Shown piece by piece: positions 1 to 64,000 of a DNA stretch of 64,000 nt. Location: positions 46,209 through 110,208 of the forward strand of contig JAFQQQ010000003.1 of NCBI GenBank assembly GCA_017410525.1, read 5' to 3'. The DNA comes from Bacilli bacterium (lineage in GTDB: Bacteria > Bacillota_I > Bacilli_A > RF39 > UBA660). Numbering within the stretch: the first letter of the stretch is position 1; the number at the start of each line of letters is the position of its first letter. The translations under genes and the position numbers were made by a program. The notes beneath the pieces are model-generated. The model saw only the letters and a program-made list of their open reading frames with translations. It was not told the DNA's origin and did no database searches.

Positions 1-40
1 GTTAAAATATTGTTGTATTCATAGGAAAGAGCGTGATAGT

Positions 41-286
41 ATGGATGATACAAAAATTTATGATTCAAATGAATTTCAAAATGAGTATGTATCTACAGTG
101 GTTAAAGAAGTTGCTGAAATACTTGAAGAAAGAGGATACAATCCAACAAATCAAATAGTGGGTTATTTAATGAGTGGAGATCCAGGATATATTTCTAGTC
201 ATAAAGAGGCAAGAAATAAAATAACTTTATTTGATAGAACTAAAATATTAGAAATACTTGTAGAAGACTTTTTAAATAAAAAATGA
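41..286 (+). CDS. UPF0297/IreB-family small regulatory phosphoprotein (YrzL-like)
   Basis: 81-aa ORF with the conserved motif GYLMSGDPGYISSH. Lies in the classic Firmicutes yrzL-ruvX-yrzB-mltG order. Confidence 0.8.
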   Translation: MDDTKIYDSNEFQNEYVSTVVKEVAEILEERGYNPTNQIVGYLMSGDPGYISSHKEARNKITLFDRTKILEILVEDFLNKK

Positions 287-711
287 GATATTTAGGTTTA
301 GATCTTGGAACACGTACTCTTGGCATTTCTATAAGTGATACTACTAAGACTATTGCAAGCGCCTTAAAAACAATAAGATTTAATGATAGTGAATATGATT
401 CTCTAATACCTGAATTAAAAAATATTATAGAAGAATATCAAATATCAAAAATTGTTTTAGGTCTTCCAAAAAATATGAATAATACAATGGGAGAAAGATG
501 CGAAACGACTATTAACTTTCAAAAAAAACTAATAGATATATTTAATATTGAAGTGGTTTTACAAGATGAAAGGTTAACAACCGTACAAGCAACAAATTAT
601 ATGTTAGAGGCAGATATATCTAGAAAAAAAAGAAAGAGAAAAATAGATAGTTTAGCTGCTAATATTATTCTTCAAACATATTTAGATAGAGAAAAAGGAG
701 GCAAATTATGA
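283..711 (+). CDS. ruvX: Holliday-junction resolvase-like nuclease RuvX (YqgF)
   Basis: N-terminal MRYLGLDLGTRTLGISISD matches the YqgF/RuvX signature. 142 aa. Conserved synteny. Confidence 0.85.
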   Translation: MRYLGLDLGTRTLGISISDTTKTIASALKTIRFNDSEYDSLIPELKNIIEEYQISKIVLGLPKNMNNTMGERCETTINFQKKLIDIFNIEVVLQDERLTTVQATNYMLEADISRKKRKRKIDSLAANIILQTYLDREKGGKL

Positions 712-992
712 GAGAAGAAACAATGACTTTTAAAGTAATTAACGATGAAGGAAAAGAAATAGAATGTGAAGTTTTATTTACATTTGAATCAGATGAAACT
801 AAGAAAAATTATATAGTTTATACTGACAATACTGTAGATGAAGAGGGAAATACTAAAGTATATGCTTCAATTTACAATCCAGATCAAGATGAAACTAAAT
901 TACTTCCAATTGAAACTGATAAAGAATGGAAAATAATTGAAACTATTTTAGAAGAATTACAAAACGAAACTGCTAACAATACAGAAGAGTAA
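708..992 (+). CDS. DUF1292 (UPF0473, YrzB-like) protein
   Basis: 94-aa acidic protein immediately downstream of ruvX, as in B. subtilis yrzB. Confidence 0.7.
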   Translation: MREETMTFKVINDEGKEIECEVLFTFESDETKKNYIVYTDNTVDEEGNTKVYASIYNPDQDETKLLPIETDKEWKIIETILEELQNETANNTEE

Positions 993-1008
993 TTTACTCT
1001 TTTCTTTT

Positions 1009-2091
1009 ATGAAAAAAACAATTTTAATAATAGCAAGTCTAATATTAGGCATAGTTGCTTCTATAATATTAGTTTGTATAGTATTTTATAATGTTAATTT
1101 AAAAGCAGTTAGTGATGAATCTACAGAAGTAGAATTTATGGTAGATAGCGGAAGTACATATTATAGTGTTATTTCTAAATTAAAAAGCGAAGGTTTAATT
1201 AGAAATGAATTGGTTTTTAAACTTTATATTAAGTTTAATAAAGTAAATGATATACAAGCAGGGACTTATAAATTAAATAAAAATATGAGTGTTTTTGATA
1301 TTGTAGAGGTATTCTCTAAAGGAAATACTTATAATCCGGATGCTATAGTAATAACTTTTAAAGAAGGTAAACATATGAGAAGTATTGCTAGTACAATTGC
1401 TCTATATACAACTAATACTGAAGATACGGTATATAATTTACTTAAAGACAAAAACTATTTAAATAGTCTTATAAATGAATATTGGTTTATAGATGAATCT
1501 ATATTAAATAATAATTTATATTATTCATTAGAGGGTTATTTATATCCAAATACATACGAGTTTAAAAATAAAGATGTAAGTGTGAAAGAAATATTTGGAA
1601 CAATGTTAGATGAAATGGATAAACAATTAAATCCTTATAAAACAGATATATTAAGTAATAAATATTCAATACATGAGTTACTTACTTTAGCGAGCGTAGT
1701 AGAACTAGAAGGCGCTAGTAGTGATGATAGAGAAGGTATTGCTGGAGTGTTTTATAATAGATTAAAAAAAGGTGATCCATTAGGTAGTGATGTTACAACT
1801 TATTACGCAGAAAAAATAGAAATGAGTGATAGAGATTTATATACTTCTGAAATAAATGAAGCGAATAACTATAATACTCGAAGTTATCATTTAGCCGGCA
1901 AATTACCTATAGGTCCTATTTGTAATCCAAGCATAAAATCTATAAAAGCAACCCTTTATCCAAAAAAACATGATTATTATTATTTTGTTGCTGACATAAA
2001 TAAAAAGACTTATTTTTCTAAAACATATCAAGAACACCTTTCAACTAGAGATGATTTAATAGAGGCTGGATTATGGTACATGTACGATTAG
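1009..2091 (+). CDS. mltG: endolytic murein transglycosylase MltG (YceG-like)
   Basis: N-terminal TM anchor. YceG-family hallmark GYLYPNTYEF. 360 aa. Conserved position after DUF1292. Confidence 0.85.
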   Translation: MKKTILIIASLILGIVASIILVCIVFYNVNLKAVSDESTEVEFMVDSGSTYYSVISKLKSEGLIRNELVFKLYIKFNKVNDIQAGTYKLNKNMSVFDIVEVFSKGNTYNPDAIVITFKEGKHMRSIASTIALYTTNTEDTVYNLLKDKNYLNSLINEYWFIDESILNNNLYYSLEGYLYPNTYEFKNKDVSVKEIFGTMLDEMDKQLNPYKTDILSNKYSIHELLTLASVVELEGASSDDREGIAGVFYNRLKKGDPLGSDVTTYYAEKIEMSDRDLYTSEINEANNYNTRSYHLAGKLPIGPICNPSIKSIKATLYPKKHDYYYFVADINKKTYFSKTYQEHLSTRDDLIEAGLWYMYD

Positions 2092-2660
2092 AAGAATTAG
2101 AAAAGTATGCAGAGGAAAACAATGTTCCTATAATGCAAAAAGATGGAATAGATTTTTTAACTAATTATATTAAAGAAAATAATATAAAAAGCATATTAGA
2201 AATAGGGAGTGCAATAGGATATTCTGCTATAAAGATGACTTTAGTAGATAGTGATATTAAGGTTACTACTATAGAAAGAGATGTTAATAGATATAATATT
2301 GCAGTTAAAAATATTCATGATTTTAATTTAAGTGATAGAATTAATATTATCAATGTAGATGCTCTAGAAATTGATTTAAATGATAAATATGATTTAATAT
2401 TCATAGATGCTGCTAAAAGCCAATATATTAGGTTTTTTGAGAAGTTTGAAAAAAACTTAAATACTAATGGAGTTATTGTTAGTGATAATTTATCCTTCCA
2501 TGGATTTGTAGAAGATGATAGTAAAACTAATAATAGAAATACAAAACAATTAGTAAAAAAGATAAGAAAATATATTGATTATTTAAAAGAAAAGCCTAAC
2601 TATAAGACAATATTTTATAAAATGGGAGATGGAGTAGCAATTTCAATTAAATTAGACTAA
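2073..2660 (+). CDS. class I SAM-dependent O-methyltransferase (YrrM-like)
   Basis: 195 aa with a SAM-binding motif LEIGSAIGYSA. Conserved neighbour of mltG. Confidence 0.75.
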   Translation: MVHVRLEELEKYAEENNVPIMQKDGIDFLTNYIKENNIKSILEIGSAIGYSAIKMTLVDSDIKVTTIERDVNRYNIAVKNIHDFNLSDRINIINVDALEIDLNDKYDLIFIDAAKSQYIRFFEKFEKNLNTNGVIVSDNLSFHGFVEDDSKTNNRNTKQLVKKIRKYIDYLKEKPNYKTIFYKMGDGVAISIKLD

Positions 2661-2711
2661 AGATAGATTTTTCTATCTTTTTTTAGTATAATTGTTGTTG
2701 GAAGTGATTAC

Positions 2712-3983
2712 ATGAAGTTTTATATTTATACATTAGGATGTAAAGTTAATACGTATGAATCTAATGTAATGAAAGATAAATTGATAAATAATGGTTATAT
2801 TGAAGGTAATGATAATGATTCTGACATATATATAATAAATACTTGTACTGTTACTAATACTAGTGATAATAAATCATTAAAAATAGTTAGAAGAGTATTA
2901 AAAAATAATCTTAATTCTATAGTAGTTGTAGTAGGCTGTATGACTCAAGTTAATTCTGAAATATTAAAAAATTTAGACGTATCAATAATACTTGGTAATA
3001 GTGGGAAAAGTAGAATTGTTGAATATATTGAAGAATTTAAAAAAACAAAACAAAAAATAGTTGATGTTCAAGATATTATGGAAAAAGATTTTGAAGATAT
3101 GTGTTTAAATAATTTTAATAAAACTAGAGCATTTGTCAAAATAGAGGATGGTTGTGAGAATTTTTGTAGTTACTGTGTAATTCCTTTTGCTAGGGGTAAA
3201 GTTAGAAGTAAGAAACCTGAAGTAGTTATAAATGAAATAAAAAGTTTAATAAAAGATGGTCATAAAGAAATAGTATTAACTGGCATTCATACAGGACACT
3301 ATGGAAGTGATTTAGAAGGATATAGTTTTTCTAAATTACTTAAAGAAATAGAAAAGATAGAAGGCTTGGAAAGACTTAGAATATCCAGTATTGAAATAAC
3401 TGAGTTAGATGATGAGTTTATGTGTGTATTAAAGAACAGTAAAATACTTGTTGATCACATGCATATACCACTTCAATCTGGTAGCAACAAAATATTAAAT
3501 CTTATGAATAGAAAATACAATAAACAATATTTTATTGAAAGAATAGAAAAAATAAGGAGTGTAAGACCTGATATTTCAATAACTACTGATTTAATAGTGG
3601 GATTTCCTGGAGAGACAGAAGAATTATTTAATGAAACTATTGAAACTATAAGCAGAATTAAGTTTTCTAAAATACATGTATTTCCTTTCTCACTTAGAAA
3701 AGGTACTAAAGCAGCAAAATTATCTAATCATATAGATGATGTTACTAAAAAGGAAAGAGTTAAGGAAGTGCTAAATATAAGTGAAGACTTAGAAAAAGAA
3801 TATTTTAATAAATTTATAACTAAAGAAGTTGAGTTTTTACCTGAAATATATAAAGAAGGCTATATAATTGGCCATACAGGGAATTATTTATTAGTTAAAA
3901 CAAAAGGTAGTATAGATGATTTAAATGAAATAAAAAAAATTAAAATAGAAAAAGTAGAATATCCATATTGTATAGGAGAGTAG
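2712..3983 (+). CDS. mtaB: radical-SAM tRNA methylthiotransferase, MiaB/MtaB family
   Basis: MTTase N-domain (YIYTLGCKVN). Radical-SAM CxxxCxxC (CENFCSYC). C-terminal TRAM-like region. 423 aa. Confidence 0.75.
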   Translation: MKFYIYTLGCKVNTYESNVMKDKLINNGYIEGNDNDSDIYIINTCTVTNTSDNKSLKIVRRVLKNNLNSIVVVVGCMTQVNSEILKNLDVSIILGNSGKSRIVEYIEEFKKTKQKIVDVQDIMEKDFEDMCLNNFNKTRAFVKIEDGCENFCSYCVIPFARGKVRSKKPEVVINEIKSLIKDGHKEIVLTGIHTGHYGSDLEGYSFSKLLKEIEKIEGLERLRISSIEITELDDEFMCVLKNSKILVDHMHIPLQSGSNKILNLMNRKYNKQYFIERIEKIRSVRPDISITTDLIVGFPGETEELFNETIETISRIKFSKIHVFPFSLRKGTKAAKLSNHIDDVTKKERVKEVLNISEDLEKEYFNKFITKEVEFLPEIYKEGYIIGHTGNYLLVKTKGSIDDLNEIKKIKIEKVEYPYCIGE

Positions 3984-4008
3984 AAAAATTAAATTTTTTC
4001 TACTTTTT
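3979..4008 (+). terminator. intrinsic terminator after mtaB
   Basis: Hairpin GTAGAAAAATTAAATTTTTTCTAC followed by a T-run. Confidence 0.6.
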
Positions 4009-4010
4009 TA

Positions 4011-4259
4011 TGAAAAAAAGAAAATCTTATATATGAAATAATAGGTAAACAAGTTATGTTGGATAGTGATTTAGCTAAACTTTATGGGTGTAAAAGCGTA
4101 ACTAAAGTTATTAACCAGTCTGTTAAAAGAAATATAGAGAGATTTCCACAAGACTTTTGTTTTCAATTAGCAGAAGAAGAATATAAAAAGATTCTAAGGT
4201 CACAAATTGTGACCTTAGAATTAGAACAAGGCAAACATAGAAAATATAGACAGTTTTAA
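4011..4259 (+). pseudogene. remnant of ORF6N-domain (phage anti-repressor-type) gene
   Basis: Translation KKENLIYEIIGKQVMLDSDLAKLYG..VKRNIERFPQDFCFQL matches the ORF6N N-terminal domain. The natural ATG at 4009 is out of frame across an A7 run. The protein is cut short after ..GKHRKYRQF and lacks the C-terminal half. Confidence 0.5.
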
Positions 4260-4316
4260 TAGAATAATAGATGTAATAGAAAATAAGGATAAACATAAAC
4301 TTTAATAGGTGGTATA

Positions 4317-4703
4317 GTGAAAAAAGAAGAATTTAAAGAGTTTGTAAAAAATAATCCTAAACTTATAAAATATGTAAAAAACAATGAGATGACATGGCAA
4401 AAATTTTATGAAATGTATGATTTATACGGAAGTGAAGAAAGTGTTTGGAAAGACTATATTGGGGAAACAAAAACAGAAAAAAAAGAGATAGAAAAAACTT
4501 CAAAAGCAGGTATTTCTGGGCTTACCTTAAGTGAAGTAGTAAAATGGTTTAAGAATGTGGACCTAGATGGAATACAAGAAGGAATAGGCAATGTACAAAG
4601 AGTATTAGGCGTAGTCCAAGACTTTTCTAAGAAAGAATCTAGTAGTGAACCTACAAAATCAACATACAAACCAAGGCCATTATACAAACATTTTGAGGAT
4701 TAA
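4317..4703 (+). CDS. YlbD-like protein
   Basis: Motif NPKLIKYVKNNEMTWQKFYEMYDLYGSEE resembles B. subtilis YlbD. Position upstream of rsmD (ylbH) is conserved. GTG start with RBS AGGTGG. Confidence 0.5.
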   Translation: MKKEEFKEFVKNNPKLIKYVKNNEMTWQKFYEMYDLYGSEESVWKDYIGETKTEKKEIEKTSKAGISGLTLSEVVKWFKNVDLDGIQEGIGNVQRVLGVVQDFSKKESSSEPTKSTYKPRPLYKHFED

Positions 4704-4927
4704 TGACTTTAGATTTACAGTTTAAATTAAAAAGTAATCCTTTGTTTATAAAATATCTTCATGAAAACTCTCGTTGGTATAAAGTATTAAATAGAGACCC
4801 AGATATGTTTAACGTATTTATAGAGGAAATGAAAACAAATTATAAATTGAGAACTAGTGATAAACTTAATAAAGCGCTTTCAACATTTGAAATGGTAAGT
4901 GCGATTATTTCTTCTTTAAATTCATAA
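4703..4927 (+). CDS. YlbE-like protein
   Basis: LQFKLKSNPLFIKYLHENSRWYKVLNRDPDMF resembles the YlbE family. Conserved ylbD-ylbE-ylbH order. Confidence 0.5.
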   Translation: MTLDLQFKLKSNPLFIKYLHENSRWYKVLNRDPDMFNVFIEEMKTNYKLRTSDKLNKALSTFEMVSAIISSLNS

Positions 4928-4955
4928 ATTATGTTATAATAATATTGGTGATTAC

Positions 4956-5489
4956 ATGAGAGTTATAAGTGGTAAATATAAAGGTAAAAATTTAATTGGA
5001 TTTGATATAGATGGTACTAGGCCTACAATGGATAGAGTTAAAGAATCCTTGTTTGGAATAATACAAAACGATGTAAAAAATAGTATAGTATTAGATTTAT
5101 TTGCTGGTAGTGGGTCATTAGGTATAGAAGCTATAAGTAATGGAGCGAGTGAAGTATATTTTGTTGACAATAATATAGAACTAATAAATATAATAAAAAA
5201 GAATACGAGTGGTATGAATGAAAATATTCATATTATGAAGAGTGACTATAAAGATGCTTTAGAACTTATAAAAAATAGTAATATTAAGTTTGATATAATA
5301 TTTTTAGATCCTCCATATAAATTAAATCTAATAAATGATATTTTAGAAAAAATAGTTGAATATAACTTATTAAAAGAAAATGGTATAGTTGTTTGTGAAT
5401 ATGAAAATGAGAATATAGAAAATAACAAATTAAAACTAATTAAAGATAAGAAATATGGTAGTAAAAAAATAAAAATATTTACATTGTAA
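4956..5489 (+). CDS. rsmD: 16S rRNA (guanine966-N2)-methyltransferase RsmD
   Basis: Motifs LDLFAGSGSLGIEA and DPPY. 177 aa. Confidence 0.85.
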   Translation: MRVISGKYKGKNLIGFDIDGTRPTMDRVKESLFGIIQNDVKNSIVLDLFAGSGSLGIEAISNGASEVYFVDNNIELINIIKKNTSGMNENIHIMKSDYKDALELIKNSNIKFDIIFLDPPYKLNLINDILEKIVEYNLLKENGIVVCEYENENIENNKLKLIKDKKYGSKKIKIFTL

Positions 5490-5567
5490 AGTTTTGGTAA
5501 ATTATATAGGTAGGGTGTACAAACTTACCTTTTTTTGATATAATGTAATTTGAAGGTAGGTGGTATA

Positions 5568-7637
5568 ATGAAGAGAACATATAAATATATATTTATGTTA
5601 ATTTTTGTTATATCATCGTTTTTATTTATAAATAATGTAGAGGCCGATTATGAAGCTATAGTAGTAAATCCTAGTGGTAGTAAGTGCGAATTATATTCAA
5701 AGGCTACGGGAAAATGTTTTTATAGAAATGAAAATGTAAATTCATATGTATCGGGTGTTGTATGGTTTGATACAGGTGATAAGGTTACTGTGGTTGAAAA
5801 TAAAAAAACAGTAGCTACAAAAAATACTAGTTATTGTAAGGATTATTATGTATATGTTAAATATGTATTTCCGCAAAACAACAATACATATTATGGATAT
5901 TTTTGTAATGATGCTTTAGTGAATCCAAATACAGCTTTAACAGAAGAATTAAAAATAGAATTTAAAAATGCTGGTTTTCCAAGTAGTTATTGGAAGAGTT
6001 TAGCTGTAATGAAAAGCGCTCACCCAAATTGGAGTTTTGAAGCAATAGATACAAATCTTGATTGGAATTATGCAGTAAATGCTGAAAGTAGTGTTGGTTT
6101 AAGTTTTATACAAGGAGATCAGGGTTATAGATCAACTCTTGGGGGTTCATATAATTACTACACAGATACTTTTACAGTGATGGAGGGTAGTGACTGGTAT
6201 GCCGCAAATAAAGAAACAGTTGCGCATTATATGGATCCTAGAAATTTTTTAAATGATATGTATATATTTCAATTTGAATCATTACAATCTGATCCAAATG
6301 TTCAAACATTAGATGGAGTTAAAGGAATACTTGGAGATAATTTCTTAAAAGATTATGCGAATGACTTTATGAATGCAGCAACACAAAGTGGTGTTAGTAG
6401 TGTTTATCTATCTGCACTTGCTTTACAAGAAGTAGGTGGTGGTAGTGTTGCTGTTAATGGACAAGGTTTTACATATAGTACATATAATAAAAAATATCCT
6501 TCATTAAAAGGACAATGGATAAATGGTGGTTTTTATAATGTATATAATATAGGTGCTGGAACAGATTCATCTCCTGCACAAAATAGTGTAGTTTATGCAA
6601 TGGGTGGAGCAGATGGAACTGAAACTTCGTTTGATAGACCTTGGGATTCTATACCAAAAGCTATAATAGGAGGAGCTAAATTTATTGGAGATAAATACGT
6701 TGAAAAAGGTCAATATAGTAGTTATTTAAAAAAGTTTAATGTAGTTTCTACTTATTGGGATTTATTTTCTCACCAATATCAAACTGCAATAATCGCACCT
6801 TCTTCTGAATCTAAAAAAGTATTTAAATCTTATTATAATATGGGAATATTAGATTCTAGTTTTGTATTTTCTATTCCTGTTTATGATAATATGCCAAAAA
6901 ATGCTTGTGCACTTCCAAATCAAGGGAATCCAAATAATTATTTAAATTCTATCAAAATAAATAATACAAGTATAGATGGATTTGATGGTGGTAAAACTGA
7001 ATATACATATCATGTTTCATATGATGTTAAAGTAGCGGATATAACTGCTTCTACAGTTAATTCAAATGCTACTATTAAAAATACTGGTAAAAAAGATTTA
7101 GTAGTTGGTGATAATAAATTTGAAATAGAAGTAATCGCACAAAATGGTGCTAAAAAAACATATAATTTAAATATAGTTAGAAATAAAAATACATCTGGAG
7201 AACCTACAGTAGATGAAATAGTTAGTAATAGTGGGGTTAAATCAGATGGAACTTATTTTAGTGGTTTTGAAATAGATACTAATTCTCAAACTTTAGTAGA
7301 TAAAATAAAATCATTAAACCCAGATGCAGTCGTTAAAATAACTGATGTAAATGGATCTGTTAAAACTAATAAATCTTTAGCAACTGGAGATAAAATAAGT
7401 ATTACAAGTGCTGGAGAAGAAAAATCTTATTCAATAATTATACGTGGTGATACAAGCGGTAATGGTAAAATAGATGCACTAGATTTACTTAGAGTACAAA
7501 AACATATATTAGATGTTAATGATTTATCAGGAGTATATTTTAAAGCTGGGGATGCTAATAATGATGGTAAAATAAATCCATTAGATTTACTTATAATACA
7601 AAAACATATATTAGGTGTTAGTGGTATTAAACAATAG
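5568..7637 (+). CDS. secreted GH73-type N-acetylglucosaminidase with cadherin-like beta-sandwich and C-terminal type-I dockerin
   Basis: Signal peptide. Glucosaminidase motifs HYMDPRNFLNDMYIFQFESL and SSVYLSALALQEVGGGS. Cadherin-like repeat. Duplicated dockerin Ca-binding segments GDTSGNGKIDALDLL and GDANNDGKINPLDLL. True start is the ATG at 5568 after RBS AGGTGG; the listed 5550 start is TTG. Confidence 0.75.
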   Translation: MKRTYKYIFMLIFVISSFLFINNVEADYEAIVVNPSGSKCELYSKATGKCFYRNENVNSYVSGVVWFDTGDKVTVVENKKTVATKNTSYCKDYYVYVKYVFPQNNNTYYGYFCNDALVNPNTALTEELKIEFKNAGFPSSYWKSLAVMKSAHPNWSFEAIDTNLDWNYAVNAESSVGLSFIQGDQGYRSTLGGSYNYYTDTFTVMEGSDWYAANKETVAHYMDPRNFLNDMYIFQFESLQSDPNVQTLDGVKGILGDNFLKDYANDFMNAATQSGVSSVYLSALALQEVGGGSVAVNGQGFTYSTYNKKYPSLKGQWINGGFYNVYNIGAGTDSSPAQNSVVYAMGGADGTETSFDRPWDSIPKAIIGGAKFIGDKYVEKGQYSSYLKKFNVVSTYWDLFSHQYQTAIIAPSSESKKVFKSYYNMGILDSSFVFSIPVYDNMPKNACALPNQGNPNNYLNSIKINNTSIDGFDGGKTEYTYHVSYDVKVADITASTVNSNATIKNTGKKDLVVGDNKFEIEVIAQNGAKKTYNLNIVRNKNTSGEPTVDEIVSNSGVKSDGTYFSGFEIDTNSQTLVDKIKSLNPDAVVKITDVNGSVKTNKSLATGDKISITSAGEEKSYSIIIRGDTSGNGKIDALDLLRVQKHILDVNDLSGVYFKAGDANNDGKINPLDLLIIQKHILGVSGIKQ

Positions 7638-7645
7638 GAGGTAGT

Positions 7646-8950
7646 ATGAAAAAATATATTAAAATATTTAGTTTAGTAATTACACTTTTCTTATCAATAT
7701 TTCTTTTAAATACAAGTATTAAAGCAGCAAGTGCAACGATAAGTGTTAAAAGTAATAATAGTGTAGTAGTAGGTAATACGGTAAAAGTAACAGTAACACT
7801 TTCTTCTTCATCTAGTTTGGGTTCTTGGGACTTTTCAATAGGTTATGACACATCGCTTTTAAGACTTACATCTTCAACTGCTGAAAGTGGTCAAAGATCA
7901 GTAGGATATGTAAGTGGAAAAGGACAAACTTCAAAAACTTATACATTTAACTTTAAAGCACTTAAAAGTGGTACTGCAAAAGTTTATGTAAATAATGCTG
8001 AAGTATATGCATTTGATGAATCCTTGATGAGCGTAAGTAAAGGTAGTAAATCTATAAGTATAAAAACTCAAGCTGAAATAGAAGCATCTTATTCTAAAAA
8101 TAATTATTTAAAGAGTTTGTCTGTAGATGGATGTGAATTGAGTCCATCATTTGATAAAGAAACATCAGAATATACAGTTGAACTTGATAGTACAGTTGAA
8201 TCTATTAAGGTAAATGCCTCAGTAGAAGATAGTACAGCTAGTTTAATTGGTGGTGGTGAAGTTTCTGTTGTTGAAGGAAGTAACTCTATAGAATTAGTGG
8301 TAACTGCTCAAAACGGGAACACTAGAACTTATAAAATAATTGCAAATGTAAAAGAAGTTAATCCGATAAACGTAGAAGTTGATAATAAAAAATATACTGT
8401 TGTTAAAAGAAAATCTGCTTTATCTGCCCCTGATAATTTTAAGGAAACTACAGTAGTTATAAACAATGAAGAAATACCTGCGTTCTATAATGAAATAACT
8501 GATTATACAGTTGTTGGTTTAAAAGATGAAAAAGGTATAGTAGAATTATTTATATATGATTTAGATAGTGGTAAATATACTAAATATCAAGAATTAAACT
8601 TTAATAGTAATAAAATATTCTTGTTGGATGCTGTGAATATTCCAAACGGGTTAAAAGAAACTACAATAAAAATAAATGAAAAAGAAATAAAAGCATATAA
8701 ATTTGATGACAATAGTATTTATTATATAGTTTATGGTATTAACTTAAATACAGGCAATAAAGATTTCTATATGTATGATTCTGAAGAATATACAATACAA
8801 AGATATGATACAACTATGATAGACAAACTTACAAAAGAAAAAGATAGATATTTATCTATCGTACTAGTACTAAGTTGTGTATGTTTCTTAAGTATGCTAT
8901 TTTTACTTATTGAGGTAAACAAATATAATAAAATAAAGAACGAAATTTAA
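7646..8950 (+). CDS. membrane-anchored surface protein with N-terminal cohesin-like module and cadherin-like domain
   Basis: Signal peptide. N-terminal ~110 aa have the cohesin-like pattern (VVVGNTVKVTVTL...WDFSIGYDTSLLRL). A cadherin-like beta-sandwich repeat follows. One TM helix near the C-terminus. Confidence 0.5.
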   Translation: MKKYIKIFSLVITLFLSIFLLNTSIKAASATISVKSNNSVVVGNTVKVTVTLSSSSSLGSWDFSIGYDTSLLRLTSSTAESGQRSVGYVSGKGQTSKTYTFNFKALKSGTAKVYVNNAEVYAFDESLMSVSKGSKSISIKTQAEIEASYSKNNYLKSLSVDGCELSPSFDKETSEYTVELDSTVESIKVNASVEDSTASLIGGGEVSVVEGSNSIELVVTAQNGNTRTYKIIANVKEVNPINVEVDNKKYTVVKRKSALSAPDNFKETTVVINNEEIPAFYNEITDYTVVGLKDEKGIVELFIYDLDSGKYTKYQELNFNSNKIFLLDAVNIPNGLKETTIKINEKEIKAYKFDDNSIYYIVYGINLNTGNKDFYMYDSEEYTIQRYDTTMIDKLTKEKDRYLSIVLVLSCVCFLSMLFLLIEVNKYNKIKNEI

Positions 8951-8959
8951 TTCGTTCTT

Positions 8960-9553
8960 TTAATTTAAAATTGTATAAGCATTAAATGCAATAAAACCTA
9001 AAATTGCTAGTATATTAAGCACCTTAAAAAATTTACTAGCTCCTTTGTTAGTGACAACTGAAAGTCCAAATAAGAAAACTAATAAAACTATAATACCACC
9101 CGTAATTAAATAATTAGATTCGCTATCTTGATAATTTGTAAATATTAATAAATAAATATAATAACCAATACAAAATAGGTTAGTAATGCCAATTAAATTT
9201 AATAAAGTAACACCGTTTTTCTTTTTTGTGCTATTTTCTTTTTTAGTTTCTTCAAAATTAAATTTCATTTGTCTAGTAAGTTCTAGTATTTGGGTTTTGC
9301 TTAATTCTTCATCTTTATTTATTTCTTTTTTATATTCTTTTTTTACTTTCTCTAAATCTATAGTTAAATCTTTTGTACTTTTTTTTCTTTCTTCAACCAT
9401 ATCTTCAATATCATTGTTATTAGACTTGAGAAAATCTTCCTTTTCTATTTTTCTAGCTTTTCTTTCACTTCTTGACATTAAATCTGTGAATGTAGAAGTT
9501 TTGTCTAAATCGTTTTCCTTAATGTCTGATAAATCTAATCTTTTCTTTACCAT
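8960..9553 (-). CDS. hypothetical membrane protein (charged N-terminus, 2 C-terminal TM helices)
   Basis: Minus-strand ORF. Second ATG has a GGTGA RBS. No recognisable family. Confidence 0.4.
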   Translation of the reverse strand: MVKKRLDLSDIKENDLDKTSTFTDLMSRSERKARKIEKEDFLKSNNNDIEDMVEERKKSTKDLTIDLEKVKKEYKKEINKDEELSKTQILELTRQMKFNFEETKKENSTKKKNGVTLLNLIGITNLFCIGYYIYLLIFTNYQDSESNYLITGGIIVLLVFLFGLSVVTNKGASKFFKVLNILAILGFIAFNAYTILN

Positions 9554-9691
9554 AATTATCACCATAATAATTATAACTTAAATGTTAAAAAAAATAAAGT
9601 TCTATTTACAAATCTCGACAGTTTTTTTAAAAATGTCTGTAAAACCTTTATAATTACATATAATTGTGTTATAATTAAAAAGGTGATACAA

Positions 9692-10723
9692 ATGAATGAT
9701 ATTAATTTAACAACTATACTTTTAATGGTTTTTATACCTTTTGTATTTGTTGCACTTATAATACCTGTAATTAAGAAGGTAGCTAATCATGTAGGCGCGA
9801 TGGATATGCCAGATAAAAGAAAAGTACATTCAACTCCAATGCCTAGGTTAGGTGGGTTAGGTATATATGGCGGTTTTTTACTTGGATATATGATTTTTGG
9901 TGAACAAACACCAACTATGAATGCTATACTTATTGGAAGTTTTGTATTATTAATAACTGGTATAATAGATGATATAAAACCTATGAAAGCATCTCACAAA
10001 TTAATTTGTCAATTTGTTGCAGCTTTAATAGTGGTTATATATGGTAATTTACTTTTAAGAGACGTTAGTTTCTTTGGTATGTATATTAATTTTGGTTTTT
10101 GGGCTTATCCAATAACAATTTTATTTATATTAGGATGTATAAATTGTGTGAATCTGATAGATGGATTAGATGGACTTGCAGGTGGGATTAGTTCCATATT
10201 CTTTCTTACAATAGGAATAATTGCATATTGTCAGGGTAGAATTGGTTTATCGGTAGTAATAACTTTTATTATGTTTGGATCAACACTAGGATTCTTAGTT
10301 CATAATTTTCATCCAGCAAAAATATTTATGGGTGATTCTGGATCAATGTTTTTAGGATTTATAATATCGGTAATAACTCTTTTAGGATTTAAAACTATAA
10401 TAAGTACATCTATTATAATTCCACTTTGCATATTAATAGTTCCAATTTTAGATACTTTATGTGCGATTATAAGAAGAAAACTAAAAGGCGAGAGTATTGG
10501 TACACCTGATAAAAGTCATTTTCACCACCAATTACTTAGAAGAAATTATGGAGTTAGAGGCACTGTAATAGTAATTTATATTATAACAATTTTATTTAGT
10601 GCAGCTTCTATAATTTGGCTGTTAGTTGATAAAAATATTGGCTATATAATATATGGAATATTACTACTATGCCTTATAATATTTGTTTTTAGAACGGATA
10701 TAATATTTGATCATAAAAAATAA
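9692..10723 (+). CDS. UDP-GlcNAc:undecaprenyl-phosphate GlcNAc-1-phosphate transferase (TagO/WecA, MraY-like GT4)
   Basis: Polytopic membrane protein with motifs MPDKRKVHSTPMPRLGGLGIY and NLIDGLDGLA. Extended -10 TGTTATAAT sits upstream. ATG at 9692 after AGGTGA. Confidence 0.8.
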   Translation: MNDINLTTILLMVFIPFVFVALIIPVIKKVANHVGAMDMPDKRKVHSTPMPRLGGLGIYGGFLLGYMIFGEQTPTMNAILIGSFVLLITGIIDDIKPMKASHKLICQFVAALIVVIYGNLLLRDVSFFGMYINFGFWAYPITILFILGCINCVNLIDGLDGLAGGISSIFFLTIGIIAYCQGRIGLSVVITFIMFGSTLGFLVHNFHPAKIFMGDSGSMFLGFIISVITLLGFKTIISTSIIIPLCILIVPILDTLCAIIRRKLKGESIGTPDKSHFHHQLLRRNYGVRGTVIVIYIITILFSAASIIWLLVDKNIGYIIYGILLLCLIIFVFRTDIIFDHKK

Positions 10724-10756
10724 GTAAAAAAAGAAAAAGAGGTTTGAAAAATAAAC

Positions 10757-12328
10757 ATGAAAAATGAAAAAGAAAGAAAAAAAAATTATAGAATGATTAT
10801 AAATTTGCTTAGTTGTTTAGTTTCTTTTGTTATTACAATGGGAATAAGTTTTCTTTTAACTCCGTATATAACACAAAAGTTAGGCGCAGAAGCATACGGG
10901 TTTGTCTCGCTAGCGAATAATTTTGTTAATTATGCTTCAATAGCGACTTTAGCTATCAATTCTATGGCAGCTAGGTTTGTTTCTGTAAGTTATCATCAAA
11001 AGGATTATAATGAAGCTAATAAATATTTTAATAGTATTCTTTTCACAAACTTTTTTTTAATCTTGATTTTATTTGTTCCATCTCTTTTGATTATTTGTTT
11101 TCTACAAAGGATTGTTACTATAACTTCAACTTTAATTTTGTTTGTGAAAATTTTATTTGCTCTGATATTTTTAAATTTTTTTATGGGCTTGATAAATAGT
11201 TCTTTTTCAGTTTCATTATTCATAAAAAATAGAGTTGATTTAACAAATTTAAAAAATATGGAATCGAATGTTTTGAAAGCTTTAATTATGTTGGTATTGT
11301 TTTACTTGTTTGGAGCTAATATAATTTTTGTTGGCATTGCATCCTTAATAGCGACTACATATCTTTTAATTTATAATTTAAAATATTTCATTAAATTAAC
11401 GCCGGAAATAAAAATAAATAAAATTTACTTTGATATAAAAATGACATTTAAAATATTTATGTCAGGCATATGGAACACTGTTACAAAATTAGGTCAAGTT
11501 TTATCTGATGGCTTAGATTTATTGGTTTGTAACTGGTTTGTTACGCCATTAGCGATGGGGCAACTTGCAATTTCAAAAACTTTCTCAACATGTATAAGTA
11601 CATTAACTGCCAATATAAGTTATGTTTTTCAACCAAATATGACATACTACTATGCTATAGGGGATAAAGATAAAGAAATAAACGAAATAAAATTTTCCAT
11701 GAAAGCGACAGCGTTTTTTTCTAATATACTACTTGCAGGTGTTATTGCTCTAGGGATTAATTTGTTTAATTTGTGGATACCTGGACAAAATATAAGAATT
11801 ATATATTTATCAACATTTGTTACTATAATAGGTGGTATAGTAGGTTCAACTATTAATAGTTTGTTTAATATTTTTACTATAACTAATAAATTAAAAACAA
11901 ATTCATTAGTTACATTGAGTCAAGGTATTTTAAATATTATTTTAGTTTTCATTTTGTTAAGTTTAAATATATTTAAAGGGTATGAAATAGTCGTAATATC
12001 TGGCGTAAGTGTATTTACTTCTATAATAAAAAATTTGACATTTACTCCTATATATGCAGCAAAATGTTTAAACACAAACATAACAGTTTTTTATAAAACA
12101 ATTTTTACTGGTATGATATCGGCCATAATATTAATAATAACTTTTGCTTTTATATCAAATATTATTAATCCAATCACTTGGCCTTCTTTAATAATTTGCG
12201 CTTTAATTTGTGGTTTATTTGGAATAATTATTAATTACATTATATTACTAAACCATAATGAAAGAGAAATTTTTAAAAATTCTATAAAATCAATGTTGTT
12301 AAGAGGTGATAAAAATGAAGCAAAATAA
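10757..12328 (+). CDS. Wzx-type oligosaccharide flippase (MOP/polysaccharide biosynthesis family)
   Basis: 523 aa with about 12-14 TM helices. Polysaccharide-locus context. Confidence 0.7.
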   Translation: MKNEKERKKNYRMIINLLSCLVSFVITMGISFLLTPYITQKLGAEAYGFVSLANNFVNYASIATLAINSMAARFVSVSYHQKDYNEANKYFNSILFTNFFLILILFVPSLLIICFLQRIVTITSTLILFVKILFALIFLNFFMGLINSSFSVSLFIKNRVDLTNLKNMESNVLKALIMLVLFYLFGANIIFVGIASLIATTYLLIYNLKYFIKLTPEIKINKIYFDIKMTFKIFMSGIWNTVTKLGQVLSDGLDLLVCNWFVTPLAMGQLAISKTFSTCISTLTANISYVFQPNMTYYYAIGDKDKEINEIKFSMKATAFFSNILLAGVIALGINLFNLWIPGQNIRIIYLSTFVTIIGGIVGSTINSLFNIFTITNKLKTNSLVTLSQGILNIILVFILLSLNIFKGYEIVVISGVSVFTSIIKNLTFTPIYAAKCLNTNITVFYKTIFTGMISAIILIITFAFISNIINPITWPSLIICALICGLFGIIINYIILLNHNEREIFKNSIKSMLLRGDKNEAK

Positions 12329-13202
12329 TTTTTCTTTTTTCAGAATTAAAAGAAAAATTTTAACTAATAATATAAAAAATTTAATTATTAAACAGGATTT
12401 ACAAAGGTATTTAACTTATAATTTTTTGTATAAAAGATATAAAAGTATTATAGATTCTAGCAAATATGAAAGTAAAAAATATAAATCTAAAAAAGTTGTT
12501 TGGTTTTGTTGGTTTCAAGGAATCGATAATGCGCCTAGTTTAGTGAAGCTTTGTTTTAATAAAATAAAAAAGATTTTTAAAGATTATGAAATTGTTTTAA
12601 TTACTGCAAAAAATTATAGTGATTATATAAACATCCCTAATTATATTATTTCTAAATGGGAAAAAGGTATAATTTCTAATACTCATTTTTCAGATATTAT
12701 TAGAATTGAACTTTTAGCAGAGCATGGAGGAATATGGATAGATTCAACTGTTTATTGTACTTGCGACAATGTACCTAGTTATATAGAGAGTAACTCAATG
12801 TTTTTGTTTAAACAAATTAATTTAAATAGGGCTTCTAAAGATATTATTGTATCTTCTAGTTGGTTTATTAAGGCAAATAAGAACAATCCAATAATATTGT
12901 TAACTAGAGATTTATTACATGAATATTGGAGAGAAGCTGGCAGATTGGTTGATTATTTTATATTACATTTATTCTTTTCAATGGCTTCAAAAAAATATGA
13001 AAAAGAATGGGAAGCTATACCTAACTTTAATAACGTTAATCCTCATATATTACAATTTGAATTAGGAAACAAATATAATGAAGAAAGATTTAAATATTAC
13101 AAAAAAATTTCTGATTTTCATAAACTTTCATATAAATTTGACTTTTCTTTGTTCCAAAAATCATCAAATTATGATTATATAGAAAGGGACATATATGAAT
13201 AA
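12315..13202 (+). CDS. capsular-polysaccharide-synthesis-family (Caps_synth / GT32-like) glycosyltransferase
   Basis: Motif IIRIELLAEHGGIWIDSTVYCT is typical of the Caps_synth / OCH1-like DxD transferases. ATG at 12315 after AGAGGTGA. Confidence 0.55.
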   Translation: MKQNNFSFFRIKRKILTNNIKNLIIKQDLQRYLTYNFLYKRYKSIIDSSKYESKKYKSKKVVWFCWFQGIDNAPSLVKLCFNKIKKIFKDYEIVLITAKNYSDYINIPNYIISKWEKGIISNTHFSDIIRIELLAEHGGIWIDSTVYCTCDNVPSYIESNSMFLFKQINLNRASKDIIVSSSWFIKANKNNPIILLTRDLLHEYWREAGRLVDYFILHLFFSMASKKYEKEWEAIPNFNNVNPHILQFELGNKYNEERFKYYKKISDFHKLSYKFDFSLFQKSSNYDYIERDIYE

Positions 13203-14322
13203 TGTTAAGTTTATAATAAAATATATTGTATATAGTTTTTTTGTAATTTTTCCTATAAAAAAGAACAAGATTGTTTGTAATAATTTTATGGGTAAAGGAT
13301 TTGGCGATAACCCTAAATATATAGTAAATGAATTAATAAATCAAAAAACAAATTGCGATATTGTATGGGTTTGCAAACCAGAATACGCGAGATCTTTACC
13401 ATCTTCTGTTAGGATTGCTACAAAGTGGTATGAAATTTTATATGAATTTGCAACTGCAAAAATTTGGATAAGTAATGTTAGGTTGCCTAGATATTTAAGA
13501 AAGAGAAAGGGACAATTTTATATTCAAACTTGGCATGGGGGACTGGGTTTTAAAAAAGTAGAAAAAGATGTTGTTGATTCTCTTAGTAGAGGGTATGTTA
13601 AGGATGCTATACATGATGCCAGACAAACTGATCTTATGATTGCTAATTGCAAATTTTTAGAAAATCTATACAAAGATTCTTTTTGGTATGATGGGTATGT
13701 ATTATGTGAGGGATTACCTAAAAACGATTGTTTAACAAAAAGTACACCTGAAAAAGATAATGAAATACTTTCAAAATATAACTTACATGGCTTTGATATA
13801 ATACTTTATGCTCCTACGTTTAGAAAAAAAATGGATAAGGAAGTTTATAATATAAATTTTAATTCTTTAATTAAATTATTAAATAAAAAAACTAATAAGA
13901 AATGGAAAGTAATTGTTAGACTACACCCTAATGTTAATTTTCCTGAAAATTATATTGATTTTAATAATGATATAATAAATGTAAGTGACTATGATGACAT
14001 AAATGATTTATATAGTATTTCTGATATGTTAATTTCAGATTATTCATCAATAATGTTTGATTTTATGCTTACCAATAAACCAGTATTTATTTATGCAACT
14101 GACATAGAAGAATATAAAAAAGATAGAGATTTTTATTTATCTATTGAAGAATTGCCCTTTTCTATATCAACTAATAATAAAGAATTGTTAAAAAATGTAG
14201 AGAAAAATGATTTAAAAAAATTAATGTATAAATATAATAAATTTAATAAAAAATATGGGATAATAAATACAGGTGACTCTAGTAAAAAAATAGTAAAAAT
14301 AATAGAAGAAAAGTTAGGATAA
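13195..14322 (+). CDS. CDP-glycerol glycerophosphotransferase (TagB/TagF family)
   Basis: Motifs QTWHGGLGFKKV and ISDYSSIMFDF are characteristic of Glyphos_transf enzymes. Confidence 0.75.
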   Translation: MNNVKFIIKYIVYSFFVIFPIKKNKIVCNNFMGKGFGDNPKYIVNELINQKTNCDIVWVCKPEYARSLPSSVRIATKWYEILYEFATAKIWISNVRLPRYLRKRKGQFYIQTWHGGLGFKKVEKDVVDSLSRGYVKDAIHDARQTDLMIANCKFLENLYKDSFWYDGYVLCEGLPKNDCLTKSTPEKDNEILSKYNLHGFDIILYAPTFRKKMDKEVYNINFNSLIKLLNKKTNKKWKVIVRLHPNVNFPENYIDFNNDIINVSDYDDINDLYSISDMLISDYSSIMFDFMLTNKPVFIYATDIEEYKKDRDFYLSIEELPFSISTNNKELLKNVEKNDLKKLMYKYNKFNKKYGIINTGDSSKKIVKIIEEKLG

Positions 14323-14346
14323 TACATTGGGAAGGAAGATTTTAAT

Positions 14347-15273
14347 ATGAAATTTAGCATAATTATTCCAATATATAATGTAGAAAAATATTTAGAAAAA
14401 TGTTTAAATAGTGTTTTGTCGCAATCATATGAAAATTTTGAAGTAATAATGGTTAACGATGGAACTAAAGATAATTGTAAAAAAATAATGGATACCTTTT
14501 CTAAAAGAGATAAACGTTTTAAAGCATATAATAAAGAAAATGGTGGATTGAGTGATGCTAGAAATTTTGGTTTAAATTATGCAACGGGTGATTATTTGAT
14601 ATTCATTGATAGTGATGACTATATTGAAAATGATTATTTATTTAAGGTAAATGAAATTTTGAAGAAAAACAAAGAAGTAGATGTATTAAGGATTAAGTGC
14701 AAAAAAGTTGACGAACAAGGTAATTTAATTTGTTTCGAAAAATCAATCAATAAAAATGGTATAGTTACAATATGTGATTTGTTTTGTTTAGATTTTTTTG
14801 AAACTGCTTGGAGTTATGTTTATAATTTATCTTTTTGGAAAAAAAACAATTTTAAATATATGAAAGACAAAATACATGAAGATTTCGGCCTTACTCCTGA
14901 AATATTAATGAGGGCAAAAAAAATTTATTATACGGATTATTTTGTTTATAATTATGTACAAAGGGAAGGTAGTATAATGTCAGAGAAATCTGAGAAAAAA
15001 ACATTAAAAAAATGTTTTGATATATTAGAACAATATGACAGACTTATTAATGTTGATTATGGTGAAAATAAATATATCCCAGAGTATAAAAGTTATATTT
15101 CAAATATAGTGATAGAAAAAGCAAAAGAATTAAAAGGTCAAAATTTTAAAAAGTATATAAGAGAATTAAAAAGAAGAAAAGTATTTAATAATTTATTAAA
15201 TAATAGTTTAAAGAGAAAAATAAAAATAATTCTTCTAAAAATAAGTGTTAAATTATATTTTAAAATTTCATAG
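14347..15273 (+). CDS. family-2 glycosyltransferase
   Basis: Motifs FSIIIPIYNVEKYL and DSDDY. Confidence 0.8.
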   Translation: MKFSIIIPIYNVEKYLEKCLNSVLSQSYENFEVIMVNDGTKDNCKKIMDTFSKRDKRFKAYNKENGGLSDARNFGLNYATGDYLIFIDSDDYIENDYLFKVNEILKKNKEVDVLRIKCKKVDEQGNLICFEKSINKNGIVTICDLFCLDFFETAWSYVYNLSFWKKNNFKYMKDKIHEDFGLTPEILMRAKKIYYTDYFVYNYVQREGSIMSEKSEKKTLKKCFDILEQYDRLINVDYGENKYIPEYKSYISNIVIEKAKELKGQNFKKYIRELKRRKVFNNLLNNSLKRKIKIILLKISVKLYFKIS

Positions 15274-15284
15274 GAGTGATTTAT

Positions 15285-16244
15285 ATGCAACCTAAGGTAA
15301 GTATTATTGTGCCTGTATATAATGTAGAAAAATATATTTTAAGATGTATGGATAGTTTAGTAAATCAAACATTAGAAGATATAGAGATTATAATAATAAA
15401 TGATGGTACTAAGGATAATTCCGTAAAATTAATTGAAAAAAATTATAACGATAGTAGAATAAAAATTATAAATAAAAAAAATGCAGGACAAGCGGCTGCT
15501 AGAAACGATGGTTTAAAAGAATCAAATGGCGAATATATTTTTTATGTAGATAGTGATGATTATATTGAATTAGAAACTTTAGAAAATATGTATAATTTAG
15601 CAATAAAAAATAATTCTGATTTAGTTATATGTGATTACTTCAAATTATATGATAATAATAAAAAAGTATATCAATCAACAATACCTTTTTATAGCAGCAA
15701 TAATGAAAAAATTCCAGTTTTATCTATGCCTGGGCCTGTATGCAAATTATTTAAAAAGGAAATTTTAATAAGCAATGAAATAAATTTTTTAGAAAGTCAT
15801 ATATTTGAAGATAATGCAATTATTCCATACGCTTGTTCTTTGTGTAAAAATATAATATATACACAAGTGGCTTATTATTATTATTATCAAAGATCTGGAT
15901 CAAGCTTAAATCAAAAAACTTATAATAAGAATCTTGAAGATATCTTTGATGCTCTTGATTATTTGTATAATAAATTTAAAGCTAATAATACTTTGAATAA
16001 ATATTTTGATGAATTAGAATACATCTATATTGAACATTTGCTTCATGCCGCTAATTTAAGATTTATTCAATACAAAGAAGCGTATAAAAATATTAATATA
16101 ATATCTAATACACTCAAAGAAAAATTTCCTAATTGGAGAAAAAATAAGTATTATAAAATGCAAAATATAAAATATAAAATAGTTTGCAGTTTATTTTATA
16201 AAAAAAATATATTATTATTAAAATTACTTCTTAGAAAAAGGTGA
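15285..16244 (+). CDS. family-2 glycosyltransferase
   Basis: Motifs VSIIVPVYNVEKYI and DSDDY. RBS AGGAGTGA before the ATG at 15285. Confidence 0.8.
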   Translation: MQPKVSIIVPVYNVEKYILRCMDSLVNQTLEDIEIIIINDGTKDNSVKLIEKNYNDSRIKIINKKNAGQAAARNDGLKESNGEYIFYVDSDDYIELETLENMYNLAIKNNSDLVICDYFKLYDNNKKVYQSTIPFYSSNNEKIPVLSMPGPVCKLFKKEILISNEINFLESHIFEDNAIIPYACSLCKNIIYTQVAYYYYYQRSGSSLNQKTYNKNLEDIFDALDYLYNKFKANNTLNKYFDELEYIYIEHLLHAANLRFIQYKEAYKNINIISNTLKEKFPNWRKNKYYKMQNIKYKIVCSLFYKKNILLLKLLLRKR

Positions 16245-16248
16245 TAAT

Positions 16249-17421
16249 ATGAAAAATATATTATTTGTAGTAGATGATAAAAAAATGGGTGGGGTTTCTA
16301 TATTATTAGAAGATATTTTAAATAGATTAAATTTAAATAAATTTAATATTGATCTTTTAATACTAAAAAATGAAGGCGAATTGTTAAGTAAAATTCCATC
16401 AAAGATAAATATACTTTATGGTGATGAATTTTTTTACCCAATAAATTATTCATTATCTTCTGCAATCAAAGAAAAAAAACTAAAAAAAATAATTGATAAA
16501 GCTTTATTAGTTTTATATATGAAAACACCAATAATAAAATATATAATAAAAAGTAAAAGAAAAAAAATATTAAAAAAACAATATGATACTGAATTGGCTT
16601 TTAAAGATGGTTTTTGTGGACTATTTGTTGGATATGGTGATTCAAAAAGAAAAGTTCAATGGTTACATGCTGATTATTCTAGCCAGGATGATATTCAAAA
16701 TTATAAAACTAAATTTAAAAAATTATATAAAAATTTTGATAGAATTGTGGGAATTTCAAAACCAGTAGCTAAATATTTTAATGATAAGTATGGTTGTGAA
16801 GATAAAACAATTTGTATATATAATTTTGTAAATACACAAAAAGTTATTGAAAAATCTAATGAATATGAAATTAAGAAAGATTCTAAAAAAATTAATTTTG
16901 TCTCTGTAGGAAGATTTCATAAAATGAAAGGGTATTTAAGACTTATACGCGTTATTAATAAATTAAATCAAAATAATGAATTTAATAATTGCCATTTAAC
17001 TATAGTTGGTGATGGTCCGGAATATAATGAAGCTATTAATTTAATAAAAGATTACGATATAGGTGATAAAATTACTTTAATTGGATCTAAACAAAATCCA
17101 TTTCCATATGTAAAAAATTCAGATTGTTTTATTATGGGATCAGTTTATGAACCGTTTGGTTTAACTGTAATTGAAGCATTAACCCTTAAAGTTCCAGTTT
17201 TATCTACTGAGGTTGCTACTATAAGGGAAATGTTATCTAAAGAATATGGATTAATTGTAGAAAACAGTGAAAAAGGTTTATATAATGGATTTAAAAAAAT
17301 AATTAATAATAAAAATTTATTAAAAAATTACAAAAAAAATGTAAAAAATTATCAATATGATACTAAAAAAATAATTAAACAAATAGAAAATTTGTTGGAA
17401 GGGAAGCTACAAAATGAATAA
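16249..17421 (+). CDS. family-4 glycosyltransferase
   Basis: C-terminal EX7E motif (YEPFGLTVIEAL). 390 aa. Confidence 0.75.
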   Translation: MKNILFVVDDKKMGGVSILLEDILNRLNLNKFNIDLLILKNEGELLSKIPSKINILYGDEFFYPINYSLSSAIKEKKLKKIIDKALLVLYMKTPIIKYIIKSKRKKILKKQYDTELAFKDGFCGLFVGYGDSKRKVQWLHADYSSQDDIQNYKTKFKKLYKNFDRIVGISKPVAKYFNDKYGCEDKTICIYNFVNTQKVIEKSNEYEIKKDSKKINFVSVGRFHKMKGYLRLIRVINKLNQNNEFNNCHLTIVGDGPEYNEAINLIKDYDIGDKITLIGSKQNPFPYVKNSDCFIMGSVYEPFGLTVIEALTLKVPVLSTEVATIREMLSKEYGLIVENSEKGLYNGFKKIINNKNLLKNYKKNVKNYQYDTKKIIKQIENLLEGKLQNE

Positions 17422-19933
17422 TTTTTTAAAAGAAGAAACAGTAAAAAAAATGTTATTTTTATTTATAATTATTCAACCATTAATGGATATATATTATTTA
17501 TATACTATTCCTAATTTAGGTGGGGTTTTTGTTTTTTCTCCTTCTACTATAATTAGATTTGTGTTTTTTGGAATTTTATGTTTATTTGCATTTCTAATTT
17601 TAAAAAAGAAAAATAAATTTAAACTTTTATGGTGGTTTATCTGTATAGTATTAATATATACATTATTTCATCATTTAAATTGTTTAAATTATAATAATGA
17701 AATATTAGGAAATCAAACTTATTCCTTAATAACTGAACTTTTTTATATTGCAAGAATGTTAATGCCTATATTATTAATCTATATAAGTTATAATTTTAAA
17801 TTAAGTGAGAAAAAATTAAGTAAAGCATTATTTATTACTGCAGCTATATTTTCTTTTACAATGGTTATAACTAATTTGTTTTTAATTGCAATACCTTCAT
17901 ATGACGGTGCGACAAATATTAAAGTAAATTTTTTACAATGGTTTTCTCTAAAAAATCAAAATATAGAATTTATCTATATTGCGTCAAAAGGTATATTTCA
18001 CATGGCAAATCAAATAAGTGGAACTTTTGTTTTAATATTACCATTGTTAATTTATTATTTTAATAAAAAACATACTTTTTTAAGATTTATAATTATTTGT
18101 TCATTAATTTTGTCAATGCTTATGTTAGGTACTCGCGTTGCTTCGTATGGAGCGATTATTATCTGCATTGCAATGTTTGTTATGTATTTATTTTTCTATA
18201 TTTTAAAAAAAGAATATAATATAAATAAAAAAGTTATAGTTTCTAATTTTTTCCTTATAATCTTTTCAATAGTTTTCTTTTGTTTTAGCCCTGTTGTTTA
18301 TAGAAATTTTACTTCGACTATACCAAGTGATGATTCATATTCAAAAGAACAAACTATTATTAAAAAATATAATACTTTATTAAAGGAAAATAATAAAAAA
18401 GAATTAATCAAATTTATAAAGGAAAACTCATTAATATTTTCTATAAGAGAAAAATATACAAATGAAGTATATCCAGCAGAAAATAATTTAAATTTTTGGA
18501 TAAATACTTTTAATTTACCAATAGAAAAAAGAAATGATGATAGAAAAATTCAACAACTTATATTGGAGGATGTATTTAATAGAAACAATTCTATTTTTGA
18601 TGTTTTTTGTGGGATTGGCTCAAGTAGAGTTAGAAATAGTAGTATATATATTGAAAAAGATTTTATAGTACATTACTATATGCTTGGAGTTTTTGGATTA
18701 TTTGTTTTTATATCTCCTTATGTAATTATCTTATGTTATAGTGTTTTTAAGGTTTTGAGAAGGAATAAACAAACTTTTAATTATAAAAATTGTACTTTTA
18801 TATTTGCTACATTTTTAACTTTGATATGTAGTATTTATAGTGGTAATGTTTTAGATGAATTAATAATTACTGTTTATTTAGGAATTGTATTAGGAACTTT
18901 ATTATCGAATATTAATAATAATAGTTCTAAACAAAAATTAGAGGATAATAAGCTTAAATTAAGTGTTATTGTTCCTGTATATAATGTAGAAAACTATTTG
19001 GAAACATGTTTGGATAGTTTGATAAATCAAACAATTACTAATTATGAAATAATAGTAGTAAATGATGGAAGTCTTGATAGTAGTCAATCTATAATTGATA
19101 AATATCAAAAATTATATCCAGATAAAATAAAAAGTTATATAAAAGAAAACGGTGGGTTAAGTGATGCTAGAAATTATGGATTAAAATATGCAAAAGGGGA
19201 GTATATTGCTTTTCTAGACAGTGATGATTATGTAGAATATAATATGTATGAATTAATGTATAATAAAGCAGTATCACAAAATTTTGATGTTGTAGCATGC
19301 AATGTAAAATATGTATATGAAAATGAAAACAAAACTTTCTTATGTAATTCTAAAATATATTCTGATCTATTTGAAGAAAAAGAAATAAAAAAACTAATGT
19401 TAGATATATATCCTGCTGTATGGAACAAAATTTATAAGAGAGAAAAATTTCAAAAATTTAAATTCAAGAAAAATGCTTGGTTCGAAGATGTTGAATACTT
19501 ATATAGAATTTTTCCTTATATTTCATCTATGGGGACTATTGATAAAGCATTAATAAATTATAAACAAAGAGAAGGTGCAATAACAAAAACTTTTGACGAA
19601 AGATTATTACACCAAATATCTAATTGGAATGGAATTGTTGAGTATTATAAAAAAAATAATTTATTAGAAAAATATGAAAAAGAAATAGAATATTGCTATG
19701 TTAGATATTTATATGCAACTCTAGTAAGTCATTCTTTGAATTATAATAATTATGATTTTTTCAAAAAGGTATTGGATGAATGTGATAAAAATGTAAAAGA
19801 AAACTTCCCTAATTATAGAAAAAATAAGTATTTATATACAAATGGCTTAAAAGGTTTATATTTATTATTTTATAATAAAAAAATTATTAAAAAATTATAT
19901 AAATATAAACATAAAAATGGAGGTAATAAATAA
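17414..19933 (+). CDS. fusion protein: N-terminal polytopic Wzy/O-antigen-ligase-like polymerase domain + C-terminal family-2 glycosyltransferase
   Basis: First ~500 aa carry about 10-12 TM helices in an O-antigen-ligase-like arrangement. Last ~330 aa have GT2 motifs LSVIVPVYNVENYL and DSDDY. Confidence 0.6.
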   Translation: MNNFLKEETVKKMLFLFIIIQPLMDIYYLYTIPNLGGVFVFSPSTIIRFVFFGILCLFAFLILKKKNKFKLLWWFICIVLIYTLFHHLNCLNYNNEILGNQTYSLITELFYIARMLMPILLIYISYNFKLSEKKLSKALFITAAIFSFTMVITNLFLIAIPSYDGATNIKVNFLQWFSLKNQNIEFIYIASKGIFHMANQISGTFVLILPLLIYYFNKKHTFLRFIIICSLILSMLMLGTRVASYGAIIICIAMFVMYLFFYILKKEYNINKKVIVSNFFLIIFSIVFFCFSPVVYRNFTSTIPSDDSYSKEQTIIKKYNTLLKENNKKELIKFIKENSLIFSIREKYTNEVYPAENNLNFWINTFNLPIEKRNDDRKIQQLILEDVFNRNNSIFDVFCGIGSSRVRNSSIYIEKDFIVHYYMLGVFGLFVFISPYVIILCYSVFKVLRRNKQTFNYKNCTFIFATFLTLICSIYSGNVLDELIITVYLGIVLGTLLSNINNNSSKQKLEDNKLKLSVIVPVYNVENYLETCLDSLINQTITNYEIIVVNDGSLDSSQSIIDKYQKLYPDKIKSYIKENGGLSDARNYGLKYAKGEYIAFLDSDDYVEYNMYELMYNKAVSQNFDVVACNVKYVYENENKTFLCNSKIYSDLFEEKEIKKLMLDIYPAVWNKIYKREKFQKFKFKKNAWFEDVEYLYRIFPYISSMGTIDKALINYKQREGAITKTFDERLLHQISNWNGIVEYYKKNNLLEKYEKEIEYCYVRYLYATLVSHSLNYNNYDFFKKVLDECDKNVKENFPNYRKNKYLYTNGLKGLYLLFYNKKIIKKLYKYKHKNGGNK

Positions 19934-21804
19934 TGAATAAATATTTTGATTTATTATATAAAGATAGTTTTATTAAATTTATAAAATTTGTAAAAAATAA
20001 TTTATTAAAAGAGAAAAAAACTTTTATTGTAACAGCTAATCCAGAAACTTTTATGTTTTCTGAAAAAGACAAAGATTTAGAAAATATTATCCTTGATAAA
20101 AATGTAACGATTGTACCAGATGGTATTGGAATTGTTAAAGCTGCTAAAATGATAAATAATCCAGTTAAAGAAAGAATAACTGGAATTGATATAGCCAATG
20201 AATTATTAGATATAGCTAATGAAAATAAATTAAGTTTATATTTATTTGGTTCTGCTAAAGAAGTAATTAAAGCAATGGAAGAAGTAATAAATAAAAAATA
20301 TCCAAATATAAAATTATTAGGCACAAGTGATGGTTATGTCAAAGATAAAGATAAAGTTTTTGAAAAAATAGCTAAATTATCTCCAGATATAGTAATGGTA
20401 GCTCTTGGAATACCAAATCAAGAAAAACTAATTTACAAGCATTACAATAAATTTAAAAAAGGTGTATTTATAGGAGTAGGTGGATCTTTTGACGTTATAA
20501 GTGGTTATAAAAAAAGAGCTCCTAAATTATTTATAAAATTAAATTTAGAATGGTTATATAGAATTTTAAAAGAACCAAAAAGAATAAAGAGATTTTATAA
20601 TAGCAATGTTAAATTTTTAATGAATATTCAAAAAAAAAAATTAAATAATAAAATTAATATATTGTTTTTAATAATTTGTTGTTTAATTTTGTTATTTGGA
20701 TTATTTAATTCTATTTTTAATCCAAAAGACATTAATCAATATGAAAATCGTACTGCATATAAAATACCAAAATTTGAACTGAAAGGTTTTATTAATAAAA
20801 CCTTGCAAGATCAAATTGAACTTTCATTTTCAGATCAAATACCAATGGCCATTCTAATGAAAAAAACATATAATTATATTCAAGCATTCACATCACAACA
20901 AATTACAAATATATTATTAAAAAACAAATGTAATAATTTATATATAAATATAAATGATAGTATTAGTACTTTTGGTTGTGATAAACACTTGGTATATAAG
21001 CAATCAACTCTAAAATCTGATAAAGAGAGTTATAAAAAAAGAATTGAAAATATAAATAAATTTATTAAAAACATGAATGGAAAGGTTTATTTATATTATA
21101 TTGAAAAAGATACAGATATAAATTTTGTTAACAATAAAAAATCTAATATATATGAATATTTAGAAAAAAATATAAATTCAAAAAATATGTATAGATTTGA
21201 AATAAACAATTTTGAAGAGTATAAACAATATTTTTATAAGACAGATCATCATTGGAATTATAAAGGTTCCTATTTAGCATATAAAGATTTAGTTAATATT
21301 TTAACTAATGAGAAACCTTTAAATTTTGAAAATGAAAAATGTATAAATGATTATTTTAGTGGTTCTAAAGCTAGTATAGGTGGTGTTTCATCTATATATA
21401 AAGAACATTTTTGTGCTTATGAATTTGAATTTCCAAAACTTGATATTTATATAAATGGTAAAAAAGAAAACTATGGAAAAGAAGAATATTATTTTAAAAA
21501 AAATAATGAATATGTTTCTTATGCTTTATTTTATGGTGATGATTATGCTGAAATAATATTTGATTCAAATAATTCTAAAAAAGAAAATATTTTAATTATT
21601 GGAGAATCATATGATAATGCTATTTTAAAATTATTATCAACTCACTTTAATAAAACATATTCAATAGATTTGCGTCATTATGAAAAATATGCAGGAGAAA
21701 AATTTAATTATTTTGATTATATTTTAGAAAAAGATATAGATAAAGTTCTTTTAATAGGTAATAAGGATTATTTTTTATTGGAAGACTTCTATTTGGAGGT
21801 ATAA
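19933..21804 (+). CDS. fusion protein: WecB/TagA/CpsF-family (GT26) ManNAc transferase + C-terminal DHHW-family domain
   Basis: N-terminal ~240 aa carry TagA motifs (GVGGSFDVISGYKKRAPK, LEWLYRILKEPKRIKRFY). A TM helix follows. The C-terminal domain contains a literal DHHW motif (KTDHHWNYKGSY). Confidence 0.7.
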   Translation: MNKYFDLLYKDSFIKFIKFVKNNLLKEKKTFIVTANPETFMFSEKDKDLENIILDKNVTIVPDGIGIVKAAKMINNPVKERITGIDIANELLDIANENKLSLYLFGSAKEVIKAMEEVINKKYPNIKLLGTSDGYVKDKDKVFEKIAKLSPDIVMVALGIPNQEKLIYKHYNKFKKGVFIGVGGSFDVISGYKKRAPKLFIKLNLEWLYRILKEPKRIKRFYNSNVKFLMNIQKKKLNNKINILFLIICCLILLFGLFNSIFNPKDINQYENRTAYKIPKFELKGFINKTLQDQIELSFSDQIPMAILMKKTYNYIQAFTSQQITNILLKNKCNNLYININDSISTFGCDKHLVYKQSTLKSDKESYKKRIENINKFIKNMNGKVYLYYIEKDTDINFVNNKKSNIYEYLEKNINSKNMYRFEINNFEEYKQYFYKTDHHWNYKGSYLAYKDLVNILTNEKPLNFENEKCINDYFSGSKASIGGVSSIYKEHFCAYEFEFPKLDIYINGKKENYGKEEYYFKKNNEYVSYALFYGDDYAEIIFDSNNSKKENILIIGESYDNAILKLLSTHFNKTYSIDLRHYEKYAGEKFNYFDYILEKDIDKVLLIGNKDYFLLEDFYLEV

Positions 21805-21807
21805 GAT

Positions 21808-23220
21808 ATGTTATTTAGTAGTTTAACATTTTTATTTGGATTTTTACCTGTTTTATTTTTAATCTACTTTATTTGTCGAAATAATTTTGCTAAAAATATT
21901 ATTTTGCTTCTATTTTCATTAATATTTTATGCTTGGGGAGAACCTAAATACATATTTTTAATGTTGTTTACAGTGTTAATTGTATATATATTTGGCATAT
22001 TAATTGATAGATGTGATAAAACAAAAAAATATATAAGAAAAAAAGTATTTTTTATAATATGTATAGTATTATTAATTTTTAGTTTAGTATTTTTTAAGTA
22101 TAGTAATTTTATCTTTCAGAACATAAATAATATTTTTGGAGCTAATATAAAAACTTTAAAAATAGTATTGCCAATAGGAATTAGTTTTTATACTTTTCAA
22201 ATTCTTTCTTATATTATTGATTTATATAATAAAAAAATAAAGGTACAAAATAATTTTTTTAATTTAGCTTTATATGTTTCATTTTTTCCTCAATTAATTG
22301 CTGGACCGATAGTTAGATATGAAACAATAGAGGAAGAAATTTCTAATAGAAAAGAAAGTTTAGAAAATATAGTTTCTGGAGCTAAAAGATTTATTATAGG
22401 ATTATCAAAAAAAATAATAATTGCTAATCAAATGGCTATATTTGCTGATTTAATTTATAATAATTATTCTGTTTCTTATGGAACATCTATAATTTGGCTT
22501 GCGACAATTGCTTATACATTTCAGATATATTTTGATTTTTCTGGATATAGTGATATGGCTATAGGTTTAGGTAAAATATTTGGATTTAATTTTTTAGAAA
22601 ATTTTGATTATCCATATATATCGACTTCTATTACTGAATTTTGGCGCAGATGGCATATATCTTTATCCAGTTGGTTTAGAGATTATGTATATATACCTTT
22701 AGGAGGAAACAGGGTAAATAAAACTAAATGGATTAGAAATATTATAATTGTTTGGTTGTTAACTGGTTTATGGCATGGTGCTGCTTGGAATTTTATCATT
22801 TGGGGATTATTTTATGGATTTTTACTTTTATTTGAAAAATTATTTTTCAAAAAAGTATTAGATAAATTACCAAAATTTATTTGTTGGTTATATACTATTT
22901 TTATTATATTAATAGGATGGCTAATTTTCAGAGTCAATTCATTAGAACAATTAATAATATATTTAAAAGAAATGTTTATATTTAATAAAACTGATTGGAT
23001 TTTTATTTTATCTAATGAGCTTACAACTTTTAATTCGTTGATTTTTATTATACCAGCAATAATTTTTTCTACACCTATCATAAAAAAAATTAATATAAAA
23101 TTTGGTGGGAAAGTTTGGTATACTACAATTTATAATATAATGTTATTAGTGCTGCTATTAGTATGTATTACTTGTTTGACAAGTTCTTCATATAATCCGT
23201 TCATTTATTTTAGATTTTAA
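21808..23220 (+). CDS. MBOAT-family membrane O-acyltransferase (AlgI/DltB-like) 1
   Basis: Signature FWRRWHISLSSWFRDYVYIPLGG with the catalytic His. Polytopic membrane protein. Confidence 0.85.
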   Translation: MLFSSLTFLFGFLPVLFLIYFICRNNFAKNIILLLFSLIFYAWGEPKYIFLMLFTVLIVYIFGILIDRCDKTKKYIRKKVFFIICIVLLIFSLVFFKYSNFIFQNINNIFGANIKTLKIVLPIGISFYTFQILSYIIDLYNKKIKVQNNFFNLALYVSFFPQLIAGPIVRYETIEEEISNRKESLENIVSGAKRFIIGLSKKIIIANQMAIFADLIYNNYSVSYGTSIIWLATIAYTFQIYFDFSGYSDMAIGLGKIFGFNFLENFDYPYISTSITEFWRRWHISLSSWFRDYVYIPLGGNRVNKTKWIRNIIIVWLLTGLWHGAAWNFIIWGLFYGFLLLFEKLFFKKVLDKLPKFICWLYTIFIILIGWLIFRVNSLEQLIIYLKEMFIFNKTDWIFILSNELTTFNSLIFIIPAIIFSTPIIKKINIKFGGKVWYTTIYNIMLLVLLLVCITCLTSSSYNPFIYFRF

Positions 23221-23247
23221 TAGTTAAAAAAGAGAGGAAGTTTAAAA

Positions 23248-24696
23248 ATGTTGTTTAATTCATTTAAGTTTTTAATTTTTTTTCCAATTGTTACTTGTAT
23301 ATATTTTTTAATAAAAAAAGATAATATTAAATTAATTTGGTTATTGATTTGCAGTTACTTTTTTTACATGTGTTGGAATCCAATTTTTGCTTTATTAATG
23401 TTGTTTTCTACCTTTGTTACTTATATTTTTAGTTTATTAATGGAAAAATACAAAAAGCATAAAAAATTATTTTTAATTTTAAGTTTAATTATAAACTTGT
23501 TAATATTATTTTGTTTTAAATATCTTACTTTTATAATTGAAAATATAAATAATATATTTAAATTCTTCAATATTAGTGGTATAAAAACATTTGATATATT
23601 ATTACCAGTAGGTATTTCATTTTATACATTTCAGGCATTAAGTTATTCTTTTGATGTTTATAGGAATGATGTAAAAGTAGAAAAAAATTTTATAAAATAT
23701 GCACTTTTTGTTTCTTTTTTTCCACAATTAGTAGCTGGTCCCATTGAAAAGTCAAAAATATTTTTGAGTCAGTTTAATTTAAAACACAAATTTGATTATA
23801 ATAAAGTTAAAAACGGTATTTTAATAATGTTAGGTGGTTTTATTTTAAAACTTGTTATTGCTGATCGAGCTGCAATAGCAGTAAATCAAGTATATAATAA
23901 TTTATCATTATATACAGGATTATCATTAATATTAGCAACTGTACTTTTTGCTTTTCAAATATATTGTGATTTTTATGCTTATTCATTAATAGCAAAAGGG
24001 TCTGCACAGGTATTAGGATATAATTTATCACAAAATTTTAATAAACCTTATTTATCAACTAGTATAAAAGATTTTTGGAGAAGGTGGCATATTTCACTTA
24101 GTACTTGGTTTAAGGAATATTTATATGTTCCACTTGGTGGTAGTAAAGTAAGTAAGTTAAAAACAATAAGAAATATTTTAATTGTTTTTTGTGTTAGTGG
24201 TTTATGGCATGGTGCAGCTTGGACATTTCTAATATGGGGGTTATTACACGGATTATATCAAGTTATAGGAATGCTTATTAAAAATATTAGAAATAAAATT
24301 TCAAATATTCTTTTATTAGAAAAACATCCATTAATACACAAAATATTTCAAATAATAATTTGTTTTATACTTGTGGATTTTGCTTGGATTTTCTTTAGAG
24401 CTAATACTTTATATGATGCTTTTTATGTAATAAAAAATATTTTTGATTTTTCAGAAGGATTAAAACTAGCTAATTTTGGTTTATCAAGAGCAAATCTTGT
24501 GTTATTATTCTTCTCTATAGTATGTTTAATGATTTATGAGATATTTAATCATAAGTTTGATATTATAAAATTTATTAATAAAAGAAACATTATTGTTAGA
24601 TGGATTTTATATTTTATAATAATATATATAATACTTATTTTTGGAATTTATGGTCCAGGTTATGATGCTTCTCAATTTATATATTTTCAATTTTAG
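23248..24696 (+). CDS. MBOAT-family membrane O-acyltransferase (AlgI/DltB-like) 2
   Basis: Paralogue of the upstream gene. Signature FWRRWHISLSTWFKEYLYVPLGG. Confidence 0.85.
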   Translation: MLFNSFKFLIFFPIVTCIYFLIKKDNIKLIWLLICSYFFYMCWNPIFALLMLFSTFVTYIFSLLMEKYKKHKKLFLILSLIINLLILFCFKYLTFIIENINNIFKFFNISGIKTFDILLPVGISFYTFQALSYSFDVYRNDVKVEKNFIKYALFVSFFPQLVAGPIEKSKIFLSQFNLKHKFDYNKVKNGILIMLGGFILKLVIADRAAIAVNQVYNNLSLYTGLSLILATVLFAFQIYCDFYAYSLIAKGSAQVLGYNLSQNFNKPYLSTSIKDFWRRWHISLSTWFKEYLYVPLGGSKVSKLKTIRNILIVFCVSGLWHGAAWTFLIWGLLHGLYQVIGMLIKNIRNKISNILLLEKHPLIHKIFQIIICFILVDFAWIFFRANTLYDAFYVIKNIFDFSEGLKLANFGLSRANLVLLFFSIVCLMIYEIFNHKFDIIKFINKRNIIVRWILYFIIIYIILIFGIYGPGYDASQFIYFQF

Positions 24697-24705
24697 GAGG
24701 TATAC

Positions 24706-25647
24706 ATGAAAAAAATTATAATTAAAGTTATTATATTTACAGTTTTATTTTCTATTTCACTTTTTGTAGTTTCAAAAATTTTTGTTAGAAAAGGTGATGG
24801 TTATGGAACTGATGTACTTTCATTCTATAATGAGAAAGAAAATTCTATGGATTTAATATTTTTTGGATCATCACATAGTTATTCAACGTTTTCTCCTAAA
24901 GTTTTAGAAGAAAAAACAGGGTTAAAGTCTTATAATTTTGCAACTCAACAACAACCTCTTTGGATTACATATCATTACATGATTGAAAGTTTAAAGTATC
25001 AAAAACCAAAATATTTTGTTTTGGAAATATTAATGACTAGTGTAAATCAAAGTTATATGGAAGAAGGAGTAAATCGCGATGCAATAGACAAAATGAGATT
25101 TTCATTTAACAAAATACAAGCAATAAATTCTAGTGTTGAAAATTTTTCTGATAGAATAAGTTATTACTTAAATATAATAAAATATCATAGCAGATGGAAT
25201 GAGTTGAGTAAAAAAGATATAGTAGATAATTTAAAAAATAATATCAGTGACTCTAAAGGGTTTACTTATTTAAAAGGAAATGTTGAGCCTGCATATAAAA
25301 ATGATGTTACTAATTTTAAAGAAACTAAAAAGATAACTAAAAAGAATAATTTATATTTAAAAAAGATTATTGAATTAGCTAAAGACAATAATATAGAATT
25401 GATTTTAGTTAAAAGTCCTTGTACAATAACTAAGGAAAATCAAGCTTATTATAATTATGTTGAAGAAATAGCAAAAGAAAATAATATTAAATATTTGAAT
25501 TATAATTTGTTATATGATATACTTGAATTAGATTTTGAAAATGATTTTTATGATAGTGGTCATTTGAAAGGTGAAGCAGCTATAAAAGTAACTAATCATT
25601 TTGCGAAGTATTTGATTGAAAAGTATGATATACAAGGAGGTAAATAA
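24706..25647 (+). CDS. membrane-anchored SGNH/DltD/AlgX-like esterase-acyltransferase partner protein
   Basis: N-terminal TM anchor. GDS-like block FFGSSHSYSTF near the N-terminus. C-terminal DSGHL (DxxH). Confidence 0.55.
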   Translation: MKKIIIKVIIFTVLFSISLFVVSKIFVRKGDGYGTDVLSFYNEKENSMDLIFFGSSHSYSTFSPKVLEEKTGLKSYNFATQQQPLWITYHYMIESLKYQKPKYFVLEILMTSVNQSYMEEGVNRDAIDKMRFSFNKIQAINSSVENFSDRISYYLNIIKYHSRWNELSKKDIVDNLKNNISDSKGFTYLKGNVEPAYKNDVTNFKETKKITKKNNLYLKKIIELAKDNNIELILVKSPCTITKENQAYYNYVEEIAKENNIKYLNYNLLYDILELDFENDFYDSGHLKGEAAIKVTNHFAKYLIEKYDIQGGK

Positions 25648-26756
25648 TGATAAAAGTTATGACTGTTTTTGGAACTAGACCAGAAGCTATAAAAATGGCC
25701 CCGTTAGTTAAGGAGTTAAATTCTAGAGAAGAAATAGAAAGTATAGTATGTGTTACTGCTCAGCATAGAGAGATGTTGGATCAAGTATTAGAAACATTTG
25801 ATATTAAACCTGATTATGATTTAAATATAATGAAACAAGGACAAACATTAGGTGATGTTACTACAAGAGCGCTTAAAGGTCTTGAAGCAGTAATTAAGGA
25901 AATTAATCCTGATATAGTTTTAGTACATGGTGATACTACTACTACTTTTGCAGGAGCTTTAGCCGCCTTCTACAATCAAGTTGATATTGGTCATGTAGAA
26001 GCTGGATTAAGAACTTATGATAAATATTCACCATATCCAGAAGAAATGAATAGACAAATGGTTACTTGTATGACCGATATGTATTTTGCTCCTACAAAAC
26101 TAAGTGCTTCAAATTTAATCAAAGAAGGCAGAGATAAAGAAAAAATATATATTACGGGAAATACCGCTATTGATGCTATGAAAGTCACTATAAATAAAGA
26201 ATATAAAAGCGAGATTTTTGATTGGGTAGGAAATGACAGAATGATTCTTTTAACGGCTCATAGAAGAGAAAATTTGGGTGAACCAATGAAAAATATATTT
26301 AGAGCAATTAAAAGAATAATAAATGAATTTCAAGATGTAAAAGTTGTTTATCCAATACATTTAAATCCCAAAATAAGAGAAATTGCAAACGAGATTTTTA
26401 ATGACTGTGAGAAAATTAAAATAATAGAACCTTTAGAGGTGTTTGATTTCCACAATTTTCAAAATAAATCTTACATAATATTAACAGATAGTGGTGGTAT
26501 TCAAGAAGAAGCTCCATCTTTAGGTAAACCTGTATTAGTATTAAGAGATACTACTGAAAGGCCAGAAGGAATAGAAGCTGGAACATTAAAACTTGTAGGT
26601 ACGGATGAAGAAGTAATATATAGAGAAACAAAACTATTATTAGGTAATAAAAAAATTTACGATAAAATGAGCAAAGCTAGTAATCCATATGGTGATGGAA
26701 AAGCTAGTCAAAGAATAGTAGATGCGATTATTCAAAAATATAGTAAAGCAAAATAA
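25647..26756 (+). CDS. mnaA: UDP-N-acetylglucosamine 2-epimerase (non-hydrolysing; MnaA/WecB)
   Basis: MIKVMTVFGTRPEAIKMAPL and a full-length 369-aa epimerase. Confidence 0.9.
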   Translation: MIKVMTVFGTRPEAIKMAPLVKELNSREEIESIVCVTAQHREMLDQVLETFDIKPDYDLNIMKQGQTLGDVTTRALKGLEAVIKEINPDIVLVHGDTTTTFAGALAAFYNQVDIGHVEAGLRTYDKYSPYPEEMNRQMVTCMTDMYFAPTKLSASNLIKEGRDKEKIYITGNTAIDAMKVTINKEYKSEIFDWVGNDRMILLTAHRRENLGEPMKNIFRAIKRIINEFQDVKVVYPIHLNPKIREIANEIFNDCEKIKIIEPLEVFDFHNFQNKSYIILTDSGGIQEEAPSLGKPVLVLRDTTERPEGIEAGTLKLVGTDEEVIYRETKLLLGNKKIYDKMSKASNPYGDGKASQRIVDAIIQKYSKAK

Positions 26757-26820
26757 AATTTGTCTTTAATAAAAAACATTAAATATCATATAATATATTA
26801 GAAATGTAAATCATATCAAT

Positions 26821-26849
26821 TTGACAAATATTTTTAAATTTGGTATCAT
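26821..26849 (+). promoter_or_regulatory. sigma-A type promoter for the candidate ncRNA
   Basis: TTGACA (26821-26826), a 17-nt spacer, then TATCAT (26844-26849). Confidence 0.6.
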
Positions 26850-26856
26850 GTTAATT

Positions 26857-27467
26857 GTCGATGGCACATTATTCTAGTCAGAGATTTATTATGAGGACGG
26901 GGCTAAAAATCCGTTAAAGAGCATATCTGTGAAACTTCTTGTGCTTGCTTCTTTTGCCCAAATTGGGGTGAGTGCTGGAAATGAGAGTGTTGGGCATCCA
27001 TAATGGCATATGTAAATGACCCACCATTCGTGGAGACCTATTCTTGTGTTTGGCCTATACGAACAAACTGACGGACTGAATACGAAATAGGATTAAACCT
27101 ACCAAGTGGCGAAAGTTACGGGTAGTGTAGCTTGTCTTGAGTGAGTAATAGGGATTATTGATTAACAATTTAGTAAGTTTATAGCTAGAACTTATATAAG
27201 TTGCAATATGAAATATTGTTTGCAAAAAAGAATTAATAATAAAAATTTGGTGAGGAAATCTTCTAGGGTGTTGTTAATATAGGATTGCAGTGCATACTAA
27301 GTGGCAATCAAGTAGTATATTTGGTGACAATATACTGAATTCTTTAAAGGGGAACCGCCTACTGGTAACGGTAAGTAGAATTTAGGGAAATCCAACTTGA
27401 CCTAAGATGCAAAGTTAATTATATTAACGCCATTATATATTAAAGACTATTCATTAGTCTTTTTTTG
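26857..27467 (+). ncRNA. candidate large (~610 nt) structured noncoding RNA, possibly OLE-like; identity unverified
   Basis: Longest ORF-free stretch in the window. G+C is visibly higher than the flanks. Bounded by a consensus promoter and an intrinsic terminator. Many GAAA/GNRA-type loops and short stems. No ORF longer than 30 codons in either strand. Confidence 0.45.
27443..27467 (+). terminator. intrinsic terminator ending the candidate ncRNA
   Basis: AAGACTA-TTCAT-TAGTCTT hairpin followed by T7. Confidence 0.6.
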
Positions 27468-27514
27468 TTGTTAAAATAGGTATTTTGTGTTAAAATTATA
27501 ATAGGTGATAAATA

Positions 27515-27919
27515 ATGGAAGAAAATAAAAATGTTGAGATAGTACAAAATAATAAAGAGATAATGAATGAAGAATTTGCTTCTACTCAACAAGAAGTTGC
27601 AGAAGAAATAGATTCTGATTTTTCTGATATAAATAAAGAAGAAATGAAAAAAAATTATATTATTATAGCAATTCTTTATTTTGTTGTAATTATTTTATTT
27701 ATATTGTTAGTACTAGGTATAAAAAATCAAAAAGATACAGTTAAAGATAAAATAGATAGCAACAAAGAAGTTAATGATAAATTAGAACAAGAAAAAAACG
27801 AGGAAGTTGTTATTCCAGAAGAAAGACCAAAAAATCAAACTCCAGAAGAAATTATTATTCCTGATATAAATAATAATAATGGTTTAAATGATGAATTAAA
27901 TATTTTAGATCAAATATAG
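27515..27919 (+). CDS. hypothetical single-pass membrane protein with acidic N-terminus
   Basis: 134 aa. RBS AGGTGA. One TM helix. Low-complexity, E/K-rich. Confidence 0.5.
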   Translation: MEENKNVEIVQNNKEIMNEEFASTQQEVAEEIDSDFSDINKEEMKKNYIIIAILYFVVIILFILLVLGIKNQKDTVKDKIDSNKEVNDKLEQEKNEEVVIPEERPKNQTPEEIIIPDINNNNGLNDELNILDQI

Positions 27920-27927
27920 AGGTTAAC

Positions 27928-28473
27928 ATGAAAAAAAATAATAAGAAAAAAAATACGGTAGATTATAGTTGGATAATTAAAATAGTGCTTTCTAGTTTTT
28001 TAATATCAGTAGTATTTACACTTATATCAGAAACAGTAATACCTAATGTAGGAATTATATTAGGTTCAATTTTAACATTGGTTTTTATACTTGTAGGAGT
28101 TTTATTTGATATGATTGGTCTTGCTGTTGCAACCGCAGATGAAGCACAATTTAATTCAATGGTAGCTAAAAGGGTTAAAGGTGCTAAAATGGCTTTGAAA
28201 TTAAAGAAAAATGCAGATAAAGTATCAAGTTTTTGTAATGATGTAGTAGGAGATATATGTGGTATAGTATCGGGATCTACAGGCGCAGTTATTGCTATAA
28301 AAATAGTAGAATATTATAATTTTAATCCATTATTAGTTACACTTATTATAATGGGTATAATTTCTGCTTTAACAATAGGTGGTAAAGCGTTAGAAAAGGG
28401 TTATGCTATGAAAAAAAGTAATAGTATTTTATTTGGTTTTGCTAAGTTTTTAAGTTTATTTGTAAAAGAATGA
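27928..28473 (+). CDS. small four-TM membrane protein (OapA-like candidate)
   Basis: 181 aa. Four predicted TM helices. Basic loop KRVKGAKMALKLKKNADK. RBS GAGG. Confidence 0.45.
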   Translation: MKKNNKKKNTVDYSWIIKIVLSSFLISVVFTLISETVIPNVGIILGSILTLVFILVGVLFDMIGLAVATADEAQFNSMVAKRVKGAKMALKLKKNADKVSSFCNDVVGDICGIVSGSTGAVIAIKIVEYYNFNPLLVTLIIMGIISALTIGGKALEKGYAMKKSNSILFGFAKFLSLFVKE

Positions 28474-28481
28474 GGTGTTGT

Positions 28482-29402
28482 ATGAAAAATAAAGGATTCA
28501 CTCTTGTAGAATTATTAGCAGTTCTTATTATACTTGCTATTATATTTGTTATTTCTGTTCCTTTAATGACTGAAATATTAGATCAAAGTAAAAATACGCT
28601 ATATAAAAAACAAATTAATACAATTCTAGATGCAACTTATGATTATTCTTTAAAATATATTGAATATTTACCCGAAGACAATAATATCAGTTATATAACA
28701 CTAGGAGAATTAAAATATGAAGGTATAGTTGATTATGATTTAACTGATCCGGAAACAAATGAAAGATTTAAAAATGAATTAGTCATAAGTATTAACAAAG
28801 TAGGTACAGGATATAAAAATAGTGATATACATGCTAAATTAAAAGGTGACTATTTATATATAGTAGAAGTTGATAAATTAAAAGAAGCTAAAAATTTAAA
28901 ACCCATTATTACTTTGGATGGTTTAACAAAAAATACAGATGGAAATTATATTTTAACACTCGATTTAAATCAAGAAATTAATAATATTGCTTATAGTGCG
29001 ATTTCCGCAAATGGAGTAGATTTAACTAAAAAAGTAAAAAAATATATTTTATTAAATGATATTCCAACTGATAATATCACTACAACTAATTCAGGTATAT
29101 ATAAAGTTCATTATACAGTAGTAGATAACAATGGGTATGCTAATACAGCTACCTTAAGTATTATAATTGCGGATACAACAATACCTACAATTACGCTTCC
29201 AAATACAAATAAAATTGGTAAAGATGTAACAAATTTTGATTTATTAAAAAATGTTACTTGCGAAGATAACAGTGGTTATTGTGATATAGAGTTTTCTGGA
29301 GAAATAGATTATGGTGTTGTTGGAAAATATATAATTACATACACAGCAAAAGATCCAAGTGGAAATACAAGCATAAAGAAAAGAGTAATTACAATAGAAT
29401 AA
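28482..29402 (+). CDS. type IV pilin-like (prepilin N-terminal methylation domain) protein with Ig-like C-terminal region
   Basis: Classic class-III signal MKNKG/FTLVELLAVLIILAII. ATG at 28482 after GAGGTG. C-terminal beta-rich repeats. Confidence 0.65.
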   Translation: MKNKGFTLVELLAVLIILAIIFVISVPLMTEILDQSKNTLYKKQINTILDATYDYSLKYIEYLPEDNNISYITLGELKYEGIVDYDLTDPETNERFKNELVISINKVGTGYKNSDIHAKLKGDYLYIVEVDKLKEAKNLKPIITLDGLTKNTDGNYILTLDLNQEINNIAYSAISANGVDLTKKVKKYILLNDIPTDNITTTNSGIYKVHYTVVDNNGYANTATLSIIIADTTIPTITLPNTNKIGKDVTNFDLLKNVTCEDNSGYCDIEFSGEIDYGVVGKYIITYTAKDPSGNTSIKKRVITIE

Positions 29403-29472
29403 TAAAAATTATTCTTTTTTTTAAGTTTTTGTGGTACAATAGATAACAATTCATAAAAAGGAGAGTATTATA

Positions 29473-31002
29473 ATGAAAAAAATTAAGTTAATTGTATTAG
29501 TTTTATTAATAGTTTTATTAATTATAATTCTTTTTTATGAAATTTTTGGAACAAATTTATCTTACTTATCTTCTAGAGAAATAAAAGAAAATAGAATTTT
29601 AAATACAAATTTAATTACTCAATTAAAAATTAATAATGTAGATGCAATTTACGAAAAAAATACCAATACATTTTATTACACGATTCCAAGTAAATATGAA
29701 AATAATTTATATATTTTAAACTTAAATTTAGAAGATGGATTTAAATATAAAATAATTGATGAAACATTAAATATTATTAAAGTTAATTATACTAAAGAGA
29801 TAAACGTTATCATTTACAATGATAAATATTATTTTGAAACAAAAATACAATTAACAAATCTGCCTTTAATAAATATACTTAGTGAAGATGAAATTACTTC
29901 TAATGATACTAAGACACAGTTTAATTATTTTAATAATACTAATACTAAAAAAACAATTAATTTGAATAGTTTAATCAACATTAGAGGATCAACATCTAAA
30001 TGGTTTGATAAAAAATCTTATAAAATAAATTTTACTAATAAATCGTATACAGATGAAAAAGATATAAATATAGAAAATTTTTATAATGGCGATTCGTTGA
30101 TTTTAGATGCTGTTTATAGGGATCCTTCCAAAATAAGAAATGTTTTATGTATTGAGTTGTGGAATAACATTTCTAATGATTTTAGTAATGTAAATATATA
30201 TAGCGAGTTTGTAGAATTATTTATAAATAATGAATATAAAGGATTATATGTTTTAACTGAACCAATAAATAGAACTAAATTAAATTTAAATAAGACTTCT
30301 TCAAATGACACTAGTGTTATTGTAAAATCAAGTGTATGGGGAAAAATTCTTAATATAAGAGAGTATTATAAAATAGGTGAAAATGAATATTTGTATTATG
30401 AATTGAAATATCCAAATGATAAGAATATGTACGAAAAATCCTGGAATATAGTGTTAAATAAATTATCTAAATATTATAATAATGTAGATTTGTATGATGT
30501 TATAAAAAATAGTTTTAATATAGAAAATTATATTGACATGATAATATTTAATGCATTTACAAATAATGTAGATAATAAAATTGAAAAAAATAATTATTTC
30601 TATATAAATAGTTTAACAGATCCCCAACTGTTTATACAGCCTTGGGATATGGAATATACTTATGGACTTTTATTTGCAGAGAATATGTTTAACAATTTTA
30701 TAAAAAAAGAAGATTATAAAATAATATACACTAAATTTTATCACACAAATTCCTCTGAAATAAATAAATTACTAATAGAAAGATATTGGGAATTAAGAGA
30801 AAATATTTTAACTATAGATTTTTTTGATAGCTTATTAGGTAAATATTTAGATGAATTAACTAAGGGAGCTGCTTCAAGAGATTCAGAGAAGTGGTATGAA
30901 TATGATATAGAAAAAGAAATAGAAGAAATAAGAAGTTGGATTTACAATAGAATAGAATTTTTTGATGAATACGTGGAAAGCATAGAAAATGAAAAATCTT
31001 AG
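29473..31002 (+). CDS. CotH kinase-family protein
   Basis: N-terminal TM helix. CotH-like block NIRGSTSKWFDKKSYKINF. 509 aa. Confidence 0.6.
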   Translation: MKKIKLIVLVLLIVLLIIILFYEIFGTNLSYLSSREIKENRILNTNLITQLKINNVDAIYEKNTNTFYYTIPSKYENNLYILNLNLEDGFKYKIIDETLNIIKVNYTKEINVIIYNDKYYFETKIQLTNLPLINILSEDEITSNDTKTQFNYFNNTNTKKTINLNSLINIRGSTSKWFDKKSYKINFTNKSYTDEKDINIENFYNGDSLILDAVYRDPSKIRNVLCIELWNNISNDFSNVNIYSEFVELFINNEYKGLYVLTEPINRTKLNLNKTSSNDTSVIVKSSVWGKILNIREYYKIGENEYLYYELKYPNDKNMYEKSWNIVLNKLSKYYNNVDLYDVIKNSFNIENYIDMIIFNAFTNNVDNKIEKNNYFYINSLTDPQLFIQPWDMEYTYGLLFAENMFNNFIKKEDYKIIYTKFYHTNSSEINKLLIERYWELRENILTIDFFDSLLGKYLDELTKGAASRDSEKWYEYDIEKEIEEIRSWIYNRIEFFDEYVESIENEKS

Positions 31003-31666
31003 AAATGAATTAAAATATAAAATAACAGATAATGATTTTTATTTGTTAAATCTTAATTTAAAAAACTTAATAAAAAAAGATTCTAATTGTAAAGATGAGT
31101 TTTATAGCATTTCAAGTATTTATTTTGATAATTATAAAAAAACTTCTTATTATCAAGTTAAAAATGGAATAAGTGAAAGATGGAAATATAGAATAAGATT
31201 TTATAACTATGATGATTCATATATAATGTTAGAAAAGAAATATAAAATAAATGGATTAACTAATAAAAATGGTGTTAGAATTACTAGAGAAATGTTAGAT
31301 AATATTTTAAAAGGTAATGTGAAAATTGAAAAAAATCATAATAAATTATTAAACGAATTTATAATTAAAATAAAAACTGAATTATTAAAACCAATAATAT
31401 GTATTGAGTATGATAGAATACCTTATGTATATAAACTTGGAACAGTTAGATTAACTTTGGACTATAATATAAGGTATACAAATAATTATAGTGATTTATT
31501 TAATAAAAATAAAAAAGTGCATTATTTAAAAGATAAAATATTAGAAGTCAAATATAATGAATTAATTCCAGATTTTATAAGATATAGATTAGAATTAAAT
31601 CATTTAGAACAAATATCTTTTTCAAAATTTAATAATTGTATAGACAATTTAAATAGGAGGTTTTAG
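30989..31666 (+). CDS. VTC (polyphosphate-polymerase-like) domain protein
   Basis: ELKYKI..FYSISSIYFD..WKYRIRFYNYDDSYIMLEKKYK matches the bacterial VTC domain pattern. Confidence 0.65.
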   Translation: MKNLRNELKYKITDNDFYLLNLNLKNLIKKDSNCKDEFYSISSIYFDNYKKTSYYQVKNGISERWKYRIRFYNYDDSYIMLEKKYKINGLTNKNGVRITREMLDNILKGNVKIEKNHNKLLNEFIIKIKTELLKPIICIEYDRIPYVYKLGTVRLTLDYNIRYTNNYSDLFNKNKKVHYLKDKILEVKYNELIPDFIRYRLELNHLEQISFSKFNNCIDNLNRRF

Positions 31667-31668
31667 GT

Positions 31669-32349
31669 ATGATTTTAAAAGTAACCTTTGATGAAATATT
31701 TAAAGATAGTTTTTTAAATAATTTTTCATCTAATGTGTCAATTCCAACAATATGTGTGACACTTATATATACATTTTTATTATCTATATTTGTATTCTTT
31801 ATATACAAATTAACTACTAAAAATGTAATATATTCAAAGAAGTTCAATATATCAATGTCTTTGATGTCTATAATAACTGCTGCGATAGTTCTATCTATGC
31901 AAGCAAACATTACAGTATCACTTGGTATGGTTGGAGCTTTATCAATAGTAAGATTTAGAACTGCGATAAAAGAGCCGAGAGATTTACTTTTCTTATTTTG
32001 GAGTATATCTAATGGTATAATAATAGGAGCTCAGGTTTATTCAATGGCAATAGTACTTGCTATTGTGCTTGGTATAGCTATGTTATTCTTTGATATAATT
32101 CCAGAAAAAAAGATTCCATATTTACTAGTTATATATTTTAAAAGTGTAAAAACGAGAGATATAGAAATAATTCTTGGCAGTCATAAAGTAAAATATAAAT
32201 TAAAATCAGAAAATTTATCTAGTAAAGAATCTAGTTATATTTATGAATTAAAAGTTAAGAAAGATAAATCTTTTGTAGAAGAGATATTAAAAATTAAAGG
32301 AGTTAGTGAAGTTAACTTACTAAGTCAAGATGGAGAAAGTCAATATTAA
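31669..32349 (+). CDS. DUF4956 membrane protein
   Basis: SIVRFRTAIKEPRDLLFLFWSI matches the DUF4956 core. Multi-TM. Confidence 0.65.
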   Translation: MILKVTFDEIFKDSFLNNFSSNVSIPTICVTLIYTFLLSIFVFFIYKLTTKNVIYSKKFNISMSLMSIITAAIVLSMQANITVSLGMVGALSIVRFRTAIKEPRDLLFLFWSISNGIIIGAQVYSMAIVLAIVLGIAMLFFDIIPEKKIPYLLVIYFKSVKTRDIEIILGSHKVKYKLKSENLSSKESSYIYELKVKKDKSFVEEILKIKGVSEVNLLSQDGESQY

Positions 32350-32387
32350 ATCAACTTTATTTAGTTGATTTTTTTTATAATTATTAT

Positions 32388-32416
32388 TGACAAAATAGGT
32401 AACATATGTTACCATG
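32388..32416 (+). promoter_or_regulatory. promoter with embedded perfect 16-bp palindromic operator
   Basis: TTGACA at 32388-32393. GGTAACATATGTTACC at 32398-32413 sits between the -35 and -10 regions. RBS GGAGG at 32439. Confidence 0.55.
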
Positions 32417-32455
32417 TAAATGTATTAAGTTGTATCTTGGAGGTGTAATGTATCG

Positions 32456-32787
32456 GTGAATAATGATCAACTAAAGATTTTATCAAAAATGAAGAAATTA
32501 ATTAAATTAGGTAAAAGAAGATTCCAAATTAGAGAGACAGAGATTATTTACAAGATTTACTTGAACTAGGCATTAGTGAATCAGAAGCATGGAACGTTAT
32601 TTTAGAATTAAATAAACATTTTTATTTTAATGATCCTAAACCTTCATATTATAAAAACACTGATACATTAATTTTTAAAAAGCAAATAAATGGTATTGTT
32701 GCATATATTAAATTAAAAATTGAAAATAATAATAACCAAGAAGAGATAGTGGTATGTATATCTTTTCATGAAGATAATAGATTTTAA
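32456..32787 (+). pseudogene. MqsR-family (RelE-fold) type II toxin gene, interrupted by a single-nucleotide frameshift
   Basis: Frame 1 (GTG 32456) reads VNNDQLKILSKMKKLIKLGKRRFQIRETE... and stops at 32567. The +1 frame reads DYLQDLLELGISESEAWNVILELNKHFYFND...YIKLKIENNNNQEEIVVCISFHEDNRF and ends at 32787. The joined product aligns along the whole of E. coli MqsR. Confidence 0.6.
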
Positions 32788-32801
32788 AGGAGAATGTAAT
32801 T

Positions 32802-33770
32802 ATGAAATGTGATATTTGTGGGGGAACAAATACTTATATTAAAAATTACAAGCATGAATATACGATAAAAGGTAGAAATATAGAATTCGAAAGTGAAAGA
32901 TGTTTTTGTATTGAATGTAATTCTATCGTATATGATCAAATATTAGATAATATAGCAAGTGAAAAAGCAATAGATACATATAATAAAAAATATGGTATTT
33001 GTAAAGAAAAAATTATTGAATTAAGAAATAAATATAATTTGTCTTTAGAGTTGTTTGCTAAAATAATTGGATGTGCTAAAAAGACATTAATAAGCTATGA
33101 AAAAGGAACATCTATACCAAACGATAATTATATTATTATTTTAAATAGTTTATTATCAAACCCATTATTAATAATAGATTTGATAGAATCAAATAAAGGT
33201 CAATTCACTCAAAAAGAATATTCAAAATTGCAAGATAAACTTATACAAAACAACAACATAAATCAATTATTTTTTGATACTGATTTTGAACCTACTGTAT
33301 ATAATGGTTATACAAGATTAAATAAGAATAAAGTTTTAAATATGATTTTATTTTTAGCGGACACTACAATTTTAAAAACAAAGTTATTGAAAGAAATGTT
33401 TTATTCAGATTTTTTATATTATAAAAACACTGGTGCCTCAATAACAGGTTTAGAATATGCAAAAATAACACACGGTCCAGTGCCTGATAATTTTGATGAA
33501 ATAATTAGTGCTTATGTAGAACAAGGTTTAATAGATTATAAAATTGAATATGAAAACGATTATGAAAATCATAAAATTAGTAGTATTGATAAATTTAATA
33601 AAAATATTTTTTTAAGTGATGAATTAAAAATTTTAGAACAAGTAAAAAAATATTTTGAATCTTTTACTTCAAAACAAATAGCAGAGTTTTCACATATGGA
33701 AAAGGCATTTACTGAAACTGAATTTAGTAAAAAAATTGAATATGATTATGCCTTTTATTTAAGTTTATAA
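32802..33770 (+). CDS. MqsA-like antitoxin (Zn-ribbon + XRE HTH) fused to a C-terminal Panacea/DUF4065 domain
   Basis: MKCDICGG...KGR...CFCIECN zinc ribbon. HTH LSLELFAKIIGCAKKTLISYEKG. The C-terminal ~190 aa carry the DUF4065 pattern KLLKEMFYSDFLYYKNTGASITGLEYAKITHGPV. Confidence 0.7.
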   Translation: MKCDICGGTNTYIKNYKHEYTIKGRNIEFESERCFCIECNSIVYDQILDNIASEKAIDTYNKKYGICKEKIIELRNKYNLSLELFAKIIGCAKKTLISYEKGTSIPNDNYIIILNSLLSNPLLIIDLIESNKGQFTQKEYSKLQDKLIQNNNINQLFFDTDFEPTVYNGYTRLNKNKVLNMILFLADTTILKTKLLKEMFYSDFLYYKNTGASITGLEYAKITHGPVPDNFDEIISAYVEQGLIDYKIEYENDYENHKISSIDKFNKNIFLSDELKILEQVKKYFESFTSKQIAEFSHMEKAFTETEFSKKIEYDYAFYLSL

Positions 33771-33862
33771 AATTATTGTATAGTATAAATCAGTTATTCG
33801 AAAATTTAGAATAACTGAAAACTATGATAATAGTGTAATAAATTGTTAAAAAACATTACAAA

Positions 33863-33888
33863 ATAAGCTTTTTTAGGCTTATTTTTTT
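33863..33888 (+). terminator. intrinsic terminator
   Basis: AATAAGC-TTTTTAG-GCTTATT hairpin followed by a T-run. Confidence 0.45.
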
Positions 33889-33933
33889 GACTTTGATTTG
33901 AAAAATGTGTTATAATGAACTAGGTGAATAGAT

Positions 33934-35844
33934 ATGGTAAAATATGATGAAAGCTCAATTAAGATATTAGAAGGACTTGAAGCAGTTAGAAAAAGACCTG
34001 GTATGTATATTGGATCAACTGATAAAAGAGGACTTCATCATTTAATATGGGAAATTGTTGATAATGGTATAGACGAAGTTATCAATGGGTTTGGTAAAAA
34101 AATAAAAATAATATTACACAAAGATAAAAGTGTTAGTGTAGAAGATGAAGGAAGAGGTGTACCTGTTGGAAAACATTCTAGTGGTATGTCAACTCCAGAA
34201 GTAATTTATACTGTACTTCACGCAGGTGGTAAATTTGAAAGTAGCGGATATACTGTATCTGGAGGTCTTCATGGCGTAGGTGCTAGTGTTGTTAATGCCT
34301 TAAGTAAATGGATGGAAGTAACTATTAAAAGAGAAGGTTATGAGCACTTCATTCGTTTCAAAGATGGTGGTAAGGTAGATATACCTTTAACTAAAAGAGA
34401 CAAAACTAGTAAAACTGGTACAAGAGTTAGATTTATGCCAGATGATGAAATATTCTCAACTACTAATTTTTCATTTACTACTGTTTGTGAAAGGATGCAA
34501 GAAAGTGCTTTCCTTTTAGAAGGGTTAACAGTAGAAGTGACAGATGAAGAAGATAATAGAAATGAAAGTTTTTGTTATGATGATGGATTAAAAGCATTCG
34601 TTGAATACATAAATGAAGCTAAAAAAGAACTACACAAAGCAACTGTAATGAATGGTAGCAAAGATAAAATAGATGTTAAAGTAGCTTTTCAATATACAGA
34701 AAGTTATAGCGAAAATATAATATCGTTTGTTAATAATGTTAAAACAAGTGATGGTGGTACTCATGAAGTAGGACTTAAAACTGCTATTACAAGAGTATTT
34801 AATGAATATGCTAAAGAAAATGGATATTTAAAAGCCAAAGATAAAAACTTAGAAGGTCCAGATACAAGAGAAGGATTAACTGCTGTCATAAGTTTAAAAA
34901 TACCTGAAGCTTTACTTCAATTTGAAGGACAAACTAAAGGTAAACTTGGAACACCTATTGCTCGTACAGTAGTAGATAGTATAGTATCTGAAAAGTTAAA
35001 ATTCTTTCTTGAAGAAAATAAAGCAATTGCTACTGCAATTTTAAACAAAATGATTAAGAGTAGAAATGCTAGAGAAGCTGCAAGAAAAGCTCGTGATGAA
35101 GCTAGAAATGGTAAAAATAAAGATAAAAAAGAAAGAATTATTAGTGGTAAATTAACTCCTGCTCAAAGTAAGAATCCTAAAATAAATGAATTATTCTTAG
35201 TCGAAGGTGATTCTGCAGGTGGATCTGCTAAAACAGGTAGAGATAGAAAATATCAAGCAATACTACCACTTCGTGGTAAAGTATTAAATACAGAAAAAGC
35301 ATCATTAGATGAAGCTTATAAAAATGAAGAAATAAATACTATGATACATGCAATTGGTGCTGGTGTTGGAAGTGATTTTGATATAAATGATTCAAATTAT
35401 GATAAAGTAATAATAATGACCGATGCAGATGTAGATGGATCTCATATTCAAATATTACTTTTAACATTCTTCTATAGATATATGAAACCTTTAATTGAAA
35501 CAGGACATTTATATATCGCAATGCCGCCACTTTATAAAATTGAATGTGGTAAAGAAGGAGAATATGCTTGGACAGAAGAAGATAGAAAAGCACTTCTAGA
35601 AAAATATAAAGGTAAATCAACTAAGACACAAAGATATAAAGGTTTAGGAGAAATGGATGCTAATCAATTATGGGAAACAACTATGGATCCTAATACAAGA
35701 AGTTTAATTAAAGTAAGTATCAATGATGCTGCTTTAGCTGAAAAAAGAGTTAGAGTTCTTATGGGAGATAAAGTAGAACCTAGAAAAGAATGGATAGAAG
35801 AAAATGTAGAATTCTCACTAGAGGATAATTATAAAATTAATTAG
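33934..35844 (+). CDS. parE: DNA topoisomerase IV subunit B (ParE); GyrB-family ATPase
   Basis: LEGLEAVRKRPGMYIGST and a Toprim domain. 636 aa. Paired with a ParC-type A subunit. Extended -10 TGTGTTATAAT upstream. Confidence 0.75.
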   Translation: MVKYDESSIKILEGLEAVRKRPGMYIGSTDKRGLHHLIWEIVDNGIDEVINGFGKKIKIILHKDKSVSVEDEGRGVPVGKHSSGMSTPEVIYTVLHAGGKFESSGYTVSGGLHGVGASVVNALSKWMEVTIKREGYEHFIRFKDGGKVDIPLTKRDKTSKTGTRVRFMPDDEIFSTTNFSFTTVCERMQESAFLLEGLTVEVTDEEDNRNESFCYDDGLKAFVEYINEAKKELHKATVMNGSKDKIDVKVAFQYTESYSENIISFVNNVKTSDGGTHEVGLKTAITRVFNEYAKENGYLKAKDKNLEGPDTREGLTAVISLKIPEALLQFEGQTKGKLGTPIARTVVDSIVSEKLKFFLEENKAIATAILNKMIKSRNAREAARKARDEARNGKNKDKKERIISGKLTPAQSKNPKINELFLVEGDSAGGSAKTGRDRKYQAILPLRGKVLNTEKASLDEAYKNEEINTMIHAIGAGVGSDFDINDSNYDKVIIMTDADVDGSHIQILLLTFFYRYMKPLIETGHLYIAMPPLYKIECGKEGEYAWTEEDRKALLEKYKGKSTKTQRYKGLGEMDANQLWETTMDPNTRSLIKVSINDAALAEKRVRVLMGDKVEPRKEWIEENVEFSLEDNYKIN

Positions 35845-35853
35845 GAGTGAAGT

Positions 35854-38409
35854 ATGGCAAAGAAGAAAGAAGAAACAAACGAAATGTTAGGTAGAATTTA
35901 TGATTATACTCTAGAAGAAATAATGGGAGATAGATTTGGACAATATGCTAAAGATATTATTCAAAATCGTGCTATTCCAGATGTTAGAGATGGTTTAAAA
36001 CCTGTTCAAAGAAGAATTCTATATGCAATGTTTAGAGATAAAAATACTTATGATAAAGCCCATAAAAAGAGTGCTACAGCAGTAGGAAATGTTATGGGAC
36101 ATTACCACCCGCATGGAGACTCATCTATATATGAAGCAATGGTACATATGAGCCAGTGGTGGAAACAAAATGAATGTTATATAGACATGCATGGTAATAA
36201 TGGATCTATGGATGGTGATAGTGCTGCTGCTATGCGTTATACAGAAGCAAGACTATCTAAAATAAGTGGTGAACTTTTAAAAGATATAGATAAAGATACA
36301 ATAGAATGGGCACCTAACTTTGACGATACATTATATGAACCAATAGTTTTACCTGCTAAATATCCTAACTTACTTGTTAATGGTGCTAAAGGTATTTCTG
36401 CTGGATACGCTACAGAAATACCACCACACAACCTAGGTGAAGTTATAGATGCTACTATAAAAAGAATAGATTCTCCAAACTGTAGATTAGATACTATTCT
36501 TGATATAGTAAAAGGTCCGGACTTCCCAACAGGAGGAATTGTAGAAGGAAAGACGCAAATAGAAGAAGCTTTAACAAAAGGTAGAGGAAAAGTAATAATT
36601 CGTTCTAAATATGAAATAGTAGAAGACAAAAAGAACAAACAAGTAATTATACATGAAATACCTTTTGAAGTTAATAAAGCTAACTTAGTTAAAAAAATAT
36701 CTGATATTATCTATGATAAAAAAATAGATGGTATAACAGAAATAAGAGATGAATCAGACAGAGAAGAAAAGGTTAGAATTGCTATTGATTTAAAGAAAGA
36801 TGCTAATGTAGATAATATACTTAATTATTTATTTAAAAATACCGATTTACAAGTAAGTTATTCTTATAACATGGTGTGTATAGTAAATAGAAGACCTATG
36901 ATAGTAGGTGTTGTTGAAGTATTAGATGCATATATTGCTCATCAAAAAGAAGTAATAACACGTCGTACTAGATTTGATTTAGAACACGCTAAAGCAAGAA
37001 TGCATATCGTAGAAGGTTTAATTAAAGCTTTAGATATACTAGATGAAGTTATTAAAACTATTAGAGCTAGTAAAAATAAAAGTGATGCTATTAAAAACTT
37101 AGTAGAATGTTATGATTTTAGTGAAAAACAAGCAGAAGCAATAGTTAATTTACAACTTTATAGATTAACTAATACAGATGTTAATGTATTAAAAGAAGAA
37201 CATGCTAATTTACTTAAAGTAATTGCTATATTAGAAAGTATCTTAAGTGATGAAGAAAAATTAAAAACTGTTATGAAAAAAGAGTTAAAAGCTATTAAAG
37301 ATGAATATGCTACTCCAAGAAAAACAGAAATAAAAGATGAAATAACTGAAATAAAAATTGATACTCAAGCAATGATTCCAAAAGAAGATTGCATAGTAGT
37401 AGTAACTAAAGATGGTTATGTAAAAAGAGTTTCCAAGAGAAGTTATGCCGCATCTAATGAAGAAAAAACAGGATTGAAAGAACAAGATTATGTTATAGGT
37501 ATGTATGAATTAAATACACTCGATACAGTACTCTTGTTTACTGACATTGGTAATTATTTATTTGTGCCAGTACATGAAATACCTGATATGAAGTGGAAAG
37601 ATTTAGGTAAACATATAAGTAATATAATTAAAATAAATCCAGAAGAAAATATTATAGATGCAATACCTATAGTAGATTTTAATACAGATAAATATATTAC
37701 AGTATTTACTAAAAATGGTATGATTAAACGTACTTTAATTAGTGAATTAAAAGCTTTAAGACATACTAAACCAATGCCTTATATTAAACTTAAAGATGGA
37801 GATATAGTTGTTAATATATCTTATAATACTGGTACTGATGTATTTATAACTACACATAATGGATTTGCTTTAAGATATGATATAAATGAAGTGCCGCTTC
37901 TTGGAAGTCGTGCTAGTGGAGTTAAAGGAATTAGTTTAAAAAATGATGTAGTTGTTTCAGGTAATGTAATTAGTGATGAAGAATATATTTCTCTTATTAC
38001 AACAAAAAACACTGGTAAAAGAGTAAGAATATCAGATTTTGAAAGAATATCAAGAGCAAGAAAAGGTATTCAAATAATAAGAGATGTTAAAACTAATCCA
38101 TATTACATATTAAAAGCATTTACAATAAATTCTAGAAATAATATTGGATTAAAGTTCAAAGAAGATATAGAAATAATTAAATTAACTGAACTTCCAATAA
38201 CAGATAGACATTCAACAGGTACAAGTTTATCTAAACATGATATATTTGATGTATTTGTTGAAAAAGTTTTAGAAAATCCTAAAGAAACAAAAAAGGTTAT
38301 TGAAGAAGAAAAAGAAATAATAAAAGAAAATGTTTCTTTAGAAAGTATAGATCAACGAATGATGACTATTGATGACTTTTTAGGTGATTTAGATAAAGGG
38401 ATAGAGTAA
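35854..38409 (+). CDS. parC: DNA topoisomerase IV subunit A (ParC)
   Basis: AIPDVRDGLKPVQRRILYAM has the ParC-type VQRRIL motif rather than the GyrA-type VHRRVL. 851 aa. Confidence 0.75.
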   Translation: MAKKKEETNEMLGRIYDYTLEEIMGDRFGQYAKDIIQNRAIPDVRDGLKPVQRRILYAMFRDKNTYDKAHKKSATAVGNVMGHYHPHGDSSIYEAMVHMSQWWKQNECYIDMHGNNGSMDGDSAAAMRYTEARLSKISGELLKDIDKDTIEWAPNFDDTLYEPIVLPAKYPNLLVNGAKGISAGYATEIPPHNLGEVIDATIKRIDSPNCRLDTILDIVKGPDFPTGGIVEGKTQIEEALTKGRGKVIIRSKYEIVEDKKNKQVIIHEIPFEVNKANLVKKISDIIYDKKIDGITEIRDESDREEKVRIAIDLKKDANVDNILNYLFKNTDLQVSYSYNMVCIVNRRPMIVGVVEVLDAYIAHQKEVITRRTRFDLEHAKARMHIVEGLIKALDILDEVIKTIRASKNKSDAIKNLVECYDFSEKQAEAIVNLQLYRLTNTDVNVLKEEHANLLKVIAILESILSDEEKLKTVMKKELKAIKDEYATPRKTEIKDEITEIKIDTQAMIPKEDCIVVVTKDGYVKRVSKRSYAASNEEKTGLKEQDYVIGMYELNTLDTVLLFTDIGNYLFVPVHEIPDMKWKDLGKHISNIIKINPEENIIDAIPIVDFNTDKYITVFTKNGMIKRTLISELKALRHTKPMPYIKLKDGDIVVNISYNTGTDVFITTHNGFALRYDINEVPLLGSRASGVKGISLKNDVVVSGNVISDEEYISLITTKNTGKRVRISDFERISRARKGIQIIRDVKTNPYYILKAFTINSRNNIGLKFKEDIEIIKLTELPITDRHSTGTSLSKHDIFDVFVEKVLENPKETKKVIEEEKEIIKENVSLESIDQRMMTIDDFLGDLDKGIE

Positions 38410-38472
38410 TCTATCTTTTTTTCTTTCTAAAATAGTGTTATAATATAATTGTTGAATATAGTCAAAGGGTGA

Positions 38473-39957
38473 ATGCATATGAAGAATAAGAAAGTATTAA
38501 AGATAATAATACTAACAATTTGTTTAATATTGATTTTCTTTTCAATATTTATGAAATTAAGATTTAATAATGTCTCATTTGAATTACTTTTGTTTAGTAT
38601 ATTTACATCTAAAGGTGGTAATTTTGATATATTATTATATGGTATTTTATTTGTAGTATCAGGTGTTTTAATTGGTTTAGGTATCATATATTTATTAAAA
38701 TTATTTTATAAAAAAGTATTAAATAAAAAAATAAGTTTTTTAGATAAATTAAGTGATAAGAAAAAATCAATAATAAAACTATTTATTTATATTATAATTG
38801 TTATTATATCTATTACATGTTTACTTAGAATATTAAAAATAGATACTTATATAATGTCACAGTCTAAGGAAACTAACCTTTTTGAAGAATATTATGTGGA
38901 TGGTAGGGATATTAAAATAACTTTTCCTGAAGAAAAAAGAAATCTTATATATATTTATGTCGAATCATTAGAAAGTACTAATATATCAAAGAAAAATGGT
39001 GGATTAGTTAAAGAATCTTACATTCCAAACTTAGAAAAATTGGCTTTAAAAAATGTTAATTTTAGTAATAGTGATAAAATAGGTGGAGCACTCCAAGTAA
39101 ATAATACAGATTGGACTATGGCTGCTTTAATATCTCATACATCTGGAATACCTTTTAAAATATCAATGGATACTAATTTTTATAATAATTATATTAACTC
39201 TTTCCCTGGAGTATATAATTTAGGAGATATATTAGAAGAAAATGGTTATAACAATTATTTTATGATTGGGTCGGATGCTGAATTTGGTGGTAGAAAATCA
39301 TTCTTTGAAACACATGGGAATTATACGATTTATGATTATTATTATGCGATTGAAAATAAAGATATAGAAGAAGATTATTTTGTTTGGTGGGGTTATGAAG
39401 ATAAAAAATTATTTGAGTATGCTAAAGAAAAAATATTAGAAGCAAATGAATTAGAGGAACCATTTAATTTTACACTACTTACAGTAGATACACATTTTAC
39501 AGATGGATACATGGATGATTCTTGTGAAGAAGTGTTTGATAATAAATATGCGAATTCATTCTATTGTTCTGATTTGAAAATAGGAGAGTTTATTGATTGG
39601 ATTAAAGAACAAGATTTCTATGAAAATACTACAATAGTAATAGTAGGAGATCACATGACTATGCAATCTAATTTTTATGAATTAGATAAAAATTATCAAA
39701 GAACTATTTATAATACATTCATCAATTCTAAAATAGAACCAGAAAAAGAAAAGAATAGATTATTTTCTACTCTAGATTTCTTTCCGACAACTCTTGCTTC
39801 ATTAGGAGTAGAAATTGAAGGTAATAAATTAGGGTTGGGTGTTAATTTGTTTTCAGAAGAAAAAACTTTAGTTGAAAAGTTAGGATTAGAAAATTTAAAT
39901 AAAGAAATAAGTAAAAAATCAAGTTACTATGATAATATAATAATAGGCAAAGAATAA
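38473..39957 (+). CDS. LTA-synthase-family sulfatase-like membrane protein
   Basis: N-terminal TM helices plus an extracellular sulfatase-like domain (IYIYVESLEST..TDWTMAALISHTSGIP). Compact at 494 aa. Confidence 0.55.
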   Translation: MHMKNKKVLKIIILTICLILIFFSIFMKLRFNNVSFELLLFSIFTSKGGNFDILLYGILFVVSGVLIGLGIIYLLKLFYKKVLNKKISFLDKLSDKKKSIIKLFIYIIIVIISITCLLRILKIDTYIMSQSKETNLFEEYYVDGRDIKITFPEEKRNLIYIYVESLESTNISKKNGGLVKESYIPNLEKLALKNVNFSNSDKIGGALQVNNTDWTMAALISHTSGIPFKISMDTNFYNNYINSFPGVYNLGDILEENGYNNYFMIGSDAEFGGRKSFFETHGNYTIYDYYYAIENKDIEEDYFVWWGYEDKKLFEYAKEKILEANELEEPFNFTLLTVDTHFTDGYMDDSCEEVFDNKYANSFYCSDLKIGEFIDWIKEQDFYENTTIVIVGDHMTMQSNFYELDKNYQRTIYNTFINSKIEPEKEKNRLFSTLDFFPTTLASLGVEIEGNKLGLGVNLFSEEKTLVEKLGLENLNKEISKKSSYYDNIIIGKE

Positions 39958-40015
39958 AGAACTTTGTTCTTTTTCTTTTTATGAAATAATGATATAATAC
40001 ATACAGGTGATTTCT

Positions 40016-41794
40016 ATGGATGAGAGATTAAAAAATAAATTATCTTTATTACCACAACTTCCAGGGTGTTATTTAATGAAAAATAAAGATGGAGTTATTA
40101 TATATGTAGGTAAAGCAAAGAAGTTAAAAAATAGAGTAAATTCTTATTTTAGGGGTAAACACTATGGTAAAACTGCTAAATTAGTTAGTGAAATAGTAGA
40201 TTTTGAATACATAGTTGTTAATAGTGAGATTGAATCTTTAATATTAGAACTTAATTTAATAAAAAAATATGATCCTAAATATAATATATTACTTAGAGAT
40301 GATAAATCTTATCCATATATAGAACTTACTGATAATAAGGTTCCAACATTAAAAGTAGTTAGAAATATAAATTTAAAAAAGAAATCTAAACATTTATATG
40401 GTCCTTATCCAAACGTTACAGCAGCTAGAAACACAGTTAATCTATTAAATAGACTATATCCTTTAAGAAAGTGTAACACGTATCAAAAAAGACCATGTCT
40501 ATACTTTCATATAGGAGAATGTTTAGGGTATTGTGCGAATAAAATAGAAGATAGTAAAATACAAGAAATGAAAAATGAAATAATTAAATTTTTAAATGGA
40601 GATCACACTTTAGTAACTAAAAAGATAAAAGAAAAAATGGAATATGAAAGTAGTTTACTACACTTCGAAAAAGCTTTAGAATATAAAGAATTACTAGATT
40701 ATATAAATATAACTTTAACTAATCAAGAAGTAGAACTTAAAGATAATGTAGATAGAGATATATTTGGATATTATTTAGATAAAGGATATTTAAGTATACA
40801 AGTATTCTTTATAAGAGGATCTAAAATAGTATCTAGAAAGTCTAAAATATTTGATATAGTAGATGATGTAGGTGAAGAATTAACTAGATATATTGCTAGA
40901 TTCTATAATAATTTAAATAAACCGAAAGAAATACTTGTTCCAAGTATAGTTGATGATAAACTATTAAGTGAATACTTAGAAATGAATGTAAGAAAACCTA
41001 TAAAAGGTGAAAAATTAAAGTTAGTTAATAATGCATGTGAGAATGCTAAAATAATGCTAAATGAAAAATTTGAACTTATAAAAAAAGATGAAGAAAAAAC
41101 AATTAAAGCTAATGGAGAATTAAAAGAAAAATTAAAATTAGATAGACTTTCTAGAATAGAAATATTTGATAATGCTCATCTTTTTGGAACTTATACTGTA
41201 TCTGGTATGGCAGTATTTATAGATGGAGTTCCAAGTAAGAATAATTATAGAAAATTTAAAATAAGTGTTGATACTAATGATGATTATGGTGCCTTTAGAG
41301 AAGTATTATATAGAAGATATTTTAGAGTTTTAAAAGATAATCTAGAAAGACCAGATTTAATAATAGTTGATGGTGGTATAGGACAAATAAATGCTGCTAG
41401 AGATATAATAAATAGTTTAAATCTAGGTATACCAGTTGTAGGACTAAAAAAAGATAATAAACATACAACAGAAGCACTTCTAGCTTTTGATCCTATAGAA
41501 GAAGTTAAAATAGATAAAAAAAGCAATTTATTTTACTTGTTAGAAAGAATGCAAGATGAAGTACATGAATTTACTATAAATTATCACAAGCAAATAAGAA
41601 GTAAAGGTAGTTTATCTAGTATATTAGATAATGTAGAAGGTATTGGAGAAAAAAGAAAAAAAGAATTATTAAAAAAATATAAAACATTAAATAAAATTAA
41701 AGAAACTAGTATAGAGGAATTAGAAAATATATTACCTAGAAATATAGCTATAAATTTATTAGATTTCTTAAAAGAATATAATAATAAAAATTGA
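40016..41794 (+). CDS. uvrC: excinuclease ABC subunit C
   Basis: GIY-YIG block LPQLPGCYLMKNKDGVIIYVGKAKKLKNRVNSYF. C-terminal HhH. ATG at 40016 after AGGTGA. Confidence 0.9.
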   Translation: MDERLKNKLSLLPQLPGCYLMKNKDGVIIYVGKAKKLKNRVNSYFRGKHYGKTAKLVSEIVDFEYIVVNSEIESLILELNLIKKYDPKYNILLRDDKSYPYIELTDNKVPTLKVVRNINLKKKSKHLYGPYPNVTAARNTVNLLNRLYPLRKCNTYQKRPCLYFHIGECLGYCANKIEDSKIQEMKNEIIKFLNGDHTLVTKKIKEKMEYESSLLHFEKALEYKELLDYINITLTNQEVELKDNVDRDIFGYYLDKGYLSIQVFFIRGSKIVSRKSKIFDIVDDVGEELTRYIARFYNNLNKPKEILVPSIVDDKLLSEYLEMNVRKPIKGEKLKLVNNACENAKIMLNEKFELIKKDEEKTIKANGELKEKLKLDRLSRIEIFDNAHLFGTYTVSGMAVFIDGVPSKNNYRKFKISVDTNDDYGAFREVLYRRYFRVLKDNLERPDLIIVDGGIGQINAARDIINSLNLGIPVVGLKKDNKHTTEALLAFDPIEEVKIDKKSNLFYLLERMQDEVHEFTINYHKQIRSKGSLSSILDNVEGIGEKRKKELLKKYKTLNKIKETSIEELENILPRNIAINLLDFLKEYNNKN

Positions 41795-41841
41795 TTTTAA
41801 TATAAAAAAGTGCTATTATAATACTTACTTGGGGGAATAAT

Positions 41842-42543
41842 ATGAATAAATATTTAGAAGAATATAGTTATTTTTTCAATAATATATATCCTTATTTAGG
41901 TAAAAAAGAACAAAAAATGTGTTTAAAAGAATTAAAAAGAGAATTAAAATATAAAAAAATTGATGAAAAGAAAGAATTAGAAAAAATATTACTTAAGGAT
42001 GATATAGTAAAAAGTATTGAAGATAATAAAGAAATATTACTTGCTATAATACCCGAATTAAATGACATGATAGATTTTGAGCACAATCATCCGCATCATC
42101 ATTTAGATGTATGGAATCATACAATATGTGCTTTAAGTTATTCTTATAAAGATTTTGATTTGAGGTTATGTTTATTACTTCATGATATAGGTAAACCGCA
42201 TAGTTATCAAGATGGTGATGTTAGACATTTTAAAGGCCATCCTAAAGCATCTAGTAATATTTCAAGAACTATTTTAAATAGGTTAGGTTATGAAAAAGAT
42301 TATGTAGAAGAGATTTGTTATTTAATAGAAAATCATGATAATCCATTAACTTATTATGATATTTTAGATAACTTTGATTTAACTTTGAAAAGATATTTGA
42401 TTCAATATTGTGATGCACTCGCTCATAATCCAGAAAAGTTAGAAAAAAGAATTAAATATTTAAAAAGTACTTTAGAAAAATTTAAAGAATGTAAACCTAA
42501 TATTGAAAAAAAGGTAAAAACTAAAATAAAATATAATTTATAG
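41842..42543 (+). CDS. HD-domain phosphohydrolase
   Basis: HD motif LLLHDIGKP with histidine-rich metal ligands. Confidence 0.7.
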   Translation: MNKYLEEYSYFFNNIYPYLGKKEQKMCLKELKRELKYKKIDEKKELEKILLKDDIVKSIEDNKEILLAIIPELNDMIDFEHNHPHHHLDVWNHTICALSYSYKDFDLRLCLLLHDIGKPHSYQDGDVRHFKGHPKASSNISRTILNRLGYEKDYVEEICYLIENHDNPLTYYDILDNFDLTLKRYLIQYCDALAHNPEKLEKRIKYLKSTLEKFKECKPNIEKKVKTKIKYNL

Positions 42544-42548
42544 AAATT

Positions 42549-42573
42549 GAAATCAAAAAATGATTTCTTTTTT
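42549..42573 (+). terminator. intrinsic terminator
   Basis: GAAATCA-AAAAA-TGATTTC hairpin followed by a T-run. Confidence 0.55.
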
Positions 42574-42611
42574 ATTTATTTTATAGTATAATTATTAAAG
42601 GAGTTGATACT

Positions 42612-44036
42612 ATGGCTAATAAAGCTATAACAAGTAGAGATATAGATTTTGCTAAATGGTATACAGATGTAGTTAAAGCTGCTCATCTTGCTGATTATTC
42701 TAATGTTAAAGGATGTACAGTTTTTGAACCTAACGGATATGCTATATGGGAAAAAATGCAAAGTGTACTTGACGGAATGTTTAAGAGATCAGGTCACAAA
42801 AATGTATATATGCCAGTACTTATACCAGAAAACCTAATGAAAAAAGAAGGAGAACTAATAAATGGATTTGCTCCTGAAGTTGCATGGGTAACAATAGGTG
42901 GTCAAAAAGAATTAGAAGAAAAAATGTGTATTAGACCAACTTCAGAAACATTATTTAGTGATTATTATGCAGCTAAAGTTAAATCATATAGAGATTTACC
43001 TTTAAAATATAATCAATGGTGTAATGTAATGAGATGGGAAAAAGAAACAAGACCATTCTTAAGAAGTAGAGAATTCTTATGGCAAGAAGGTCATACAGTA
43101 CATGCTACTAGGGAAGAAGCGGAACAAGAAACAAGAGATATGTTAAATACATATAAAACTTTCTTTGAAGATTATTTAGCTATTCCAGTAATAACAGGAA
43201 GAAAAACAGAAAAAGAAAAATTTGCTGGAGCTGAATATACTTTAACAGTAGAATCTTTAATGTATAATGGCGTTTCTTTACAATCAGGAACAAGCCATTA
43301 CTTTGGACAAAAATTTAGTAAAGCTTATGATATAAAATTTTTAAATAAAGCAAATGAACTAGAACATGCATATCAAACTTCTTGGGGAGTAACAACAAGA
43401 ATGATTGGTGCTTTAATAATGGTTCATAGCGATGATGATGGACTTGTTTTACCACCTAACATCGCACCAACAAGGGTGGCTATTATACCAATTGGTGATA
43501 ATGAAGAAGTAAAAAATCTAGTAGAAGATACATATAACAAATTAAAAGAAAATAATATAAGTTTTTATATAGATGATACAGATAAATCTCCAGGATTTAA
43601 GTTTGCTGAAGCTGAAGTAAATGGAATACCAGTAAGAATTGAAATAGGTGCACGTGATTTAGAAAATGGTAAAATAACTATTGCAAGAAGAGATACTAAA
43701 GAAAAATATCAAGTAGATAAAGATATTGATATAGTAAGTTATGTAAAAGAATTAATGGATACAATACAAAATGATATGTTTGAAAGAGCAAAGATAAGAC
43801 GCGATAATCAAACATATGAAGCACATACTCTTGAAGATGTAGAACAAATCATGAATAGTCATCCTGGATTTGTTAAGGCAATGTGGTGTGGCGATGAAGA
43901 CTGCGAATTAAAAATGAAAGAAATTCGCGGTACTAAATCAAGATGTATTATGGAAAACCACGGTCATATTGATGATAAATGTGTAGTATGTGGTAAAGAA
44001 GCAAAAGAGTTAGTTGTATGGGGAATACAATATTAA
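42612..44036 (+). CDS. proS: prolyl-tRNA synthetase, archaeal/eukaryotic type
   Basis: 474 aa. N-terminal catalytic core. No bacterial INS editing domain. C-terminal Zn-binding domain ...WCGDEDCE...CVVCGKEA. Ends ...WGIQY. Confidence 0.85.
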   Translation: MANKAITSRDIDFAKWYTDVVKAAHLADYSNVKGCTVFEPNGYAIWEKMQSVLDGMFKRSGHKNVYMPVLIPENLMKKEGELINGFAPEVAWVTIGGQKELEEKMCIRPTSETLFSDYYAAKVKSYRDLPLKYNQWCNVMRWEKETRPFLRSREFLWQEGHTVHATREEAEQETRDMLNTYKTFFEDYLAIPVITGRKTEKEKFAGAEYTLTVESLMYNGVSLQSGTSHYFGQKFSKAYDIKFLNKANELEHAYQTSWGVTTRMIGALIMVHSDDDGLVLPPNIAPTRVAIIPIGDNEEVKNLVEDTYNKLKENNISFYIDDTDKSPGFKFAEAEVNGIPVRIEIGARDLENGKITIARRDTKEKYQVDKDIDIVSYVKELMDTIQNDMFERAKIRRDNQTYEAHTLEDVEQIMNSHPGFVKAMWCGDEDCELKMKEIRGTKSRCIMENHGHIDDKCVVCGKEAKELVVWGIQY

Positions 44037-44048
44037 AAAGGAGAGTTT

Positions 44049-44591
44049 ATGGAAGATATTTTAATGAATGCAGAAATGGAAATGGAAACTGCAATTGAAA
44101 ATTTAGAAAAAAGATTTTTAAATATACGTGCTGGACGTGCTAATCCTGCTATGTTAGATGCTGTTATGGTAAATTATTATGGATCTGATACTCCATTAAA
44201 ACAACTTGCTACTATATCAGTACCAGAAGCAAGACAACTTTGTATTAAACCTTTTGATAGAAGTAGTATAAGTGCTATTGAAAAAGGTATTTATGAAGCA
44301 AATATAGGATTAACTCCTAATAACAATGGAGAAATGATTATACTTAATATTCCTGCTTTAACAGAAGAAACAAGAAGAGGATATGTTAAACAAGCTAAAG
44401 AATATGCTGAAGATTGTAAAATTGTTTTAAGAAATATTAGACAAGATGCTAATAATGATATCAAAAAACTTGAATTACCTGAAGACGATATTAAAGGTGG
44501 TCAAGAAGACGTTCAAGAATTAATAAATAAATATAATAAAATAGTAGATGAAAAATTAAAAATAAAAGAAACTGAATTAATGACAATTTAA
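44049..44591 (+). CDS. frr: ribosome recycling factor
   Basis: 180-aa typical Frr (..NIRAGRANPAMLD..VPEARQL..). Confidence 0.85.
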   Translation: MEDILMNAEMEMETAIENLEKRFLNIRAGRANPAMLDAVMVNYYGSDTPLKQLATISVPEARQLCIKPFDRSSISAIEKGIYEANIGLTPNNNGEMIILNIPALTEETRRGYVKQAKEYAEDCKIVLRNIRQDANNDIKKLELPEDDIKGGQEDVQELINKYNKIVDEKLKIKETELMTI

Positions 44592-44616
44592 AAAGTTCAT
44601 AAGAACTTTTTATTTT
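44591..44616 (+). terminator. intrinsic terminator after frr
   Basis: AAAAGTTC-ATAA-GAACTTTT hairpin followed by a T-run. Confidence 0.55.
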
Positions 44617-44656
44617 ATTTTTAGATATAGTGTGTTATAATAATAATGGTGATGAT

Positions 44657-45778
44657 ATGAATAAGAATATAGATAAGAATAATTTAAATGATGTTATAAG
44701 TATATCTAAAAAAATATTAAAGCTATTTTATACGCTTTTAATAGTGATAGGTGCTTATGTGCTTTTAAGAATAGTTAAGGAATTAGGATTACTAAGTTTT
44801 TTAGTTACTATTATAAAAGTATTAAGTCCATTATTTATAGGTATAGTAGTTGCATGGTTATTAAAACCTTTTGTTAAGTGGTTAGAAGATAAAAAAGTTA
44901 GAAGGGGATTGGGATCTGCTTTAGCATACGTAATACTTATTGGAGCTATTATATTACTTGTAAAATCTATAATACCACTCATTTACAATCAAACGATAGA
45001 TTTAGTGGGTAATTTTCCAGATATATTTGCTACTGTTAAAACTTGGATTGAAGGAATATTTAACAATATTAATTCAAGTACAGTAAATATTGAAACCTTC
45101 CAAAACAATTTAATGGTAAGATTAGATGAAATATCAGTTAATCTTTCAACAACTCTCCCATCATTTATAATTAATTCTGCCACAACAGTAATTTCTTATA
45201 TAGGAACATTCTTAATTGGTTTAGTAATTGGTTTCTTCTTATTATTAAACTCTTATAATGTAGAAAATGTTGTTATGGATATAACACCTAAAAAATGGAG
45301 AAAAACATTTCATGAATTAGGAGAAAAAATAAACCAATCTTTAAGAAACTATGTTAATGGTGCCTTACTTGATGCAGGAGTAGTATTTGTAATATCAACA
45401 ATTGCTTTCGCTTTAATAGGTTTAAAAGCTCCAGTACTTTTTGGTATATTTTGTGGACTTATGAATGTAATACCATATGCTGGACCATATATAGGAGGAG
45501 CTCCTGCTGTTATAGTTGCATTCTCGCAAGGAACCGGAGTTGGTATTGCAGTACTGATTGCTATTGTTGCTATACAAATGATAGAAGGAAATGTATTACA
45601 AACTTTAATTATTAGTAAAACTACTAAATTAAATCCAGTAACTATTATTATAGGATTACTTGTTTTTGGACATTTCTTTGGAATAGTGGGTATGTTATTA
45701 TCTACTCCGATAATTGGAGTGTGTAAAGTAATAATTAAATATTTTGATGATAAGTATGATTTATTAAACTTCAATTAG
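44657..45778 (+). CDS. AI-2E family transporter (UPF0118 permease)
   Basis: Polytopic membrane protein, about 370 aa. The listed GTG 44630 start overlaps the extended -10 TGTGTTATAAT (44633-44641); the ATG at 44657 is more likely. Confidence 0.7.
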   Translation: MNKNIDKNNLNDVISISKKILKLFYTLLIVIGAYVLLRIVKELGLLSFLVTIIKVLSPLFIGIVVAWLLKPFVKWLEDKKVRRGLGSALAYVILIGAIILLVKSIIPLIYNQTIDLVGNFPDIFATVKTWIEGIFNNINSSTVNIETFQNNLMVRLDEISVNLSTTLPSFIINSATTVISYIGTFLIGLVIGFFLLLNSYNVENVVMDITPKKWRKTFHELGEKINQSLRNYVNGALLDAGVVFVISTIAFALIGLKAPVLFGIFCGLMNVIPYAGPYIGGAPAVIVAFSQGTGVGIAVLIAIVAIQMIEGNVLQTLIISKTTKLNPVTIIIGLLVFGHFFGIVGMLLSTPIIGVCKVIIKYFDDKYDLLNFN

Positions 45779-45789
45779 GGGGAGTATAT

Positions 45790-46326
45790 ATGGAATTCAT
45801 TAAAAGAAATCCCAAAATATTTATTATTTCTGGTAAAGCTAGAAGTGGGAAAAATGAAATATCTAAAATAATTGAAAAAAGTTATAGTAATAAAAAATGT
45901 ATTACTATTTCTTTTGGTTATTATATAAAAGATTATGTTAAGAGAATTAGTGATTGGGATGGCAGTGAAGAAACTAAACCAAGAGACCTTTTACAACACT
46001 TAGGAATAGAATTGGTAAGAAATAAGATAAATAAAAGATTATTTATTGATAGAATATTACAAGATATTGAGATATTTTCTTACTTTTATGATATAATAGT
46101 CGTCAGCGACGTAAGATTGCTTGACGAAATAACAATTTTAAAAAAAATTTATCCTAACTCTACAAGTATTAGAGTAGTCAGAAATAACTATCAAAACAAT
46201 TTAACCGAAGAACAAAAAAATCATTTAACCGAAATCGATTTAGATAATTATAATGATTTTGATTATATAATAGAAAATGATGATAAGTTAGAAGAAAAGG
46301 TAATAAAAATATTAAGTGAGGTGTAG
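45790..46326 (+). CDS. P-loop nucleoside/nucleotide kinase-like protein
   Basis: Walker A block IFIISGKARSGKNEISKII. 178 aa. Exact family uncertain. Confidence 0.5.
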   Translation: MEFIKRNPKIFIISGKARSGKNEISKIIEKSYSNKKCITISFGYYIKDYVKRISDWDGSEETKPRDLLQHLGIELVRNKINKRLFIDRILQDIEIFSYFYDIIVVSDVRLLDEITILKKIYPNSTSIRVVRNNYQNNLTEEQKNHLTEIDLDNYNDFDYIIENDDKLEEKVIKILSEV

Positions 46327-46327
46327 T

Positions 46328-46975
46328 ATGAGTAAAATAGTTGCTATAGATGGACCTGCTGGTAGTGGTAAAGGTACAGTTGCTAAAATATTAGCTGATC
46401 AATGTAATCTAACATATATTGATACAGGGGCAATGTATAGGGCAATCGCTTATGCTTCTTTACAAAATAACATTAAAATAAGTGAAGAAGATAAAATAGT
46501 TCAACTTGCTAAAAACTCTAAAATAGATTTTATAGATGGTAAAACATATTTAAATGGAAAAGATATTAGTAAAGAAATTAGAACTATGGAAGTAACTAGA
46601 ATAGTATCTCCTTTGTCTAGTATAGTTAAATTAAGAGAAATACTAGTAGATATGCAAAGAGAAATGGCAAGCAATTTGGATGTAATTATGGAGGGCAGAG
46701 ACATAACTACAGTAGTATTTCCTAATGCAACATACAAGTTTTACTTAGATGCAACTCTTGATGAAAGAGCCAATCGTAGATATAAAGAAAATAAAGAAAA
46801 AGGCATGGATGTAACATTAGAAGAAATAAAGGAAAATATAAGTAAAAGAGATTATAATGATATGCATAAAGAAGTAGGTTCTTTAACTAGAACTGAAGAT
46901 GCTATTTATATAGATTCTACTAATTTAAACATAGAAGAAGTAGTGAAAAAAATAAAGAACATAATAGAGGTGTAA
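46328..46975 (+). CDS. cmk: cytidylate kinase
   Basis: MSKIVAIDGPAGSGKGTVAK. 215 aa from the ATG at 46328. Confidence 0.9.
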   Translation: MSKIVAIDGPAGSGKGTVAKILADQCNLTYIDTGAMYRAIAYASLQNNIKISEEDKIVQLAKNSKIDFIDGKTYLNGKDISKEIRTMEVTRIVSPLSSIVKLREILVDMQREMASNLDVIMEGRDITTVVFPNATYKFYLDATLDERANRRYKENKEKGMDVTLEEIKENISKRDYNDMHKEVGSLTRTEDAIYIDSTNLNIEEVVKKIKNIIEV

Positions 46976-46976
46976 C

Positions 46977-48725
46977 ATGAATTTAAAAGATTTATATATT
47001 GACTTTTTTGTAAGTAAAGGACACAAACAAATACCAAGTGCTCCAGTAGTACCTGAAAATGACCCAAGCGTATTATTTAATACTGCTGGTATGCAACCTT
47101 TAATACCGTATTTAACAGGTAAAGAACACCCATATGGGACTAGACTTGTAGATTATCAAAAATGTATTAGAACTAATGATTTAGATGAAATTGGTGATAC
47201 TTATCACCACACTTTCTTTGAAATGTTAGGTAACTGGTCATTAGGAGATTATTTTAAAAAAGAAGCTATTACTTGGAGTTTTGAATTTTTAACTCAAGTA
47301 CTAAATATCCCTGTTGAAAGATTAGGCGTTACAGTATTTGCTGGTAACGATATAATTCCTACAGACGAAGAAGCAATAGAAATATGGAAAAGTTTGGGAA
47401 TAAATGAAGATAGAATATGTCCGACTTCAACAGATAATTTTTGGATCGCAGGAGACACAGGACCATGTGGACCTGATAGTGAAATGTTTTATTTTAGAAG
47501 TGATGATGAAATACCTACTAAATTTGATCCAGAAGATGAAAGATGGGTAGAAATTTGGAACAATGTTTTTATGCAATATTATAAACATCAGGATGGTAGT
47601 ATAACAGAACTTCCTAAAAAAAATGTTGATACAGGAATGGGATTAGAAAGAGTAGTTGCTGTTTTAGAAGGCGTTAATGATAATTATAAATCTTCAGTTT
47701 GGAAAGATATAATTGAGAAATTAGAAAAAATATCAAATAAAACTTATGAGGGTAATGAAAAAAGTATGAGAATAATCGCCGATCATATTAGAACTGCTGT
47801 ATTTATTTCTGCAGATCCTGCTGGAATTAAACCATCTAATACAGATCAAGGTTATATACTTAGAAGACTTATTAGAAGAGCAATTCGTCACTCTAAAAAA
47901 TTAAATATTGATATAAATAGTAATTGGGAAGAAGAAATTGCTATAGCTATAATGAATAAATATAAAAAATATTATATCGAAATAGAAACAAATTACAATG
48001 TTGTGTTAGAGGTGTTAAAAAATGAAAAAATTAAATTTAATAGAACCCTTGAAAAAGGCTTAAGAGAATTTGAAAAAATAACAAATAATATAACTAATAA
48101 TATATTAAATAGAGATTTAGCTTTTAAATTGTATGATACATATGGATTCCCGATTGAACTTACAGAAGAACTTGCGAAAGAAAAAAACATATCTGTTGAT
48201 GTAGAAGGATTTAAAGAAAAATTTAAAGAACACCAAGAAAAGTCTAGAACTGCATCACAAGGTAAGTTTAAAGGAGGCCTTTCTGGAAACAGTGAAATAG
48301 AGACTAAATACCATACAGCCACTCATTTACTTAATGCCGCATTAAAACAGGTAGTTGGTTCTGATGTTCATCAAAAAGGAAGTAATATAACTGCAGAAAG
48401 AATGAGATTTGATTTTTCTTGCGATCATAAATTAACTGATCATGAAAAGTTAAATGTAGAAGAATTAGTAAATAAATGGATTAGGGAAGGAATAGATGTA
48501 GTAAGTACTGAGATGAGTAAAGAAGAAGCAATTAAATCAGGAGCTGAATGTATGTTCATTGAAAAATATCCTGACATTGTTACTGTTTATTCAATAGGTG
48601 ACATATCTAAGGAGTTATGTGGAGGTCCACATGTTAAAAACACTAGTGAAATTGGTTCATTTAAAATAAAAAAAGAAGAAGCAAGCAGTGCTGGTGTAAG
48701 AAGAATTAAAGCAGTAATAGAATAA
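46977..48725 (+). CDS. alaS: compact alanyl-tRNA synthetase (catalytic + tRNA-recognition + editing domains; no C-Ala domain)
   Basis: Class-II AlaRS motifs (FFVSKGHKQIPSAPVV, HHTFFEMLGNWSLGDYFK, GPCGPDSEMFYF). Editing domain HTATHLLNAAL...CGGPH. Protein ends after the editing domain at 582 aa. Confidence 0.7.
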   Translation: MNLKDLYIDFFVSKGHKQIPSAPVVPENDPSVLFNTAGMQPLIPYLTGKEHPYGTRLVDYQKCIRTNDLDEIGDTYHHTFFEMLGNWSLGDYFKKEAITWSFEFLTQVLNIPVERLGVTVFAGNDIIPTDEEAIEIWKSLGINEDRICPTSTDNFWIAGDTGPCGPDSEMFYFRSDDEIPTKFDPEDERWVEIWNNVFMQYYKHQDGSITELPKKNVDTGMGLERVVAVLEGVNDNYKSSVWKDIIEKLEKISNKTYEGNEKSMRIIADHIRTAVFISADPAGIKPSNTDQGYILRRLIRRAIRHSKKLNIDINSNWEEEIAIAIMNKYKKYYIEIETNYNVVLEVLKNEKIKFNRTLEKGLREFEKITNNITNNILNRDLAFKLYDTYGFPIELTEELAKEKNISVDVEGFKEKFKEHQEKSRTASQGKFKGGLSGNSEIETKYHTATHLLNAALKQVVGSDVHQKGSNITAERMRFDFSCDHKLTDHEKLNVEELVNKWIREGIDVVSTEMSKEEAIKSGAECMFIEKYPDIVTVYSIGDISKELCGGPHVKNTSEIGSFKIKKEEASSAGVRRIKAVIE

Positions 48726-48756
48726 AAAAAGTTGAGAAATAATTTTCTCAACTTTT
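48723..48756. terminator. bidirectional intrinsic terminator
   Basis: AGTTGAGAAA-TAAT-TTTCTCAACT perfect hairpin flanked by an A-run and a T-run, between convergent genes. Confidence 0.7.
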
Positions 48757-48968
48757 TATCTTGTTTTTGCTATAAAATCTTTAATTTCAGACATTTCTTT
48801 AGTACATACAATAGTATCGTCAGCTTTTACTCTTTTAGTTAAAGTATTAAGTAAAGTAATTTTTTCTCTAAGTTCTTTCCAATAACTTGAGTCTTTACTT
48901 TTAGCATTCAAACATCTATGAATTAAATCAAATTTATATATAGCTAATTGTTCATTTATATCAAACAT
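48756..48968 (-). CDS. hypothetical small protein (70 aa)
   Basis: Strong RBS AAGGAGGG before ATG (MFDINEQ...). Followed by the bidirectional terminator. Confidence 0.5.
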   Translation of the reverse strand: MFDINEQLAIYKFDLIHRCLNAKSKDSSYWKELREKITLLNTLTKRVKADDTIVCTKEMSEIKDFIAKTR

Positions 48969-49220
48969 TTTGTCCCTCCTTAAAAAACACAACGAGATAG
49001 TATTATACACTAATTATAGAAAAGGTCAAGTTTAATTTAACATTTTTCACATTATGTTATTCTTTATGTAAGTTAATCTATATGACAATACTAAAAATTA
49101 ATTTGATATTAATAATTAAATAAAATTACATAAGGAAATGTAAATAAAAACATAAAATTAGGTAAAAATTCGTTCAAATAAAGAAAAATTGTGTTATAAT
49201 TATATGTAGGATGTGATTTT

Positions 49221-49949
49221 ATGAAAAAAGAAAAAATATTATTTATAGCTTTACCAGTTTTATGTGCAGTCGCTGCAATACTAGGATTTATATTTGTTGG
49301 AAAAGAATCTTCGAATAAAGATGCATTAAAATTCAAACAGGAATACGAAGAACTTAATGGGACAGTTGCTTTTGGTGATATAAAATATAATGATCTAGAT
49401 ATATCTGTAAATAATCCAATGAAATATTCTGATTATGATGAAATAATTGATGTTGTTAAGAATGAAAGCGGAATTATATATTTAGGTTTTCCAGGATGTC
49501 CTTGGTGCAGAAGTGCTCTTCCTATATTGCTAGATGTTGCTAAAGATAATGATATAACTACAATATATTATAAAAATATTAAAGATGACCGAGACTCTTA
49601 TGTTGTAGAAGATGGAAAATTAGTTTATCAATTAGATGATGAAGGTAATGAGAAAAAAGGTGCAGAAGGATATTTTAAGCTTATGGAAGCACTTGATAAA
49701 AATCTAACTGAATATGTGATTTCTTACGAAGGTAAAGAATATAAAACCGGGGAAAAAAGAATATATGCTCCAACTGTAGTATTTGTTAGAGATGGTAAAG
49801 TTTTAGGTCTACATATTTCAACAGTAGATTCACACAAGAGCGGTTTTGATAAAATGACCGAAGAACAAATAGATGAACTATATGGAATATATGAAGAATA
49901 TATATTAGAAATGAAAAATTCATCTTGTTCAAAAGATGATGCTTGCTAA
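49221..49949 (+). CDS. thioredoxin-fold CxxC protein with N-terminal membrane anchor (bacteriocin-transport-accessory/PedC-like)
   Basis: N-terminal hydrophobic segment. GFPGCPWCRS CxxC motif. Extended -10 TGTGTTATAAT upstream. Confidence 0.55.
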   Translation: MKKEKILFIALPVLCAVAAILGFIFVGKESSNKDALKFKQEYEELNGTVAFGDIKYNDLDISVNNPMKYSDYDEIIDVVKNESGIIYLGFPGCPWCRSALPILLDVAKDNDITTIYYKNIKDDRDSYVVEDGKLVYQLDDEGNEKKGAEGYFKLMEALDKNLTEYVISYEGKEYKTGEKRIYAPTVVFVRDGKVLGLHISTVDSHKSGFDKMTEEQIDELYGIYEEYILEMKNSSCSKDDAC

Positions 49950-50568
49950 TATGATTTATCAAATAGTATTAGATGAAATATTAAAACAAATAAATTTAAG
50001 TGGTAAAACACCTAAACTTTTATTACATGCTTGTTGTGCTCCTTGTAGCTCTTATGTATTAGAATATTTAAGTGAATTTTTTGAGATAACAATTTATTAT
50101 TATAATCCTAATATTCATCCCGAAAATGAATATATTAGAAGATTAAATGAATTAAGAAAATTTTTAACTGAGTTTAAATCTAAAAATAAAATTAATTTAG
50201 TAGAAGAAATTTATAATCCATTAGAATATTTTAACGAAGTAAAAGGATTAGAAAATCTAGGAGAAAAAAGCAAAAGATGTTATAAGTGCTATAAACTTAG
50301 AATGGAAAAAGCAGTTGAATATGCAAAAAATAATAATTTTGATTATTTTACAACCACTTTATCAATAAGTCCTTATAAAAAATCAGATTGGATAAATGAA
50401 ATTGGCGGTATGTTGGAAAATAAATATAACATTAAATATTTATATGCTGATTTTAAAAAGAAAAATGGGTATAAAAGATCTTTAGAATTATCTAAGGAAT
50501 ATGGATTATATAGACAGGATTATTGTGGATGTATTTATTCTAAACAAGAAAGAGAAATTATTGTTTAA
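49936..50568 (+). CDS. queH: epoxyqueuosine reductase QueH (DUF208)
   Basis: LLLHACCAPCSSY plus C-terminal Cys ligands (YCGCIYS). Confidence 0.8.
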   Translation: MMLANMIYQIVLDEILKQINLSGKTPKLLLHACCAPCSSYVLEYLSEFFEITIYYYNPNIHPENEYIRRLNELRKFLTEFKSKNKINLVEEIYNPLEYFNEVKGLENLGEKSKRCYKCYKLRMEKAVEYAKNNNFDYFTTTLSISPYKKSDWINEIGGMLENKYNIKYLYADFKKKNGYKRSLELSKEYGLYRQDYCGCIYSKQEREIIV

Positions 50569-50616
50569 TTTCTTTTTTTATTATACAAAATGTGTTATAA
50601 TTAAAAAGGTGATAGA

Positions 50617-51306
50617 ATGAACCAATTTGAAAGATTAGAATTACTTATAAAAGATAAAATTAATAATATTTATAATAAATCAGTTTTGGTAATTGGTTTA
50701 GGTGGTGTAGGCAGTTATGCTGTTGAGGCTTTAATAAGAAGTGGAATACAAGATATAACTATAGTAGACAACGATACAATATCTATAACAAACTTAAACA
50801 GGCAACTTATGACTTATCAAAATAATATAGGGGAGTTTAAAACAAATGAAATAGAAAAAAGAATATTATCTATAAATCCTAGCTGTAAAATAACAAAAAT
50901 AAATAAGTTTATTACTTTAGAAAATATAAATGAATTATTTAACAAAAATTATGATTATATAGTTGATGCCTGTGATACTATTACAGTTAAATTAGAATTA
51001 ATTAAAATATGCAAAACAAAAGAAATTAAACTAATATCTTGTATGGGTACAGGCAATAAAATGGATCCTAGCAGATTAAAAATATTAGATGTGAGAAAAA
51101 CGAGCTATGATCCAATAGCTAAAATCATTAGAAAAATGGTAAAAAATGAAAAAATTAAAGGTAAAGTAATGGTTGTTTGTAGTGATGAAGAAGGCTACAC
51201 TAAAGTAAACGGTATAATTCCTTCTAATTCATTTGTTCCTGCAACTGCAGGATTACTTTGTGCAAGTTTTATTATTAATGATATAGTAGGTGATAAATGT
51301 GTTTAA
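50617..51306 (+). CDS. tcdA: tRNA threonylcarbamoyladenosine dehydratase (ThiF/MoeB-family, TcdA-like)
   Basis: Rossmann motif VLVIGLGGVGSYAVEAL. 229 aa. Confidence 0.75.
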   Translation: MNQFERLELLIKDKINNIYNKSVLVIGLGGVGSYAVEALIRSGIQDITIVDNDTISITNLNRQLMTYQNNIGEFKTNEIEKRILSINPSCKITKINKFITLENINELFNKNYDYIVDACDTITVKLELIKICKTKEIKLISCMGTGNKMDPSRLKILDVRKTSYDPIAKIIRKMVKNEKIKGKVMVVCSDEEGYTKVNGIIPSNSFVPATAGLLCASFIINDIVGDKCV

Positions 51307-51835
51307 GTTTTTAGAAGAAATAATAAAAAAAATAGAAGGTAATGTATTAGTTTTATGTTTAGATGATAAATTACTTGATAAGTTTGAAAAAAATAATAAG
51401 GTTAATTTATATGCTATATATTCTAGTAAAAATAGTAGCGCTATTTTTTCAAAAAACAAGAAAAAACAGACAAATAAAGGAAAAACTATAAATATTAAAA
51501 AATTAAGAAAATATATAAATAAGAACTCAATAGATTACTTAATATGTAATATGGATGAAATAAAAGAATATTATAAATATATAATAAAAGATACTATTTA
51601 TTTAAACAAAGGCACAATTTACATTTATGCATCTAATGATATAGACAAAGATTTTATAATTAACAAATATAAAAGATATAACGTAAAAATAAAACATAAT
51701 GATTACAAAAATGGCTATATACTTACTATAGATAATAAAAACAGCAAAAATAATTACTTTAAAGATAAATTATATTTTGTAAAAGATACTTTTTATAATA
51801 TTGCTGAAGTTATAGGGAATATAATGGTTAGTTAG
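51290..51835 (+). CDS. hypothetical protein
   Basis: 181-aa K/N-rich ORF translationally coupled to tcdA. No family recognised. Confidence 0.4.
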   Translation: MINVFKFLEEIIKKIEGNVLVLCLDDKLLDKFEKNNKVNLYAIYSSKNSSAIFSKNKKKQTNKGKTINIKKLRKYINKNSIDYLICNMDEIKEYYKYIIKDTIYLNKGTIYIYASNDIDKDFIINKYKRYNVKIKHNDYKNGYILTIDNKNSKNNYFKDKLYFVKDTFYNIAEVIGNIMVS

Positions 51836-51842
51836 GTGAAAT

Positions 51843-52487
51843 ATGAATTTATTGGTAACTGATTTTGATGGTACTTTATTTGATGATAATTATGAAAACA
51901 ATATAAAATTTATAGAAGAGTTAAACAACACAGATTTAGTAATAGCTACAGGCAGAAATTATCCTAATTTAAAACAAGATTTAAAAATAAAATGTAATTA
52001 TTATATTTGTAATGATGGTGGTTATATATTAGATAAAGATTGTAATTTATTATATAGAAATTATATAAATAAAGAAACGGTGGCTACTATATATTCTAGA
52101 ATACTAAAATTAGGTTATGAAGATTATTTTATTGATAATATAAATGAGTTTAGTAAAGAAATAATTGATAATGCAAATAAAATATCTGTTAGAATTCAAA
52201 ATAACTACCATGATAAAGATACTGAGTATTTATTAGAAGGTTTAGATAATGTATATGCTTATGTAAGCTCAAATTGGATAAATATACTTAGTGTAGAGTC
52301 AAAAAAATCTAATGCAATAAATTATATAACTAATAAGAAAAATTACAATAACATATATATTGTAGGTAATGATATTAACGATTATGACATGTTAAAAATG
52401 TATAATGGATATCTTATAGGAAATAACAGCGATTTTAATACTATAAACAATTTTTTAGAATTAAAAAATATAATAAAAAATGATTAA
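51843..52487 (+). CDS. HAD-superfamily (Cof-like) hydrolase
   Basis: LLVTDFDGTLFDD motif I and GNDINDYDML motif IV. Confidence 0.7.
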   Translation: MNLLVTDFDGTLFDDNYENNIKFIEELNNTDLVIATGRNYPNLKQDLKIKCNYYICNDGGYILDKDCNLLYRNYINKETVATIYSRILKLGYEDYFIDNINEFSKEIIDNANKISVRIQNNYHDKDTEYLLEGLDNVYAYVSSNWINILSVESKKSNAINYITNKKNYNNIYIVGNDINDYDMLKMYNGYLIGNNSDFNTINNFLELKNIIKND

Positions 52488-52494
52488 TTATTAA

Positions 52495-53421
52495 TCATTT
52501 TTTTGTTTTTTGATATCCTTTTTCTTCAAAAGTTTTTTTATCTTCGTTCATCGTCAACTCATCCCTTAATTTTCTTAACTCTTCGCATTGTTTTGCTCTA
52601 GATATTGTTTTATTTTTATTTAATTGCTTGTTATTTTCAAAAACATTTACTTTTTCTTGTGTTTCTTTTTTTTCTTCAAATTCAAGAAAAATGTTAAGCA
52701 ATTTTTCTCTTTTTAGTTTTTCTAAACTTTTATTGTTTTCAACTATATATGAAGCCACTGTTGTTAATTGAAATAACGTTGTTAACATTATGGAATAATT
52801 AGAAATAGTAAATAAAGTAGGATTTATTGTAGATAGGAAACCAAGAGCTAAGGCAAAAAATAGCGGCCATTCTTTAATTTTTCCTACCGTTGTGCTAGTT
52901 ATATTTAAGTCTTTGTTTTTGACTTTATATAATATATTAACAATAGCGATTAATCCTTCTCCAAATAAAATTGAAATGTAAGCTGGATTCAAAAATAACA
53001 AATTAATTCCAATAACTCCAGCAAAGAATTTATCTGATGCTTGATCTAACAATTTCCCATATTCACTTGTACTACCGTGTTTTCTAGCACTTTTGCCATC
53101 AAAAAAGTCTGTAACAGCTCCCATACCGGCGATAATTCCTGTTCCTATAAATAAAGGTATAGAAACGGTAGAGATTGCTATAATAGATGTTATGAGAGTG
53201 ATAAGTGGTATAATAAGTCTGGCGAACGTCCACATATTTGCTCTTTGTTTTTTATTAGTGTCTTTTTTAAAAAACTCTTTAAACATTGTTTTTGTTCCTA
53301 ATTTAAATTCTTCCCAATATTTTTTTATTTCGTCTTTCATTTTATAATCACCATAATATCCTCGAAGAAATATTTTACCACTTTTTTGAAAAAAGTCAAC
53401 ATATTTAAAATTTAGAACCAT
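52495..53421 (-). CDS. CDP-alcohol phosphatidyltransferase with extended charged termini
   Basis: DFFDGKSARKHGSTSEYGKLLDQASDK matches the D(x)2DG(x)2AR...G(x)3D(x)3D signature. Flanked by a ~60-aa N-terminal and ~100-aa K/E-rich C-terminal extension. Confidence 0.7.
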   Translation of the reverse strand: MVLNFKYVDFFQKSGKIFLRGYYGDYKMKDEIKKYWEEFKLGTKTMFKEFFKKDTNKKQRANMWTFARLIIPLITLITSIIAISTVSIPLFIGTGIIAGMGAVTDFFDGKSARKHGSTSEYGKLLDQASDKFFAGVIGINLLFLNPAYISILFGEGLIAIVNILYKVKNKDLNITSTTVGKIKEWPLFFALALGFLSTINPTLFTISNYSIMLTTLFQLTTVASYIVENNKSLEKLKREKLLNIFLEFEEKKETQEKVNVFENNKQLNKNKTISRAKQCEELRKLRDELTMNEDKKTFEEKGYQKTKK

Positions 53422-53553
53422 ATAATATATTGTATTAGGAAACTAATACTGGGAAACAATAGTGTATGTAAATGTCTCATTTATTTATTGTTTCTCTTTT
53501 TTTATTCGACAAAAGTTATAACTAATTTATTATATAGTAATAGTGGTGGGAAT

Positions 53554-54486
53554 ATGAGAAAAAGATTTAAAAAGAAAAGAAAGTTTAAATATAAAGTCAT
53601 AGTATATTTATTCTGTGTAACACTTAGTATATATTTAACAACTTTTGTTTCTAATAAATTAAGGTTGGTTATATCTAATCAAATGATAATAGAAAACATA
53701 TTTAAAAACAATAATTATGTATATAAAGATAAATCAAACAATCATATAACAGTAAAGTTATATTCGCATATAAAAGAAAATTTTTTTAATTCACCAGTTA
53801 ATTTGCTTAAAAATGAATTAAAAATGAGTGAAAAAGAAGAAAAAATAGAGTTTATGTATGCGGAAACCTCAAACCCTACAATATATATTTATAATTCACA
53901 TCAAGGAGAAAAATATTCCATGGAGTATTTGGAAGATTATAATATTGTTCCAGATGTACTTATGGCTAGTTTAATGCTTAAAGATAAATTAGAAAGCAAT
54001 AACATAAGTAGTATAGTTGAAGAAAGTGACATTCTTAAATACATGAAAGATAATAATTTAGATTACTCCGGTAGTTACAAAGCAAGTAGAATATACTTAG
54101 AAAAAATATTAAACTCATATCCTAATATGGATTTATATATTGATTTACACAGAGATGCCGCTACTCATAAAGTTTCAACTACTATTATAAATGATAAACC
54201 TTGTGCGAAGATTTTATTTGTTATTGGTTTAGAAAATTCTAATTATAAAAAAAACTTAGAAAAAGTTACAAAATTAAATAATATAATACTTGAAAAATAT
54301 CCGTCTTTAACAAGAGGTATTATGAAAAAACAAGGTTATGGCGTCAATGGAATATATAATCAAGATTTAGATGAAAGAGTAATATTAATTGAAATAGGTG
54401 GACATGAAAACAATATAGAGGAAATAAATAATACGTTAGATTTAATTGCTGAAGTTATAGGAGAATATTTAAATGAAAAAAAATAA
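53554..54486 (+). CDS. spoIIP: stage II sporulation protein P
   Basis: TM anchor. IYIYNSHQGEKY block and ..DLHRDA.. typical of the SpoIIP amidase-like domain. ATG at 53554 after GGTGGG. Confidence 0.7.
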   Translation: MRKRFKKKRKFKYKVIVYLFCVTLSIYLTTFVSNKLRLVISNQMIIENIFKNNNYVYKDKSNNHITVKLYSHIKENFFNSPVNLLKNELKMSEKEEKIEFMYAETSNPTIYIYNSHQGEKYSMEYLEDYNIVPDVLMASLMLKDKLESNNISSIVEESDILKYMKDNNLDYSGSYKASRIYLEKILNSYPNMDLYIDLHRDAATHKVSTTIINDKPCAKILFVIGLENSNYKKNLEKVTKLNNIILEKYPSLTRGIMKKQGYGVNGIYNQDLDERVILIEIGGHENNIEEINNTLDLIAEVIGEYLNEKK

Positions 54487-54808
54487 GAAAAATAAAATAT
54501 ATAAGTTTATGTTTATGGTTTTATTCTTAAGCTTTTTAGTTGTTTATTGTGCTGAATTAACGGGATATTATGAGTATCAAAACCATAAACATGCAGTTTT
54601 AACCGAAGAACAAATAAAACAATTTGAAAAAGATGTAGCAAACGGTAAAGAAGTAGATATAAATGAATATTTAGTTAAAGATGAAAGGGTTTATAACAAT
54701 AATTTATCTAAAATATCAAGTAAACTGTCTAATGGAATAAGCAAAATCGTCCAAAAAGGTGTAGAAAGTACTTTTAAATTTCTTTCGAATCTTGTAGAAG
54801 GAGAATAA
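54473..54808 (+). CDS. small membrane-anchored protein (YqxA/DUF3679-like?)
   Basis: 111 aa. N-terminal TM helix. Lies downstream of spoIIP, as yqxA does in Bacillus. Confidence 0.35.
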   Translation: MKKNKKNKIYKFMFMVLFLSFLVVYCAELTGYYEYQNHKHAVLTEEQIKQFEKDVANGKEVDINEYLVKDERVYNNNLSKISSKLSNGISKIVQKGVESTFKFLSNLVEGE

Positions 54809-54835
54809 AAGTGTTATAATGAATATGGTGATGAA

Positions 54836-55222
54836 ATGAATATATTAAAGAAAGAAAATTGGTGGATTTGGTTACTTTTATTATTACTTTCAAGTGGTTC
54901 TAATACTGTCGTTTTAGCCGCTATATTAGATTCTTTTGATAAAAAAGCTTGGTATAGTAAGTGGTATTATTGGGTAATAGGTTTAGTGTTACTTATACCT
55001 TTCGCAGTTATGGTTTATGTATTTTATATAGAAATGACTTGTAAAGCAGCAGCTAAATTAGAAGTAAAAGGTAAAGAATATTATTTATCTCCGTATATAT
55101 GGATAATAATGATTATAATTCCATATATAGGGTGGTTTGCCTTTTTAGCTCTATATCTATATTTAAATATTGCTATACTAGTTAATTTAAAAAATGGTAA
55201 AGGTGAAAAGTATATAAAATAA
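54836..55222 (+). CDS. hypothetical membrane protein
   Basis: 128 aa. 3-4 TM helices. Extended -10 GTGTTATAAT upstream. Confidence 0.45.
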   Translation: MNILKKENWWIWLLLLLLSSGSNTVVLAAILDSFDKKAWYSKWYYWVIGLVLLIPFAVMVYVFYIEMTCKAAAKLEVKGKEYYLSPYIWIIMIIIPYIGWFAFLALYLYLNIAILVNLKNGKGEKYIK

Positions 55223-55247
55223 AACAACAGAATTTCTGTTGTTTTTT
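55223..55247. terminator. bidirectional intrinsic terminator
   Basis: AACAACAG-AATTT-CTGTTGTT hairpin followed by T-run, between convergent genes. Confidence 0.6.
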
Positions 55248-55797
55248 ACATAGTATTTAAACCTAATTTAAATACTTTTTGTTTTGTAGGTTCTCCTATA
55301 GAAAGAGAATATATTTTACTGCCGAGAATATGTTCTTGTAAAATAGAAACTTCATTTTCTTTACCGTTTTCTATTACAGGAACCATGATGTATTTTTTTT
55401 GAACTAAATCTGTAGAATCATCATTTTTTAATAATTTATATTCGGTTTTATATTTATAAGAATTTAAAATTAAATCTTTATCGGTATTTGCATTAAGTTG
55501 TCTTAATTGCATTGCCAAATCTGTTAATGATTTTTTTGAAGAATTTCTAATATATTTTGATAATATTAAATCAGCGGGTATATAAACAAGTAATTGGATA
55601 TTTAAAGATATAGACATTGCTTCAAATAATGCTTTTAACATTTTTTCTGGTGGTACCCAAAAAGAATTAATAATCATTATAAAAGTTGTCGCAACCCAAC
55701 CTCTAATTAAAATAGGTTTAACTGTTCTTTGCAGAGAAAAACCAGTTTTTGCTTCTCTTATTTTATCTATTAAATCATAATTAATCATCAATTTCAT
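55246..55797 (-). CDS. hypothetical protein
   Basis: 183-aa minus-strand ORF with one hydrophobic segment. No family recognised. Confidence 0.4.
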   Translation of the reverse strand: MKLMINYDLIDKIREAKTGFSLQRTVKPILIRGWVATTFIMIINSFWVPPEKMLKALFEAMSISLNIQLLVYIPADLILSKYIRNSSKKSLTDLAMQLRQLNANTDKDLILNSYKYKTEYKLLKNDDSTDLVQKKYIMVPVIENGKENEVSILQEHILGSKIYSLSIGEPTKQKVFKLGLNTM

Positions 55798-55913
55798 AGT
55801 AATTCTCCTTAATTAATAGTTATTTTAATTTATTTCTTATTTTTTGTCAACTTTCAAAAATATATAATATATTTTTTTTAATATTTGTGATAAAATGTAT
55901 ATAGGTGATTTTT

Positions 55914-56330
55914 ATGAAACAATTAACACGCAGTGAACTTAGAAAAAACATAATGACTATACTTTATCAAATAAATGTATATGAAGCAAACAAAATAGAA
56001 TATAATGTTGAAGATGTTATAAAAGAAGTAAATCCTATTGATAATGAATTTGTTAAAGATGTAGTATATGGTGTTATTACTAAGAAAGATGAATTAGATA
56101 ATTTAGCTAATACTTTTTTAAATAAATGGACAATAGATAGATTAGGTAATACTGATCAATCTATTGTTAGAATGGCAATTTATGAATTATTATATACAAA
56201 AACACCTGAAATAGTTGTTATAAACGAAGCAATAGAACTAGCTAAACTTTATAGTGACGATGATGTTAAAAATATGATAAATGGAGTTTTAGATAAAATA
56301 TATAAAAACAAGGTAGATAACCATGAATAA
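55914..56330 (+). CDS. nusB: transcription antitermination factor NusB
   Basis: MKQLTRSELRKNIMTILYQ and ..VRMAIYEL... ATG at 55914 after AGGTGA. Confidence 0.85.
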   Translation: MKQLTRSELRKNIMTILYQINVYEANKIEYNVEDVIKEVNPIDNEFVKDVVYGVITKKDELDNLANTFLNKWTIDRLGNTDQSIVRMAIYELLYTKTPEIVVINEAIELAKLYSDDDVKNMINGVLDKIYKNKVDNHE

Positions 56331-57591
56331 TAAATATTTAACAGTAAGTGCGATAAATAGATATTTAAAGGCTAAGTTTGACAGTGATGAAAACTTAAGA
56401 GTAGTATTTTTAAAAGGTGAAATATCTAACATTAAATACCACACAACAGGTCATATTTATTTTTCTATTAAAGATGAAGCTAGTAAGATAAACGCTATTA
56501 TGTTTTCTAGTAGTGCTAAAAAGTTATTGTTTAAACCTATAGATGGTTCTAAAGTATTAGTTACTGGTAGAATTAGTGTATATGAAGCAACTGGTGGATA
56601 TCAAATATATGTAGATGAAATGTTAGAAGATGGTGTAGGTAATTTATATATAGCTTTTGAAAAATTAAAACAAGATTTAAGTAAAGAAGGTTTATTTGAT
56701 CAAAAATACAAAAAACCAATACCAAAAATACCAAATAGAGTAGGTGTAGTTACTGCTTCTACAGGAGCTGCTATTAAAGATATATTATCTACTATTAAAA
56801 GAAGATATCCTATATGTGAAGTAATACTTTTTCCATCACTTGTACAAGGAGATAATGCTAAAGAAGATATTGTAAAAAATATTAAACTTGCTGAAAATTA
56901 TAACTTAGATGTTTTAATTGTAGGTAGAGGTGGAGGATCTATTGAAGATTTATGGCCTTTTAACGAAGAAATAGTTGCACGTGCTATATTTGACTGTTCT
57001 ATACCGGTTATAAGCGCTGTAGGGCATGAAATAGACTTTACAATAGCTGATTATGTTGCTGATATGCGTGCTCCTACACCCACAGGAGCTGCAGAAATGG
57101 CTGTACCTAATATAAGTGATTTAATTAATAATATAAATAATTTAAAGATTAGATTAAATGAAGGTATAAATAAAAAAATAAATTATCAAAAATTATATTT
57201 AGACTCAATTAAAAATTCATATGCAATTAAAAATCCTTTAATTATGTATGAAAACAAAAAACAAAAACTAGATATTTTAATTGATAATTTAAATAAAACT
57301 TTATTAAAAAAATATGACAATGCTAAACACAAGTTTGATTTATTAAAAAATAACTATATATTAAATAATCCTAATTTTCTTTATAAAGATAAACTGATTA
57401 AATTAGATAACTTAATAGAAAAATTAGAACTTATAAATCCATTAGGGGTTTTAAAAAGAGGTTATTCATTAACTTATATTGATAATAAAGTATTAAAAAA
57501 TATTAAAGATGTTAAGACTAATGATAATCTAGTTATTAAACTACACGATGGAGAAATAAATACAACTGTAATAGATATAAAGGAGAATTAA
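56323..57591 (+). CDS. xseA: exodeoxyribonuclease VII large subunit
   Basis: N-terminal OB fold. Catalytic core VITSPTGAA-like (VVTASTGAAIKD). 422 aa. Confidence 0.85.
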   Translation: MNNKYLTVSAINRYLKAKFDSDENLRVVFLKGEISNIKYHTTGHIYFSIKDEASKINAIMFSSSAKKLLFKPIDGSKVLVTGRISVYEATGGYQIYVDEMLEDGVGNLYIAFEKLKQDLSKEGLFDQKYKKPIPKIPNRVGVVTASTGAAIKDILSTIKRRYPICEVILFPSLVQGDNAKEDIVKNIKLAENYNLDVLIVGRGGGSIEDLWPFNEEIVARAIFDCSIPVISAVGHEIDFTIADYVADMRAPTPTGAAEMAVPNISDLINNINNLKIRLNEGINKKINYQKLYLDSIKNSYAIKNPLIMYENKKQKLDILIDNLNKTLLKKYDNAKHKFDLLKNNYILNNPNFLYKDKLIKLDNLIEKLELINPLGVLKRGYSLTYIDNKVLKNIKDVKTNDNLVIKLHDGEINTTVIDIKEN

Positions 57592-57592
57592 T

Positions 57593-57811
57593 ATGACAAA
57601 AGAAAAAACTTTTGAAGAAAAATTAAAAGAATTAGAAACTATAGTTAATGAATTAGAATCAGGAGAAATAGATTTAGATTCATCTATAGAAAAATATACG
57701 AGTGCTATGAAACTTGTTAAAGAATGTGATGAAAAATTAAAAAATGTTGAAGAACAAGTAAACAAAATTGTTACTGAAAATGGTTCTTTAGAAGAGTTTG
57801 AAGTAGAATAA
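57593..57811 (+). CDS. xseB: exodeoxyribonuclease VII small subunit
   Basis: 72 aa, FEEKLKELETIVNELESGEIDLDSSIEKY. Confidence 0.85.
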   Translation: MTKEKTFEEKLKELETIVNELESGEIDLDSSIEKYTSAMKLVKECDEKLKNVEEQVNKIVTENGSLEEFEVE

Positions 57812-57830
57812 TAATTATTAGGGTGGTTTT

Positions 57831-58451
57831 GTGACAAATAAAGAAATAGAAAAAATACTTAATTTTTTAGATAATGAAAAATTAGAAGAGCTTAAAAGAT
57901 ATTTATTAACTGAGAAAAAGAGAAATAATAATATTTTGAGACAAAAGGCATTTGAAAAATATTTAACTACTAATATTTTTGGACTTGATGGTTCAACTTT
58001 ACCTTCAATATATATTGGTAGTAAAGATAATGTTCAAATATTTACTAATTTTGCTAGTATATACATATTAAATAAAAATTTTTTAAATATGGAAACAAGT
58101 TATTTATCTTTTGAAAAAAATAAAGCAAGAAAAACTTCGCACAGATATAAATTAGTATCAAAAGAAGAAATAAATAAATATGTTAGCAAATTTGAAGAAA
58201 AATTAGGATTTAATGAATTTGATATATTGTCTATAGAAAGTTGGTCTGTATTAGCCAGCACTCGATATGATATAGAATATTATGATGAAATAAAACAAAA
58301 GAAAATAATAGAAATATTTAGAAAAGTTGAAATAGATACAGCTGATATTTTATTAGATAACCCTAAATATACTATTTATAATGATAAAATGCCTATTTTA
58401 AAAGCTGAAAGTGAAATTGGTAAAGCATATATAATAGGATGTAAAAAATAA
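57831..58451 (+). CDS. hypothetical protein
   Basis: 206 aa. GTG start after RBS GGTGG. No family recognised. Sits where ispA would be in canonical synteny. Confidence 0.45.
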   Translation: MTNKEIEKILNFLDNEKLEELKRYLLTEKKRNNNILRQKAFEKYLTTNIFGLDGSTLPSIYIGSKDNVQIFTNFASIYILNKNFLNMETSYLSFEKNKARKTSHRYKLVSKEEINKYVSKFEEKLGFNEFDILSIESWSVLASTRYDIEYYDEIKQKKIIEIFRKVEIDTADILLDNPKYTIYNDKMPILKAESEIGKAYIIGCKK

Positions 58452-58539
58452 TAAGAATACCTTTTGGTATTTTTTTCTTTATATAAAATATTTTTATTTT
58501 TTCATAATATAAATGGTAGTCTAAGAAGGAGTTGCTTTT

Positions 58540-59529
58540 ATGTTTTTTAAAAAATTTAAAAACTTAACTCTAGCTTTATTTCTAACTATATATATTATTC
58601 CACAAACCATATTAGCTTATTCAAAAGAGATTATCGCAAGTGGAGAAACTGTTGGTATTAAACTTGAAACAGATGGAATACTAATAGTAGGATCATATGA
58701 AATAAATGGCCATAATTCTTTAGTTGAAGCAGGTTTAAAAACTGGTGATATAATAAATCAAATAAATAACAATGAAGTCAATACTGTTGAAGAAATGGTC
58801 GATATAATAAGTAATTGTAATTGCGATAATTTAAAAATAGTATATGAAAGAGAAAATAAAACTAAAAAAACAACTCTAAATCTTTATGAAGATAAAGGTG
58901 TATTAAAAACAGGATTATATGTAAAAGATTCAGTGTCGGGTGTTGGAACTTTAACTTTTATAGATCCAAATACTAAATATTTCGGTGTATTAGGTCATGA
59001 GATTGCTGATACTACTACAGGAGAAATTATAGATATTGAAAATGGTACTATATTTGATTCCAAAATAACTGGAATAACAAGAAGTAGTGAAGGAAATCCT
59101 GGTGAGAAGAATGCTTTACTTTACAGTGACAAAGTAGAAGGTGAAGTATATGAAAATACTAATAAAGGTATATTTGGTAAATATACTAGCAATTTTGATA
59201 CATCTAAACTTTATAAAGTAGCTAGTATTGATGATATTAAGATGGGAGATGCCACAATCCTGACTGTATTAGATGGTGTAGACGTTGGAGAGTTTTCTAT
59301 TAAAATAACATCTATAAATAAAACTAAGGATAAGCTAAAAAATATTCAGTTTGAAATAACTGATAAGACATTACTTGATAAAACTAATGGTATAGTTCAA
59401 GGAATGAGTGGAAGCCCAATTATTCAAGGTGATTATATAATAGGTGCAGTAACACACGTCGTAGTAAACGATCCACATAAAGGTTATGGAATACTTATAG
59501 AAAATATGTTAGAAGAAGCGGAAAACTAG
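58540..59529 (+). CDS. spoIVB: SpoIVB-type S55 sporulation serine peptidase
   Basis: Signal peptide. PDZ-like segment. Catalytic blocks GTLTFIDPNTKYFGVLGHEI and GIVQGMSGSPII. Confidence 0.75.
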   Translation: MFFKKFKNLTLALFLTIYIIPQTILAYSKEIIASGETVGIKLETDGILIVGSYEINGHNSLVEAGLKTGDIINQINNNEVNTVEEMVDIISNCNCDNLKIVYERENKTKKTTLNLYEDKGVLKTGLYVKDSVSGVGTLTFIDPNTKYFGVLGHEIADTTTGEIIDIENGTIFDSKITGITRSSEGNPGEKNALLYSDKVEGEVYENTNKGIFGKYTSNFDTSKLYKVASIDDIKMGDATILTVLDGVDVGEFSIKITSINKTKDKLKNIQFEITDKTLLDKTNGIVQGMSGSPIIQGDYIIGAVTHVVVNDPHKGYGILIENMLEEAEN

Positions 59530-59548
59530 ATTTATATCTAGTTTTTTT
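59523..59548 (+). terminator. intrinsic terminator after spoIVB
   Basis: AAACTAGAT-TTAT-ATCTAGTTT hairpin followed by a T-run. Confidence 0.6.
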
Positions 59549-59569
59549 GTATAATATATATGTGATGTT

Positions 59570-60379
59570 ATGAAAAAGAGATTTAAAAAAATATATGTAG
59601 AAATAACTAATTCTTGTAATTTAAATTGTGATTTTTGTATAAAAAATAAAAGGCATAATAAATTTATATGTATTGATGAATTTAAAATGTTATTAGAAAA
59701 AGTAAAAGATTATACTGATTATTTATATTTTCACGTATTAGGGGAACCTTTACTTCATCCTAAAATAAACGAACTAATAGATATAGCTAGTAAAGATTTT
59801 AAAATAAATATAACTACTAATGGTTATTTGATTGATAGAATAAAGGATAATAAAAATATAAGACAATTAAATATCTCTCTTCATAGTTTTGATGATAAAT
59901 ACAAAATAAAGCTTATAGATTATTTAAATAATATTTTTGATACAGTAGATAAATTAATAAAAAATAAAACGTATATATCTCTTAGACTTTGGGTAAAAAA
60001 TGAATATAATAATAAAATTATTGATTATATAAATAATAGGTATAATACAAATATTAAATATGAAGTAGAACAATTTACAATAAACAATTATATTTTTATA
60101 AATAATTTTCACGAATTTATATGGCCTGATTTAAATAATGATACTTATGATGAAATTGGTACTTGTTATGGCTTAATAGATCATATAGGAATACTTGTAG
60201 ATGGTACTATAATACCGTGTTGTTTGGATAGTATGGGAATCATTGATTTAGGGAATATATATGAAAATAATTTAGATGAAATAATAAATAGTGATAGAGT
60301 TAATAATATAATAAATAACTTTAAAAATAATAAAAAATGCGAAGAATTGTGTAAACACTGTAAGTTTATAGAAAAATAA
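59570..60379 (+). CDS. small radical-SAM protein with C-terminal SPASM/twitch-like Cys cluster
   Basis: N-terminal CNLNCDFC (Cx3Cx2C). C-terminal cysteines ..GTCYG..PCCLDS..KKCEELCKHCKF. 269 aa. Own -10 TATAAT at 59552. Confidence 0.7.
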   Translation: MKKRFKKIYVEITNSCNLNCDFCIKNKRHNKFICIDEFKMLLEKVKDYTDYLYFHVLGEPLLHPKINELIDIASKDFKINITTNGYLIDRIKDNKNIRQLNISLHSFDDKYKIKLIDYLNNIFDTVDKLIKNKTYISLRLWVKNEYNNKIIDYINNRYNTNIKYEVEQFTINNYIFINNFHEFIWPDLNNDTYDEIGTCYGLIDHIGILVDGTIIPCCLDSMGIIDLGNIYENNLDEIINSDRVNNIINNFKNNKKCEELCKHCKFIEK

Positions 60380-60402
60380 TACCTAATAAAATAGGTGAGA
60401 TT

Positions 60403-60974
60403 ATGGAAATTAAAACAAAAACGATAGAAAATGATTTAGAATATTTAAGACAAATATCTAAACCTGTAGATTTTAATAATGATGAATGGAAAGAAGCTTT
60501 AAAAGTACTAGATGAATATTATGAAAATAGTGATACTGTTATGGCAATGGCGTCAGTACAATTAGGAATACCTTTAAGATTAGTTTATTTAAAAAATACA
60601 GATTTAAAAAGTTAGATGATACTTCATTTAATGAATCTAGAATACTAATTAACCCCAAAATAATAAGTAGGGAAGTATTAACTAGATACTGGGAAGCATG
60701 CGCTTCTTGTTTAAATAATATGGGATTAGTAGAAAGACCATATAAAATAAAACTAGAATATTATGATGAAAATAAGAAAAAACATACTAAAACATTTAGA
60801 GGATTTGAAACAACAGTATTATCACATGAAATGTATCATTTAGACGGTATATTACACATAGACAAATCTATTTAACTTTATCAAATGGATAGAGATGAAA
60901 GGAAAAGATTTAGAGAAACTCATCTATATGAAATTGTAAGAAAAGATGGAGATTTTATTGAAAAACAAAAATAA
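60403..60974 (+). pseudogene. def: peptide deformylase paralogue, disrupted (frameshift at A5 run 60606-60610 plus in-frame TAA 60873-60875)
   Basis: Pieces recover all PDF motifs: SVQLGIPLRL (GxGxAAxQ-like), EACASC (EGCLS), SHEMYHLDGIL (HExxH). The C-terminal helix DRDERKRF... continues after the TAA codon. Confidence 0.65.
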
Positions 60975-61003
60975 TATGTTATAATTCTTATAGGAGGTAT
61001 GTT

Positions 61004-61417
61004 ATGAAAAATATGGTACAAGAGTTTAAAACTTTTATTTCAAGAGGAAATGTAGTAGACTTAGCTGTAGGTGTTGTGGTAGGTAATGCTTTTAAAGATA
61101 TAGTTAATTCTTTAGTAGATAATATTATAATGCCAGTAGTAGGAATATTGATAGGCGGTATAAACTTTACAACTTTGTCTCTTAGCGTTTGGGGTGTAGA
61201 TGTTAAATTTGGATTACTTTTACAAAGTATTGTTGACTTCTTCATTATTGCTTTCTGTATATTTATGGCTGTTAAAGTGGTAAATAAATTAACTAAGAAA
61301 AAAGAAGAAAAGAAAGAAGAACCAAAAGCACCTGTTAAAAGTGATGAAGTAGTACTTTTAGAAGAAATAAGAGATTTATTAAAAAAAGATAATAAAAAAA
61401 CAACTAAATCTAAATAG
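61004..61417 (+). CDS. mscL: large-conductance mechanosensitive channel
   Basis: MVQEFKTFISRGNVVDLAVGVVVGNAFKDIV. 137 aa. Confidence 0.9.
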   Translation: MKNMVQEFKTFISRGNVVDLAVGVVVGNAFKDIVNSLVDNIIMPVVGILIGGINFTTLSLSVWGVDVKFGLLLQSIVDFFIIAFCIFMAVKVVNKLTKKKEEKKEEPKAPVKSDEVVLLEEIRDLLKKDNKKTTKSK

Positions 61418-61425
61418 TTGTTTTT

Positions 61426-61536
61426 TTATGCAAAAATTGCAAGTACGCTAGTTGCTAACATAGCAACTATTAAAACAATTATTAATACTTTTTCTGCTGT
61501 TAATTTGTATTTTTTCTTATTATTTTTCTTTGACAT
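61426..61536 (-). CDS. small (36 aa) lysine-rich single-TM peptide
   Basis: Minus-strand ORF MSKKNNKKKYKLTAEKVLIIVLIVAMLATSVLAIFA. RBS GAGGTG 7 nt upstream and TATAAT just beyond. Confidence 0.4.
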   Translation of the reverse strand: MSKKNNKKKYKLTAEKVLIIVLIVAMLATSVLAIFA

Positions 61537-61622
61537 TCTAACACCTCAACAATATTATAATATATTTTAAATAAAATTGGAATAAAAAAATATTTACTTA
61601 ATAGAATTAAATAGGTGAGATA

Positions 61623-62249
61623 ATGAAAAAAATAATGGACAAACTATTTAATTTAGTAAGATTTGATAAAAGATATGTATTGTTTTGTTTAATATTAGTT
61701 ATACTAGGAATAGCATGTGGGTCTATTTTTATAGTAATATTAAATGGGAGTGATAAAAGTTTAGCAATAGAATATATAGAAACTTTTGTTGATACAATAA
61801 AGAATAATAGCTTTAATTATATAGATACTCTAAAAAATACTTTAATTATAAATTATTTAGTTATATTTATAATATCTATATTAGGTTTTACTTATTTTTT
61901 AACCCCTATAAATATTCTAATCTTATTTTATAAAGCATTTGTCATAGGATTTAGTTTATCTAGCTTTATATTAACTTATAAAATAAAAGGATTATTGTTA
62001 AGTATAATATATATATTCCCACATCTAATTATAAATATACTCTTATTTAGTCTTTTAATAGCCTTTACACTCAAATTATCACTAAAAATGATTAACTCTA
62101 TTATAAGGAAGAAAGAAGTGAATATGAGGGTTTATTTTAATAAATATTTATATACAGGTTTATTTATTTTTATAGCGTTAACTATATCAAGTTTATATGA
62201 ATCATTTATCGCTCCGTATTTACTTAAATTAGTTGTAAATATATTATAA
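61623..62249 (+). CDS. SpoIIM-like polytopic membrane protein
   Basis: 208 aa with 5 TM helices. Size and topology resemble stage II sporulation protein M. Assignment from pattern only. Confidence 0.45.
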   Translation: MKKIMDKLFNLVRFDKRYVLFCLILVILGIACGSIFIVILNGSDKSLAIEYIETFVDTIKNNSFNYIDTLKNTLIINYLVIFIISILGFTYFLTPINILILFYKAFVIGFSLSSFILTYKIKGLLLSIIYIFPHLIINILLFSLLIAFTLKLSLKMINSIIRKKEVNMRVYFNKYLYTGLFIFIALTISSLYESFIAPYLLKLVVNIL

Positions 62250-62328
62250 TAATTGTAATTTAGTTTACCCTTACTTTACACTTGACAATTGACAATATTG
62301 TGATAAAATTATATTAGGAGGGTAACAG

Positions 62329-63129
62329 ATGAAGACTAAATTAACTGATTTATTACACGAACTAGGTGTCTCTAAGGTAAAGCTTGCTAAATTTTTAGGT
62401 GTTTCTAGACAAATGATTTATAATTACTTGGAAATGGATGATATAAATAAATGGCCTAAAGATAAAAAGGTTTTATTATTTAATTTATTAGATATAAAAG
62501 ATATAAAAGATATAGATAAAATAAAAGTAGATACTGAATATATTACATCAGTTGAAATGAGACTAAATAGTTTGTGTGATGGTAAAAATGAAGATAATAA
62601 GGGAGTTACTAGTGAAATATTAAATGGTGTAAGTCCAAAAAATCAAGAATTATTTATAGGTATAATGGATCTAGTTAAAGAATATTTAGAAGATTCAGGT
62701 AAAGAGGGAAGAGATATAGTTAATTATTTTTATCACTATTTACAAGCTATGAATAATACTAAAGAATTAAAATATATTCTTGCTTATGTAGCAAAAGAAA
62801 CTGGTTTTGAAAAACCTATGGAATTTGTATTTGAAGAAGATGAACAATTTATTTTTGAAAGTATTATGTTTTCTGCTATGGTACTTTATAAGAGTGGTAA
62901 ATCTTCTAAGAGTAAGTTAGCAGAATCACATAGAAGATTTGTTAATCAAATTGAACAAAAAATTGAAGAAAAATTAAGTAGAACTATGGAACTTAATAAT
63001 ATTAAGGTTCAAGCACTTAAAGAACTTGGATATACAGAGATCAATGAAAATAATGCTACTGAAGTATTTGAAAAGATCGCTGAGATTCAATCAAGAAAAA
63101 CAGCATTTAAAAAAATAGATGACAAATAG
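62329..63129 (+). CDS. HTH-domain transcriptional regulator
   Basis: N-terminal HTH (LAKFLGVSRQMIYNYL). 266 aa. Upstream tandem TTGACAATTGACAA and an imperfect palindrome. Confidence 0.55.
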   Translation: MKTKLTDLLHELGVSKVKLAKFLGVSRQMIYNYLEMDDINKWPKDKKVLLFNLLDIKDIKDIDKIKVDTEYITSVEMRLNSLCDGKNEDNKGVTSEILNGVSPKNQELFIGIMDLVKEYLEDSGKEGRDIVNYFYHYLQAMNNTKELKYILAYVAKETGFEKPMEFVFEEDEQFIFESIMFSAMVLYKSGKSSKSKLAESHRRFVNQIEQKIEEKLSRTMELNNIKVQALKELGYTEINENNATEVFEKIAEIQSRKTAFKKIDDK

Positions 63130-63512
63130 TTCATTCTATTTTTTTGTATACTCCCCCTACTTTGTTGTTTTTAAAAATAGGGGAGTTGCTATGAAAAATT
63201 AAAATTGAGATGATCAACTCTTCATTAAATAGTTACTCGATCGCTTAGAATTCGTTTGATGTATTGTATATAGTTAATAATATATAATAAATAATATATA
63301 AAAAAATAAATTTAAAAAAATAATTTATAAGTATTGGATTTAAGAAAACTTCTGTGAATTGAAGTTTGTTGTTAGGGCTTAGACAAAAAAGATTAAGTAT
63401 CAACTAAAATTATAATTGAAATTATATAAATAATTAACTATTAAATCAACCTAAATCAAATAACCTACAATGTATATTATGTTAACTTCTTAAAAATAGA
63501 AAGGAAACGATT

Positions 63513-63719
63513 ATGGCTAACCTAATAATAACACTCTTATTTATTTTGATGACATTAACTCTTGTTCTATCTTTACAACTTGAAAGTTTGGTATTGATGC
63601 TTCTAATCACCATCATCCTCCTAATCCTTTATGTTGGATTAGAAAGAAATAATCATCTCTCATCAAATAAACCTTTTGCAAAAAATTATATAACTTATTA
63701 CTTAAAAAAGATTTTATGA
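63513..63719 (+). CDS. small hydrophobic peptide (68 aa, 2 TM)
   Basis: RBS GGAAA weak. Leu/Ile-rich. Overlaps the start of the downstream DUF2726 ORF by 4 nt. Confidence 0.35.
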   Translation: MANLIITLLFILMTLTLVLSLQLESLVLMLLITIILLILYVGLERNNHLSSNKPFAKNYITYYLKKIL

Positions 63720-64000
63720 CTTTATCAGAATTAGATTTTTATAATAAAATTAAAATTCTAGAAAATAATTTTAAAATAGTTCCACAAGTTAATTTAGGTG
63801 CTATAATAAAAAAAATTTCAAAAAATAAATACAGAAGTGAATTGTTTAAAAATATAGATTTCGCAATTTTTACTAAAGACTACTCCAAACTTTTATTATT
63901 AATTGAATTAAATGATAAAACGCATAATCAAGAAGAAAGGAAAAATAGAGATCAAAAAGTAAAAATGATTTGTAAAGAAGCAGGAATTAAATTAATTTGT
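63716..64000 (+). CDS. DUF2726-domain protein (partial, runs off window end)
   Basis: Translation ...DFAIFTKDYSKLLLLIELNDKTHNQEERKNRDQKVKMICKEAGIKLI matches the DUF2726 core. No stop within the window. Confidence 0.5.
   Translation, partial: MTLSELDFYNKIKILENNFKIVPQVNLGAIIKKISKNKYRSELFKNIDFAIFTKDYSKLLLLIELNDKTHNQEERKNRDQKVKMICKEAGIKLIC

What the first reader, a model, noticed from the sequence alone, without database searches (positions are those of the whole stretch)
32388..33770. MqsR-like toxin (frameshifted) with an MqsA-like antitoxin carrying a C-terminal Panacea (DUF4065) domain
Upstream of the 322-aa gene, two reading frames together encode a full-length MqsR-like toxin. The two frames are offset by one nucleotide near 32540. 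The joined product LSKMKKLIKLGKRRFQIRETE|DYLQDLLELGISESEAWNVIL...YIKLKIE...IVVCISFHE aligns along the whole of E. coli MqsR. The downstream protein has the exact MqsA architecture: MKCxxC...CxxC zinc ribbon plus an XRE-type HTH. It then continues into a ~190-aa Panacea/DUF4065-like domain (FYSDFLYYKNTGASITGLEYAKITHGPV). Panacea is a promiscuous antitoxin domain. Its fusion to an MqsA-type DNA-binding module next to an MqsR-type RNase toxin is an unusual combination. The toxin-first decay pattern (toxin frameshifted, antitoxin intact) is typical of toxin-antitoxin loci.
Basis: partly seen in the sequence, partly recalled or inferred. Interest (0 to 1): 0.65.

Follow-up and report, generated by a model that had tools for sequence, protein, structure and literature searches.

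The report
Broken MqsR toxin, intact MqsA-Panacea antitoxin
This is an ordinary member of an already described and experimentally tested toxin-antitoxin family (MqsR RNase toxin plus a zinc-ribbon/HTH/Panacea antitoxin), in which this strain's toxin gene has been knocked out by loss of a single A.

Summary
At 32456-32787 two reading frames together encode a 110-aa MqsR-like toxin. It is followed at 32802-33770 by an intact 322-aa antitoxin with an MqsA zinc ribbon, an XRE helix-turn-helix (HTH) and a Panacea/DUF4065 domain (Pfam, and fold matches to E. coli MqsR 3hi2_B and MqsA 3gn5).

The lesion is the loss of one A at 32533 (AGAAGAGAC to AGAGAGAC). It is not at 32540, and the repaired protein reads QIRRDRDYLQ, not QIRETE|DYLQ. 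Contigs from other samples carry the same locus with the A present. They differ from the window by only one further base in 462 nt, so this is a very recent null allele.

The "unusual combination" claim is wrong. MqsR is the commonest recognisable toxin partner of Panacea antitoxins (Kurata 2022). The same three-domain architecture was dissected experimentally in Bacillus fungorum (Ernits 2023). More than 100 clusters with this architecture exist in gut Bacilli, plasmids and phages.

New but modest details:
- A perfect 16-bp palindrome, GGTAACATATGTTACC, sits in the promoter spacer. It is conserved in relatives only 45-55% identical and is probably the operator.
- Three more independent toxin lesions occur in close relatives.

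Low interest: a new member of a known kind.

The parts
32348..32376 (+). Intrinsic terminator of the upstream CotH-VTC-DUF4956 operon. It marks the 5' boundary of the toxin-antitoxin (TA) transcription unit.
   Evidence: 9-bp stem AAATCAACT/AGTTGATTT followed by a T run. RNA fold -8.1 kcal/mol, z=-4.25.
32387..32415 (+). Sigma-70-type promoter: TTGACA, 17 nt spacer, TACCAT, with TG upstream of the -10.
   Evidence: 10 of 12 consensus matches. A TTGACA -35 in the same position relative to the palindrome is present in relatives L006, L008, L009, L010 and L012.
32398..32413 (.). Perfect 16-bp palindrome GGTAACATATGTTACC in the promoter spacer, overlapping the -10. It is the probable operator for the HTH dimer of the antitoxin.
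   Evidence: It is the only site in the 64-kb window even allowing 3 mismatches. It is conserved exactly or nearly so (GGTTACCTATGTTACC, TGTAACTTATGTTACA) in front of toxin genes whose antitoxins are only 45-55% identical (L009-L012, L014, L016). Binding itself is inferred.
32448..32459 (+). Three-codon mini-ORF ATG TAT CGG TGA. Its stop overlaps the GTG start of the toxin. The GGAGG Shine-Dalgarno sequence lies at 32439-32443.
   Evidence: Read directly from the sequence. The same arrangement occurs in L006. Any role in toxin translation is inferred.
32456..32533 (+). mqsR-like toxin pseudogene, 5' part (codons 1-26, frame A). Frame A then runs out of frame to TAG 32567-32569.
   Evidence: 96% identical to residues 1-26 of the intact P0121.
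32533..32533 (+). Frameshift site. One A of an AA dinucleotide is missing (AGAAGAGAC to AGAGAGAC).
   Evidence: Alignment A1 with the intact alleles L003 and L004. The two tblastn segments abut at 32533.
32533..32787 (+). mqsR-like toxin pseudogene, 3' part (codons 27-110 and stop, frame B).
   Evidence: 100% identical to residues 27-110 of P0121. It contains the family-invariant Y84 and the SFH motif with H105.
32787..32792 (+). The antitoxin's own Shine-Dalgarno sequence, AAGGAG, 9 nt before the ATG.
   Evidence: Read directly from the sequence.
32802..33770 (+). Intact 322-aa antitoxin (PanA type). It has an MqsA zinc-binding domain (about aa 1-60; C3, C6, C36, C39), an XRE HTH (about aa 61-125), a helical linker, and a Panacea/DUF4065 domain (Pfam aa 195-302).
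   Evidence: Pfam and NCBIfam. PDB by sequence. AlphaFold model pLDDT 80, with Foldseek best hit 3gn5 MqsA. The four Cys residues are invariant in 34 homologues. Identical to NCBI MBQ2946752.1, 'MAG: DUF4065 domain-containing protein [Bacilli bacterium]'.
33791..33888 (+). Two hairpins after the antitoxin. The second (33860-33885, followed by a T run) is an intrinsic terminator and marks the 3' boundary of the unit. The parE promoter follows at 33887-33916.
   Evidence: RNA fold -29.7 kcal/mol, z=-5.6. Promoter TTGACT-18-TATAAT.

Best explanation
This is a chromosomal type II toxin-antitoxin operon of the MqsR:PanA kind, in an uncultured gut Bacilli genome with 24% GC. It lies between a CotH-VTC-DUF4956 operon and parE/parC. 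The gene order is toxin first, then antitoxin, as in E. coli mqsRA.

In the ancestral state one promoter drives a 110-aa MqsR-fold RNase and a 322-aa antitoxin. Each step of the mechanism below is inferred unless marked as shown.

- The N-terminal zinc-binding domain of the antitoxin binds and neutralises the toxin. This is shown for the B. fungorum homologue and inferred here.
- The HTH dimer represses the operon by binding the conserved palindrome GGTAACATATGTTACC, which overlaps the -10. This is inferred from position and conservation.
- The C-terminal Panacea domain is not the neutraliser. It may be a sensor that releases the toxin on some cue such as phage infection. This is a published hypothesis and has not been tested.

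In this strain, loss of one A at 32533 truncates the toxin after 26 native residues. The toxin is a null allele. The antitoxin keeps its own ribosome-binding site, its promoter and its operator, so it is presumably still made and autorepressed. The lesion is very recent, because intact alleles differ by only one other base in 462 nt and encode a 100% identical antitoxin.
For: Domain identities: PF15723 E=2.2e-5; PF15731 34.4 bits; PF01381; PF13274 62 bits; TIGR03830 E=1.4e-15.

Folds: toxin model pLDDT 91, with its sole significant PDB hit MqsR 3hi2_B (E=7.7e-4, TM 0.59/0.66, 96 of 97 columns). Antitoxin N-terminus best hit MqsA 3gn5 (E=8.5e-7; by sequence E=7e-5 over residues 1-125).

Family: all 120 listed antitoxin homologues have the same architecture and a length of about 325 aa. 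There are 61 toxin homologues of about 108-110 aa, and 25 of 32 sampled match PF15723. An intact toxin lies directly upstream of the antitoxin in L003, L004, L006, L009-L012, L014, L016 and L021-L032.

Frameshift.

Operator.

Boundaries.

Literature: in B. fungorum MqsR:PanA, the ZBD alone or ZBD-HTH neutralises the toxin, while Panacea alone or HTH-Panacea does not. Panacea is proposed to be a sensor (PMC10440598). MqsR-like is the commonest known toxin domain paired with Panacea antitoxins, n=90 (PMC8832971).
Against: The toxin's Pfam score (25.1-25.2 bits) is 1 bit under the curated cutoff (26.2). A family profile hits E. coli MqsR in the PDB only weakly by sequence (E=0.71). Of the E. coli MqsR active-site residues, only the Tyr81 equivalent (Y84) is clearly conserved; Lys96 aligns with an invariant His105 and Lys56 with Asn59. 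The catalytic detail may therefore differ.

No toxicity, neutralisation or DNA-binding experiment exists for this clade.

The window, L001 and L002 are identical over 7 kb and may derive from the same sample. The deletion allele has therefore not been shown in two independent biological samples.
Confidence: 0.88

Rival explanations
1. The frameshift is a sequencing or assembly error, and the toxin is intact in the real genome.
For: It is a single-base indel. The window, L001 (ENA assembly of SAMN15829899) and L002 (Logan assembly of SRR12529065) are identical over 7 kb, so they may all come from one read set. Two pattern scans of JGI metagenomes found neither allele, so there is no independent confirmation.
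Against: Separately produced assemblies give the same deletion. The site is not a homopolymer: it is AA within AGAAGAGA. The deletion haplotype also differs from the intact contigs at a second position, A/G at 32427. Close relatives carry other, unambiguous toxin lesions, so toxin loss is plainly happening in this clade.
Confidence: 0.08
2. The shift is a programmed -1 ribosomal frameshift or transcriptional slippage, so a low level of full-length toxin is made as a form of regulation.
For: A -1 re-reading of base 32533 would restore exactly the ancestral protein.
Against: There is no X XXY YYZ slippery heptamer and no A/T run at the site (CAA ATT AGA GAG ACA). Near-identical alleles and all other family members encode the toxin in a single frame. 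The shifted state is a minority variant, not a conserved feature.
Confidence: 0.02
3. The antitoxin is retained after toxin loss because it has a toxin-independent role. It could act as anti-addiction immunity against incoming MqsR-carrying mobile elements, or as a Panacea-dependent regulator. On this view the locus is better described as an orphan regulator than as a decaying TA.
For: Four independent toxin lesions were found in close relatives: the window, L005, L007 and L008. The antitoxin ORF is full-length in three of them. Pairwise antitoxin dN/dS is 0.13-0.28, including comparisons with the toxin-less L007 and L008.
Against: The window's lesion is too recent to say anything about retention. 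L007's toxin remnant is still an open frame, so that lesion is also recent. In L005 the antitoxin has lost its start codon too (ATG to ATA; it is called as 243 aa). The pairwise dN/dS values include the long period before toxin loss and are slightly higher in L008, especially in the ZBD (0.52). Losing the toxin first and the antitoxin later is the expected neutral decay order for any TA.
Confidence: 0.08

Closest known systems
Bacillus fungorum MqsR(D2):PanA toxin-antitoxin system (Ernits et al. 2023, PNAS, PMC10440598)
   Same: It has the same two-gene module: an MqsR-type toxin and an antitoxin built as a zinc-binding domain, then an HTH, then a C-terminal Panacea domain. Domain order and sizes agree with the description in the paper.
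   Different: The host clade differs: uncultured gut Bacilli at 24% GC. This copy has a frameshifted toxin. The operator palindrome reported here is not described in the passages of that paper that I read.
E. coli MqsR/MqsA (YgiU/YgiT), PDB 3hi2, 3gn5, 3o9x
   Same: The toxin comes first in the operon. The toxin fold matches. The antitoxin has a ZBD with four Cys plus an XRE HTH. There is a palindromic operator in its own promoter.
   Different: The antitoxin carries an extra C-terminal extension of about 190 aa that includes the Panacea domain. Sequence identity is only about 23%. The operator sequence differs (GGTAAC-ATAT-GTTACC). In the toxin, His replaces E. coli Lys96 and there is no clear equivalent of Lys56.
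PanAT systems in general (Panacea/DUF4065 antitoxins; Kurata et al. 2022, PNAS, PMC8832971) and SocA of Caulobacter
   Same: The Panacea domain scores well above the Pfam cutoff. It sits in a bicistronic TA-like operon. MqsR-like toxins are the commonest known partner.
   Different: In many PanAs the Panacea domain itself neutralises the toxin. In the ZBD-containing subtype the ZBD does so. SocA acts as a proteolytic adaptor (type VI), and nothing here indicates that.

Membership tests
MqsR toxin (PF15723) | Full-length match to the family profile at the curated threshold | tested here: inconclusive
   25.2 bits (E=2.2e-5) against a gathering score of 26.2, covering profile positions 6-95 of 95. 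25 of 32 family members match at E<=0.01, best 4.3e-6. A profile search against the PDB puts MqsR first, but at E=0.71.
MqsR toxin (PF15723) | RelE-like alpha/beta fold superimposable on E. coli MqsR | tested here: met
   AlphaFold model of the intact allele has pLDDT 91. Foldseek against the PDB gives 3hi2_B as the only hit with E<=0.001 (E=7.7e-4, prob 1.00, TM 0.59/0.66).
MqsR toxin (PF15723) | Catalytic residues (E. coli K56, Q68, Y81, K96; numbering from my knowledge of Brown et al. 2009) | tested here: inconclusive
   The Y81 equivalent, Y84, is invariant. K96 aligns with the invariant H105 of the SFH motif. K56 and Q68 align with the non-conserved N59 and T71. A catalytic Tyr was also needed in B. 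fungorum.
MqsR toxin (PF15723) | Encoded immediately upstream of an MqsA-type antitoxin in one operon | tested here: met
MqsR toxin (PF15723) | Intact ORF, and toxic RNase activity | tested here: not met
   In this window the ORF is broken at 32533, so the gene is a pseudogene. Activity of the repaired protein cannot be tested with these tools.
MqsA antitoxin (PF15731 / TIGR03830) | N-terminal zinc ribbon with two CxxC pairs | tested here: met
   C3, C6, C36 and C39 are invariant in 34 homologues. The model has a beta-hairpin pair at residues 11-36.
MqsA antitoxin (PF15731 / TIGR03830) | XRE-type HTH following the zinc domain, and a profile match above the cutoff | tested here: met
   PF15731 scores 34.4 bits against 30, over residues 1-122. 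HTH_3 scores 26.9 against 23. TIGR03830 scores 57.2, just under its cutoff of 61.8. 3gn5 matches by sequence at E=7e-5 and by fold at E=8.5e-7.
MqsA antitoxin (PF15731 / TIGR03830) | Palindromic operator in its own promoter (autoregulation) | tested here: met
   A perfect 16-bp palindrome lies between the -35 and the -10. It is conserved across loci whose proteins are 45-55% identical. Binding and repression themselves cannot be tested here.
PanA (Panacea / DUF4065 antitoxin) | SocA_Panacea domain above the Pfam gathering score | tested here: met
   62 bits against 25.7, residues 195-302, profile positions 1-111 of 113.
PanA (Panacea / DUF4065 antitoxin) | Conserved two-gene neighbourhood with a toxin | tested here: met
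   A toxin gene of about 108-110 aa lies directly upstream in more than 15 loci from different contexts.
PanA (Panacea / DUF4065 antitoxin) | Direct sequence relationship to the validated B. fungorum ZBD-HTH-Panacea PanA | not tested
Only the published domain order was compared.

The most novel reading that the evidence does not exclude
In this lineage of gut Bacilli the MqsR toxin is lost again and again. The lesions are a 1-nt deletion here, a 5' deletion in L007, a stop codon plus internal deletion in L008, and replacement in L005. The ZBD-HTH-Panacea antitoxin and its operator persist. This could mean that the orphan antitoxin is kept by selection for a toxin-independent job, such as immunity against incoming MqsR-bearing elements or Panacea-sensed transcriptional control.
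Probability: 0.08. Interest if true: 0.45.

Novelty: new member of a known kind. Interest (0 to 1): 0.15.

Why it matters
It matters little beyond annotation. The public record calls the antitoxin only a 'DUF4065 domain-containing protein', and the toxin is not called as a gene in the public assemblies of this strain that I examined (L001, L002). The locus can now be labelled as an MqsR:PanA type II TA with a toxin pseudogene.

Two by-products could help people working on Panacea antitoxins. The first is a sharply conserved candidate operator (GGTAAC-N4-GTTACC) for the ZBD-HTH-Panacea subgroup. The second is a natural pair of near-isogenic alleles, toxin intact and toxin null, with an identical antitoxin. 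That pair could be used to ask what the antitoxin and its Panacea domain do when no toxin is present.

Tried and rejected
- Two exact-pattern scans of JGI metagenome contigs, designed to catch both alleles, found nothing. The frequency of the deletion allele in independent samples remains unknown.
- PADLOC has no specific model for either protein. It gave only weak HTH matches.
- A profile search of the toxin family against PDB sequences put MqsR first but without significance (E=0.71). The fold comparison was needed to settle it.
- Pairwise dN/dS of the antitoxin by domain did not separate toxin-less from toxin-bearing lineages, so it cannot test the orphan-function idea.
- Programmed frameshifting was considered and rejected. 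There is no slippery site, and in-frame alleles exist.
- An alternative genetic code was considered and dismissed. The stops that bound the two frames are TAG, which the TGA-reassigning codes (4 and 25) do not change, and table 11 gives long ORFs throughout.
- A second toxin or antitoxin copy in the window was looked for and not found.
- The 125 nt that replace the toxin in L005 match nothing in the window or in the other loci.

Full report
WHAT IS IN THE SEQUENCE

The window has 24% GC. Between a CotH-VTC-DUF4956 operon (29473-32349; Pfam) and the Gram-positive-type topoisomerase IV genes parE/parC (33934-38409; NCBIfam equivalogs) lies a small, self-contained transcription unit. It is bounded by hairpin terminators at 32348-32376 and 33860-33888.

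The unit starts with a good sigma-70 promoter, TTGACA-17-TACCAT with an upstream TG (32387-32415). Two features follow:
- Two overlapping reading frames. Frame A runs from GTG 32456 to TAG 32569 and encodes 37 aa. Frame B is open from 32527 to TAA 32787.
- An intact 322-aa ORF at 32802-33770, with its own AAGGAG ribosome-binding site.

THE FRAMESHIFT

Sixty-one homologues of the joined product exist as single ORFs of about 108-110 aa.

The window's antitoxin protein occurs, 100% identical, on nine public contigs. In L003 and L004 a 110-aa toxin gene is called upstream of it. In L001 and L002 none is called.

Aligning the 462 nt from the end of the DUF4956 gene to the start of the antitoxin shows only two differences between the two groups. 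One is an A/G substitution at window position 32427. The other is one missing A in the window, L001 and L002 (AGAAGAGAC to AGAGAGAC). tblastn puts residues 1-26 at 32456-32533 and residues 27-110 at 32533-32784.

The lesion is at 32533, not about 32540, and the ancestral junction is QIRRDRDY rather than QIRETE|DY. Frame B contains no usable start codon. The site has no slippery motif or homopolymer. This is a plain null mutation, not recoding.

A closely related antitoxin variant from the same 90%-identity cluster (P0183, on 23 contigs from many samples) has the intact toxin at the same chromosomal position. Intact is therefore the common state, and the deletion is a recent minority allele.

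One caveat applies. The window, L001 and L002 are identical over 7 kb. The antitoxin is NCBI MBQ2946752.1 from a Bacilli MAG. These assemblies may share one read set. Two pattern scans of JGI metagenomes found neither allele.

WHAT THE GENES ARE

Toxin:
- Pfam MqsR_toxin matches over the whole profile, at E=2e-5 and 25.2 bits, against a cutoff of 26.2.
- 25 of 32 family members match that profile.
- An AlphaFold model of the intact allele (pLDDT 91) has E. coli MqsR (3hi2_B) as its only significant PDB match (E=7.7e-4, TM 0.59/0.66 over 96 columns).
- The family-invariant residues include Y84, which aligns with the E. coli catalytic Y81, and the C-terminal SFH motif, where H105 aligns with E. 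coli K96.

Antitoxin:
- MqsA_antitoxin matches residues 1-122, HTH_3 matches 71-116 and SocA_Panacea matches 195-302, each above its gathering score.
- E. coli MqsA matches residues 1-125 by sequence and is the top fold match (3gn5, E=8.5e-7).
- The four zinc-binding cysteines (C3, C6, C36, C39) are invariant in 34 homologues.

HOW IT MOST LIKELY WORKS

By analogy with the experimentally dissected Bacillus fungorum MqsR:PanA (PMC10440598), three roles can be assigned:
- The zinc-binding domain binds and neutralises the RNase.
- The HTH dimerises and autoregulates the operon.
- The Panacea domain does not neutralise. Its role is unknown, and the authors propose that it is a sensor.

Here a perfect 16-bp palindrome, GGTAACATATGTTACC (32398-32413), fills the promoter spacer and overlaps the -10. 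It is the only such site in the window even with 3 mismatches allowed. It recurs, exactly or as a close variant, at the same place in front of toxin genes in loci whose antitoxins are only 45-55% identical (L009-L012, L014, L016). That is good footprint-type evidence for an operator, but binding is inferred.

In the deletion allele the promoter, the operator and the antitoxin are untouched. The expected phenotype is therefore an autorepressed antitoxin with no toxin.

COMPARISON WITH WHAT IS KNOWN

It is not, for four reasons:
- The DUF4065-MqsR association had been noted by 2013, and MqsR-like is the most frequent recognisable toxin domain next to Panacea antitoxins (n=90; PMC8832971).
- The ZBD-HTH-Panacea architecture has been validated by toxicity-neutralisation and truncation assays.
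- In the protein database, all 120 listed homologues (56-97% identity) carry PF15731 plus PF13274, most with PF01381 as well, and nearly all are about 325 aa long.
- Full-length relatives at 22-29% identity sit on plasmids of Bacteroides, Tenacibaculum, Clostridium, Paenibacillus and Fibrella, and on gut phage contigs. NCBI's annotation pipeline already names some of them 'type II TA system antitoxin MqsA family protein'.

The species-representative genome scan places this subfamily in uncultured gut Bacilli, Bacillota and 'Tenericutes' MAGs.

TOXIN DECAY IN RELATIVES

Synteny (DUF4956, toxin, antitoxin, parE) is kept down to about 75% antitoxin identity, with an intact toxin (L006, L021-L024, L030-L032). 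Three close relatives carry other lesions:
- L007 lacks the promoter, the operator and the first 18 or so codons of the toxin.
- L008 has a premature stop and an internal deletion.
- L005 is the GTDB species representative, with an antitoxin 98% identical. Unrelated sequence replaces the toxin, and the antitoxin start is ATA. Gene callers therefore give a 243-aa product.

The pattern of toxin first and antitoxin later is thus seen directly. Pairwise dN/dS of the antitoxin is 0.13-0.28. The HTH is the most constrained domain and the ZBD the least. This cannot distinguish selection for an orphan function from time lag.

VERDICT

This is a new member of a known, experimentally characterised kind, carrying a fresh toxin-null allele. 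Interest is low.

Noticed in passing
window 26845-27449 (+): A full-length OLE (Ornate Large Extremophilic) RNA: Rfam RF01071, 374 bits, E=2.5e-106, model positions 1-616 of 616. It is in a 24%-GC gut Bacilli MAG. Two small ORFs follow it (27515-27919 and 27928-28473) with no NCBIfam match, then a prepilin-type protein (28470-29402).
   Followed up: partly
window 32448-32459: A three-codon mini-ORF (ATG TAT CGG TGA). Its stop overlaps the GTG start of the toxin, and the GGAGG is better spaced for the mini-ORF than for the GTG. The same layout occurs in L006. It may throttle or couple toxin translation.
   Followed up: no
L007:3620-3800: In the roe-deer caecum MAG RGIG4073 (antitoxin 82% identical), homology to the toxin begins only at GGTAACAGAAGATTCC (window 32509-32524). 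The promoter, the operator and about 18 codons are gone, and the upstream neighbour is different. The remaining 92 toxin codons are still an open frame.
   Followed up: partly
L005:1-160: In the GTDB species-representative MAG (E08__bin130; antitoxin 98% identical, parE 99%), the toxin gene is replaced by 125 nt of unrelated sequence ending in a GC-rich hairpin (GGTAGTGTCAAAAACTCTGCACACTACC). The contig ends there, which may indicate a repeat or insertion sequence (IS) element. The antitoxin start codon is ATA.
   Followed up: partly
L008:3700-4010: A more distant relative (antitoxin 68% identical) has its locus downstream of parC instead of upstream of parE. It carries a toxin remnant with a premature stop and an internal deletion of about 24 codons, while the operator GTAACATATGTTAC is retained.
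   Followed up: partly
L028:3317-4712; L025-L027:4023-4978: Family members at about 56-62% identity sit next to other defence or TA genes: a DarT-NADAR (DarTG) pair in L028 and a D12-class DNA methyltransferase in L025-L027. This suggests defence-island contexts elsewhere.
   Followed up: no
L003:1-1462 and L004:3-326, compared with window 29473-31666: Contigs with the intact toxin allele are 99.6-100% identical to the window in DUF4956 and the antitoxin, but only 92-94% identical (protein) in the adjacent CotH and VTC genes. This points to a recombination breakpoint just upstream of the TA locus.
   Followed up: no
window 33791-33817: A 9-10-bp hairpin (CAGTTATTC...GAATAACTG) lies immediately after the antitoxin stop and ahead of the actual terminator. 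The whole 122-nt intergenic RNA folds far better than shuffles (z=-5.6).
   Followed up: partly
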